64,000 bases of DNA from NCBI GenBank assembly GCA_904063045.1, contig CAJFCJ010000026.1, forward strand, positions 1-64,000. The letters are read 5' to 3'. The notes beneath the pieces are model-generated. The model was not told the origin of the DNA. It saw only the letters and a list, made by a program, of their open reading frames with translations, and searched no databases. Both the position numbers and the translations under genes were made by a program. Numbering within the stretch: the stretch's first letter is position 1; each line of letters begins with the position of its first letter. Of this stretch, positions 1 to 64,000 are shown piece after piece. This DNA is from Dimorphilus gyrociliatus (Eukaryota > Animalia > Annelida).

Positions 1-11696: not shown

Positions 11697-13496
11697 AATT
11701 CTTTGATTCTTAAGCGTTACTTTATCACTTACAGTGAAAATAAAGAATGACTACAAAACAGTTATAACGGAAATTCCTTGTACGGACTTCACGTCTACCG
11801 AAATAGAGGAGCAGATAATAGATAAATTTTCAAAAAAAGCGAATTAGATGCCATCCCTCTTAATTATCCTTTCGAAATATTATTTATGCTATATATAATT
11901 TAATATTTTCGATTTATTTCACTATAAATGACATAAATATACTTATGATTTAACCCCAAAAAATATAACAATTACTTCTCTTATATTGTTATCACATGGC
12001 TATATTATCAATATAATTTCGCAAATTCTTCGTTAATTCTCTTCATATTGAGTATAAAAAAAGCCATTTATTCAGCGCCTACTACTAAAGGATTATTAAA
12101 ATTTGAGTAAATGTTTAAGTTCAAAGGACACAATAGGTTAATTGAGCGGTTGTCCATTTGTGAACTCTTCTATCGCAGCGTCGGACATCCAGAGAGGTAA
12201 GAGTTTTCTATCGAATTTCTTATCAATTTTTATGTAGATAGATGATCCCTTACACTTTTTTGCATTCATTAAATATGCTTTAGAATGCATTTTTTTATAC
12301 AAGTCCAAAATAAGGACAAGTAAACTGATGGTTACATTGATTTTAAATGAATAATATATAGATATTATGTAAAATACACGATATTTACATAATTTATACA
12401 GTATATATATTTATATATATTAGTAAATATATATATATATTTATATATTTACTGTATATATAATACACATCTTATTAGTATATTTATTTCTAAACATAAC
12501 TCAATATGTATACATATATTTACATAAGATCTCAATACGTTTTATGTACATACAACACATAATATGTATACATCCTATTCCTCTTAGATTATCTAATAAC
12601 GCAATATAATACAGTATAACCGCATCTGATTAGAATTTTTATAATTAACATAACTTTCTACCTAATTTAAATAACTGATTTATTGAATTAGTAGAAAGAA
12701 AAAGTAAATTATCCAACATACTTTCTCTTTTATTCTTTTATCCATTTTTTTTTTACATTCCTCCAACCCTTTATTTAAGAAAGAAAAAACATTTTTGGAA
12801 AAGTAAATGGGCTTAATACTTTCAATATTTTTTATTGTTCTTTTTCTAAGACATTTACTAAAAATACTTAGACAAGTCTACTTGTGTACTCGAATAGTTT
12901 AAAAAACTATTTATAAATAGTCTCAAAGAGGTAACAATATCCTTTATTATTCATCTTTGCATTAAATAAAAAAAATCAGTTTGTTTTTATTTAAATTATT
13001 ATGTTAATTTATTTTTTTTTGTATATATTCTCTTATTAACTAGTCGTCTTTAGCCATAATTCTTCATATTTATATGTAAGAAATTATATACGGTATATAT
13101 ATATATATACAGTCTATTTTCGTTAAAAAAGAATAAGATAAATAGGTTCACTCGTATTACGAACGTATCCAGACAAACTCTGACCATACTTAAAAGTGCG
13201 CAAATAAAAAAATACTTCCTAAAATTTCTCTCTTCTTTCTTTGTTCTTATATATTGAAGACAGAAAGAGAGAGAGAGAGAGAAAAAAAAACTTTACATTA
13301 CTTTTTTTTGTTCTTTTTTCATTAAAAAACTTGTCTTTTAATTGAAATTAATTAATTTAAAGTTTTTTTCTTTAATAGCCTTTTATTACACTAAATTTAC
13401 TATAAATAAATGTTGTTTATGCAAATTAATTTGGATTAACCATGATTTTAATAGATTTAATTATTTTTCAGTATTTTTTACTTGCATAAAATCATT

Positions 13497-14246
13497 ATGA
13501 AATTAAACAAAGAAATAGAAAGTACAAAACAATCGACTGGCAAAGCTGGTATTTTTAACAGACTAAAAAGTTGGTCTGGTATTAAAGTAAGAAAGCTGTT
13601 TGGAATACTCCGCCGATCTAAAGACAATAGTATGAAAGAAATTATAGTTATAAAAGCTAATAATGAACTTTACGAAAAGGAATTGTCCATTTTGAAAGAT
13701 AATTTGGCACAAGTTAATGCTGAATTATCCGAATATAAGAAGCAAGTTGAAAAGAAAGAGGAGACGGAAGAGTTAAAGATAGTGCAACCCCCAACTGATG
13801 TAAAAGATGATACGGAAGAATTACTTATGTCCGCAATAGAAGAAGCTATTCGAACAGTAGAGGAAAGTCGCATAATGAATGAATCATTCTTTGAAATAGA
13901 AACTTTAAAAAGTGAAGAAACTATTGACATGATGGACAATCTTCGAGTTACACTTGACTGTGATATAGAGGAAAAAGCACATCAATTATTAATTGACTTG
14001 ATCAAAGTAACAAAATTAAATCATACAGATGAGCTAATTCAAAACGTAGTTGAAATATTTAAGGATGCCCGACAAAAGATTGTTAAATCATTTGAACTTC
14101 GAATCGAGGAAATTACAGAAGCTTTACTAACACAAAGAAACAAAATGGAAATGACTGAGAGGCGTTTTCGTATCTCCTCGACTAAAACAGTTAGCACTCT
14201 AAAAAATACTCGTAGAAAAACGGAGATGATACTAGCTGAGAAATAA
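13497..14246 (+). CDS. Orphan 249-aa coiled-coil protein
   Basis: First ATG at 13497 after acceptor TTTTTCAG 13471. Candidate upstream 5'UTR donor GAG|GTAAGA at 12197. Basic amphipathic N-terminal segment followed by a Glu/Lys-rich coiled coil. Confidence 0.75.
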   Translation: MKLNKEIESTKQSTGKAGIFNRLKSWSGIKVRKLFGILRRSKDNSMKEIIVIKANNELYEKELSILKDNLAQVNAELSEYKKQVEKKEETEELKIVQPPTDVKDDTEELLMSAIEEAIRTVEESRIMNESFFEIETLKSEETIDMMDNLRVTLDCDIEEKAHQLLIDLIKVTKLNHTDELIQNVVEIFKDARQKIVKSFELRIEEITEALLTQRNKMEMTERRFRISSTKTVSTLKNTRRKTEMILAEK

Positions 14247-16706
14247 TATGGTGCCATTCAATAGATAAATGCGTGCATTTTATTTATACTTCGCAGTTTA
14301 GTCTTCCCGCTAAATACTAATTATAAAAAAAAGAATGGATTCTCATTAATTGTTTAAATTCTAATTCTACTAAATTTTCAATTTTTAGTCTACTCTCTTA
14401 TTTTTATTACATCATTTTTATAATGAAAACGATCAAAATTGAAGCTCTAAGCTGCGGAGGATGAGATACTTCAATGTACCATTTGGAAAGATTAATTATT
14501 TACAAATTATTACCATTATCGTATAGCTTATAGTATTTTTTCAAGATTTTTGTACATTTATTATTTTACAAAAAAAACAAAAAAAAAATAATAACAAATA
14601 ATTATATTTAGTATATATATATATATACATATTAGATTACACAGGCATATATGTCTATATATGTACGTATGTATACAACATAAATCTGTATACTATTTAG
14701 AGTGTTGAATAAGATGTAAAAATTTCTGATATATATATATTTTTGTATAATAATAAACACTACGAAAAATCGTTCCAGAATAAAAGCTGTTTATACTCGT
14801 GTTCCAATAACTTAAAATTTTACGTTTTTAATAGGTATATTATAATATTTACTTTTGTTGAAGGACAACAGATAGCAGCACATTATTGTAAAAAAACAAA
14901 ACATTTTTCTCTCAATTATTTAGCTAATCTGACACTAATTTGACGATTTCAAAATATAATAGTATTATTTTGGGACTATGTCATTTACTTTTTTCTATTT
15001 ATTTATTTTTTTTTTTTTTTATAAAATACCCATTATTTACTTTGTGCTTTATTCATAATGTACAATAATTTATTATTATTATTATAAACAAAGTACGCTT
15101 TTCTATAAAAAAATAATAATATAAAAGTATATATAGAAAAAGAACGTTCTTTTTTTAAAAGGTTAAACTCGTTCTATTTAGGTAATTAAATTCCTAAAAA
15201 AAAGATTTAGCCAATAACTATATATATATATCTTACTTCGACGTTATAAACAGAAAAAGCGATTAGATATTTTGTTATAACTTATCTAACAGAAGATGAT
15301 GACGCTTTGCAGACGGTTGATGATTCCCTATAATAGCTTTATTATCGTTACGTGGTAAACATTCCTGCAATTAAAACTTTTTTATATTTGCATAAAAAAT
15401 TAATATTTTAAATGAAAATAAAAAATTTTCTAAATAAATCATATCCGTACTTTAGAAAATAAACACTAAAAAGTTTTCAAACATTTCTGCGATCTCCAAA
15501 AAATGGGAAAACTAAAACGGCATTATAATTACCCCTCTAAGGGCTTATTCATTTTTTTCCGCCATGTTGGATAAAGATTGTAGATGATAACAATAATATA
15601 CATATCAAAAATTTGAAATCGGCATTATTTATTTCCTAAAACTTTTATTTTCTAAGTAAGAAGATAATTATATAGCAAATAACTTTAAATAACTTTTTAT
15701 CGGCCTATTTTTTTGAGAGTTGAGATTCTTATATTTTTTTAGAGTGTTTCTCGAAATTAAGAAATATGTCAGAATCGGAAGAAGATAAAATAGAGAAAAG
15801 GAGAACTTGAGAAAGATCGAAAATTTGCCAATGCAGTAGATTAAGTCTAAATTTGATTAGATGTTGCAGATGTAAAAATGGACTTGAAGGATTAGAAATT
15901 ATCAAGTTTTCGCCACTTTCAAAATGTTGGAAAGGTCATGATAATTAATTGAATATAGAAATTAACTAGTTGAATATAGAAGATAGCTTCCCCTTAGTTA
16001 TCAGGAGTTCATCTCACCAAATCCTTACGTTGAAATCTAATGACTAATGGCAAAAAATATGCTGGGCAAAGATCAATTGTAACTGTTGTTTTGGTATGCA
16101 TCATAATCATTATTACAATTTGGAATTTTTGTAATAAATATATGAGAAATAATCTTCGATTTATCAAATGATTTCTTCAAAATCTAAAGAAAAAACAGAT
16201 AAAAAATCTAATCCAGTCAACAGCCGTAAAAAAAGTTGATTTTTTTCCTCGGTAAAAAGTTGAGATCAGTCTAAATCATTGGTCAATTTCTAGATGAAAC
16301 TCATTAAGTGAAAAATAACAAGATTATTATTAAAGCTAATCAACGATAGAGAGTTTGGAAAAGAAGTTTAACTATCTATTAGATATATTGATATCATAGA
16401 TTAAAAGATTTATAAATTTTTATATGATTAAATGCTATTTATTTAAACAAAATTCATCGAACAAACTCCTTTTCTTTTTTCCCTCTTTTATACAAATACT
16501 CAAGCTGAGTAGAATACAGAAATTTCTGTATAAATAGGAGGCGAATTTTTCAGTCACCCTCTTTCTGATGCTTAAAAATTTCCCGGTATTTTATTTCCCA
16601 AAGTATATGACTGTAAGTTTACGTTGCATTTTATTAAATTTATTTATATTGCAGTATCCCTTTATATGTTTCTTAATTTATTCATTCTCATATAGCTACA
16701 ATTACA

Positions 16707-18551
16707 ATGGGAAACTCAAAAAGCTCACTCGTTAAGAAGCTTGGTTTTAAGAGCCAAAGTAACAGAAATTCCGAACTAGACGTAACTGAAGCGGAAAAGC
16801 AAAGAAGAGATGGTGTAAAAGCTCGAGCGATGGCACTAAATAGAGTTGTTAGCCATTATTTTGGAAGAAAATCATCAACTGAACAAGTAAATCCAGGTGC
16901 TAACAACTCCCAGGCCGAATCAACTGAGAACGTTGAAACAACTGAAGATACAAGTTATATAATCAAGATGAAGGACCGACAAATAGATTACCTCACCAAT
17001 CAGATACGTAAGTTCCTTTGCATAATTTCCAAGATTTATTCTTACCTTCTCGAGATTACTTATATTCGTTGAATTTTTTTTTTATATACAGATAAAATGT
17101 TGACGAAAATGGAGGGTAAGAACTTTAATTTCAAAGATAACTGATTTCATTATACTAAATTCTATCTTCTATCAGGTACCGAATTAGATATTAATGAATT
17201 AAGAATAATCTCAGACGAAGTTGATCTTTTCAACAAGGACGATTTTGAGAGATTGCAACAACTGGATATGGTTGAAAATTTGGAGCGAGAAGCCCAGAGA
17301 CAACGACGTGAAAGACTAGAACTTCAAGAAAAGTTGGAAAAAGTTCATTTACAAAATATGAGAGATCGAATAAGAGAAATGACAATTGAAGAAGTTGACG
17401 AAAATGAGGAGGACGAGGACGAGATGGAGGAGGTGAAGGAAGAGGAGGAATCAATAGATGTAGAAAGAACCAAGAGTAAGGGGAAGAAAAACTCCAAGGA
17501 AAACAGAAAGGATAGAAAGAAGGCCGAAAAGAGGAAAAAAAATAGAAAGCGTAAAGATATTAAGATCGAAAAGAAACAGAAGAAGAGCCTGAAGCTGAGA
17601 GGCAAGAAAAGAGAGAAGCGAAAGAAGTTAGGAAAAGAGGTGTGTAATCGAGAAAATATAGAAAATGATAGTTATTATATTGACTACGATGAGGTTGAAT
17701 ACTACAAGGATCAGGAAAGTTATGATTGGATTGTTACTAGTAACGAGAAATCTTCAAACTTAAATCATATGCTTAATCTAGATAAGACTAAAAATGAGAT
17801 CGATGAGGGAGAATTTAATGGTATTTTTACCGCTATTAGAGTTTTGGCCGTTGACACAAATGAAATGAGAAATGAAACAAGTATTGAATCTTCCAATGTA
17901 TCTTTTTCAAGTGAAAGTGAGAAAAAACGAACTGAGAGGACTAATTTTAAATCCTACGAAGAGTATTCGGAAGAGGATAGAGTTGGTCTGGCAATTGCAA
18001 TGCCCTATCTTGAAATAACCGAAGAAGATACTGTTGGAGTAACCGTAAGCGGATCACCTCAAAGAGAGCTTGAAGAAAAGAACTTAACAAATTTCACCGA
18101 AATAGATAACGAATCTTTTGACGAAGGTTCAGTGAAAATGGCTCTGGCGATCCCCCATTATGAATACTATCACGAATGTGAAGATGGAGCATGTGATAGA
18201 AGCTTTCAACAAAAGTTACCAGAAAAATTCGATAATGAAAGCGACGGAGAAATATACTATATGGAAACTAGCGACACTGAATCAGAGAGCGAATGTGAAT
18301 CAGCCGAAAGCCACCAGTATGATACAATCGATGAATCAGATGAAGACATTAAAATGGCTATGTTAGACGGAAAAATCAAGGCTCTCGGAATACCAATATT
18401 GGGTGATGATCCGGAGTTAAACATGAATCGAAAACATAGAAACGGCGACTTTGGAAAATTTAATCGATTGAATGATCTCGTAAATGAAGCACGCCGTCAA
18501 CTCCATAGAAACCTTCAAAAAGATTCTGATGATGAATCTTTATTTGGCTGA
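16707..18551 (+). CDS. Orphan ~566-aa largely disordered protein with N-myristoylation-like start, 3 exons (16707-17007, 17092-17115, 17176-18551)
   Basis: Starts MGNSKSS. Canonical phase-1 introns join the 16707 and 17253 ORFs in frame. Contains a coiled coil, an acidic tract, a long Lys/Arg block and an acidic tail. 5'UTR intron 16613-16695. Confidence 0.75.
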
Positions 18552-19456
18552 CCCTTCAAATGTCGGAAAGCTCTACCTCTCGTAGATTGCAACTTTTCAA
18601 ATTGTTAACGAATTATTATTGGATCTAGACAAAAGACTTTTCCTTTTTGCTTGTCTCGTATTTGTTGAACGTGATACGCACTTTATGAAGAATTATCTTT
18701 GTCTCGTTATATCATAATTTGATAATTTGTTAAAGGTATTACTTTATTGTTTCAATTAGAATTTGAAATTGTTTTCTTTCATGAAAATTTCCTAGTTTCC
18801 TATTAATGTAAAGAATAAAATAGAAAAGACTTTTTGAGAATCATATCTTATTTATATGTAGAACAAATATCTTTAAAAATTCATATTAATTTGCCGCTCA
18901 TTTTTGTTCCACGCATGCGTAATGGTGATTTTGAGCACGTGCACAACATTCGCTCAACTTTTTCCGAACAACCAACCCGCCTTCCTGCTACCTACTTTTC
19001 AACTTGGGAAAGTACATGTCAGATTAATATTATTGCGTTTTTTTAAATAAGACTTCTTTATAGAAAAATTCTATTTCGACTTGTGAGTACTTTTTTTGGA
19101 GGCGCTGAAGTAGTATAAAATTATTTTATGAGTTCTTAATATCTTAAAATTATATTCGACTGGTCATTCTTCTTCTGTAAAAGCTACCATAAACACTTTA
19201 TCAAGGTTAAAAATTTTATATCTTACCTTTTTATTTGTTAAATGCTTAGTTTTTTCAAACCATTTTAATTTGTATGCTGTATTTTACTAAGTAAAAATTT
19301 AGACGTTTTGGGTTTTTTTTGACACTTTATACTTTAGATACTGAATGGAAAAAAATTTATAAAGTGTCTTTGAAAAAATCAGCCAAGCAGACTAACGCTG
19401 GTTATTTTATTATACAGTGAAGAGAAATTGACATTTTTTTTCTGTTCGCAGGTATC

Positions 19457-22400
19457 ATGAAGAGTAAAGGCAAAATAGAGACAGTTATTGACAAAATAAG
19501 TAAGCAAACATGCTTTGCGGTAGAGAGAGCCTCTGAAAATGGAGGTAAGCTTATTCCTGATAATGAATTTTATTTAGCTGAATAGCATTACATTTTATTT
19601 AAACTACTCAAGATGGCCACGATAGTTCCTCTACTCGAACTGAAACCACATCGACTATACAGCCTACTGAACTTCAACAAAATGAACCCAAAAACAGAGA
19701 AGTCGAGATAGAAGGGAAAGCGGACGGTTCTACTAATAAACATTTTACAGGAGACAATCAAGGTTAAACTCCAATGTCAATAGAAATTCTAAATAAATAT
19801 ATATTCTACATATAATAGGTTCGAAAGATTTAAGTGCTATAGCAACAAATACAGATATCCACCATCAACTGTCAACAACAAAAAGGAGACATCAAGGTGA
19901 AATTATAAATAACAATAAACTTTTATAACTAAAATAAAAATATCTTTATTAGGCAGTGCTGAAGCTGACAATATAGCCAGGATTTCTGTTAACGATGGCA
20001 ACCCTAATAAGCTGTTTGACAATAAAGAGGAAGTTGATCAAGGTAAAATCTCAAAGGATTTTAAACTCTTTACCTTTTAAATATAGTAAACACTCAAACA
20101 AGGCTTGAATAATTTAAATTCTGCTACAGATGAGATGAATAAATACCAACCAAATCATTCAAGGAAAAAGCGACGTCAAGGTTTTTATAATATTTATTTA
20201 TTGAGGGGTACGCAAATATCTTCATTGATATTGGAATTTCTCTCGATTTATACTGCTACTAGGTTCCAAAAAAATTGTAGCAAAAAATTTATATGCAGTT
20301 TAAATATCAAATCAAAAAGAACTATTACCTCTTCACTTTTTCCAGCTAATAAAAAAGACAGCGACATCGGGCCGAGTACTTTCTCCTCAATTAAGACACA
20401 TGACGAAGATTGCAGTTCTGGTATGATTAATCTATAAATGAAAACTCATAATTATCTTGCAACTCAAAACCAACAGACACAACCAACACAGACAGTGAAG
20501 TTGACGCTGAAACTGATTCTAAAGTTTCATACGAGGACTTGAGTGGTTCGGGTGAAGACTCGGGTGAAGACTCGGGTGAAGACTCGGGTGAAGACTCGGG
20601 TGAAGACTCGGGTGAAGGCTCGGGAGAAGACTCGGACGAAGACTTGGACAAAGAGTTGGACAAGGACTCGAACAAGGACTCGGACAAAGATTCGGACAAA
20701 GACTCGGACAAAGACTCGGACAAAGACTCGGGTGACACTTCAGGTGAAGACACAAGTGAAGATTCAGGTGAAGATTCAGGTGAAGATTCAGGTGAAGATT
20801 CAGGTGAAGATTCAGGTGAAGACTCGGTTCAGGACTCAGGTGGCGATATGGGCAATGATACAAACGATAATACAAGTAACGATACGAGCGACGACTCTGA
20901 TGATGACAATACGAATGATAATATCAGCGACACCACTATTGATGAAGACGCCGTCGATGATTCAACTGATGATACAAAAGTGAGTACAACAGAAGAATGT
21001 GGAGCAGAGTCGAACTCTATCAGAATAAGTTGTAATGCTACAACTAGTGGCATTGGTAAGGCTTCTTAATATTTTTTAATCTTACAAAAACTATATAGTA
21101 ATTTATTTTGTAAAGGAAATACTTTTGTTAGTGCGACTTCAGAAACTCCTACGAGTCCTGAGGTTCCTGTAAATCCTGTGATTCTTACAAGAAATATGGT
21201 GCCTACAATTAATGCGATTTCTATGAGTTCTGTGGTTCCTGTGAGTTATATAGTTCCTACAAGTACTGTGGTTCCTACGAGTAATTTGGGTCCTGTGAGT
21301 GCTATATTTCCAACAAGTCCTATGATACCTGTGATTGCTACAGTTCCTACGAGCAATGCGAATCCAGTGAGTTCTATAGTTCCTACAAGTCCTACAGTTC
21401 ATTCAGTCCCTGTTGTTGCTATGAATCCTACGAGTAATGTGCTTCCTGTGAGTTCTGCAGTTCCTATAAGTTACGTGGTTGCCACAGTTCCTACGAGCGA
21501 TATGAGTCCAATGAATTCTATAGCTCCTACAAGTCCTACGGCGGCTGCAGTTCCTGTTGTTACTATGATTCCTACGAGTAATGTGCTTCCTGTGAGTTCT
21601 GCAATTCGAACAAGTCCTGTGGTTACCACAGTTACTATGAGTAATGTGAGTCCTGTGGTTGCTACGAATCCCGTGAATCCTAGAAATTCTTCCACTTTTT
21701 TCAATTCTTCCACTTCCTCCGAGTCTACGAACCCTTCGAATTTTGATCTACCAAATGAAAATACCAGTGAAAATGAGGTAATTAATTGTTGTTGTTAGTA
21801 AATTCATTAAATTCATATGACGTATTTTCTTTTACCAGGATGCTTCAGGAAATGTGGTAGAATTTTTTGAGTTTCATCCTATTTTCTGGATTCACGGGAT
21901 GACCACTTTGACAACTCGAGTTCTAACTGCTCCTAGAGATTGCAATGAGGAAGAGGTAAATAATTTTTACAAACTGTTATTTTTAATAAGATTACTTAAT
22001 TTTAGCAACGAAAGAGAGCTTGTGAGAAAATGCACGAGTGCCCACATGTAAAATAAAAACTAAAGTTTATTAAATTTTCATTAATATATTTTATTATAAT
22101 ACCATAGTTCGTACCTATTAAGCCCGTGGCTGTAGAGCCCAAAGATCTCCCTAAGAATAGTGAGAATAGTGAGAATAATGAGAATAGTGAGAATAGCGAG
22201 AATAGCGAGAATAATGAGAATAGTGAGAATATTGAGAATAGTGCTAAAATTTCCTCTAGCACACCAGAAAGAACTAATGATTCAGAAGAAGCTAGAGGTA
22301 GGGGTAGGGGTAGGGGTAGGGGTAGGGGTAGGGCTAGAGGTAGAGGTAGAGGTAGAGGTAGAGGTAGAGGTAAAAGAGCGAGAGCCGCAACTCGAACTCC

Positions 22401-24244
22401 ATCTCCAGTTTTGGTTCGAGATACATCTTCGGGTTTGGTTCCGGACTTGTCTCCAGTTGTTGCTCCGTCGATAGCTATGGCATCCGATTTGGCTTCAGCT
22501 TTGACTACGGCTTCGGCTATGGCCACGGTTATGTCTTCGTCTGCAGCTACGGCTTTGGCTTCGGCTACAGCTACGGCTACGGCTACAGCTACGGCTACAG
22601 CTACAGCTACAGCAATGGCTGTGAACTCTGCTTCGGGTTCAGTTACAACTAAATCTTCGACCATGACTAGATCTATTTCTTCGTTTGGAAAAAATTCTCA
22701 GGTACATTTAATATAAGAGTAAGGAGTAGTTAAACCACAATTCGATCTTTAAGAAACACTTAAAACAATAAATCACTTCCAATTTGAACTTGTAAAAGTT
22801 TCTGGAACAAACCTTATAGAAAAATAATGATAGTCTTTTTAATGATTATTTAAAGATAAGAGAGAATTTGACATCCTTCACTTGAAACAGCAGCTTGAAA
22901 TGAGATTAAAGCTCGCTAATTACTCACATTTTTTGTATTTATATAAAAATTTCCAAGACATCACAAACTCAATAGATTTTACATGGACACTTCGTTACAG
23001 ATTGAAAATGCTAACGAGGCGACCTATGCTGTTAATACTGAAAATTCTTCGAAAACTTTTCCAGAGACAACAAATATCATTAATAGACGATCGCAAACTA
23101 TTTCTGAATATCCTTCAAAGGTTATGAAAATTTCGCATTCCCAAAACCCGGAAAGCTTATCTCTACCGAATCATAGTGTTTCCACTACGATTATGTCATT
23201 AATAAATTACCCTGATGCGACCGTCGCAACTCAAGAGCAACCTAACAGAAATGGTAGGGTAGACTTATATATAGATATGATCTAAATAGATAAATACTTC
23301 AGGAAATAATATATACATAAAACAAGAAGTCCAAAGCCCCTATTGTTACCCTGGTAAAGTATCGACAGTCTCTATTCAACAAAATGAAGCTGACCGAGAT
23401 ATCTTAGGTCTATCACAAGTTCAAGAATTTAAACTACCAGATAAGAAAATTTGTTATACTTCAGGGAGCAAGCAAACACCTTATTTCAGCTCTTTCGTCC
23501 AATTCCCAAAAGTAGGGGTGGATAATCAGATACGAGAAAACGCGGAAGCGTTAATGGCTACCAGAAATAAATTAGAAACTACTCCAGATATAATCTCGAA
23601 CGAAACTAATGGAACAATACATATGCATTTTCAGTTAAATAAACCTCCGGATGCTGTGTCTTGTTCTTATTTTAGTTCTAGTTCTTGTTCTAGTTCTAAC
23701 TCTTGTCCTAGACCTAGTTCTATTGAATACCAGAACTTGTTCGACACTGAATGTAACAAACAACTACCTTGGAAAAAAAATCATCGATTCAAGCACATAG
23801 CATCCGTACCTTATAACAAGACAGCATCAGCATCAAAAAGAGTATATGCACAAACTGACATGAGTGGATCGCAATCATCATCAGTAAATTATAAATACAA
23901 CGAACCTTTTTCTTTTGGAGGAGTCCTGTCGCGGCCAATTTCTATTGAAGGTCAACATATTCAGCAAAGCACTTCCCAGATTCCACCACTGGCTCATAAT
24001 AATGCTACCCCAATAATTTCATCTATAGGCAGAGTTCCTCGAAGAGCCCACAGCAATGAACCTAGTCATTACTTTTCAGCACATATCCCAACCGTTTGTA
24101 TTCTTTAGTGCTAATGAATCATAAATAACTTGGATATTCTTACAGGAGTTTCAGTGTGTCAGTTCCGCAGAAAATGATAGAGTATCAGACCCTTCACAGC
24201 TACCCGAGAATCTCAAAGTATACGGAGAATCAAATTTCATTTGA
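19457..24244 (+). CDS. Large multi-exon low-complexity tandem-repeat protein (DSGE/DSDK, PTS-rich, NSE, RG and TA repeats)
   Basis: Chain of small, mostly phase-1 exons from ATG 19457 through the 20539, 21178, 22126, 22983 and 23518 ORFs. Last exon is 24146-24244 (TGA). Junctions at 22700-22975 are uncertain. No signal peptide seen. Confidence 0.6.
20557..20820 (+). repeat. Coding 12-bp tandem repeats (DSGE x5, DSDK x4, DSGE x5)
   Basis: GACTCGGGTGAA x5 (20557-20616), GA(C/T)TCGGACAAA units, and GATTCAGGTGAA x5 (20761-20820). Confidence 0.95.
22156..22612 (+). repeat. Coding 9-bp (NSE/NNE), 6-bp (RG) and 6-bp (TA) tandem repeats
   Basis: AATAGTGAG-type units from 22156, (GGGGTA)n then (AGAGGT)n at ~22295-22370, and AC(A/G)GCT units at ~22560-22612. 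Confidence 0.95.
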
Positions 24245-24726
24245 TGGAAGTATGAAAGTAGCGACGAAAATTTTTTGCGTAAAGAAAATATATACCTCTA
24301 GTTATTGATATAAAAATATATACATTATATTTTTTATTCAGAGTAGAAAATTAATTTTTATTTATAAAAGTCTAATCTATAAAGTAACAATTTGAACAAT
24401 TAGATTAACATTTTCAAATTTAAAAATATGCAACAATCGTAATAATTATTTGTAAATGTCATTTTTTTTACAACCACGGATTGAAAACGTATTTAATTCG
24501 AATTTATTAAAAGCAACAAAGAAATACCCGACAGCATCAAAACTTTTTAAGATGAACCCCTTATATATAGTTTTCCATTAAAAAAAATATTTTGCATAAC
24601 ATAACTAAATATACAAAACTTTAACAGGTTTTCAATGATAAACCAAAATCATTAAGTCATATATTCATTAACTGTTCGGTTGAGAGAATTGTATAAAGCA
24701 TATATAAAGTATATTCGCATCCTCTT

Positions 24727-26104
24727 TCAAGCAGAAGTAGAAACTACAAAATTCAAGTAATTCTTTAGTCTAAAAGGCAATGGGAGTTTGACTATATCTT
24801 CAACTGCAGTATATTTGAGAGTTGTACATCGGGATAAATGCTGCAGAGTCGGTATTTGAACAGGAGATTCAACAAACGAAACAGTTCCATAACGATCTCT
24901 AAAAAAAGAAAAAAAATTTCAATAGAGTAGTGTGAGGTGAAAATTTTATACTAATAAATTCAGTTAAGCTACACATTGTTAAAAAACAATATGTTTACGT
25001 ACCCTACGGCCAAAACTCTTCCATTCGGCGAAAAAGAGCAGCATAGTATATGACTTAAACTAGCAATCGATTGTGGTACATCAATATCACTTTCAATGTT
25101 CCAAAACCTTACATATCCATCGTCGGCTACACTAGCGACGTGAACTCCATCTTGAGAATATGATACTCCTCTGACGAAGGCATCATTTTCACCAGCAGCA
25201 TATATGGCTGATGGCATAGGGAAGAGATGACCAAAATCTCTCAGCTTGGTGGCACATTGAACATGCCAAATAATCACAGTAGAATCATAGGAAGCAGTGG
25301 CTAGAAACTGGCTATCCGGAGAGAAATGGGAAGAGACAACGTCGTGATGATGACCCTCCAATCTGGCAATTTTGTTGTAGGTTTTGCCATCAAATAGTTC
25401 AGCATACCTTGATTTACCCGTAACAGCAATGGCTGTTGCGTCTGGCGACCAGGCACAAGAATATAGCCAGCTTGGACCTTTAACCTTTATTGTTTTAAAC
25501 ATATTACCGTAGTCATTAACTTGCCAAAATTTCAAGAGGCAGTCTCGTCCACATGATAAAAGTCTCATCGATCCATCCGGGGCAAAACACAGACTTCTAA
25601 CAATATTTGTATGGTCCACCAGATCCAGGACTGCCGTAGCTGTGTCTACTTTCCATATGCGAATTCTACCAAATTGTAAACCAATAGCCAAGACAAGATC
25701 CTTCTTAATTTTATTAGAGCCAAAAGCTAATGACCATATTAAGTCACCAGCATCAATAGTAGTTTCTGACTTTCTTCGAATTATTTGGTTGTTCTCATCT
25801 GTATTATTGACATTTATCGGACAATTTTTATCATTATTCCAAGGTATCAAAGCTAGTTGGCGTTGACCCTTTGACCAAGCGAAGTAAGTACCATCATCCG
25901 ACCATGCACAACACCACGATTCTTTTCCTGCTTTCCAATTTTGAATAATTTCTACAGATCGCAGCTGGTGTATTACTTGGGCATTATCTAAATGAAAATT
26001 ACTGAGTCGTATAAAATAGTTGATACAAATGCATTAAATATACTTTTATTATAAAGCTAATGTGATAGTTTTTATCTGAATCACAAACCTGAGAGACTAG
26101 CCAT
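24727..26104 (-). CDS. WSB1: WD repeat and SOCS box-containing protein (WSB1-like), 3 exons
   Basis: MASLS exon 26104-26089. Main exon has ESWCCAWSDDGTYFAWSKG, LQFGRIRIW and WD40 repeats (GHHHDVVSSHFSPD). Last exon encodes a SOCS box (PTLQHLSR...LPLPFRLKNYL), stop at 24729-24727. Confidence 0.9.
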
Positions 26105-27567
26105 TGATTAACGAATAAAATGTTCTAATTTACAAGAATTATTTAGAATTTTTCGGTTGTACGTAAAGAGCCGGTACGCGTTATACCCTGTATCGATTCA
26201 AATTGTGTGGGACGCTAGCTAGGACATCGGCTACTAGATGGCAGTGTTGTATATTTCCTAGCAGACGAAATTTTAAAAAACAAATAGTCTTTTAAATAAT
26301 CCAAGAATTAGAAGAATCTATAAAATAATATTCAAATCAATCTGTTAAATCAGTTGTTCACAGTTAAACTTTGTAAATGTGGGTTAATTTTCTAGTTAAG
26401 ATCATATCATAGTAACATAACTTGAAAAGTTAAATTATTAACGTAATTTTAATAATGATAGATAAAAAAATAATAGAGGAACCGAAACATGGCCTCGAAA
26501 AATTAATCAAACACACTAATATTTATCTTGACATATCGAGAGTTGAAGGGGTGATAATGCCTTTTTAAAATACGTCCCAGAAAAAGTTGACATTGAAGTT
26601 AGCTGAACTGACACAACAATGGATAAAAAATTAAATTGCGCACGTATCAAAAGCGATTATATATACAGTGTATATATATATATATTCTATGTTAAGAAAA
26701 TATAATATTGGATTGTGAAATATATACATGTTATAAATTACTAGTCCATTATATAAAATTAAAAAAAAGCATATGAAGCAAAAGCTGTAGCTTAAAATTG
26801 TTTTCTAATTGCATCCGTTGGTTCTATGGAATTATCTACTTTCTGTTTATATTTTACATTATAGTTTCAATGGTTAATCAGGGATTTTTAACTATTGTGT
26901 ATCCATATCATGTAAATAAAATATTCTTGTGAAATTTGTTAGCAGACTATCTTGGAATTTTCAGGAAATGTTACGAAACTTTTCGAGCTTCGATTAAAGA
27001 ACATATACTTTACCTAACTGTCTTGCGTCCGTATTTTGAGCAAATGGTCTTTTTTCTATTCCCATCGGATTATCAATCACCTATTATCGATTAAGGTAGA
27101 TTCTTAGATTTATATAAAAAAAATTTGTTTACGATTAGCAGAAACGACGTGTCGTCTCCAAAAGGTAATCGATAGGTCCTTGACTGGTTTGAACCGCTTT
27201 TAGAGGATGTTTCAGTATTTATAACTGTTTTCGAATTTGGAAAATTTTTCAAATATTTATTTTTTTATTTTATTATAAAAAGCCAAAAAATGTTTCTCAC
27301 ATTTGCTTCAACATTATTTCAAAAGAAGTTCAATTTTTTTTTAATTTTTTTCAGCCAATTACCATTTAGATGACATAAAAGTATGGGTGCGGGAACTTAA
27401 GAAAAACAATACAATATTGATATTTTCCACATTTTTTCTATGTTTTATAATTAATAGTAAAAAAATACGACTTTTGAAATCATAATTTGTTATTTAGTTA
27501 TACTTGCTCAACGAAAAGTCCAATGTCTGTTGTTTAGTGTTGTTAACAAGTATAGAAGCTAAACGAT

Positions 27568-27603
27568 GATTGGCTACGGCACGCAAATTTTTCTGTGACG
27601 TCA
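27568..27603 (+). promoter_or_regulatory. S6K proximal promoter: reverse CCAAT and full CRE
   Basis: GATTGGCT at ~27568 and TGACGTCA at 27596-27603, about 90 nt upstream of the ATG. Confidence 0.45.
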
Positions 27604-27692
27604 TAGTCTGAAGAAATTAGTTCAATGTCCGGTGGGGTATTCCAATTTTGTGTCAGCATTTAAAATTGTTATTTACGTCGCACAAAATAACA

Positions 27693-31380
<3,688 letters not shown>

Positions 31381-32411
31381 CACAAAAAGCCATATAAACC
31401 GCATCTCCCGCTTCTAGAACTATGATTTTCATGTATTTTTTTACACAGTGGTTCTTTGAACTTCTGAACGCATCGGTGCTTTTATATTGACTTTTAATTC
31501 GACGATCTATGCAGCAGAAAATTCATTTTAGAATCGAGAGATTGACAGTTATGCTGGGTATTGTGATATTATGTGCATTTTGTAAACATTGAATCGTACA
31601 GTATTCGTATTTTAACCCTTCAAAATGCTAAATAATTAACGAGAAACTATTTGTTTGTTTTTGTTTTAAAGACGATTTTTATTTTATACTTACTAATTAT
31701 TGACAGCGATATCCCCCTCTTCTATGCTTAAAATACCCTGAATAGCCAAGTCAGATTGATGCTTTGTTCCGCAAAAAAAAAACACACCACGGCGAATAAT
31801 AAGATCAACGTTATTTATCTTGGAAAAAACTGCAAAATCTTAATATCTTTGCAGTGTTGCTGTAGGACGTACGGAGGAACCAGCTACTGTCTTCTATCCG
31901 ACAACGTCAAAGAAACGTTCGCATCCTCGCTGGTTGGAAAGTTCTTTCTTACGAAAGCTATTCTGATTCCAATATGTTTTTTTTTATTATTTAATTAATT
32001 TTATGTTCATTATTAATATTGTTATTTCACTGATCAAGCATTTTTTTGGTAGACTAGCTTTTAAGATAAAATGTCAAAGTGTTTATATATATATTGTATA
32101 TATATGTAAGCAGTTGCATTGAAAAATGGTTTTTTTTTTTTTGTTACTATATCTCCTTCGGCTGATTAATTTCATTCAAGTTAACTATTTCTCTTAATTT
32201 TTTCTCTTCATGTGTGATAAACGCTATAAAAGAATTGTTACATGTGCGATATATACAATGTATATACAGGACATATGAATATTTAAATAGTAAAATATAC
32301 AAACAATAATATTTATTTTTATTGTTATTATAACAAAAGTAATAAATATTAATCTCAAAAATGAAAACTGTACGGTTATCAATTATTTGAGGAGAATTAT
32401 TTTACTCTGTC

Positions 32412-34153
32412 TTACTCTTCGGTTAGAGTACGAATCTCTTGGGCTAAAATGTTTGTTATTCTCATGGCTTCTTCGGCATCTTCGCCTCCTATTTCTTTGA
32501 GTGCGTAGGCGGCCGCGTCTCTAACGCTAGAGATAAAATCGTTCCTCCATAAAAGGACTAGCGAAGAAATAGCTTGTTTTGCTTTAAGTCTTCCTAAAGA
32601 GAGACATCCGCTCTCTCTAACAAGTCGATCTTTGTCACTGAGACACTTTATGAGTGCTTTAATTACTTTTTCTTCATTTGAGCCTGTTTTTGCAAGTGAT
32701 ATTGCGGCAACTGTACGAACGTTATTGTCTGAATCATAGAGTAGATCAAGTAGAGCTTCCATAACTGCCTTAGAACGGAATTTTCCAAGATTTTCAATCG
32801 CTTCCACTCTAACAGTTGACTCCATATTGAAGACTTCTCTTATCGTATAGCTTTCAATAGCTTGCTCTTGTACACAAGTCCAAAAAGGACATTCCTCTTC
32901 GTTTATTGTACAAAAATCTAAAAAAAGAATACAAACGTACTGAAATTCAAAAGTTTTTTTTTAAAAGAAACTTACGATCATAATTCTCTTTTACCACTCT
33001 TCCCCCATTGTCAGCCACCTCCAATTCTCTTTTCAGTATATTTAGTAGCCACTTTTGATCTTTAGATTCTATCATATTGTTTAGTGCCTTATCTACATCC
33101 TTTAGAAAAGCTTCCTCAAATTCAGGATCCCATTTTATATAATTTCTTCCCTTGAAATTCTTTTCCCAGAAACTCTCATTTGATACTTTATTCTCATACT
33201 CCTTTGGTTCTTTATCAACCTTTATTGGTCTTATTGATGTTCTCGATGGATGTCGTCTAAGAGATGGTTGATTTTGAACTGACAAAATAACGAGTACAAA
33301 ATTAATATTCAACCTCTGACTTATTATTTATTAGCACCTGGTTCCATATGCTGGCTAGGGGCATTGAAATCTGCCACCTCAGTTTGTAGAACCGACTTAA
33401 TCTTTGAGGCAAGACTGAACAAATTACTCTCGTAATCTTCTTCTTCTAGAAATAATCGCCATTCAAAGCGAGCTAACTGCAGTTTCCTATAAGAATAAAA
33501 AAGAATGAGGAAGAGAATAAGCTTTTTCAATGAAATATTAAGACATATTGTATTATATATTATATATTATTATTGTATAAATTATATATTTATAAGAAAA
33601 TAGCCTACATGCCAACGTCCATTTTATTGAAAAGATTTCGCGGTTGTTCTAAAGCCACAGGGAAAATAGGTTTTTTTGAAATATAAGCCAAGGCAAGCTC
33701 ATCCTGACAGTATTTTGATTCGACAGTTTTTTCACTCAAAAGTGAAATAAAGCACTGTGAAAAATAAGATAAAAGAAAACTATTCTCTTCAATCCGTGTT
33801 AAACTTGTCACGGAATTGGAAAAAAAAAACAAAAATAAAAATACCGTGGCATCTAATATAGCTTGTCCAATTTTACTTAGAAAATCCATACCAGCTTTTA
33901 ATCCAGTAATGTCAGCCCAGACTGTAACTCCGTGTTCTTCGAGTCCACCTATCAAATGTAATAAAGAGGACATAATTATATTGTGAAAGATAATCATAAA
34001 GTCCAATTACAAACTTTTTAATCTCTTCATTTCTGCCATGTTTGCATGACTGTAGCTAATCATTACATTCTTAGGCTCGTCTAAGACGTCCACTCGTTTT
34101 TGTTCATTTTTCAATTCTTTATCAATTTTATCTGTGATACTGTTGGGCTCCAT
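32412..34153 (-). CDS. TIR domain + EF-hand-like + HEAT repeat protein (paralogue A)
   Basis: TIR_2-type motifs NVMISYSH, VWADITGLKAGMDFLSKIGQAI and SKYCQDELALA. Middle FWEKNF...IKW..FEEAF segment. C-terminal HEAT repeats (DSDNNVRTVAAISL, DKDRLVRESGCLSLG). Start codon uncertain (34153 or 34195). Confidence 0.8.
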
Positions 34154-34401
34154 TTGACTTGGAGTTCTACTGCTGTCCTTAAAGCTCTTGTACATACTGA
34201 AACTAAGTGACATAAAGTGACTCACCTATTCCTCTTATTGATTATTCAATTGTTAACTAAAACATGGTTATATCTACAATTGGGGGAGAATGTCTAACCG
34301 ACGTTTAGAAATAAAGCATATTTCTCTATCCAGATAACAACTTTACACAAAGACAGTAAGCACCATACAAGGTAAGCATTTGATATATACCACTAGTTAT
34401 C

Positions 34402-34438
<37 letters not shown>

Positions 34439-34817
34439 GTATATAGCTGCTGTAATACAGTATAATTGTAAATTATAGTTGAAAAAGCAGTAAAAAACCA
34501 AAAATTAGATATATACCTATGCAGAATTAACTATAATTTTGATAACAGAATAATAGCTTTAGAATCTTTATTATGTCCACTTATGCTTTTTTGGATATAT
34601 TAAGTATATACATATATAATTTTATAGGCGTTGCTATTAAGGGAAATAACCTTATTTTTTTTTTAAATATTACTCATTTTCTTTGAAATCTTTTGGAAGA
34701 GAGGATAGAGTATGGTTCTAAATTTTCTTACGAACCTTTATAATTAACTATTAACTGAATATATCAAATAGAATTAGGTGTAGCAAGCGGGGATAGTTTG
34801 TTGAATCTGTTTTAGCG

Positions 34818-34874
34818 CGCCATTTTCGCCGTTGTTAAGTACGGAGTAAGGTGATTGATCAATAAATGACGTCA
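34818..34874. promoter_or_regulatory. Candidate bidirectional promoter core of the TIR pair: YY1-like motif (minus strand) and full CRE
   Basis: CGCCATTTT at 34818-34826 (AAAATGGCG on minus) and TGACGTCA at 34867-34874, in a CpG-richer island between the two divergent genes. Confidence 0.5.
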
Positions 34875-35312
34875 TGGAAATTTCAGCAAATCGTATACTA
34901 TGAAAAAAATCACAAATGAGGATTCTCTTCCCGAAGAGTGATTGCTAGTAACACACCTAGTAGGCAAGTTGGATAATAAAAAAAAGCGGAGTCAGTCGGC
35001 ATCGGAAAAACGTAAAGTAAAAATCATTTAAAACATTCTGATAGGAATAACGTTATGTTAGAAATCAAATTAGACGCTTTTGGATTATAATTTTTAGATA
35101 TAAATATAGTGTTTTATTTTCTTATTTTGCATCGTTTTAATTGAAGAATAGAAACAAAAAAAAAATAAAACAGAAACTTTGTGGTAAATAGCAATTAAAT
35201 TCTTAATTTCATTTAATTAGACGCCTTTTAATATTTGAAAAAAAAAGTAATAAAAAAAAAACAAAAAATAGTAGGCTTTAGAATTGAAATAGTTCGAAAT
35301 GAAATTTTTAAA

Positions 35313-37830
35313 ATGGGTTGTGCGCCTACTAAACATGTGAATATACCGAATGGGAGAAATATTAGAATAAATAGTAAGTTAAATGATGTCGTCAACGTAC
35401 CTTAATTAGAGAATTAAAGATATAAATTCAATGTTTTAATAAAAATCCATAAACTTCGATGTTGTAACTTATCAAGAGATGTAGAATATATATGACACTA
35501 AAAAATAATTCTAAATGCTCCCTCTATATCTCTCTATTCTGTCTATATATATATTTATTTTACATCCTTAAAGATAAAGCGAACGAAAAAAACAAGGCCA
35601 TAACCAAGTCAATACCTTTCGTGTACAAACTTGTTTTAAATCTATATAAAATGTTTATTGCCTTTTTCTTTCCCTATCAGTAATTGAACCAACAAGTATA
35701 GCAGATTTTAGTGAAACGCAAACTAAAACGCCTTCGTCATCTAGAAGCATTTCAAAAACAACAATAAAAGAAACGGTTAGCGAAGAAACTGATAAACCTT
35801 TGGAAGAGAAAAATTGGCCAAGAACTTTAGCTTATTAATAATTAATAAATATGAATGAATCTCTAGACGTTCTTATAAGCCATTCTAAAGAGGATATAAA
35901 ACACGCCGAATATATTGCAGGTATGATATATATTTGCAGAAAGAATTAGAAATCATATAAATCATGACAATTGTTTACAAAGAGAGTTTATTTTTAATCC
36001 AAGAAATGCAAGCTTTTTCTTGAATATTATAATATTAATTCAATCAATAAGACCATTATATATATATATATATATATGCATTATATAAATTAGTCAGAAA
36101 ACAAAAATATCCAAAATCGAGAGGTAAGTATATAATTAACTGCTTTTTGCTCTTTCAACATCCAAACGCTTTCTTTTTTAAGAAGTTACCATAGTAACGA
36201 AAGGTATGTCTTTCTTCCTAAACAGATGGACTCAACAAATCAGGTATTGTGGCTTATCATTCTGCTATAGACTCGGCGACTGTAAAATCTGGACTACAAA
36301 AAAATGATGCTATTGTTAAGGCTAAGGTAATAAAAAATATCTCTATACAGCATATAGAGTCTTATAAATATGTATATTACAATATAGATATTTACAAATG
36401 TATTTATAGCATCATACTGTAAAATCCTTATTTTTACCAAGGAAAAATATAAAGCCAACATTCATATCCAAATATAATTTCAATACTAATTTCTTTTATT
36501 CCTTTTTTTTTAATTATCCTTAAGGTATTCCTTCTCATACTCAGCCCGTATTCGACTAAAGATGAGAGATTGAAAGACGAAGTTGCTTTGGCCTACATTT
36601 CGAATAAACCCGTTTTTCCAATTGCTCTTAAACATTACAGTGCATTAGCTGGTGATATGGATAGTGCTCTGTGAGTTTCGATTTTTCTATAATAATGTAA
36701 ATATAGTTGTGAGAATTGTTTTTCTTTAACCGGGGTCGATAATAGGAAATTGATGTTAGCAAAAATAAATTGGACATTCTTAACAAACAAAACTTCTCCG
36801 CAAGACACTATTGACGAGTTAATAAGTCAAATCAAATACCAGTTAAAGAATATATCTGAGAGTCCTTCTACCCAAGCGACTGTTGATAAATTCGACGCTT
36901 TTCAAGGTTTAAACAAGAATAGAGAGAATAGAGAGGAAGACGACGAGAAAGCTAACAACATTCGTTCTGACTTTTGGCAAATTAATTTTCAGGATAAGAA
37001 CGAAATTCAATGGCAAGAGTTTCGTGATGCTTTCATAAAAGAGTACGAAGAGAAGATATGCAAAAACTTTGGTTTTGACAGAGTCAACTGGTTTTGTGAA
37101 CTCCTTTTTGACGATGTTTTTGAAAAGTCACTGTTAATAGAGAAAGCTGCCTATCAGAAATTTATAGGAGACAAAGAGTTTGTTAGCAAAGACACTTTTT
37201 ATCAAAGACTTCGAGATTACGGAATAGGCATGTTGGCTATGAAAGAGGTTTTTGACATGAAAAGTTCTGTAAGAATAACTGCTGTACAGAAACTAGGTTT
37301 TTCAATTATTATTATTTTTTGACGTTATGATATTGTAATTACATTTTTCTTTTTCTTCTTCTTTATATCAAAAGGTTCTTTCCAAACGATTTCTGTAAGA
37401 TCGGCTCTTCTTGATCTTACGTATGATAATGATCCCAACATAAGGGCGGTTTCCGCTTTGGGCCTCGCCAAGACTGGAAGAAAGGACGACTGGATTATAC
37501 GGAGGTTAACAAGTATGTTGAACGACAACGATAGAGTTGTTAGGGAGAGTGCGTGTCTAAGCTTGGGTCATATGAAATGTACAAAAGCAGTAAGCAATAT
37601 TATTGATGTATGGTAAGTTTACACTTTTCAATTTAAAAGATATTCAAATAAGAATATTCATTACTTTATTAATACGAAATTTATTATATTTCTTTTTATT
37701 AATTAGGCGTAATGACCCAATTAAACATGTTCGAGAAGCTGCTCAAGTTGCATTATCCAGAATGGGAGGCGAAGAGGCTAATAAGGCAATGAAAATGGTT
37801 GAAGTCTTATCAAATGAAATGAAAAATTGA
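35313..37830 (+). CDS. TIR domain + EF-hand-like + HEAT repeat protein (paralogue B) with MGC N-terminus
   Basis: MGCAPTK exon, DVLISHS, LKDEVALAYISNKPVFPIAL, FWQINF...IQWQEFRDAF and HEAT repeats (DNDPNIRAVSALGL, DNDRVVRESACLSLG). Collinear with paralogue A. The junction at ~35816-35867 is unresolved. Confidence 0.75.
36185..36198. promoter_or_regulatory. RFX X-box-like element in an early intron of TIR paralogue B
   Basis: GTTACCATAGTAAC matches the GTNRCC-N0-3-RGYAAC consensus. Confidence 0.4.
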
Positions 37831-38106
37831 ATGAAAAGAAGGAAAGAGCGAAAAAACTGTTGGCATTAAACTATCTAAACTATTTATATTATTTTGTTGT
37901 GAATTTGAATAATAAACTGACAGTCGTTTTTAAATAGCACTCTATCCAAAATCTATTTCTAGTTTTTCTCTATTAAAAGCTATTATTACAACAATAGAAG
38001 AGTTATTGCTGCCATCTATCAGCGTTTTAACTGGTTTGGCAGTTGTCTATATACGCTCCGTATATTATACCTTATCTTGAATTATCGCTCAACAAGCATA
38101 TCTAAA

Positions 38107-40622
38107 ATGTTGTCTTTATCAGGCCGTAAGTACTGTTGATTAGTTAGAAATAGATAAATATCTACGATAAAAATAGTTTGAATCAATGCTAGTAAACGAT
38201 TTTGATAACTAGGTATCGCCAAGAGGCTCACTTCCTCAACCGCCTATAGTTCTCTCAAGGACATCCTAACAAAGGAACTGGATGGAATCAGAGAAGCTGG
38301 AACCTGGAAAACTGAGCGTGTTATTACAACTAAACAAGCTTCTGTCATAAAAGTTGCAGGAACCGAGGATAAAATTCTCAATTTTTGTGCAAATAACTAT
38401 TTAGGATTGTCGGTATGATTTAATTTTTCCATTAAATTAAATATAAAAATACCCTCCTTAAACTAAATGTTCGTTTTTTTTTCCTTCTTAGAGTCATCCA
38501 CAAGTTGTAGAAGCCGGGAAGAAAGCATTAGACAGTCACGGAGCGGGTCTAAGCTCTGTAAGATTTATATGTGGAACAACTGATTTACATATGGAATTAG
38601 AAGAGAAAATATCAAAATTTCATAATAGAGAAGATACAATCCTGTACGCTAGTTGTTTTGATGCTAATGCCGGCTTCTTTGAAACAATCTTGACAAAAGA
38701 CGATGCGGTTCTGTCTGACGCTTTAAATCATGCATCGATAATTGATGGAATTAGGTTGTGCAAAGCTAGAAAATATCGCTATATTCATAATGATTTAGAA
38801 GGTTTGAGTCTTTGTCATTTATTATCACGATTTTCAATTTATTTCTCTCTCCCTCTTTCTCTGTTTCCAAAAAAATAAAAAACAAACACAAATACAGATT
38901 TAGAGGAGAAGCTCAAAGAATCTCAAGATTGTCGAGTTAGATTAATTGTTACTGATGGAGTCTTCTCAATGGATGGTGATGTTGCCAAATTAGAGTTCGT
39001 ACACTGGAGATTAGTTTTTTCATGTATCATTTTATTTAATGAAGAAGTAATTTATTGTCAATGTCTTTTGTAGTAAAATTGTACAGTTGGCTGATAAGTA
39101 TAATAGTTTAGTTTTCATTGACGAATGTCACGCAACAGGATTCTTTGGCAAGACTGGACGGTTAGTTATAGTAATGAAATATTTAATTAGTAGGATAACT
39201 TCATTACGTTATCTGGCTTTATTGTATTTGGAAAAATTATAGGGGTACTGAAGAACATTTTAACATCAAAGTGGACGTTATCAATTCTACGTTGGGAAAA
39301 GCTCTTGGTGGCGCGGCTGGCGGATATACAACTGGCAAGAAAGAACTAATAACGCTTCTACGACAAAGGTCAAGGCCGTACCTTTTCTCTAATTCCCTAC
39401 CGCCGGCTGTTGTGGCGAGCGCCTCCAAGGTAACGCCACTTTGTTACAGAGATCATTCGAAAAAATCTACTTTATTTATATACGTATGCATGAAGAAAAT
39501 GCAACATTTCCATGCTGTCTAATGCATATTGTCTTAGGCAGTTCGTTACAAAGCTGAATATTTTAAGATTGTTACTTTCTATCCTGAAAATGACTCCACC
39601 AAACAAAGAAAGAAAGAAAACAAAAAAAAAACAATCAAGAAATTTATTATCATTGTCAAAAGATTTTAGAAATAGATAAATGGATGGGAAAAAAGGGAAA
39701 AAAAAATAGAGACAAAACCGATAGGCTAGCAAGCTCTCAGGCAGACAGGCAGATAGACAGACAAGTAGACAGGCAGAGAGGAACACCACGCACTCTCATA
39801 TATATATGTCTATATATATATATATATATATCTACGTACATACATGCAATTAAATATGTTATTCCAGCAAACGGATGTAAATATATATACCTTTATTTAT
39901 ATCCATTTAGTTGAATGAAAGTCATATATAGTTTTATAAATAAAAAAAAGTCTGCTTTAAAACTCATTTTCTTGGGATAAAAATATATGACTAGAATTAA
40001 TCAAAGGAAATATAAAATAACAATATCATCTATTGTATAAATCTTCTATTTATAATTATACAATTTGAATATAATGTACAGTATATTGTGTATATATTAA
40101 TATATATATATATATATATATACTAATATATAGCATAAAATGTCTATACTGTATATTTGATATTAAAGTAAATTATAGGCTTTTTCATTTTTGTTTGTTT
40201 TTTTTTTAGGTATTTGATCTTCTGATGGAGTCTAATGAAATAGCCGAAAGACTATCAGAAAATGTTGAGAGATTTAGAAGTCGAATGACCGAAGCTGGTT
40301 TCACTTTGAGCGGAGACAGATGCCATCCAATTGCCTCTGTTATGCTTGGTGATGCTCGTTTGTCTAGTGCTTTTGCTGATGAAATGCTTAGTAAGATCTT
40401 AGTTCCTATTCTCCCCTTTTCCCTCCCTCCTTTATTAATATACTATTCATCTTGTAATATTTTATAGATCGAGGTATATACGTAATTGGATTTAGTTATC
40501 CTGTCGTTCCGAAAGGCGCAGCAAGAATAAGAGTGCAACTCAGTGCGGCTCATTCTCTAGCGGAAGTTGATAGAGCAATTGATGCTTTCATCGACATTGG
40601 AAAACAACTAAAAGTTATATAA
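38107..40622 (+). CDS. GCAT: 2-amino-3-ketobutyrate CoA ligase (glycine C-acetyltransferase), mitochondrial
   Basis: [86 protein letters not shown] and ARIRVQLSA. Short presequence-like first exon. Confidence 0.95.
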
Positions 40623-40764
40623 TACAGATGGGTTAATGAATGAATACGTTGTTATTCTTATATTACTAATAAGTCCTTTATTAACATTCAATTATCTGGA
40701 GAATACAATCTATAAGCTAAGATATTATAACTTATTATTCAAATTTAGCATTCAAGTATCAGCA

Positions 40765-41572
40765 TTATCCTCTATCTTCATTTTCTTTATCCTTCTTCTT
40801 TTTATCCTTCTTCTTCTTCTTCTTCTTCTCTCCGTCCCTCTTGCGTTCTTTTTTAGGTTTGCTTGGCTGTAGTTCTGCAGTTCTCGGATCCATTGCGAGG
40901 TAATGCTTAAACGGACTCGTCTCTCTTTTACGTTTATGGGTTTTTGTAGCGAAAAACGTCGAAGCAATGACTTTACAATGATCCGGTAGCTTTTTAAAAC
41001 GGCAAAACAATTGTTAATTTAAAAATTCTTTAATTCTCTTTTTTAAACTTGTAACGTAATAGCAGTTATATTAAACTTGTTATTAATAAAGTAACTTACT
41101 GGTCCCGGTTGGAGGCGGAATCCTAACAGCTGAGATCCAGCTAGAGGATGAAATTCTTTTCCAGTTATGGGAGGCTTGTCAATGAGTGATCTTAGAGAGC
41201 TACAAGAGGAGAAGGAATATTTTACAAATATAAAAGTGTAAAGTAGATATGTAATAGGTAATTGAAGAGGTCATAAGTGAAAAGAAGAATTATATTACGG
41301 ATATACCTATTATCTTCGTTGCCTTTTGTATCGATTTTACCAGGTAGATTAGGTAGAAAACTACTCAATTCTTCTTTTAACTTCTTTCCTGACAATTTAT
41401 TCAAGGAATGTTCCAGGTTATAATAAGCCATCAAGTTAGTTGAGCCATTTTTTTCACTAGGTTCCGGTAAATCTTTCATTAAATGAAATGATTGCACAAT
41501 AGACGGTACTCGACCAAGTTGTATTGTTGTTTTTAGCGTTCCAGAGGAATCTTGACGATGTTGAAAGCTCAT
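40765..41572 (-). CDS. MED19: Mediator subunit 19, 3 exons (41572-41307, 41199-41100, 40989-40765)
   Basis: FHLMKDLP...GSTNLMAYYNLEH...GKKLKEELSSFLPNLPG, SSLRSLIDKPP, GFRLQPGPLP and a Lys-rich tail. Confidence 0.92.
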
Positions 41573-41909
41573 ATTCCCATATATCTGCGTCTTTTTCTCT
41601 GGGAATTACACTCAATTGTAAAACATGAGATTGGCACTGCGCGAAAAACGAAATACTATAGATGACGCCACTATGTAAAAGACTCCTAGACTATTATCTC
41701 GTAACAAGAGAAAGGTATATTTCAAATTGATTTTCAACAAATTGACCAAAATATACGTAAAATGTTCTTTTGTGTATTTAAAAGTGCAAAAAAAAGAAAA
41801 ACGGATGAAAAAGTTACTTCTCTAATGAATAAAGTTTATTTATAGACATCGTATACTAATAATACAATTTCGCATCGCAGGCATACAAAAACACGTTCGG
41901 CTTATTCTC

Positions 41910-41949
<40 letters not shown>

Positions 41950-42924
41950 CTTTTAAAGCATCTTCAATTTCTTCTTTTAGAAAGGAAATTATCAAACCAT
42001 TGGAAGAGAATTAGCCAATAATTCTTTCGTATCAGTGTTAGAATAGGCTTACGAAGTCACTGTCACACGCACAAAGATTTCGAATAAATATCGTCTTTGA
42101 GCGTATGCAGTAACATTGGTAAAGCTATTAAATTTTCTGAATTGTTATCATATTTCACAAGTCGGAAGATATTTTCAGGAAGAGAGAGAATGATTATTCG
42201 TTCTTCAATTCTGTTGAAAAAAAAGGAAAAGAGGAGAAAAATTACGAAATTATTAGATAAATTTTAGAAAAAAGATAGTTTATTATTGTTGAAAAGTTGA
42301 TTTCTTCAAGTAGAGTTGCATTGATTAATATGGACTAGAATATCCGGACGCCGGAGAGACCGTCACCAACGCTGTCTGAAGCCCAACTCAGACAACGTCG
42401 AATCATGGGAAAGGCGGCAACGAAATAGCTTTGGCGGAAATACGTCATAGTGACGTTTTTGTGACGCTCTTTAAGGAAAGACCATGTAGGAGGTTTTATT
42501 TATAGTTGCAGACGTAATGTTTTTCATTGAGCGCTTACGTCAGTACGATTTTTGGGTTTGTTTCTTGCCATATAAAAATAGCCATCTAATCATCGTAAAT
42601 ACAGTTATAAAAGCAGCTTTTCTACAAAAGGAGTGCACATCAACTGAACGAGAATTAATCAGTCATTTTTAATTATAGTAAATTTAATCGAAGGTTGATA
42701 ATTTTATACTTTTAAGCTTATGTAATAAATAGCATAACAACTTAAAAATCCTATAATCTGTATATATACAGTATATATTTATATATATTTATATAGAGTA
42801 TATATATGTATATATATATATATATATAAGTAAAATCAACTGTTATAACCTTCGGGGAATTTTCTAGTAAATACAGGAATAAAATCTCAATATACAAGGA
42901 CATTTATTCCTTCATTAAAAAAGA

Positions 42925-42971
<47 letters not shown>
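42925..42971. repeat. Compound (CT)n(AT)n microsatellite
   Basis: Direct reading of the sequence. Confidence 0.95.
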
Positions 42972-42978
<7 letters not shown>

Positions 42979-44217
42979 ATATTCTCAATATAGTATTTTA
43001 CCACCTAGTGTCAAAGTATTCTCTCTCTCATTTTGCGAAGTAACAAAAAAAAAATTTTACCAGTTTTTTTTTCTCTTTCTTCGATAGATTTTTGAAAAAC
43101 GCATTAATTTTTATTTCACGGCATATTTAACATAATAATTATGTAACAAAAATAACAAGAACTAAAAATTATTAATACAATTTTGTTATATCAAGTACGT
43201 GACGTATAATAAATACTTTTTTCCAATGAAATTATCTTTTTTATGTATATTCATTACATTTATATATTTAGAAATATTTCATATATAAATATAAATATAT
43301 ATATGTATATATATATTAATATATATATACATACACACATACATACATACATACATACATATACATACATACAAACACACTGTGTATATATATAATATAT
43401 ATGTAAGCAGTTATAATAATTAATACAATATCATTTTACACTGAGGCATCTTGAAACTGTAACGCATCACAGACATTGGCTAACGAGGGTAATCCGTGAG
43501 AAACTTTCCCAATGGAAGCTGTCGTTATCTATAGTATAACCTTTCTGTTTCTTAGTATAAATAACAAAAAATTCACAGGGATAACTATATTCCAATATCA
43601 TTTAAACGATTAATCAATTCTTCCTAAACAATACTTGATCATTGATAGTTTAAAAGTAGTTAAAATAATGTCATGAATTTATCTATATATATATGCTGCA
43701 GTATTTTTATATACGTTTAGAAAGAAAAGACATATATACATATACAGTATATCTTTCATTATGTGTTAATTATGTCTTTCCTTGGAATTAAAAAGAGAAT
43801 AATTAGTTCAATAATATTACATATGACAAGTGCAAGGCTTATGCCTTTGCCAATGCTTAGAATTATATAGATAATTGAGTAAATAATAAACACGATTCAA
43901 GGTTATACCATAGATAATAACTATTTACCCTTTTTGAAAAAAAAAATGAAAAATAAATCCCGGTTAGTTATTTAGGACGGCAAATGAGAACTAGTTCATT
44001 CTTTCATGTTAAAATATTAGAAAATCAAAATTTTTTGTACGATATTAAAATTATCCATCTGTCCTATCTTTGTTTTTTTTTATGCTTTTGTTGTTAATAT
44101 TATTATTATTGTCATCATCAACTTGTTTATTTTGAATTTTCTATGTAGTTTTTCTTTTTTTTTCTTCCAAAAAATATTCTTCTCTTTTTCTTTCAGTAAA
44201 AAAAAAACTTGTTTGTT

Positions 44218-47200
44218 TTACATGACAGTACAGTTCACCTTTTTCAATTGTTCATCAATCTCTTCGTCGTCAGCCGATTGTTGCTCTTTACCGGAAATAT
44301 CTGGCATAAATTGTTTTGGATCTAGACCTTGTTGTTCGTAAAAGAGCATATAAGCCGTATTCTTATCGATCGAACTCTCCGGAACTTCCTATAGAATAGG
44401 AAAATAAAATAGGCAAATTATTTAGAGATCAGTTTTTATGTTAGGAAACGAAATCCGATTCGTGAAAACTTACCTTACAGCTACTATCGTTATAGCAGTA
44501 CCATTTACCATTAGTGTTCTTGGCGTACGAAACGTAATGACCCCCAGTAATCATTCCACTATGGCACTGAAATTGAGACGAAAGCGTTAAAAGCAAGGTT
44601 TGGCAGAGCTAAAGAAGAAAAAGAGTAGGCAATATATATATTTTTTTATACATACCGATAAGGCATATAGATTATATTTTGGTCGTTCCAGTCTATTCGC
44701 ATCTCTATTTACATCTTTATCATCTGGCGTATCATTCGTATCACCGTTTGAGTTTATCGCCTTGCAGGAACCACTATACATCCAAGGATCGAAGTCTCTA
44801 AGGGGAAAATTTACTATTTTGTGCGATTTGACAAATTTTCCATTTGTTCCGTCGACGTGAACAAAACGCTTTAGATGAACAATTAGAATAGGTGGTAATT
44901 TCCACAAATGAAGTTCTTTATTAGCGAACTTGTTTTTTTTACATTTTGGACAAAGCCACTTATCGGTATCTGGCAAAACTTCAATTTTGGTAAACGCTTT
45001 TAGGCAGGCGTCCAGGTCAATTGGCTCAGTTTGTGATTTCCTAGCTGCGGCGACTGATTCGTGGTCAGTGGACGCCTTTTCCTGTGAAGATTGGTAGCGC
45101 AAATGTAAGGCGTTAGGCTCCCAGTCAATAGCTAAGTAACGGCAAGTAACAGTTTGGAGGGGAGGTTCAAAAGGTTCATCGTCCGAGGTAACCTCACAAC
45201 CTTTACAGAACATATACCATTCGCAGCGATCACAATATGTCCCGTCCCGACTTACCGTTTTCAAAGTAAACGGATATTTTTTTGCGTCATCTCCGTTCAG
45301 TGCATGATTAAAAGAATGATTTAGCTTATTTGGCTGCGAAACCAGTCGCGACATCTGTTTCATAACTTTTTCATATAATTCCTTCTTCGTAGTAGACTCA
45401 TTGTACGCTATAATTAGCGGTGTACCAAATAAATTAGGACGGCTTTTCGAATATGCCAGGAAGAAAACTTCTTGTCGCAACATTTTCCTATGCATGGCAA
45501 CGACGTAGTGACCAGAGTACGAGTTAGATACCTGTTGAGAATCAGTTTGCGCCCCCTGCACTATTAAAGGTGGAATGTATGTGCTTGAACAGTTTTCGTC
45601 CAGGGACTTCCATGAGCTGGGAGTTGGTGCGTTAACCGGCGGTAAACCGTTAGCCACCGTATTAAGTGCACTTTGCCTCTGCAGGGATGGTGAGTTGACC
45701 AAACTCGCTAGGGGTTTGAAACTGCTTGGCGGAAGTTCGTATGCATAAAGGAGACTGCCGTTTAAGGATTTGAGTTTATCTCTTTCGTGGGGAATGTTCT
45801 AAAATATTATTATAATAATAATCAATAGAAAGGAGAAGAGTAGAAGAGAAGAGAAGAGAAGAGAAATTTAGATTTAAACTTACTTTAATCATTGAGTTAT
45901 ATACTTCAACTAATAGCAGTTGATTTGGTGGGATTTGACAAAGTTTTGATAATTCCTTTTTCAAGGTATCATATTTTTCATCAACATCCAAACGTAGGCC
46001 GTATTTTATGGGTAATGAACCGTCTTTTTGAATAACTAAAATTTCCAAATGCAAGTAATTTTCCATAGGCAAAGGCAAACTAAGGAATGTAAGGGGATCG
46101 AATTTTACGGACGAATATTTGCATTCTGGACATTGGAGTCGACTTCGGAGTTGACCGTGAAAGAGATCAATTATTATTGACCTATTCCTCATTAAATAAT
46201 AATTCCACGATTCTTCGGCAACTTCGTCGTCGGGTCTTCCATCTGAATCTTTAAGTTCAATAAAAGGTTTATCCTGAACTCTATTAAGATCCTCGTGTAA
46301 ACCATCCAAAAAGAATTGTAATAATTCTTGTGAATCTTGTTGTTGAAAACTATTAAATCTCGGAGCGTATTTTGATATGGTATACTGTTAAGTTTAGGAA
46401 GATACTTTTAATAATTTTTTACAAATATACAAAATCTATTTTTATCTTACTCTTAATTTCAGCGGTGCAATTGTCTTTGCCGTACCGGACCATAACGATT
46501 CTACTAATTCACCATATGCGCTAGCGATATGACCCTTCATTCCAAGAACATTTGTCTTATTCAATTCATATCGGTGTTTATGACTAGTGAAGTATTCTTT
46601 TAAAATTTTTGTATTACTAACGCATTGTACAGCTGAATTCAAGAAGCAAGTATTTCCTAAATTATTTAAACCCGTAGCTCCATGTTCAGTATTAACAACT
46701 GGTTTTTTCTCCCCATTTACCTTGCTTCTAGCCAATTGTAACATTTCTTCTGGCCATGTCAGGTCTTTATTTCTTACTATTTTTAGATTAAGTTACGTTA
46801 TGTTATTTATGTAAATAACGTCTATAATTTAATAATTTATTACCTTCTATTAGAATCTCCATTCCATCGGTAATTTCGGCTTGTTCAACAGTAGCTTCTT
46901 CATCTTCTAATAGCGTTAAATTAGCCTGCATCTAATAGGACAAAAGTATTAAAATAAATTTATAAATTTATTGCCTAAATTCTTTTGTTTCTAAAAATAA
47001 ATAACAATAAAAAACAAAAAGTAAAGCTTACCTCGTCGCGGTATTTCCATAATCGAATATCCTCTCTCGATGTACGAAGCCGATTCGAGAGGAAATCAAG
47101 TAATTGACGAATGCTATGGTGTCTACTAAAAGAGGCAGTATGGGCCAAAAATCTTTTAGGTTGAGCAGCTGGAGAATTAAAACCAGCAGCATCTAAGGAA

Positions 47201-47331
47201 ATGAATCAAAAGTACGTTGTATAAGTTAATTAATGAAGAACAAAATGTCGTACAATTAAGAGTAGAACAAAATTTTGTATACAGATATTATATACATTAT
47301 ACAGGTATTAAACTCATATATATACACATAC

Positions 47332-47363
<32 letters not shown>

Positions 47364-50300
47364 GCGAAAGAGAAGTGTTTTGCTGTTTTTAATCAATATA
47401 AATAAATAAAAAAAACAACAAATAGAGGAAAATATCAGATAGAAAGATAGCTAGATAGATGAAGCTTAAAAATAATAGATAATATAGTGTATATATATAT
47501 ATATATATATAAAAACTATTTTATTTGCATTTGGGCTTATTTACATTATTATTATATTGAGATATTTATTGATCAATATTACTTTCCTTTTTTAAATCAT
47601 AAAATCATAGACATATAAAATATATATATATATAATATATATACTATATATATCAATTAATGAAAAACCAAAAACAAAGAAAAACATTAGTATAAAAAGA
47701 AAATTATTATTTTTTTGTTCTATCAAACATCCCTTCTTCGCTCTTTTCTTTTCTTCCCTCCCTCCCTCCCTCCCTCTCTAATTAACAAAAAAGTATGCAA
47801 GTATAAACATTTAATTATTACTTATTTAACAGAGAGAAAGATTATACAACAATAAAAATGGGAATCGAGTAAAACGTATACTTTTATGCATTTTTCTGTT
47901 GATCTTTTCATATTAAAATTAATCATAAGTTTCTCTTTCTAAATATTAATCTTTATAGAGTATTTGTTCTATTTTTCAAAAATGTCATTTTTTATGCAAT
48001 ATTGATATTTTAATTAAGTGTTACATATTAATTAATAAAATATAAGACAAAACTTTCCGGTTATCCTAAAATAATTAGTTAGGAAATAATGAAGTAGTTT
48101 TTATGTGGTTGCTTTAGTAATTTAATTATATAACTCAGCAAGAGCATTAGAAACATTTTTTAGTCTAGTATTTACATTGACATTAAGCAAGTGACGCTGT
48201 CATTCAAGATAATGTTGGAAAAGAAACAAAAAAAGACATTTAGTAATTTATCACATATAATCCGAAGCTAGAATCTTTATTTAAATTGTTCTTTTTGTCT
48301 TTGTTTTTTTTTATACAGTAGTCCTTTTAATAATATATGAGCTATTCTTATAGGATCATCTGCGGTATAATTATAGATGGTAAATAAAGAAAATTATATA
48401 AATGGTCACTATGAACAAAATTTTATATAAAAAGTTTCTGTTTTTCTTTCTTTTATAACTAAGAATTTTTGATTTTCATTTTTTTTCCTTAAAAATAAAT
48501 AATTCCACACCATTTAAAAGAATAATAATAATGAAATATTAAGAGAGAAAAAAGAATATCATAGAAAGGAATAGAAAAAGCCGGACAAATTAATTATTTA
48601 TAGAAATATAAAAAATAATTAAAAATAAATCTGATTTGTTTCTGAGATTTCAAAAAAATAGAAGAAAATATAAATAAATGAAAGTTAAATTATAGATATA
48701 TAAATCAACAGTACCATAAGTTGAAGTACTTGTTGAACAAGCAAACTTTAAGGAGCTTCGAAATGTACCTGATAAACAAGATCACTATAGGTAGCGAAAA
48801 AAAAAGTCAACTAGAAAAAAGACAACGAATCAAGAGAACACTGTCAACTAATGCGATAAAACTATACGTAATTACTTTTTTTAAAAATTCAATTGAATAC
48901 AAATTATACTCACTCCATGCAGCACCACTTATCGATCCAACCATCCCCGTAATAGTATTACTTTGAACGGATCTAAAAGGATTTACAACTTGATGCTTAT
49001 AAAGTTTTACATTGATAGGATATAGTTCAACTTCATTTTTATATTGTCCAACAATTACCTTATTTGTTTAAAGAAAAAAAAGAAATAAAGTTTGATTATT
49101 AAATGTAAAACAGTGTTTAAAAGTGAGTATATTACCGATCTTGGCAATGCCGGCTGGCCATTGTACCAGCTATGAAAAGCTCTCCATATTGCATCTGGTA
49201 CAAGCTTAAAATCAGTATCCTTCTGCAAATTTTTCCTCAACAGACCGCCCTCATTGGTAAGCGTAGCAACTTTAATCGTATTATTACTTAACACGATTCC
49301 TGAATTATCAATTGCTCCCGGTTTCTGACCTAATGTATAATTAACTCCTCGCTTTTGTATATGAGGAGATGGTGACGGAGAGTGATGATGCAATTCCGGA
49401 GTTGGCCGATAAGACTTTCCCAGTACGGACGACTCTTCATCGATACTCGATGATTTCCTGTGTTTAAACGGCTTAGAGTTGCTTCGTTTGGTGGACGGAC
49501 TTTCAGAAAAGTCATTTGTTATAATCTCAGGCTGAAAAAGATAACATCGATTTAGATAAAAAATATTTTTTAAACGTATAAATAATATTATAAACCTTAT
49601 TTTTGACATAACACTGCCATTGTTCCCACCATGAGCTACCAATTAGATAAATACATTGACCGGCTTGCAAACCCTTTCGCTCTTCTCTACGAAGCCACCC
49701 TCTGCAATTAACGTATACACATATATATATTTTTCATTAAAAAATATTTGAAAAGAATTACTAAACGCACTCAATAACACGCCTTTCTTGTTCTTTATTC
49801 TCAGGCTTTAGACCCAAAACAACGTGGCATATCTGTAACAGAGAGAGAGAGAGAGAAAAAATCATTAAAAAGAAATAAAAGCAGAAAATAATGTAGAACA
49901 AGACAGACGAATTGCATTGACGAAAAAAGAAGGCAACCCCATTTTCTAATCAATTGAATAATTACACATTTATTTCTAAAATAAGACTTTTACCTGAAAT
50001 AACAATTCCAAGAAGTAAGATGATGTATTATCACATCCTTTAGAAGCTGTCCATAGAAGATATTCATCTTGCGTAATAAAACCATCCTAAAAAGTAAAAA
50101 AAAAAAAAGAATTAGTGATAAACTATCGTCTTAATTACATATATTGAAAGGATATATTGATTAGTTAATTAATGAGGCGACTTTTGTATAATATTAATAT
50201 ACCCACAATATATATGATGTGTTTATAAGTAGAATTATTTATATAATAAATATATATATATATATATTTATTATAAATTATAAGAGATATAAATAGTATA

Positions 50301-52038
50301 GAATAAATTATGAACTAAGATATACTATAAGTTTAAATGGTAAAATGTATGAGATATATTATTTGAGATCTTTTATTCTTTTCTCCCTTTACTAAAGTAT
50401 TATGCTGAATAATCACGTATTTCTAAAGTATTCTCTTGAGGATATACTGTATATAATAGGGGTTAATTAACCTTGAGTTTTTTTTTTGGGTAAAATAGGG
50501 AAATAGTTTAAAAATAATTTTACTCCGTGACGTTCATCTTAATAGATATTATACTCTTGTCTTTACAAACCTTATCACCATCGTATTCCTTTAAAATATC
50601 ACTTGCTATATCTTCTTTATTTCTATTATTTTTAGAATTAAGATTACGATATTCAATATCCGTACAATTCTCTTCTCGAATCTTTTCCATGGCGATAAGC
50701 ATATCTGTTATTTCTTCATGACCAAGAAAACCATTTTGATCGGTATCGAACACTTTAAAGCAGACTATAATACAAAAAAAAAAAAATACAGTCAATATAT
50801 TATATGTATGTAAATGTAGAACAAAATAGAGATTATTATAGATTTAAAAACACTTACATCTTTGACGTTCTAATTCCGGACCTCGGCAACAAGCCGATAT
50901 GCCGCAAGCCATTTCCTTAAAGTCAATATGATTGTCGTGATTCTCGTCGAAAGCATTAAACAATCCTGAAAAAAAAAGGACAATATGATGAGTATTAGAT
51001 TGTAAATCTTTTAATCCTCTTTTGACGAATATACAGTTTTCATACGTGGTTTTTACCTTCGCAAATGTTAGGTGGAAATGGCGGGCATACAACAGGTCTC
51101 AGCGTTTCCAAATCAAATCGACCAGTTTGGCTTTGATTTTTTAATTGCCAGTAACGTTTTTCCAATTCAACAACTTCATGTTCGAATAGATGAGTTACAT
51201 TTGTTAATGTTTGATAAAATGTAGGAGTGTTATCATTTGATGATAAAATATTCGGATGAGGTTCTTTAAATAACCATCTTGACATCGAGGTAGCTTCTGG
51301 ATATTTTAATTGCCACTCTTTAAATTCTTCATACGTTACGCGGTCCTTTGAAAGAGAAGAATTGTATTTAAAAATTTTTCACGTAAAAAAAAATCAACAA
51401 AAACAATAATTACTGATTTTAATAAATGGCAGAGTTCTTCTGGTGTTCGAATATTCCCTTCTGTAGCCATAACTAATGCGTCCATTTCTTCTTTTTGAAT
51501 ATATGTTCCACTTTCATTTGCGTATAATGTGAATAGAACTATTAAGTGTAAAGTTTAGTTTTAAATGTATTTCATAATTATTTAAAATCTTACATCTAAC
51601 TCTCTCCTCTTGATTTCCATAGCATATCAATGCCAATCCACAAATCAAGTCTTTATAGGCCAAACCTCTAGAACCTCCACCCAAAATCGCATATATCCGC
51701 TGTTTAATAATTTAAATCAACAGTTAATCATTAATTTTATAAACAAGATAAGTATCAAATATATGACTAAACATACGTCAGCTAATCGACTTGGTACTGT
51801 TTCTCCTAAGACATCCTTCATAAAACTTGTTTTAGGCATCAAGCCATGTACAGTAGGGCAGCGTTTGAAAGCCTCTTTTAGATGAATACATTCCTTTTCT
51901 TGAACTAATTTAAGAAAAAGGCAGATATGTAGTTGCAAAACAATGTTATCGTAAATGATTACTCCATCGATCGTACTTACTTTTTTTTGACGCCTCATCA
52001 TATGTTATAAAGGCGAATTTAGAATCTCTACCTCCCAT
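44218..52038 (-). CDS. USP32: Ubiquitin carboxyl-terminal hydrolase 32 (EF-hand, DUSP, USP)
   Basis: Starts [18 protein letters not shown]-hands ([22 protein letters not shown]), DUSP (PGAIDNS...WY), Cys box [20 protein letters not shown], His box [16 protein letters not shown] and C-terminal CaaX CTVM. Confidence 0.93.
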
Positions 52039-53448
52039 CTTTTACTGCGTCTGTCAATAAAGAGTAACCGAATGCTTATCGTCTGAATGTGAAACAGTAG
52101 GTATCTCGCGCGGATTCGCCATATTTTCCGTCAGTCCTAAGTTTCTCGCGAATTTACGTAAAATCTCGCCAAATAGTCCGGTTCGTATTCATCTCTGCGA
52201 TCGCAGTGAGCGCCATCTTCAGGCAGGGTAAAGAAAAGTACATTTCCGCATAGGGCCGAGAAGATGACGTTTTTGGCATATAGGATCCTGGTCTCTTTAG
52301 CTATTTTCAGTTTTTGTATAAAACGTGAGTTTGTAAATATTACTTAAATGTATTTGGTTTCCGCAAATGTTTCCTTACTCTATTGTATAATAATAATTTA
52401 AACGACAGTATTAAAAAACGTCTTAGGACGTAACCGCCGTAGTGTACGCCATTTTGTTTAATCCAACGTTCCTCTAGGAGAGGCGTCTAATCACCTTATT
52501 CTTGTGTCAATTGTCGAGTACCCATTGCATAATTTTGTGGAAAATCAATGTTGATTACCGGACTACGCGCGCAAATTAATTGGCGCGTAAATTGAACTAA
52601 ATAAATGTAGATTAAAATAACAGTCCATGTGCTAATGTTGATTTACTTGCATGCACCAGTGTATCTTGTATCTTGTAAAAAGTAACATTTGAGTGTAAGA
52701 TGCATAATAAATTGGCTCACTCGAAGATAAGTTGCGCTTATCTCTTTCCGATTACAAAAACCGATGAGGAATATGATAAAAAAAAAAGAAACACTGGATA
52801 AAATACTACTGGAAAATAAAGTTATAAAAGGTGGGCACTGATGCATGCTTTTAACGGGCGGATATAAAAGAGAGTAAAACGAAAAAATCAATTTATATTT
52901 AATTTATAACAAATTATTTGACGCTTAACTGGCTAAAATTTAACCTTTTGTATTCGCCCACATCATATTAATTTTTTTACGTTTGTAGTAAACTCATAGC
53001 ATGATAATAATTCATTTAATTAAGTTTATAAGTTTAGAATATAAATATCAAACTGTTTCGTTAGAGTAAATCAGCTTCATACTCAAATCGTGAAGATTAA
53101 TAAAGAAAAGTGCTTATAATCCGGAACTAATTTATTAATGGCTCTGGTAAACTTACCAAGATATCTTTTATCTTAGGAAAAGTATGTTTAGAGTCGTAGT
53201 CTCATAGTCTCATTATATACAGTATATAGGCTATGTAATAAAATCCAGATGTGGAAGAAAGAAAATGTATTCTTCTTTTGTAGATGAAGAGAAACAAGTC
53301 AATAAACGTAGAAAGTGTTATTTATTCATTATCGGTTCTACCCCCTTTTTTTTTTTTTTTCTATCATCCCATTCCATTTAGATTGTGGTGCTCCCATTAT
53401 TATCCCATTTCTTATACGGCTGACATTCACTAATGAAACGTTTTACAG

Positions 53449-55468
53449 AGGTTTCGAGTGGAAAGTATGACGAAGCCAGAAAAAATGATTTCACGCCAAA
53501 ATTTACAACTGTGAGCGTTAATGGCAAAGAAGTACAAAATGGAGGAGGGAAAATTTTCTTTTTAAAGAAAGGCGACAATGTTGAATTGACTTGTAAGTGT
53601 GGCGAAAAAGACCAATATGGGCAGTTGGGTTTCTCGATTAATCAAAAGATAAGCAATACTGATAATTATACAACGGACATTGCTTTGGACGAGAGTCTCA
53701 TTGTTGACTTAAAAAGAACGTATTCATACGATTATACATCTACCGCATCTGATAACATCTTGAAATTAACTATTCGTAAGCTCAATTTTCCTTTTTGTTT
53801 TCTTAACTATATAATCACCATTCGCGGTTGGTTGCGTATCTGTTCAGTAAGTGCAAATAAATTCTAAAGGCCTACTCCCATTGACAATTGAACAAAGCGC
53901 TTGAATGCTTGGGGGTCTCAATCTTACCGTTACAGAGATCGATTTTCGTGGGAATAATCGGAAAATTTTTAATACTACTTACTCGTATTGCATAGAATAG
54001 CGTGTTTTATTGGGCAATATAAAGATATTCCGCTCTTTTATAAATAGAATAATTAAAAAGTAGTAGAAATTGCAAACGATTCAAATATTTTCTTTTCTTT
54101 CTTTTCTCTAGCTCTGATGGAATATGAAGATAGTGGAAATTATATATGTCGAAACCGACTGACAACAGTTAGTGGCCATATTGATGACGTGATAAAATTG
54201 GCAGTATTAAGTATGAACTTTTTCTTTAATCAAACAAATCATTAGTCAGTTTATATAATTTATATTATAGTGAAAAGGGAATAATTTTATCTTTAGGAAA
54301 AAGGCTAAATGTTAGAGTAAATTGATTTTCGCTCGAGTTAAAGGGATCCCGTTTACCTTCATTAACTTTGATAAATGGGTTCTAAAATATAGATTATTAA
54401 GTAATTTATATAAGATACTATAGGAATAACGTATAAGGTCCATTAAGGGAGTTAATGACTAGCCAAATCGATTTTCTAAAAATTTCTGTCACACTAAATG
54501 CAGCACTCATCCCACAGATAATGAAGAGTCCCTTCGTTTCATTGCAAATGGACAAGAACTATCTAATACTCTGGAAATATCGGAAAAAAATCTCAATTCA
54601 AATGTCAATTTTACGTGCGGAACGATTAGCTTCCCAAAACCGAGTATAACTATTTATCAAACGGTCAAAGGAAATAAGAAAGCTCTACCAAACTTGAAAG
54701 TAGCTATAGATAATGAGATTGTAAAATCCAACAAAAACAAATATTATTCATCGATTTTCGACACGGCCGTTTATGTAATTCATAAATTATCGGCTGACGA
54801 TTACGATACAGAATTTGGGTGTGAATCGGTAAATGCTGGTCCCGATACTAAAAAATATAAAAATATCAGGATAGAATTACCAGATGGCGAACCGATTATC
54901 ATTTTTGAAAATATGGAAAACGATGTTAAAACCGTTACAATATCTAAGGAAAATACTCAATATATCGCCGTATTTCATGTTTTATCAAAAACGTCCGTAA
55001 GCGGACATATCATGCTTAAATCAAAGGATAGTCGACAAGATAGCTTTAATGTCACAATTGTGAGAAAGGTAGTTTTATTTCTGTGAACTTACGATATTTC
55101 TATTAAACAACGGTTTTATTTTTTTTTTTTAAAAAAAAGTTGGAAGGAAACAAATTTGAATTAACTATACGAATACCAAGCTTGCAGGAGTGGCATTTAG
55201 TAGCGGATGGTATGCTACATGTTACAAATGATAGAGGTACAACAACAGAGAAAATACAATTGGATCGTAGTGAGTAAATCGTTGTTTTAATTAATAAAAG
55301 TGTTTTTCTTTTATTTACAAATACCGTTTTCAAATGCCATGTTGAAAATTCTTTTATTATTTTATTACAGAAGATTCAGGTCCAGTAAAAGGAGTTGGTG
55401 GAAAAATACAATTTTATTGGATTTCAATATTTGCAACCTACTGTTTGTTTTTATTAATAGCTGTTTAA
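53449..55468 (+). CDS. Putative GPI-anchored protein with about three Ig-like domains (copy 1); signal-peptide exon not located
   Basis: GDNVELTC...LKLTI-PLMEYEDSGNYIC (Ig), NFTCGTISFPKPSI...FGCESVN (Ig), a third beta-rich domain, and a terminal hydrophobic tail (FYWISIFATYCLFLLIAV*) with no cytoplasmic part. Confidence 0.65.
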
Positions 55469-56133
55469 TGAAGCGTTTTAAATACTGTCCTCCATTTTTT
55501 TTCTCTCTTTTTAAATTTTCGTCTGATATACAGTATTTTACTGATATATTCTTTATAGACGTTATTTATTATTTCACAAATGGTTTATTAATATTTTTTT
55601 TTTTTACGATTTGTACAAATGCACCAATGAACTTTATATTACTATGCGAATTTTAGGGCCTAAAATAATTTAAAGTTAAATACCTTGAAAAGGTCACATA
55701 CAATTAATGTTTTATTCTTTATTAATTCTTTTTTTTTATGTTTTATGTTGAAAAGTCTTAAGATTTGTTATTATTATTATTTTCGTATTATTTTAGACCC
55801 TAATTACAACTTTTTTGTCACTCTTATTTCCAATCGTAAAAAATACTTGAATAGCGTCTACTTTTTACTTCTTTTTATTTGAAAAAAAAGCAAACAACAT
55901 CAAAGTGTATTTATTCGTATAGAATACACAGAAAAACTTTTTTTTTAGTTCAATGTTTATCCATTTTGTTTGACGGCGGTGGTACACTTCGACAAAGATG
56001 ATTATTAGCTAATTAAGTCATCAGTGATCTTTGTTATAGTTTTGCGGAAACAATTTCCCACCTTTCCTCCTCTCTCTCTCTCATATAACTGCTATTCGTT
56101 GTAAATATTAATTAATTTTTCATTGTTATTCAG

Positions 56134-57853
56134 GATCGCTTCAACTATCATTGCAATTGAAAACGAACATAGACAAGGAGGAACAGCATTTTTTGGATTT
56201 GAAAAGTTCTAATTTATCATTAATCGAAATTATATGCGAAGCACAAATATCCGACGAAGATAAAAAGTCATTAAAGAATTTTGTGATAGCTAAAAAAGTA
56301 AGTCATGTACGCTATTAAAGATAAATATAGTAATTATTCTAAATTGCTTTGTTTAATTAGTGCCTTCCAGCTGGTAAGGATGGTAAATGCATTTTAGATA
56401 AAACAGAGGATATTTCTGCCGGCGAAGTGTTTGTCGCTATGCAAGGCAACACTTATAATACGCCGGCGAGATATTCGCTTATAGGCGATGAGGACAACAC
56501 GGACAATACTTTACGAGAGGTTTTGGTTATCGATAGTGAGTTAAAAAATATATCTTGTACGAGCATCTCTTGTATCGTTTTTAATTACAGAGCCTCAACC
56601 AGAAGATGGAGGCACATACCAATGTAAAATACCTCGTGTAGTGAATCCTTTAACTGCTAGTGCAACTATACCAATCTATTGTATGTTATCCCACATGTTT
56701 TTTACTTGTCTTCATTTAATTTGATTATTAATTAGACCCTAAAGAAACATTTTCAATGAAAGTAAGACCCGGAACTAGCTCTGACAAGATGTATCTTTAT
56801 GAATCATACAATGAAGAAGAGAGTCTAATTGCAGACGAAAATGATAAATTTATAATTGATTGCTCAATAACTAAAACATTTCCGCTTCATGAGATCGATG
56901 TTCTTATTGACGATAAACCAATGTCTGAGGCACAAATGGGAAAAACAAAATATAAAACATTTCGCACATTGAAAGACGGCGTTCACGTGGGTTTCTTTTA
57001 TTTTTTTTTACAATAGAAATTCTTTAGCACCCTTTTACTAAAAATATTAAATATTTTCATTTTTAGGTGTCGCTTTATAGTAGCAGTAGAGAGGTGACAA
57101 TACCTTTTAAATACGAATATGATGGAAAGTCAATAAAGTGCGCAGCCTACGTAAAAGGGGCTAGAGAACAAAGCTTAATAACAGTGGGTGTTAAAGTTGG
57201 AATTCAAAGCTGTACGTATACTATATAAAAACTAAATATTTTAGATTTTTTCTGTTATTATTATTTATTATTCTAGATAAACCGAAATTCATCTGCGACT
57301 CTGTCCAATATGCCGAAAGTAACACTAAAAATTGGAAACTAAAATGTCAAGTGATCTCAAAGCCTTCAATTAGAGAAGAAACAGCCAAATTTGCTTATAC
57401 TTACGATATAACAAGGGGAAAAGCGAATTTTAGTCTGGGACGAATCGATAACTTTGCTGGTCATTATATAGCAGAACTAAAGCAGGTTAGAGAATTTGTC
57501 AGTCAACTATTCAATTATTTACTATAATACTTATTTAATTTAAATAGATTGAGAATAATTTATATGAAATGATATTAAGAATAACGCGAGTAACGAGGAG
57601 AGCCTATACTGATTATTATTTTGAAATTGCTAATCAGAGAGGAAAAACAGTTAAACATATTGTACTTAAGAAAACGAAAGTTTCTAAAAGAGGTAGTTAA
57701 TTTTCCACCTAATAATCTACTTTTTTTATCCTTTAAGTAATTAGTTTTTTTTTTTCTTTTGCAGTTCTAATGAATGACAATGGGTCTACAAGATCAAATT
57801 ACAGTTTTAAGTGTATCCTATTTCTAGTCACTATGCTGTTTGCTATGCAGTAG
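56134..57853 (+). CDS. Putative GPI-anchored protein with about three Ig-like domains (copy 2); first exon not located
   Basis: IEIICEA...LVIDKPQPEDGGTYQC, FIIDCSI...IKCAA, WKLKCQVISKP...DYYFEIANQRG and hydrophobic end CILFLVTMLFAMQ* (TAG 57851-57853). Confidence 0.7.
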
Positions 57854-58300
57854 AGTTGTGGTTTTAAAACATTCAGCTTACAATGAAGATAAAAAAATCG
57901 GTAGAGTACTTGTTTTCAATGTCATCCATTTTTGTTTAAATTTATAACATTTGCTATGAAGAATGATGTTTTAGATTGATTATACTCGATGTTTATATAT
58001 AAAGCCTCCGACCTTTTAAACACCAACGTTTCTTTTATCGTTTGTTGATTTTTACAGGCTTGCTGTGTATTCTTTTTTATGCATCAACGATTGAATTTTT
58101 CAGTATTATTTTTTCATTATCATTGTCAAAGTAAAAGTTAAAAGGAAGAAGCAACTTCCTCTCTCCCGTCTTCCGAGACTCACGCACTTTTATACCTTAT
58201 TCAATTAGCTACAATCATCTCACGATAGCAAAATAATTATAGAAACCTTTAAAGAAGGAATCATTTTGTAAAAAAAATTCTTAAAAAAGACATATATACA

Positions 58301-58343
<43 letters not shown>

Positions 58344-59029
58344 CTGTATATAATATTCTCTTTGGTGAAGAGATTTTTTGATAGCGTTATTGCATTTATT
58401 AGAGACTTTTGCTGAAAAATATTTGAAATCTAATTTCAAATATTCCCTTTTTAGTCTTCAATAGGAGATTATTAACGAAACGAAATATAGAAAGATGTGG
58501 ACAAATGGCATTTAGTTACAAACTAAACAAACATTAATTTTAAAGTCGTTTTGTTCCTTTTCCTTTTTGTTTTTTGTACTGAAATATAAATTTTAATATT
58601 TTATTTATTTAAATGATATTAGACTGGTAAAAACTCTGCTGAAAAATCTAGTTAACTAGTCATTTAAATTATAACGGTATTTAAAAGTTCGGAGACATTG
58701 TGTTCATTATTAATTCCATTTTCAGTGTGCTGTTTTATAATTAAACAAAACAAAATATGCTAATGTTTGCCAAATTTGAAACCCTATTAGTATTCATTAT
58801 CGTCTTGATTGTATCGAAGACATTTAATTTTTAGGAACGAATGTAGAATATTTTCCGAGTGTGTGTGTGTGTGTATGTGTTTATCATTAGATAGAATTCA
58901 TCAATTTGAAATTCATCCTATTAAAATTTCAGTTGTTTTAATAAATAGATAATTTTAAAATGAGTTTATTAAGGGTAACATATGGTAATAGTCGGATGAT
59001 TAATTAAAACGCTCAGTTTTTCAACTAAT

Positions 59030-60128
59030 GTGATGGATAAAGCCAATGCTGAAATGTCTCGAAGTGAAACTTTAACGAGTTGGGGATTATTTCTTCTCTT
59101 TATTCTTTTATTATCGTATGTAACGATAGGAGCGTATAGTTTCTCAGTTTTGGAATACGATAGGGAGTACAACGGTTTAGAAGATTCGAGAAATTTTACA
59201 TCGACTTGGCTAAGTAAGATTAATAATCCACGTTTAATTTTTTCGGTGAATACATGAAAGAAATTTTCTAGGTAACCATCAATCATGTGTGGAACCTGAA
59301 GACTTGAGCAAATTAGTGAAAAGGATTATACAGGATTACAGAACGGGAGTTTTAGCCTCGCCTGCAGCAAATAAAACGGTTGATGCTGGTTTCAACTGGG
59401 AATTTAGATCGGCAATACTCTTTGCCGAAACCGTAATAACGACAATTGGTTATGGACATTTATTTCCCTCAACAACAGCTGGTCGTGTGTTTTGTATCTT
59501 TTATGCAGCGTTTGGTATACCGTTAACTGGAATATTTTTAAGCGAGTTGGGCAAACGGATGGCATGCATATCCATAAATTGTTACGTTCTCATTGCCACC
59601 AAGGTATTTAAAACCAGACCGTTTGATCCATCCCAATCTACTGCTCATCTGTCTGCAATACTTGTTATACTTTTTCCTTTTAGTATCCTTACTTTCATTA
59701 TTATAAGTGCCGCCGCTATATACGTCTCGGAAGGTTGGACTTATTTCGAGGCATTGTATTTTTGTGTTATAACTATGACAACTATTGGTTTTGGAGATCT
59801 TGTACCTCATAAGAGGTACAGATATATAGCTACGGCGTGGATTTTTTGTGGTTTGGCATGCTTTTCAACTTGTATTAATCTATCGTTAAGATACGCAAGT
59901 TTAATTTCATCCTCAACAAGTTTGTGGATAAAAATCAAAACTACTCTGAAGCTAACAAAAATTGATAAAAGCAAACCTCTATACCACGATAAGTCTATGC
60001 AAACTGATGATTTAGGCTATTTAAGCTCAAAGGTTAATCTTGCTTTGAGAGTTGAGCATCGTGATCTTGCCTCGGCTTCAGATATAATAAATGATAAACA
60101 AAAGGCTATCAACACCATTGCAAGCTAA
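59030..60128 (+). CDS. Two-pore domain potassium channel (K2P/KCNK family), 2 exons
   Basis: TM1 in exon 1. A phase-1 intron ends at 59271. Pore motifs TTIGYG and TTIGFG, plus FCIFYAAFGIPL and W-x-YFEALYFCVIT. Subfamily not assignable by eye. Confidence 0.92.
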
Positions 60129-61557
60129 AAAGAAACCAGAAATATAAACACATTTTTACTCTTTACAATTCTTTGTCCATCCAAAAGAAAACTTACTTGT
60201 AAAAGTACCAAACTAACGGAAATAACAACTATATAGATTCCATATTCGACAAGCCATCTTTTAAGAGCTAAATAGCATCCCTGTTATTCAAATATTTAGA
60301 TTCAGGAAAATAAAAAAAAAAACAAAAAATAACAAACCTTATGGTGAAGAAATTCTCTTTTAAATGATATACAAAATTCTAGCCATCTTTCTCGTTTCTT
60401 ATACTTTATATCATGATTACAGCATTGTATAGGAATAGATAGAATCGTCTAAAAAAAAATAATAGAATATATTAAATAGAATATTTTTATGAAAGTGAAT
60501 TTTCTTAAATATTTTTTCTATTTTTACATTTTGTACGTAAAAATTTCTACAAACTTTTAAGGAAAAATATACTATATACTATTAGCTATTTATTCCTTAC
60601 CTCGTTATATCTATTATTGTATTCGTATTTAGATGTAAACCAATCATGATAATTATCTGCCCCACAACAGCGTAACTATTGTTAATAGTAACAAAAAAAG
60701 AAAAAAAAAATATGAATAGACAATCAATAAATCTTTTTTTTTTCATTAAAATTTTATTTTAAATATGTTCATACTCCTAGTTGCATATCATTCCATGCAT
60801 TTTCCAATCTGGTTCCTCGATTCATATATTCGTGTTGGACAAAATTTCTCATATTTTCATGCATATTCCAATCAATCTTTACAAGGAAAAGGAAATTACA
60901 TTTTGAAAATTATTTACATATTTTAAATTAGTATACATATGCACTGATAATGTAATAGAAACAAATATATTTTCAATACTGCGTATACCTGGTTGATATT
61001 AACGCTTGCTGCTATAAGACCAATAATTTGTAGAAGAACTAGTAAACATATCATGAATGCATACTGAAACGAAAGGATATTTCATTAGCTACGTCAACAA
61101 TAATAAATACGAGTTATTTACTTACAGCCTTTATCACAGTTCTCTTTTGAAATAGAACACCACAACATCCCAATAATGAAATCAAAAGTGTAAATCCGCC
61201 AAGAGCAATTATAAAGATTATTATTAATTTTCCAGTATTAGGTAATTCTGCTGAATTAACAAAAACAGTTCCATTTGCATTTTTTACCGGTTCAAAAAGT
61301 GCTAATTTCGTAATTTCTAAGTAGCTTGTAGTTGTATCATCCGTCAGCATCCACGTGCCAAAACCCATACAAAATAGGCTTACAAACGAAAAGAACGTAT
61401 TGAATACGAAAAGTAACCATTTTGTACAGGATTCTTTACAGGTTAACGTAACCGGTTTCTCAGGAATCTCAAAAAACGGAGCCACTGAAAGCATTTCTTT
61501 GGGGGAAAGATATTCTTCTTCTTTTTCAACTGTGTTATCTTCGTTCCACTCGGACAT
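60017..61557 (-). CDS. Tetraspanin, 7 exons
   Basis: CTKWLLFVFNTFF TM1, SLLGCCG TM2, TM3 exon, large loop with CCG and IQCC...C...GC, and TM4 VVISVSLVLLQ|LAMVLIAFCL. Last exon 60124-60017. Confidence 0.88.
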
Positions 61558-61849
61558 TTTTCAATAATAGTAATAAGGGAGCTCTTCAAACTATTGTTAG
61601 ATTCGAAATGTTCAGTAATGTTTCTTTTTTATCTTGTTGCTTCTGTGTACGCGAGGGTAAATAGCCGGAAAAAAAACAGGAAAGTCTGGAATATATTTGC
61701 AAAAATTTAGGTTCCCAAAGGTTACAAAAGGACACTTTAACCGAAACAAATGCCTTTGCAACTTGTTTTATGAGTAGAATATAATTATTTCGTTAAGAAA
61801 ATCCTAGAGCAAAAAAATAAAAACGAAGACGAACGATAGTAAAAGTCTA

Positions 61850-61861
61850 CGCCGCCATTTT
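61850..61861 (-). promoter_or_regulatory. YY1-like motif upstream of the tetraspanin
   Basis: AAAATGGCGGCG on the minus strand, about 300 nt upstream of ATG 61557. Similar motifs at 52117, 52211 and 52447 precede USP32. Confidence 0.5.
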
Positions 61862-62202
61862 TTTTTTAAAAATTACATTTTGATCTAATTATGAAAATAA
61901 GTAGTATATTCTCTGGAAAAAAATGTTGTTAAATATATATGAAGAAACAAAAGATATTACTGTCTCTTAATGAATTGATATATTTTATTGACAATCGAAG
62001 AGAGCGCCAGAGAGAATTCTCAGAATAGAACAAAGTTCTAATTGTGTACTGTAGGTATTCCAAATGCAAAGGAATATGTGTTTGAAGACGGTTATATTTT
62101 ATTGAAACATGTCAGCTGGTTGAGTATACTCAACACTATTACAACTCAGAGATGTACCATAATAATTAAAGTCATTTTGGTGGCTGATCGAACAAGAGTA
62201 CG

Positions 62203-63227
62203 ATGAAAATATTTCTTTCCTTTTCTTTCTGGGCTGTCACTTTGTTTTTGATAGCAGCTGCTAAGGATGAAGATTGGGAGGACATAGACGTCGTAGCTGT
62301 AAATTTAGATGACGACACAAAGGGGGATTCGGAAAATGAAGTCGAGGCTTCGTTGACAACTACTCCATCTAAAGTCAGTCCAGACGCTTGTCCAGTCCTG
62401 AATTGCGATAAAATTTGTCCGTGCGGTAAAAAGACCGATTCAGACCATTGTTACATTTGCGAATGTGAGTGTAATCATGGTGACAAATGTGAGCATGAGT
62501 GTGAATTTGGACGAAAAATTTCTAGTACTGGCGAGTTGACTTGCGAATGTCACTCTGAACAACAATACATAGGAGTTTGTAAAGCGTTTTGCCATAATAT
62601 TCATAATGAAGCTAAAAATTGCGAAATATGTCCTCATTGTAATTGTAACGGTCAAGTTAACAATTGTCCAACTCTAGAATGCAATACAGTGTGTAAATAT
62701 GGGTATACAAGAGATTACAACGATTGCCCATCGTGTAATTGTCAACGTGGACCGGATCATCCAGGTCACGTAGACCCTTGTTACCATACCAGGTGTGATT
62801 ATGGGCAAATTTGCAAAGTTATTGCAGGAAATGCTGTTTGCGTTGGTAAGTAATTCAATTAATTCTAGTTTGAATAGGAATTTATATTCTCTTTCCTCTT
62901 TTTTTTTCTAAATATTTTAGGACATCCAAGTCCGATAACAACACTCCCCCCTCTAAATCCACCACAGTGCCCTAAACTTACTTGCGGACCAGACTGTACT
63001 TGTGAACATTTCATTAGAGACGATGGCTGTACGGTTTGTCAGTGTGCTAACGCATGCTACGTAAGTTTTTCATTTTTTATTGTGATTGAAATATTCTAAA
63101 CTTGAAATTGATATACTCTTTTTAGGGTGTTGCTTGTCCTTATGGCACTATATGCATTCCATACTACGTCTTCGAAGCCTATACGGGAAAACTTCAAGTA
63201 ACACCAAACTGCAGAAAAGTAGAATAG
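62203..63227 (+). CDS. Secreted cysteine-rich antistasin-repeat protein, 3 exons (62203-62845, 62921-63060, 63126-63227)
   Basis: Signal peptide, acidic linker, antistasin-like modules (CPVLNCDKICPCG..D..C..CEC; CPTLECNTVCKYGY.RD..DC..CNC; CPKLTC...DDGC.VCQC) and a follistatin-N-like PC...C..GQ.C......VC module. Confidence 0.75.
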
Positions 63228-63507
63228 ATCATACGAGAGAGATGTCGCTAGTGTATCATCTTGGCGTAAATAATTCGTACATCATTGTGTGTCTTTTCGC
63301 AATAAAAAAGTAATAAAATTATTATAAAAAATTTATAATGAAAGAGCTCACTTACGTTCAGTTAGATAAAATGAATCTTTATCAAGATTGCTACTTTCTA
63401 GAGTTTATCATACTTGAGATAAGTCGGCATAATCTTAAACACATACTATATATATACATGTATAAACCGATATACTTACATCTTGAAAATTAAAGAAAGC
63501 GAAAACA

Positions 63508-64000
63508 ATGAAAAGTCTTATTCTATTAGGCTTTTTCGGCTGTCTTTATTTCGCATCAGGTTTAGAAAAATTTCTTCTTCTTGTAGATTATATTGTGTAT
63601 ATGTTTTTTTTTAAAAGCACGATTAACAACTGAAGAAGTTGAATGGTTGGATTTCGCTATTCAACATCAAAATAATGCATCTTTTCAAACACTTTGGAAG
63701 AAAAAAGTGAAAAGTTATAAAGAAGCTACAGTTAGTAAATAACGAAACTGTTTAATAATATATTTCTCATTTTGCTGCTCATCAATTAGGTTGACATTCC
63801 TGAGTTTAAATGTAATGTGGGGCCAATAGGAGATAAACCTACCTCAGGTAATTGATTAAAAATATATCCCTTAGTCATATAATTTGATGGATTTTTAAGT
63901 AATAATTTTGTTTAGTTCACAAATTAAAACCTGGAGATATTAACGTCGTTGCTGCTTTTGGGGATTCAATTACTGCCGGGAACGGAGCTGATGCTGATAA
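63508..64000 (+). CDS. PLB1: Phospholipase B1-like GDSL lipase, 5' part (runs off window)
   Basis: Signal peptide MKSLILLGFFGCLYFAS. Four exons, the last encoding VHKLKPGDINVVAAFGDSITAGNGA, the PLB1-type GDS-x motif. Confidence 0.85.

Follow-up and report, generated by a model that had tools for sequence, protein, structure and literature searches.

The window analyzed here, a 64,000-nt stretch of Dimorphilus gyrociliatus contig CAJFCJ010000026.1, holds two collinear, intron-containing paralogues arranged head-to-head, gene A on the minus strand (coding region 32412 to 34195) and gene B on the plus strand (35851 to 37830). A divergent pair of this kind had been proposed in an earlier note on this DNA, and our gene models and a BLASTP comparison (32% identity over 429 aa, E value of 3e-74) bear it out; the motifs quoted there are all found in the sequence. 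The spacing it gave, about 1.1 kb, is correct when taken to the ATG of a Met-Gly-Cys (MGC) leader upstream of B, but the starts of the two TIR open reading frames (ORFs) lie about 1.7 kb apart. Each encoded protein (448 to 462 aa for A, 409 aa for B) has a TIR_2 domain, a pseudo-EF-hand pair, and HEAT repeats at its C terminus. These are immune-type TIR signaling proteins in a small marine worm.

Gene A is modeled with six coding exons (34015-34153/34195, 33845-33948, 33609-33754, 33338-33486, 32976-33278, and 32412-32917); 34195 is the first in-frame ATG of the mRNA, and 34153 is the start conserved in the related species. RNA evidence came from two runs, X2 and an independent metatranscriptome, X1. 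All five coding introns of A are present as joints within a single 1,405-nt spliced contig of run X2. A noncoding 5' exon on the minus strand, covered by an X2 contig over at least 34736 to 34914, is spliced to 34202, and the 34202|34736 joint carries CT..AC ends in the same run. This exon contains in-frame stops, and A has no Met-Gly start. Over exon 6, A shares 81% identity with its orthologue in a related species (contig L004).

Gene B likewise has six exons (35851-35920, 36226-36326, 36525-36670, 36746-37296, 37375-37612, and 37707-37830), and two of its introns are spliced in X1 contigs (35917|36223 and 37294|37373). A B transcript isoform in run X2 includes a noncoding 5' exon (34887 to 35016, plus strand) that overlaps the A 5' exon in antisense; an exon ending at 34371 precedes it, and it is spliced onward to 35681. 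The joints have GT..AG ends (34369|34885, with the cut at +2, and 35016|35681), and at the 35016|35681 junction a stop closes the leader frame. The earlier note had counted expression of only one gene against the pair; both are transcribed and spliced, with contig depths in run X2, an unreliable measure, suggesting a much higher abundance for A than for B. The B orthologue in the related species (L001) is 60 to 77% identical, with a pN of 0.13 to 0.24. A and B are real spliced genes under purifying selection. Decay of B into a pseudogene after loss of its N terminus is scarcely credible. Stops do stand upstream of the TIR ORF, and the B TIR is the most divergent of the family, with TIR_2 barely registering on B exon pieces. 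However, this divergence is a property of the entire B clade, the 409-codon ORF is intact over six exons with canonical splice sites, RNA shows B spliced, and the gene has been kept in the relative, at the pN given above, despite saturated synonymous divergence.

In both proteins, the predicted order is a TIR_2 domain followed by a disordered linker, then an EF-hand pair of the non-calcium type and, last, four to five HEAT repeats of the PBS type. TIR_2 matched the A exon pieces weakly and full-length orthologues at 73 to 78 bits (A type) and 33 to 57 bits (B type); HEAT_2 matched A exon 6 at 9.6e-22. The middle domain of B with the first HEAT helix (36951 to 37298, plus strand) was modeled by AlphaFold2 with a pLDDT of 84.3 as an EF-hand-like pair, in support of the label the domain had been given from the DNA. 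Its best fold match is the EF-hand of the Cbl tyrosine-kinase-binding domain (Z score of 7.3, rmsd of 2.5 Å over 76 residues), and Cbl_N2 is the sole Pfam hint (E value of 0.0084, all scores being subthreshold). Unlike in Cbl, the aligned loops carry no acidic calcium ligands, and there is no adjoining four-helix bundle or SH2 domain.

An A-type orthologue did model as a TIR fold, matching the SARM1 TIR with a TM score of 0.65 to 0.73 and, in its HEAT part, alphaRep at about 2 Å rmsd. In profile searches against the PDB, the A-type TIR matched Cat1 (1.1e-8), SARM1 (about 6e-7), and AbTIR (2.4e-6), Cat1 alone outscoring SARM1 among the matches listed; SPARTA was matched by both sequence profile and fold. 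The A TIR is strongly conserved, and its nearest solved matches, by profile and predicted fold, include the NAD-cleaving Cat1 and SARM1. TLR2/15 (2.5e-6) and TLR1/6 TIRs also match significantly. Since TLR2/15 scores near SARM1, enzyme and scaffold are not separable by sequence.

The A TIR keeps the SARM1-type BB-loop pattern, L-x-A-G-x-x-F, together with a Glu (codon GAG, 33698 to 33700, minus strand; motif YCQDELALAY) at the aromatic-x-x-x-Glu position of NADase-type TIRs. In B the Glu is kept (codon GAA, 36579 to 36581, plus strand; motif RLKDEVALAY) and the BB-loop pattern is lost throughout the B clade. The earlier note was therefore right to set a canonical TIR in A against one with a degenerate BB-loop region in B, and the contrast extends to the whole B clade. 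The Glu codon had been placed correctly in B but not in A, where 33688-33690 had been given. Both residues align with the aromatic-x-x-x-Glu motif of Cat1, and we take them to correspond to the Glu that is catalytic in NADase TIRs. In several other family members, the Glu is replaced by Gln (P0030), Arg (P0122 and L005), His (a sponge), or Asp (a choanoflagellate).

SARM1, an NAD+ hydrolase with the order ARM-SAM-SAM-TIR, resembles A in the BB loop and the aromatic-x-x-x-Glu motif and resembles both proteins in combining a TIR with alpha-solenoid repeats. In A and B, however, the order is reversed, with the TIR first and HEAT last; SAM oligomerization domains are absent, an EF-hand-like pair separates the TIR from the HEAT repeats, and the A-type HEAT part matches PBS-type alphaRep repeats rather than the SARM1 ARM domain. 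Another comparison is TRAM (TICAM2), an N-myristoylated TIR adaptor of vertebrates. A and B may be nonenzymatic Toll/IL-1-type adaptors or scaffolds of that sort, the Glu being structural, a possible reading that we nonetheless doubt. It would fit the significant TLR matches, a Glu that is not invariant in the family, and the Met-Gly start, in a myristoylation-type context upstream of the TIR, of most family members; TLR TIRs also share the aromatic-x-x-x-Glu motif and are not known to have NADase activity. Yet the best matches include the enzymes Cat1, SARM1, and SPARTA (both searches) and AbTIR (sequence profile), and the family predates animals, occurring in a choanoflagellate. TRAM itself lacks EF-hand-like and HEAT domains and is not among the PDB profile matches listed, and neither TIR protein here carries the Met-Gly motif.

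The Met-Gly motif at this locus belongs to the MGC leader. Leader exon 1 (35313 to 35373, plus strand) begins with an ATG, encodes MGCAPTK..., and ends at a phase 1 donor, GTAAGT. Its start is of the myristoylation/palmitoylation type, and B-type orthologues have a homologous exon 1 (aligned with P0035 and P0036), that of Tubulanus ending at the same ..QIN position. We infer that exon 1 splices to 35681; this joint (35373 to 35681) was not seen in runs X1 and X2. The coding part of leader exon 2 (35681 to 35841, plus strand) reads IEPTS...TLAY and ends in TAA TAA (35836 to 35841), giving a 72-codon ORF from 35313-35373 plus 35681-35835. Exon 2 is physically the same exon that carries the B start codon, and the TAATAA ends 9 nt before the B ATG (35851). 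An RNA contig (35795 to 35917) runs continuously over the leader stops and is spliced into B exon 2. The MGC N terminus had been assigned to B; it is instead a separate ORF closed by TAA TAA, with RNA unbroken across the stops.

In the related species, the stop after ..TLAY is conserved and the spacer is 13 nt (L001 and L002, from two runs) rather than 12 nt, and this 1-nt difference puts the leader and B ORFs in different frames. Leader exon 2 has a dN/dS of 0.075 against L001, compared with values above 1 for the other two frames, and a pN of 0.079 compared with 0.13 to 0.24 for B. By these measures the leader ORF is under strong purifying selection, and the leader and TIR ORFs are each conserved separately. 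In amphioxus and a nemertean, the MGC leader is fused to the TIR. Here, an in-exon stop with a new ATG after it has cut off the ancestral Met-Gly-Cys leader of B. The proposal of one membrane-anchored regulator is not supported in this worm, the leader being a separate ORF in this genome and the relative and A lacking Met-Gly. In other phyla, A-type and B-type proteins both usually begin with Met-Gly, and an anchor would therefore not set B apart.

Leader and TIR body could still be made as one membrane-anchored protein through stop-codon readthrough or frameshifting, but this is highly improbable. The two ORFs share a frame in the window, and a +1 slip at the L001 stop would, by eye, restore the frame there. 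Against this, the window has two consecutive TAA codons, a +1 slip in it meets another stop, and the differing frames in the relative (L001 and L002) mean that the two species would need two different recoding mechanisms. That the MGC ORF is merely a regulatory upstream ORF (uORF) throttling B translation, its peptide having no function of its own, is less far-fetched but unlikely. Its end 9 to 13 nt before the B ATG in the same exon, and the lack of an ATG in any frame of leader exon 2, would suit scanning and reinitiation. However, the leader peptide is more conserved than B (pN and dN/dS as above) and retains both the ancestral lipidation-type start and an IN-[IV]-IEPT motif common to amphioxus and the nemertean; this constraint exceeds what a positional uORF needs, although conserved-peptide uORFs exist.

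Between the genes, the noncoding 5' exons of A and B interleave. A conserved noncoding element (34797 to 34967, assigned to neither strand) lies in this shared promoter and 5'-exon zone. Within it are GCGCCATTTT (34817) and a palindrome, TGACGTCA (34867). It is 86% identical over 174 nt to contig L004 of the related species; the introns on either side do not align.

Members of the family, whose annotations go no further than "uncharacterized" or "TIR domain-containing protein," occur across Bilateria, in a sponge, and in a choanoflagellate. The A and B clades (SH-aLRT of 97 for B) split before the protostome/deuterostome divergence. Lingula and Branchiostoma also have A-like and B-like exons head-to-head on opposite strands, about 1.3 to 1.7 kb apart, with conserved exon boundaries, as tblastn confirmed. 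An annelid, a brachiopod, and a cephalochordate thus retain the divergent layout, with a short control region shared between the genes, and with two old clades in the same arrangement the pair looks like a unit, as had been suggested. Among other spiralians, the head-to-head arrangement was found in Lingula but not in Tubulanus or Lottia, where A and B are unlinked. The Octopus genes lie on records of 225.7 Mb (A type) and 21.2 Mb (B type), differing sizes that we take to mean that they are unlinked as well, and no B-type gene lies within 10 kb of the A-type gene in Glandiceps or Apostichopus. The pair being unlinked in several lineages, adjacency is dispensable.

A and B may work independently, their adjacency owed to a compact bidirectional promoter, with the 5' exons interleaved, that is difficult to break up rather than to any complex between the proteins, an account to which we give some, but the lesser, weight. 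Linkage has been lost in several lineages retaining both genes, the 5' exon overlap could by itself preserve adjacency here, and apparent abundance in run X2 is very unequal. On the other hand, orientation and a spacing of about 1.3 to 1.7 kb have been kept in three phyla for more than 500 million years, which is rare for unrelated neighbors and typical of functionally coupled pairs, and a BB loop conserved in A and lost in B fits a division of labor.

Plant paired NLRs such as RPS4/RRS1 are likewise head-to-head TIR paralogues, one with a more canonical and one with a divergent TIR. The analogy, drawn earlier, holds for gene arrangement and not beyond: A and B lack NB-ARC, LRR, and integrated decoy domains, and no homology is evident past the TIR fold. 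In distribution, the A/B family matches the ecTIR-DC families (Gerdol et al. 2017, Dev Comp Immunol 70:145, cited in PMC6321704 and PMC5549309) as the citing papers describe them, namely, absent from vertebrates, widespread in invertebrates, and presumed to act as adaptors or regulators (PMC6321704). Neither the head-to-head A/B pairing nor the severed leader was found in the literature searched. The family itself is known but unstudied; what is new is that the pairing is conserved and the leader severed.

We propose, with confidence evenly divided for and against, that this is an ancient co-regulated paralogous pair encoding intracellular TIR signaling proteins that form one putative module. 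The bidirectional promoter common to both would drive A and B together, and the two proteins would act as a single TIR signaling module, with A as the assembly-competent, possibly NAD+-consuming subunit and B as its modulating partner, and the EF-like and HEAT parts would be a regulatory end binding protein or ligand. In this worm, transcripts starting upstream and skipping the MGC exon would yield the B body, which would then not be lipid anchored, and those starting at the MGC exon would yield a 72-aa lipidated microprotein.

Genes A and B, the divergently transcribed TIR paralogues, are a real pair that is expressed, under selection and anciently linked. They lie in AT-rich eukaryotic DNA with very short introns, and both models were assembled manually, following GT/AG sites and an unbroken reading frame. 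Gene A runs on the minus strand from 34153 (or an in-frame ATG at 34195) down to 32412 and gene B on the plus strand from 35851 to 37830, each in six coding exons. The spliced proteins are 32% identical over 429 residues (BLASTP, E 3e-74) and collinear from the first TIR strand through the last HEAT helix. The three TIR-domain introns have identical positions and phases in A and B, and the later introns differ. On the same strand 3' of B is a class-I/II aminotransferase gene (38591-39522), assigned by Pfam Aminotran_1_2 on the product of its counterpart in a related species (contig L001, 3432-3894); its presence in both places indicates that local gene order is conserved.

Splicing was seen in two sequencing runs. 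A 1405-nt contig from X2, a run of unrecorded kind that contains spliced contigs, has all five coding introns of A spliced out exactly as modeled, and one more joint (34202|34736) links to a 5' exon that is non-coding. Near-identical contigs from X1, an independent run labeled as a coral metatranscriptome, have two introns of B spliced, at 35917|36223 and 37294|37373. Plus-strand GT..AG joints in X2 (34371|34887 and 35016|35681) indicate that one form of the B transcript begins within A's 5' intron, where we also noted a (TA)n microsatellite (34396-34446). The exon of this form at 34887-35016 overlaps A's 5' exon in antisense, then joins the exon carrying B's start codon.

TIR assignment depended on full-length relatives. 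Against a curated TIR_2 (PF13676) cut-off of 28 bits, single exon pieces of A, whose domain is split over four exons, score 18.9 and 23.6 bits, and the orthologue P0038, the closest full-length relative of the A type (47% identity to A), scores 74.5 bits. Full-length orthologues score 73 to 78 bits for the A type and 33 to 57 bits for the B type. B's own pieces reach at most 12.7 bits, so its assignment to TIR_2 depends on how it aligns, collinearly, with A and with B-type orthologues. The TIR fold was recovered in an AlphaFold2 model of P0038:62-494 (pLDDT 84.4), which has flavodoxin-like elements betaA-alphaA through alphaE; pLDDT in the first 150 residues is mostly 84 to 96, dipping to 66 to 76 at residues 31 to 50. 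In Foldseek the model TIR resembles the SARM1 TIR with TM 0.65 to 0.73, and its best structural matches are SARM1, SPARTA and Cat1. A family TIR profile run against solved structures ranked Cat1 first (1.1e-8), then SARM1 (~6e-7), bacterial TIRs including AbTIR (~1e-6 to 2e-6; AbTIR ~2e-6), TLR2/15 (2.5e-6) and plant TIRs.

The two types differ at the TIR loop segment termed the BB loop. The A-type consensus, DVMISYSH ... VWVD..GL.AG.DFL.KIG.AI ... SKYC.DELALAYISNKPIFPV, is highly conserved across phyla. Within it, the BB loop of A and its clade (G-L-x-A-G-x-D-F) aligns with L-E-A-G-K-F of SARM1, an NAD+-cleaving TIR, whereas B and its clade have gaps and unrelated residues there. The contrast drawn in the earlier note, canonical in A and degenerate in B, thus holds clade-wide, both in the alignment and in the lower B-type TIR_2 scores. 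At the aromatic-x-x-x-Glu motif of NADase-type TIRs, A has Y-C-Q-D-E and B has R-L-K-D-E, without the aromatic residue, in a column aligned with W-C-W-D-E of Cat1 (W-x-x-x-E). The earlier note had correctly placed B's Glu codon at 36579-36581; A's is at 33698-33700, not 33688-33690. B-type proteins mostly keep the Glu, and among family members it is replaced by Q in P0030, R in P0122 and in the gene on ENA contig L005, H in a sponge and D in a choanoflagellate. As read from these alignments, the A-type TIR is SARM1-like in loop and Glu, and the B-type TIR has lost its BB loop.

TLR TIRs carry the same Glu motif and, to our knowledge, have no NADase activity, so conservation of the Glu is permissive rather than diagnostic. 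A non-enzymatic adaptor role is a possible, if less favored, reading: the TLR precedent and the scattered Glu replacements would suit it, and the enzymes among the best sequence and fold matches speak against it.

C-terminal to the TIR, HEAT_2 (PF13646) matches A exon 6 with 77.5 bits (E 9.6e-22). The P0038 model is ordered as TIR, 30-residue disordered linker, EF-like pair and HEAT solenoid. PBS-type alphaRep HEAT proteins match it best in structure, and its HEAT part superposes on them at 1.8 to 2.2 A rmsd with 33 to 36% identity. For the middle domain, the sole Pfam hint was a weak match to Cbl_N2 ("EF hand-like," E 0.0084), and B exon 4 returned nothing usable from an ESM Atlas feature search. 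Folded with a 28-sequence family alignment, B's middle domain has a mean pLDDT of 84 and forms two helix-loop-helix units joined by a short-strand bridge (H8-13, E18-20, H21-40, H43-56, E62-64, H65-72). Every top Foldseek row was an EF-hand, at E ~0.7 and none significant. An exhaustive VIA-align search placed the Cbl EF-hand first (Z 7.3, rmsd 2.5 A over 76 residues) and calmodulin second (Z 5.8), scores that fall under the tool's clear level for helical folds. The previously proposed label "EF-hand-like" is therefore fair, given the modeled helix-loop-helix pair and the EF-hand matches. Loop 1 of B (N-F-Q-D-K-N-E-I-Q-W-Q-E) does not fit a 12-residue calcium loop, in which positions 1, 3, 5 and 12 carry acidic ligands, and the family consensus keeps no Asp/Asn/Glu pattern in the two loops. 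Without acidic calcium ligands in its loops, the domain is better named a pseudo-EF-hand, and calcium binding appears unlikely.

To place the pair in a family, we searched 1.8 billion representatives with a profile that covers the middle domain and the HEAT region, which recovered several dozen single-stretch full-length proteins of ~400 to 740 residues. Their source names are only "uncharacterized protein," "hypothetical protein" or "TIR domain-containing protein." They come from Branchiostoma, Ciona, Glandiceps, Apostichopus, Octopus, Pinctada, Lottia, Lingula, Tubulanus and Symsagittifera, and also from the sponge Geodia and the choanoflagellate Salpingoeca urceolata. The Salpingoeca urceolata protein (P0062) and the Geodia barretti cluster (P0079) have the TIR - EF-like - HEAT order and a Met-Gly start, with Asp or His replacing the Glu. 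The L005 gene (7413-8792; ENA ERZ25071281, 40% GC) has one intron only, a myristoylation-type start (MGGAQSS) and Arg at the Glu position (YCCDRIALAY), and is flanked by NHL-repeat and GST genes. A word-based protein search recovered orthologous ORF fragments and related-species contigs; with no stop-free reference longer than 190 aa, it is blind to full-length relatives. The family is already in databases and probably also in the published ecTIR-DC catalogue. Amphioxus bbtTIRA and bbtTIRC are named in the literature without domain details that would link them to the family.

In a maximum-likelihood tree, window B groups with proteins of Lingula, Lottia, Octopus, Tubulanus and Branchiostoma (Hypp510) in a B-type clade with SH-aLRT 97. 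Window A falls in a large A-type group with the neighboring Branchiostoma gene, Apostichopus, Glandiceps, Octopus, Pinctada and Ciona. This split makes the duplication at least as old as Bilateria. In Branchiostoma lanceolatum an A-type gene lies ~1.5 kb before a B-type gene on the opposite strand, and in Lingula anatina the two are likewise head-to-head, ~1.3 to 1.4 kb apart. By tblastn, the minus-strand gene of both pairs is closer to A and the plus-strand gene closer to B, with exon boundaries in common with the window. In Tubulanus and Lottia the two genes are not adjacent, and in Glandiceps and Apostichopus the 10 kb upstream of the A-type gene contain no B-type sequence. The simplest reading is that the head-to-head pair is ancestral to bilaterians, kept in three phyla and broken in others.

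Between A and B, the 5' non-coding exons (A, 34736-34914, minus; B isoform, up to 34371 and 34887-35016, plus) interleave within 34175-35016, so the genes are not parted by plain spacer. A 174-nt non-coding element at 34797-34967 is 86% identical to contig L004 of a related species, where the surrounding introns are unalignable. It contains GCGCCATTTT (34817) and the palindrome TGACGTCA (34867), of which the Lingula and amphioxus intergenic regions have half-sites only. Its position at the overlap of the A and B 5' exons makes it a likely bidirectional core promoter, from which A and B would be co-regulated. Such sharing could by itself keep adjacent two genes that function independently, a tentative alternative that the interleaved exons would fit. 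The strongest support for the earlier proposal that the two genes form a unit is the ancient pair itself.

Upstream of B is a severed but conserved leader of lipidation type. Its first exon (35313-35373, plus strand) begins Met-Gly-Cys and ends in a GTAAGT donor in phase 1; joined to the acceptor at 35681 it gives a 72-codon ORF closed by TAA TAA at 35836-35841. B's ATG (35851) comes 9 nt later, in frame with this ORF and on the same exon. The "MGC N-terminus" earlier ascribed to B (M-G-C-A-P-T) exists, but in an ORF that stops before B starts. Splicing of this exon itself was not seen in X1 or X2; we infer it from phase, donor quality, homology and selection on the start-less exon. Just 5' of the MGC exon, an A-rich tract (35200-35270) draws thousands of low-complexity k-mers in X1, and its depth of 10669 is an artefact rather than expression. 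An RNA contig of X1 covers 35795-35917 without a break and with a single mismatch before it is spliced to B exon 2, which means that the mature mRNA retains at least one stop. Alternative splicing that removes the stops was rejected: only one donor/acceptor pair keeps the frame, its use would remove almost the whole selected leader exon, and the unbroken RNA contig contradicts such a splice.

The related species has a leader peptide 84% identical to that of the window, with TAA after the same ...TLAY (L001 and L002, two runs agreeing). Its contig L004 stops ~100 to 150 nt short of the MGC exon position, and none longer on record bridges the L004-L001 gap. The stop-to-ATG spacer there is 13 nt versus 12 nt in the window, placing the leader and B ORFs in different frames. 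Recoding that would yield leader plus TIR body, suggested by the shared frame in the window, is for this species at odds with the frames and is highly improbable. The leader exon shows 18.5 synonymous and 9.5 non-synonymous differences between species (dN/dS 0.075), with values above 1 in the other two frames. With synonymous divergence saturated, pN is 0.079 for the leader, 0.13 to 0.24 for the B body and 0.10 for A. A leader pN below that of the B body and close to A's argues that leader and B are both translated and selected as peptides. A purely regulatory uORF, for which the position of the leader before B's ATG would speak, is unlikely beside this peptide-level constraint. Pseudogenisation of B, to which the stops upstream of its ORF and its divergent TIR might point, is scarcely credible for a spliced gene under such selection.

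Fused relatives indicate how the split arose. B-type proteins of Branchiostoma and Tubulanus (P0035 and P0036 have the leader fused) start with MGC, have the motif IN-[VI]-IE-[PA]-T in common with the window leader and run directly into the TIR. Tubulanus exon 1 ends ..QIN, the same position as the end of the window MGC exon, and amphioxus exon 2 holds the rest of the leader and the first TIR elements, matching window exon 35681-35920. No MGC leader was found upstream of the Lingula B-type gene; a word-based protein search with leader exon 2 gave no match, which from a search blind to full-length relatives says little. By these comparisons, the worm lineage has split an ancestral ORF by a stop and a new start inside one exon and has kept both halves. 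Introns in the window (~60 to 120 bp) agree with the published median of 66 bp, and the animal is reported to lack operons and spliced-leader trans-splicing (PMC7854359), a finding that counts against an operon-like handling of the two ORFs. In the X2 form joined at 35016|35681, the leader frame lacks an ATG and is closed by a stop at the junction. There is no ATG in any frame of 35681-35850 (chance ~0.045), so a scanning ribosome would pass four short upstream ORFs and then initiate at B's ATG. Neither the conserved pairing nor the in-exon fission was found in the papers searched, and both are new, checkable observations.

Most family members of both types have a Met-Gly start in a myristoylation-type context, contiguous with the TIR ORF and with Ser/Thr at position 6 in P0035, P0036, P0024, P0048 and others. 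In the window, A starts MYK or MEP, B starts MNESLD, and no coding Met-Gly exon lies upstream of A, whose 5' exon carries in-frame stops. From these starts, neither TIR protein would be covalently anchored here. The earlier picture of one membrane-anchored regulator and one active TIR does not describe this genome, and elsewhere the Met-Gly start is not specific to B. The 72-aa leader might instead be a lipidated stand-alone microprotein that docks B, and A via B, to membranes non-covalently, an idea we consider improbable. If true, it would be a split membrane anchor, made by gene fission within one exon and long maintained, and promoter choice (shared upstream versus MGC exon) would switch the TIR module between anchored and free.

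We propose that A and B may work together in one TIR module, in which A would be the assembly-competent and perhaps NAD+-consuming subunit and B the modulator, and that output may depend on isoform (leader microprotein versus soluble B). The head-to-head arrangement is common to plant paired TIR-NLR sensor/executor genes; those have NB-ARC, LRR and an integrated decoy, whereas only TIR_2 and HEAT-type families were found in the window pair. TIR domains recur throughout innate immunity, in bacteria as in humans. The pair bears on which animal TIR proteins outside vertebrates are SARM1-like enzymes and which are scaffolds, and we know of no studied member of the widespread, pre-metazoan TIR/pseudo-EF-hand/HEAT family. 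The head-to-head pair in annelids, brachiopods and amphioxus leads to a testable hypothesis of a two-component TIR module, in which a SARM1-like active-site loop is kept by one subunit and lost by the other. Both halves of the split ORF appear to be under selection on one transcript, in an animal without reported operons or trans-splicing (PMC7854359), and the in-exon leader fission offers a naturally occurring test of whether proteins of this kind depend on being tethered to membranes.

Follow-up and report, generated by a model that had tools for sequence, protein, structure and literature searches.

For a coding-coding 3′ overlap, the textbook example is THRA/NR1D1 of mammals, a pair in which one gene's last coding exon faces a coding 3′ exon on the opposite strand. 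In human, mouse and fly, overlapping protein-coding genes are most often convergent, and this class is also the best conserved; overlaps in which coding sequence is shared are strongly under-represented in each of the five metazoans surveyed (PMC2330155), in agreement with the preliminary description of the present locus, which had called antisense CDS-CDS overlap rare in animals. The class is rare yet already known, and we describe here a further case, in which the last coding exon of a tetraspanin gene of Dimorphilus gyrociliatus, a miniature marine annelid, lies antisense within the end of a K2P channel gene. Judged from the genomic and RNA-derived sequences that we compared, this tail-to-tail CDS/CDS overlap is very probably genuine and evolutionarily conserved.

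Like the convergent animal pairs (PMC2330155), the two are unrelated genes on opposite strands that share terminal exons, with both frames open and the layout conserved between species. Unlike THRA/NR1D1-type pairs, the worm pair has the stop codon of one gene complementary to the 3′ splice site of the other, one half of a transmembrane helix is coded within the overlap, and the pair is found in the genome of a miniaturised invertebrate with no alternative splicing apparent. The worm pair also resembles those antisense overlaps of prokaryotes and viruses that have their third positions in common, in its 1-2, 2-1, 3-3 codon offset, the one with the least mutual constraint, and in having its substitutions at shared wobble sites. 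It differs from them in that the overlap is a spliced exon rather than a contiguous ORF, and in showing no de novo overprinting, since both proteins come from old families.

The published D. gyrociliatus genome (73.8 Mb) holds 208.86 genes/Mb with a median intron of 66 bp, has short intergenic regions and neither operons nor trans-splicing, and its compaction was termed a 'conservative route' (PMC7854359). The extreme compaction that the overlap had been taken to imply fits these figures. Neither the channel/tetraspanin pair nor antisense overlaps are mentioned in the text or supplements of that paper (PMC7854359).

Gene models of the channel and the tetraspanin

The window, that is the whole stretch of 64,000 nt that was analysed, is C26:1-64000 of an assembly of 77.9 Mb in 349 contigs. 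It was compared with sequences from two relatives, the three species showing about 24% nucleotide divergence. The first, L009, is a 7,036-nt genomic contig of a related species (Logan SRR23372228; the identical sequence occurs in SRR23372216), syntenic with the window from an upstream gene through the channel and the tetraspanin. The second, L011, is a 1,332-nt Logan contig (SRR31837527) of the other relative and encodes P0123, a tetraspanin of 327 aa (58% identical). The features of both genes are collected in Table 1.

Table 1 Features of the channel and tetraspanin genes, with positions in the window
Feature	Position	Strand	Remarks
K2P channel exon 1	59033..59213	+	Met to TM1; phase 1 end; donor GT 59214-59215
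K2P channel exon 2	59272..60128	+	Cap helix, pore 1 (TIGYG), TM2-TM3, pore 2 (TIGFG), TM4, C-terminal tail, stop
Channel candidate poly(A) hexamers AATATA/TATAAA	60141-60148	+	Inside tetraspanin intron 6
Tetraspanin exon 1	61126..61557	-	144 codons; N-terminus, TM1, small loop, TM2; PF00335 E 1.7e-10
Tetraspanin exon 2	60989..61063	-	25 codons, TM3; splice sites; tblastn P0123 residues 144-169
Tetraspanin exon 3	60775..60876	-	34 codons; donor GA|GTATGA; also in L009
Tetraspanin exon 4	60601..60675	-	25 codons, CCG motif; PF00335 positions 141-153, E 0.011
Tetraspanin exon 5	60338..60448	-	37 codons; PIQCC and further Cys; splice reading, tblastn
Tetraspanin exon 6	60197..60280	-	28 codons; GC motif, TM4 first half, ends ...VLLQ
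Tetraspanin intron 6	60125..60196	-	72 nt; acceptor TTAG 60128-60125
Tetraspanin exon 7	60017..60124	-	35 codons and TAG; TM4 second half, cytoplasmic tail
Tetraspanin candidate poly(A) signal ATTAAA	59900..59905	-	Within channel SLISS codons; putative function

The channel ORF at 59274-60125 matches the public protein DgyrCDS13581 (P0001, 345 aa) with 100% identity over 100% coverage, and splicing exon 1 to exon 2 (...TWLS|NHQSCVEPEDL...) recreates that protein exactly. PF07885 (Ion_trans_2) matches it in two stretches (E 1.1e-36, Pfam), and the two pore domains with filters TIGYG and TIGFG and the four TM segments place it among the K2P/TWK channels; its top named homologues are KCNK and TWK proteins. 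From 59272 the frame of exon 2 is open up to the stop codon TAA at 60126-60128, approximately 80 codons past TM4. The L009 orthologue shows 81% protein identity in a gap-free alignment, with the stop at the equivalent codon.

On the other strand, a seven-exon model predicts a tetraspanin of 328 aa. Its introns of 62, 112, 99, 152, 57 and 72 nt are typical of the D. gyrociliatus genome, and in both the window and L009 all six have GT...AG ends and are in phase 0. The exons were searched singly against Pfam, with the orthologue P0123 as stand-in for the full-length protein. P0123 matches PF00335 over profile positions 2-223/225 (E 1.1e-37), and since this match extends up to residue 303, and with its last 11 residues into the part encoded by exon 7, the overlap exon carries an integral half of TM4. 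In a tblastn search of the window, P0123 placed all seven exons. A word-based protein search with the 188-aa exon-1 ORF of L009 as query returned only the query itself; a HMMER library search with exon 1 returned P0123 and the annotated D. gyrociliatus protein DgyrCDS13582 (P0122), residues 1-144 of which are identical to exon 1.

As had been noticed before, TM4 is incomplete at the donor near 60195: exon 6 ends at 60197, followed by the donor GTAAGT with its GT at 60196-60195. The acceptor TTTTTAG ending at 60125, previously proposed to open the last exon, was likewise recovered. It reads tttctggtttctttttAG (...tttctttttAG|CTT), with the AG at 60126-60125, and opens an exon at 60124-60017, of which 60124-60020 reads LAMVLIAFCLSFIISEAEARSRCSTLKARLTFELK* and 60019-60017 is the stop codon TAG. 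In the tetraspanins of other animals, intron 6 is also positioned within TM4. The CD63-like ancestral tetraspanin gene has six introns in phase 0 and cysteines in the pattern CC-CC-C-C (PMC2650405), and the worm gene shares both, with its last exon following the ancestral intron 6; the large-loop cysteines fall in LRCCG (exon 4), PIQCC and EFC (exon 5) and GC (exon 6). Unlike CD63-like tetraspanins, the worm protein is extended by about 45 aa at its N-terminus, and its cytoplasmic tail is longer. Its sequence has diverged strongly, the nearest proteins outside dinophilids showing 27–40% identity (exon 1).

The public model of this gene, DgyrCDS13582 (CAD5125343.1; 60769-61557, - strand), is only 204 aa long. 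It joins exons 1-3 and reads through the exon-3 donor (GGA|GTA TGA) to a TGA at 60771-60769 in intron 3, ending ...MQLGV*. If this were the protein made in D. gyrociliatus, exons 4-7 would be unused relics, a reading for which the annotated read-through speaks and which we nevertheless regard as highly improbable. Such a product would span only profile positions 2-138/225 of PF00335, lacking the CCG motif, the remainder of the large loop and TM4, whereas exons 4-7 keep open frames, phase-0 splice sites and a divergence biased to third positions, and the RNA of the relative encodes the full form of 327 aa. The seven-exon model thus corrects the public one from 204 aa to approximately 328 aa.

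The shared 108 nt in three species

With the seven-exon tetraspanin, the two coding sequences overlap over 108 nt (60017-60124), exon 7 lying antisense within the channel tail. The exon had been described as lying wholly within the last 36 codons of the channel. Its location within the tail stands, while the count needs a small correction, as base 60017 falls in the 37th codon from the end and 37 codons are touched. The complementarity of the channel TAA to the TTA of the acceptor, also reported before, was found at 60126-60128: the stop codon is the complement of - strand TTA 60128-60126, part of the acceptor TTAG of intron 6. In this register, position 1 of a channel codon lies opposite position 2 of a tetraspanin codon, 2 opposite 1 and 3 opposite 3, so that the wobble positions coincide.

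The same pair of genes with the same exon arrangement is present in L009. Its seven tetraspanin exons have equal lengths and phases, save for an internal length difference in exon 1, and its exon 7 likewise has 35 codons and the same end position (LAIVFIAFCLSFIYSEAEARSRCSTLQAKVTFGLK*). The L009 channel ends in TGA opposite a tetraspanin acceptor TCAG, compared with TAA and TTAG in D. gyrociliatus, which indicates that the stop codon and the splice site changed together.

L011 lacks all six introns and is thus RNA-derived. The protein that it encodes reads ...GSSLVIGLISMIFLQ|LAIVFIAFCLSFIFSEAEARSRCSTLQAKVNFGLK (...MIFLQ|LAIVFIAFCL...GLK), with exon 6 joined straight to exon 7. Past the tetraspanin stop, the last 163 nt of L011 are the reverse complement of channel TM4 and tail (ACFSTCINLAIRYASLISSKTNLWIKIKTTLKLTK...KQKAMNTIAS), although, as the assembler is strand-agnostic, this 3′ part could hold channel mRNA reads rather than tetraspanin 3′UTR. 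A layout that is free of indels in two other species, and for which RNA-derived sequence from a relative shows exon 6 joined to exon 7, is beyond chance, and the antisense CDS-CDS overlap proposed earlier is borne out by it.

Two other ways of ending the tetraspanin were considered. Retention of intron 6 would give a protein reading ...LLQVSFLLDGQRIVKSKNVFIFLVSF* that ends at the acceptor TAG, with a CDS overlap of just about 4 nt (60125-60128). It was rejected: the read-through peptides of D. gyrociliatus and L009 are unrelated, the intron is poorly conserved, is 1 nt longer in L009 (73 against 72 nt) and carries indels that are not multiples of three, and it is missing from L011. A different final exon, which had been named as an observation that would overturn the overlap, was sought in a six-frame search of the whole 77.9 Mb genome with P0123; the sole match to its residues 286-327 was C26:60020-60145(-), with an E value of 1.1e-8.

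Two further features of L011 were noted. At L011:1013-1330 (- strand) a gene caller predicts a 105-aa 'protein', which is the channel tail continuing artificially over the exon 7/6 junction. It is an artefact, since the intron that carries the true channel stop has been spliced out, and illustrates how overlaps generate spurious database proteins. At the other end, the 5′ leader or promoter-proximal sequence of the tetraspanin (ccagactttcctg...tttaccctcgcgtacac; window ~61640-61695, - strand) is conserved at L011:70-125, although the coding exons show just ~55–60% protein identity.

Selection and possible functions of the overlap

Variable sites among the three species were counted by channel codon position. 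Within the overlap, 4/35 first, 5/35 second and 18/35 third positions vary, which places 18 of the 27 variable sites at shared third positions; between D. gyrociliatus and L009 alone, the corresponding fraction is 15 of 23 differences. For the part of the distal channel tail that borders the overlap (59952-60016), the counts are 9/22, 7/22 and 14/21. Coding constraint is thus clear in the overlap, whereas the channel tail alone is only weakly constrained.

The loose constraint on the distal tail would also be expected if the channel coding sequence never reached the overlap, that is if 60017-60128 were removed by an intron missing from the annotation or preceded by an early poly(A) site. We consider this very unlikely. 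The first in-frame stop is the one at 60126, and any mRNA ending earlier would be of the non-stop type. In both genomic sequences the tail runs without gaps to the same ...NTIAS, with L011 open through NTIAS. No conserved + strand exon lies downstream of the channel, as the tetraspanin introns cannot be aligned between D. gyrociliatus and L009. The public model DgyrCDS13581, from an annotation in which AUGUSTUS, Exonerate and PASA results were merged by EvidenceModeler with evidence weights, extends to 60128 (PMC7854359 methods). A channel that ends or is spliced before ~60017, likewise listed in the preliminary description as a refuting observation, is therefore unsupported by the sequences compared.

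Returning to a channel that is coding up to 60128, we asked in which frame the selection acts. Per opportunity, changes silent in both frames occurred at a rate of 0.56 (n=9) and changes nonsynonymous in both at 0.14, with intermediate rates for those nonsynonymous in the channel only (0.33, n=3) or in the tetraspanin only (0.31, n=2). The pattern of the one-frame rates is as expected under selection on both frames, but the counts of 3 and 2 are too small to establish it; the channel-only changes are not significantly rarer than the doubly silent ones.

The openness of the channel frame was also examined as a sign of selection on the channel tail. For a stop to arise in the channel frame, the facing tetraspanin codon must be one for Tyr, His or Gln, and exon 7 of D. 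gyrociliatus contains none of these residues. If synonymous codons are drawn at random for the given tetraspanin peptide, the probability of an open channel frame is P = 1.0 in D. gyrociliatus, 0.35 in L009 and 0.73 in L011, and openness was accordingly rejected as such a sign. Across the three species, the overlap gave no sign of separate selection on the channel frame, and selection on the tetraspanin alone explains the substitution pattern. The dual coding constraint suggested at first is hence only partly shown: constraint on the shared stretch is there, and tetraspanin selection suffices for it.

We propose that a CD63-like tetraspanin came to have its ancestral last exon inside the last 36-37 codons of the channel, most likely as intergenic space was squeezed during the compaction of the genome in this lineage. 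The channel would be translated to the first stop that it meets, and that stop would be supplied by the splice acceptor. As third positions face each other, most silent changes are tolerable for both proteins. The constraint on the overlap comes mostly from the tetraspanin, and the distal channel tail, the evolution of which is rapid beyond the shared stretch, probably is a passenger that tolerates change. For D. gyrociliatus itself, we infer the same tetraspanin splice as in the relative, an unspliced channel tail and the poly(A) sites.

On the other hand, the overlap could be functionally exploited, either through mutual regulation by transcriptional interference or duplex formation, for which the mature RNAs would be complementary at their 3′ ends over at least ~240 nt, or through selection on both frames, i.e. 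true dual coding. Three species with about 24% nucleotide divergence retain the arrangement, and in both directions the one-frame nonsynonymous rate is about half the doubly silent one, as far as such tiny counts permit. Convergent overlaps are, moreover, the best conserved in other animals, where antisense regulation was proposed (PMC2330155), and duplexes between mRNAs of convergent genes were reported in yeast (PMC6993858). Still, conservation of the arrangement follows simply from the fact that neither gene can move undamaged, and an open channel frame requires no selection; functional exploitation thus seems to us rather unlikely. Its more specific version, a conserved regulatory coupling, appears less likely again. 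It would involve a duplex of at least ~240 bp or a collision of transcription, reciprocal expression of the two genes, and joint selection that includes the signals embedded in the partner gene, namely the stop codon in the splice acceptor and the poly(A) signal in channel codons.

The locus is a clean coding-coding antisense overlap of an animal traced in three species, of a class strongly selected against according to surveys (PMC2330155). Under the passive origin that we favour, compaction in this lineage would have reached the point of merged coding ends, where a stop codon and a splice acceptor have bases in common, and the locus offers a small natural test case for the co-evolution of membrane proteins with shared wobble positions.

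Transcript ends, annotation and neighbouring genes

The preliminary description further held that each 3′UTR must run antisense through the coding exons of the partner. For the tetraspanin this stands, as its predicted 3′UTR must lie antisense within channel coding sequence. An ATTAAA is present exactly 112 nt past the tetraspanin stop in the window, L009 and L011. The channel peptide YASLISS after TM4, the codons of which hold this conserved antisense hexamer, is invariant in the three species, and the site may be a second signal shared by the two genes. For the channel the claim is weakened. Its 3′UTR would first cross the 72-nt intron 6, where its candidate hexamers are located, and an ATTAAA occurs at the matching place in L009, so that candidate signals lie 12–15 nt past the channel stop in both species. 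The channel 3′UTR may end in or near intron 6, with no need to cross tetraspanin exons.

As DgyrCDS13582 is truncated, the public gene set contains no CDS overlap at this locus, and the overlap is visible only with the corrected model. The truncation may stem from a retained-intron transcript or from a combiner that shuns opposite-strand overlaps. Pipelines that shun opposite-strand CDS overlaps may systematically shorten genes in such genomes.

Two neighbours of the pair were also observed. The upstream neighbour (56123-57695, + strand) is syntenic with L009:448-2110, with 64% of nucleotides identical. None of its several short + strand ORFs (56756-57527) matches Pfam, and the neighbour probably represents a gene of multiple exons and unknown family. 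Head-to-head with the tetraspanin, a single-exon ORF of 216 aa (62203-62853, + strand) has a signal-peptide-like start, is cysteine-rich and matches Antistasin (PF02822, E 4.1e-6, Pfam), and likely encodes a secreted protease-inhibitor-like protein.
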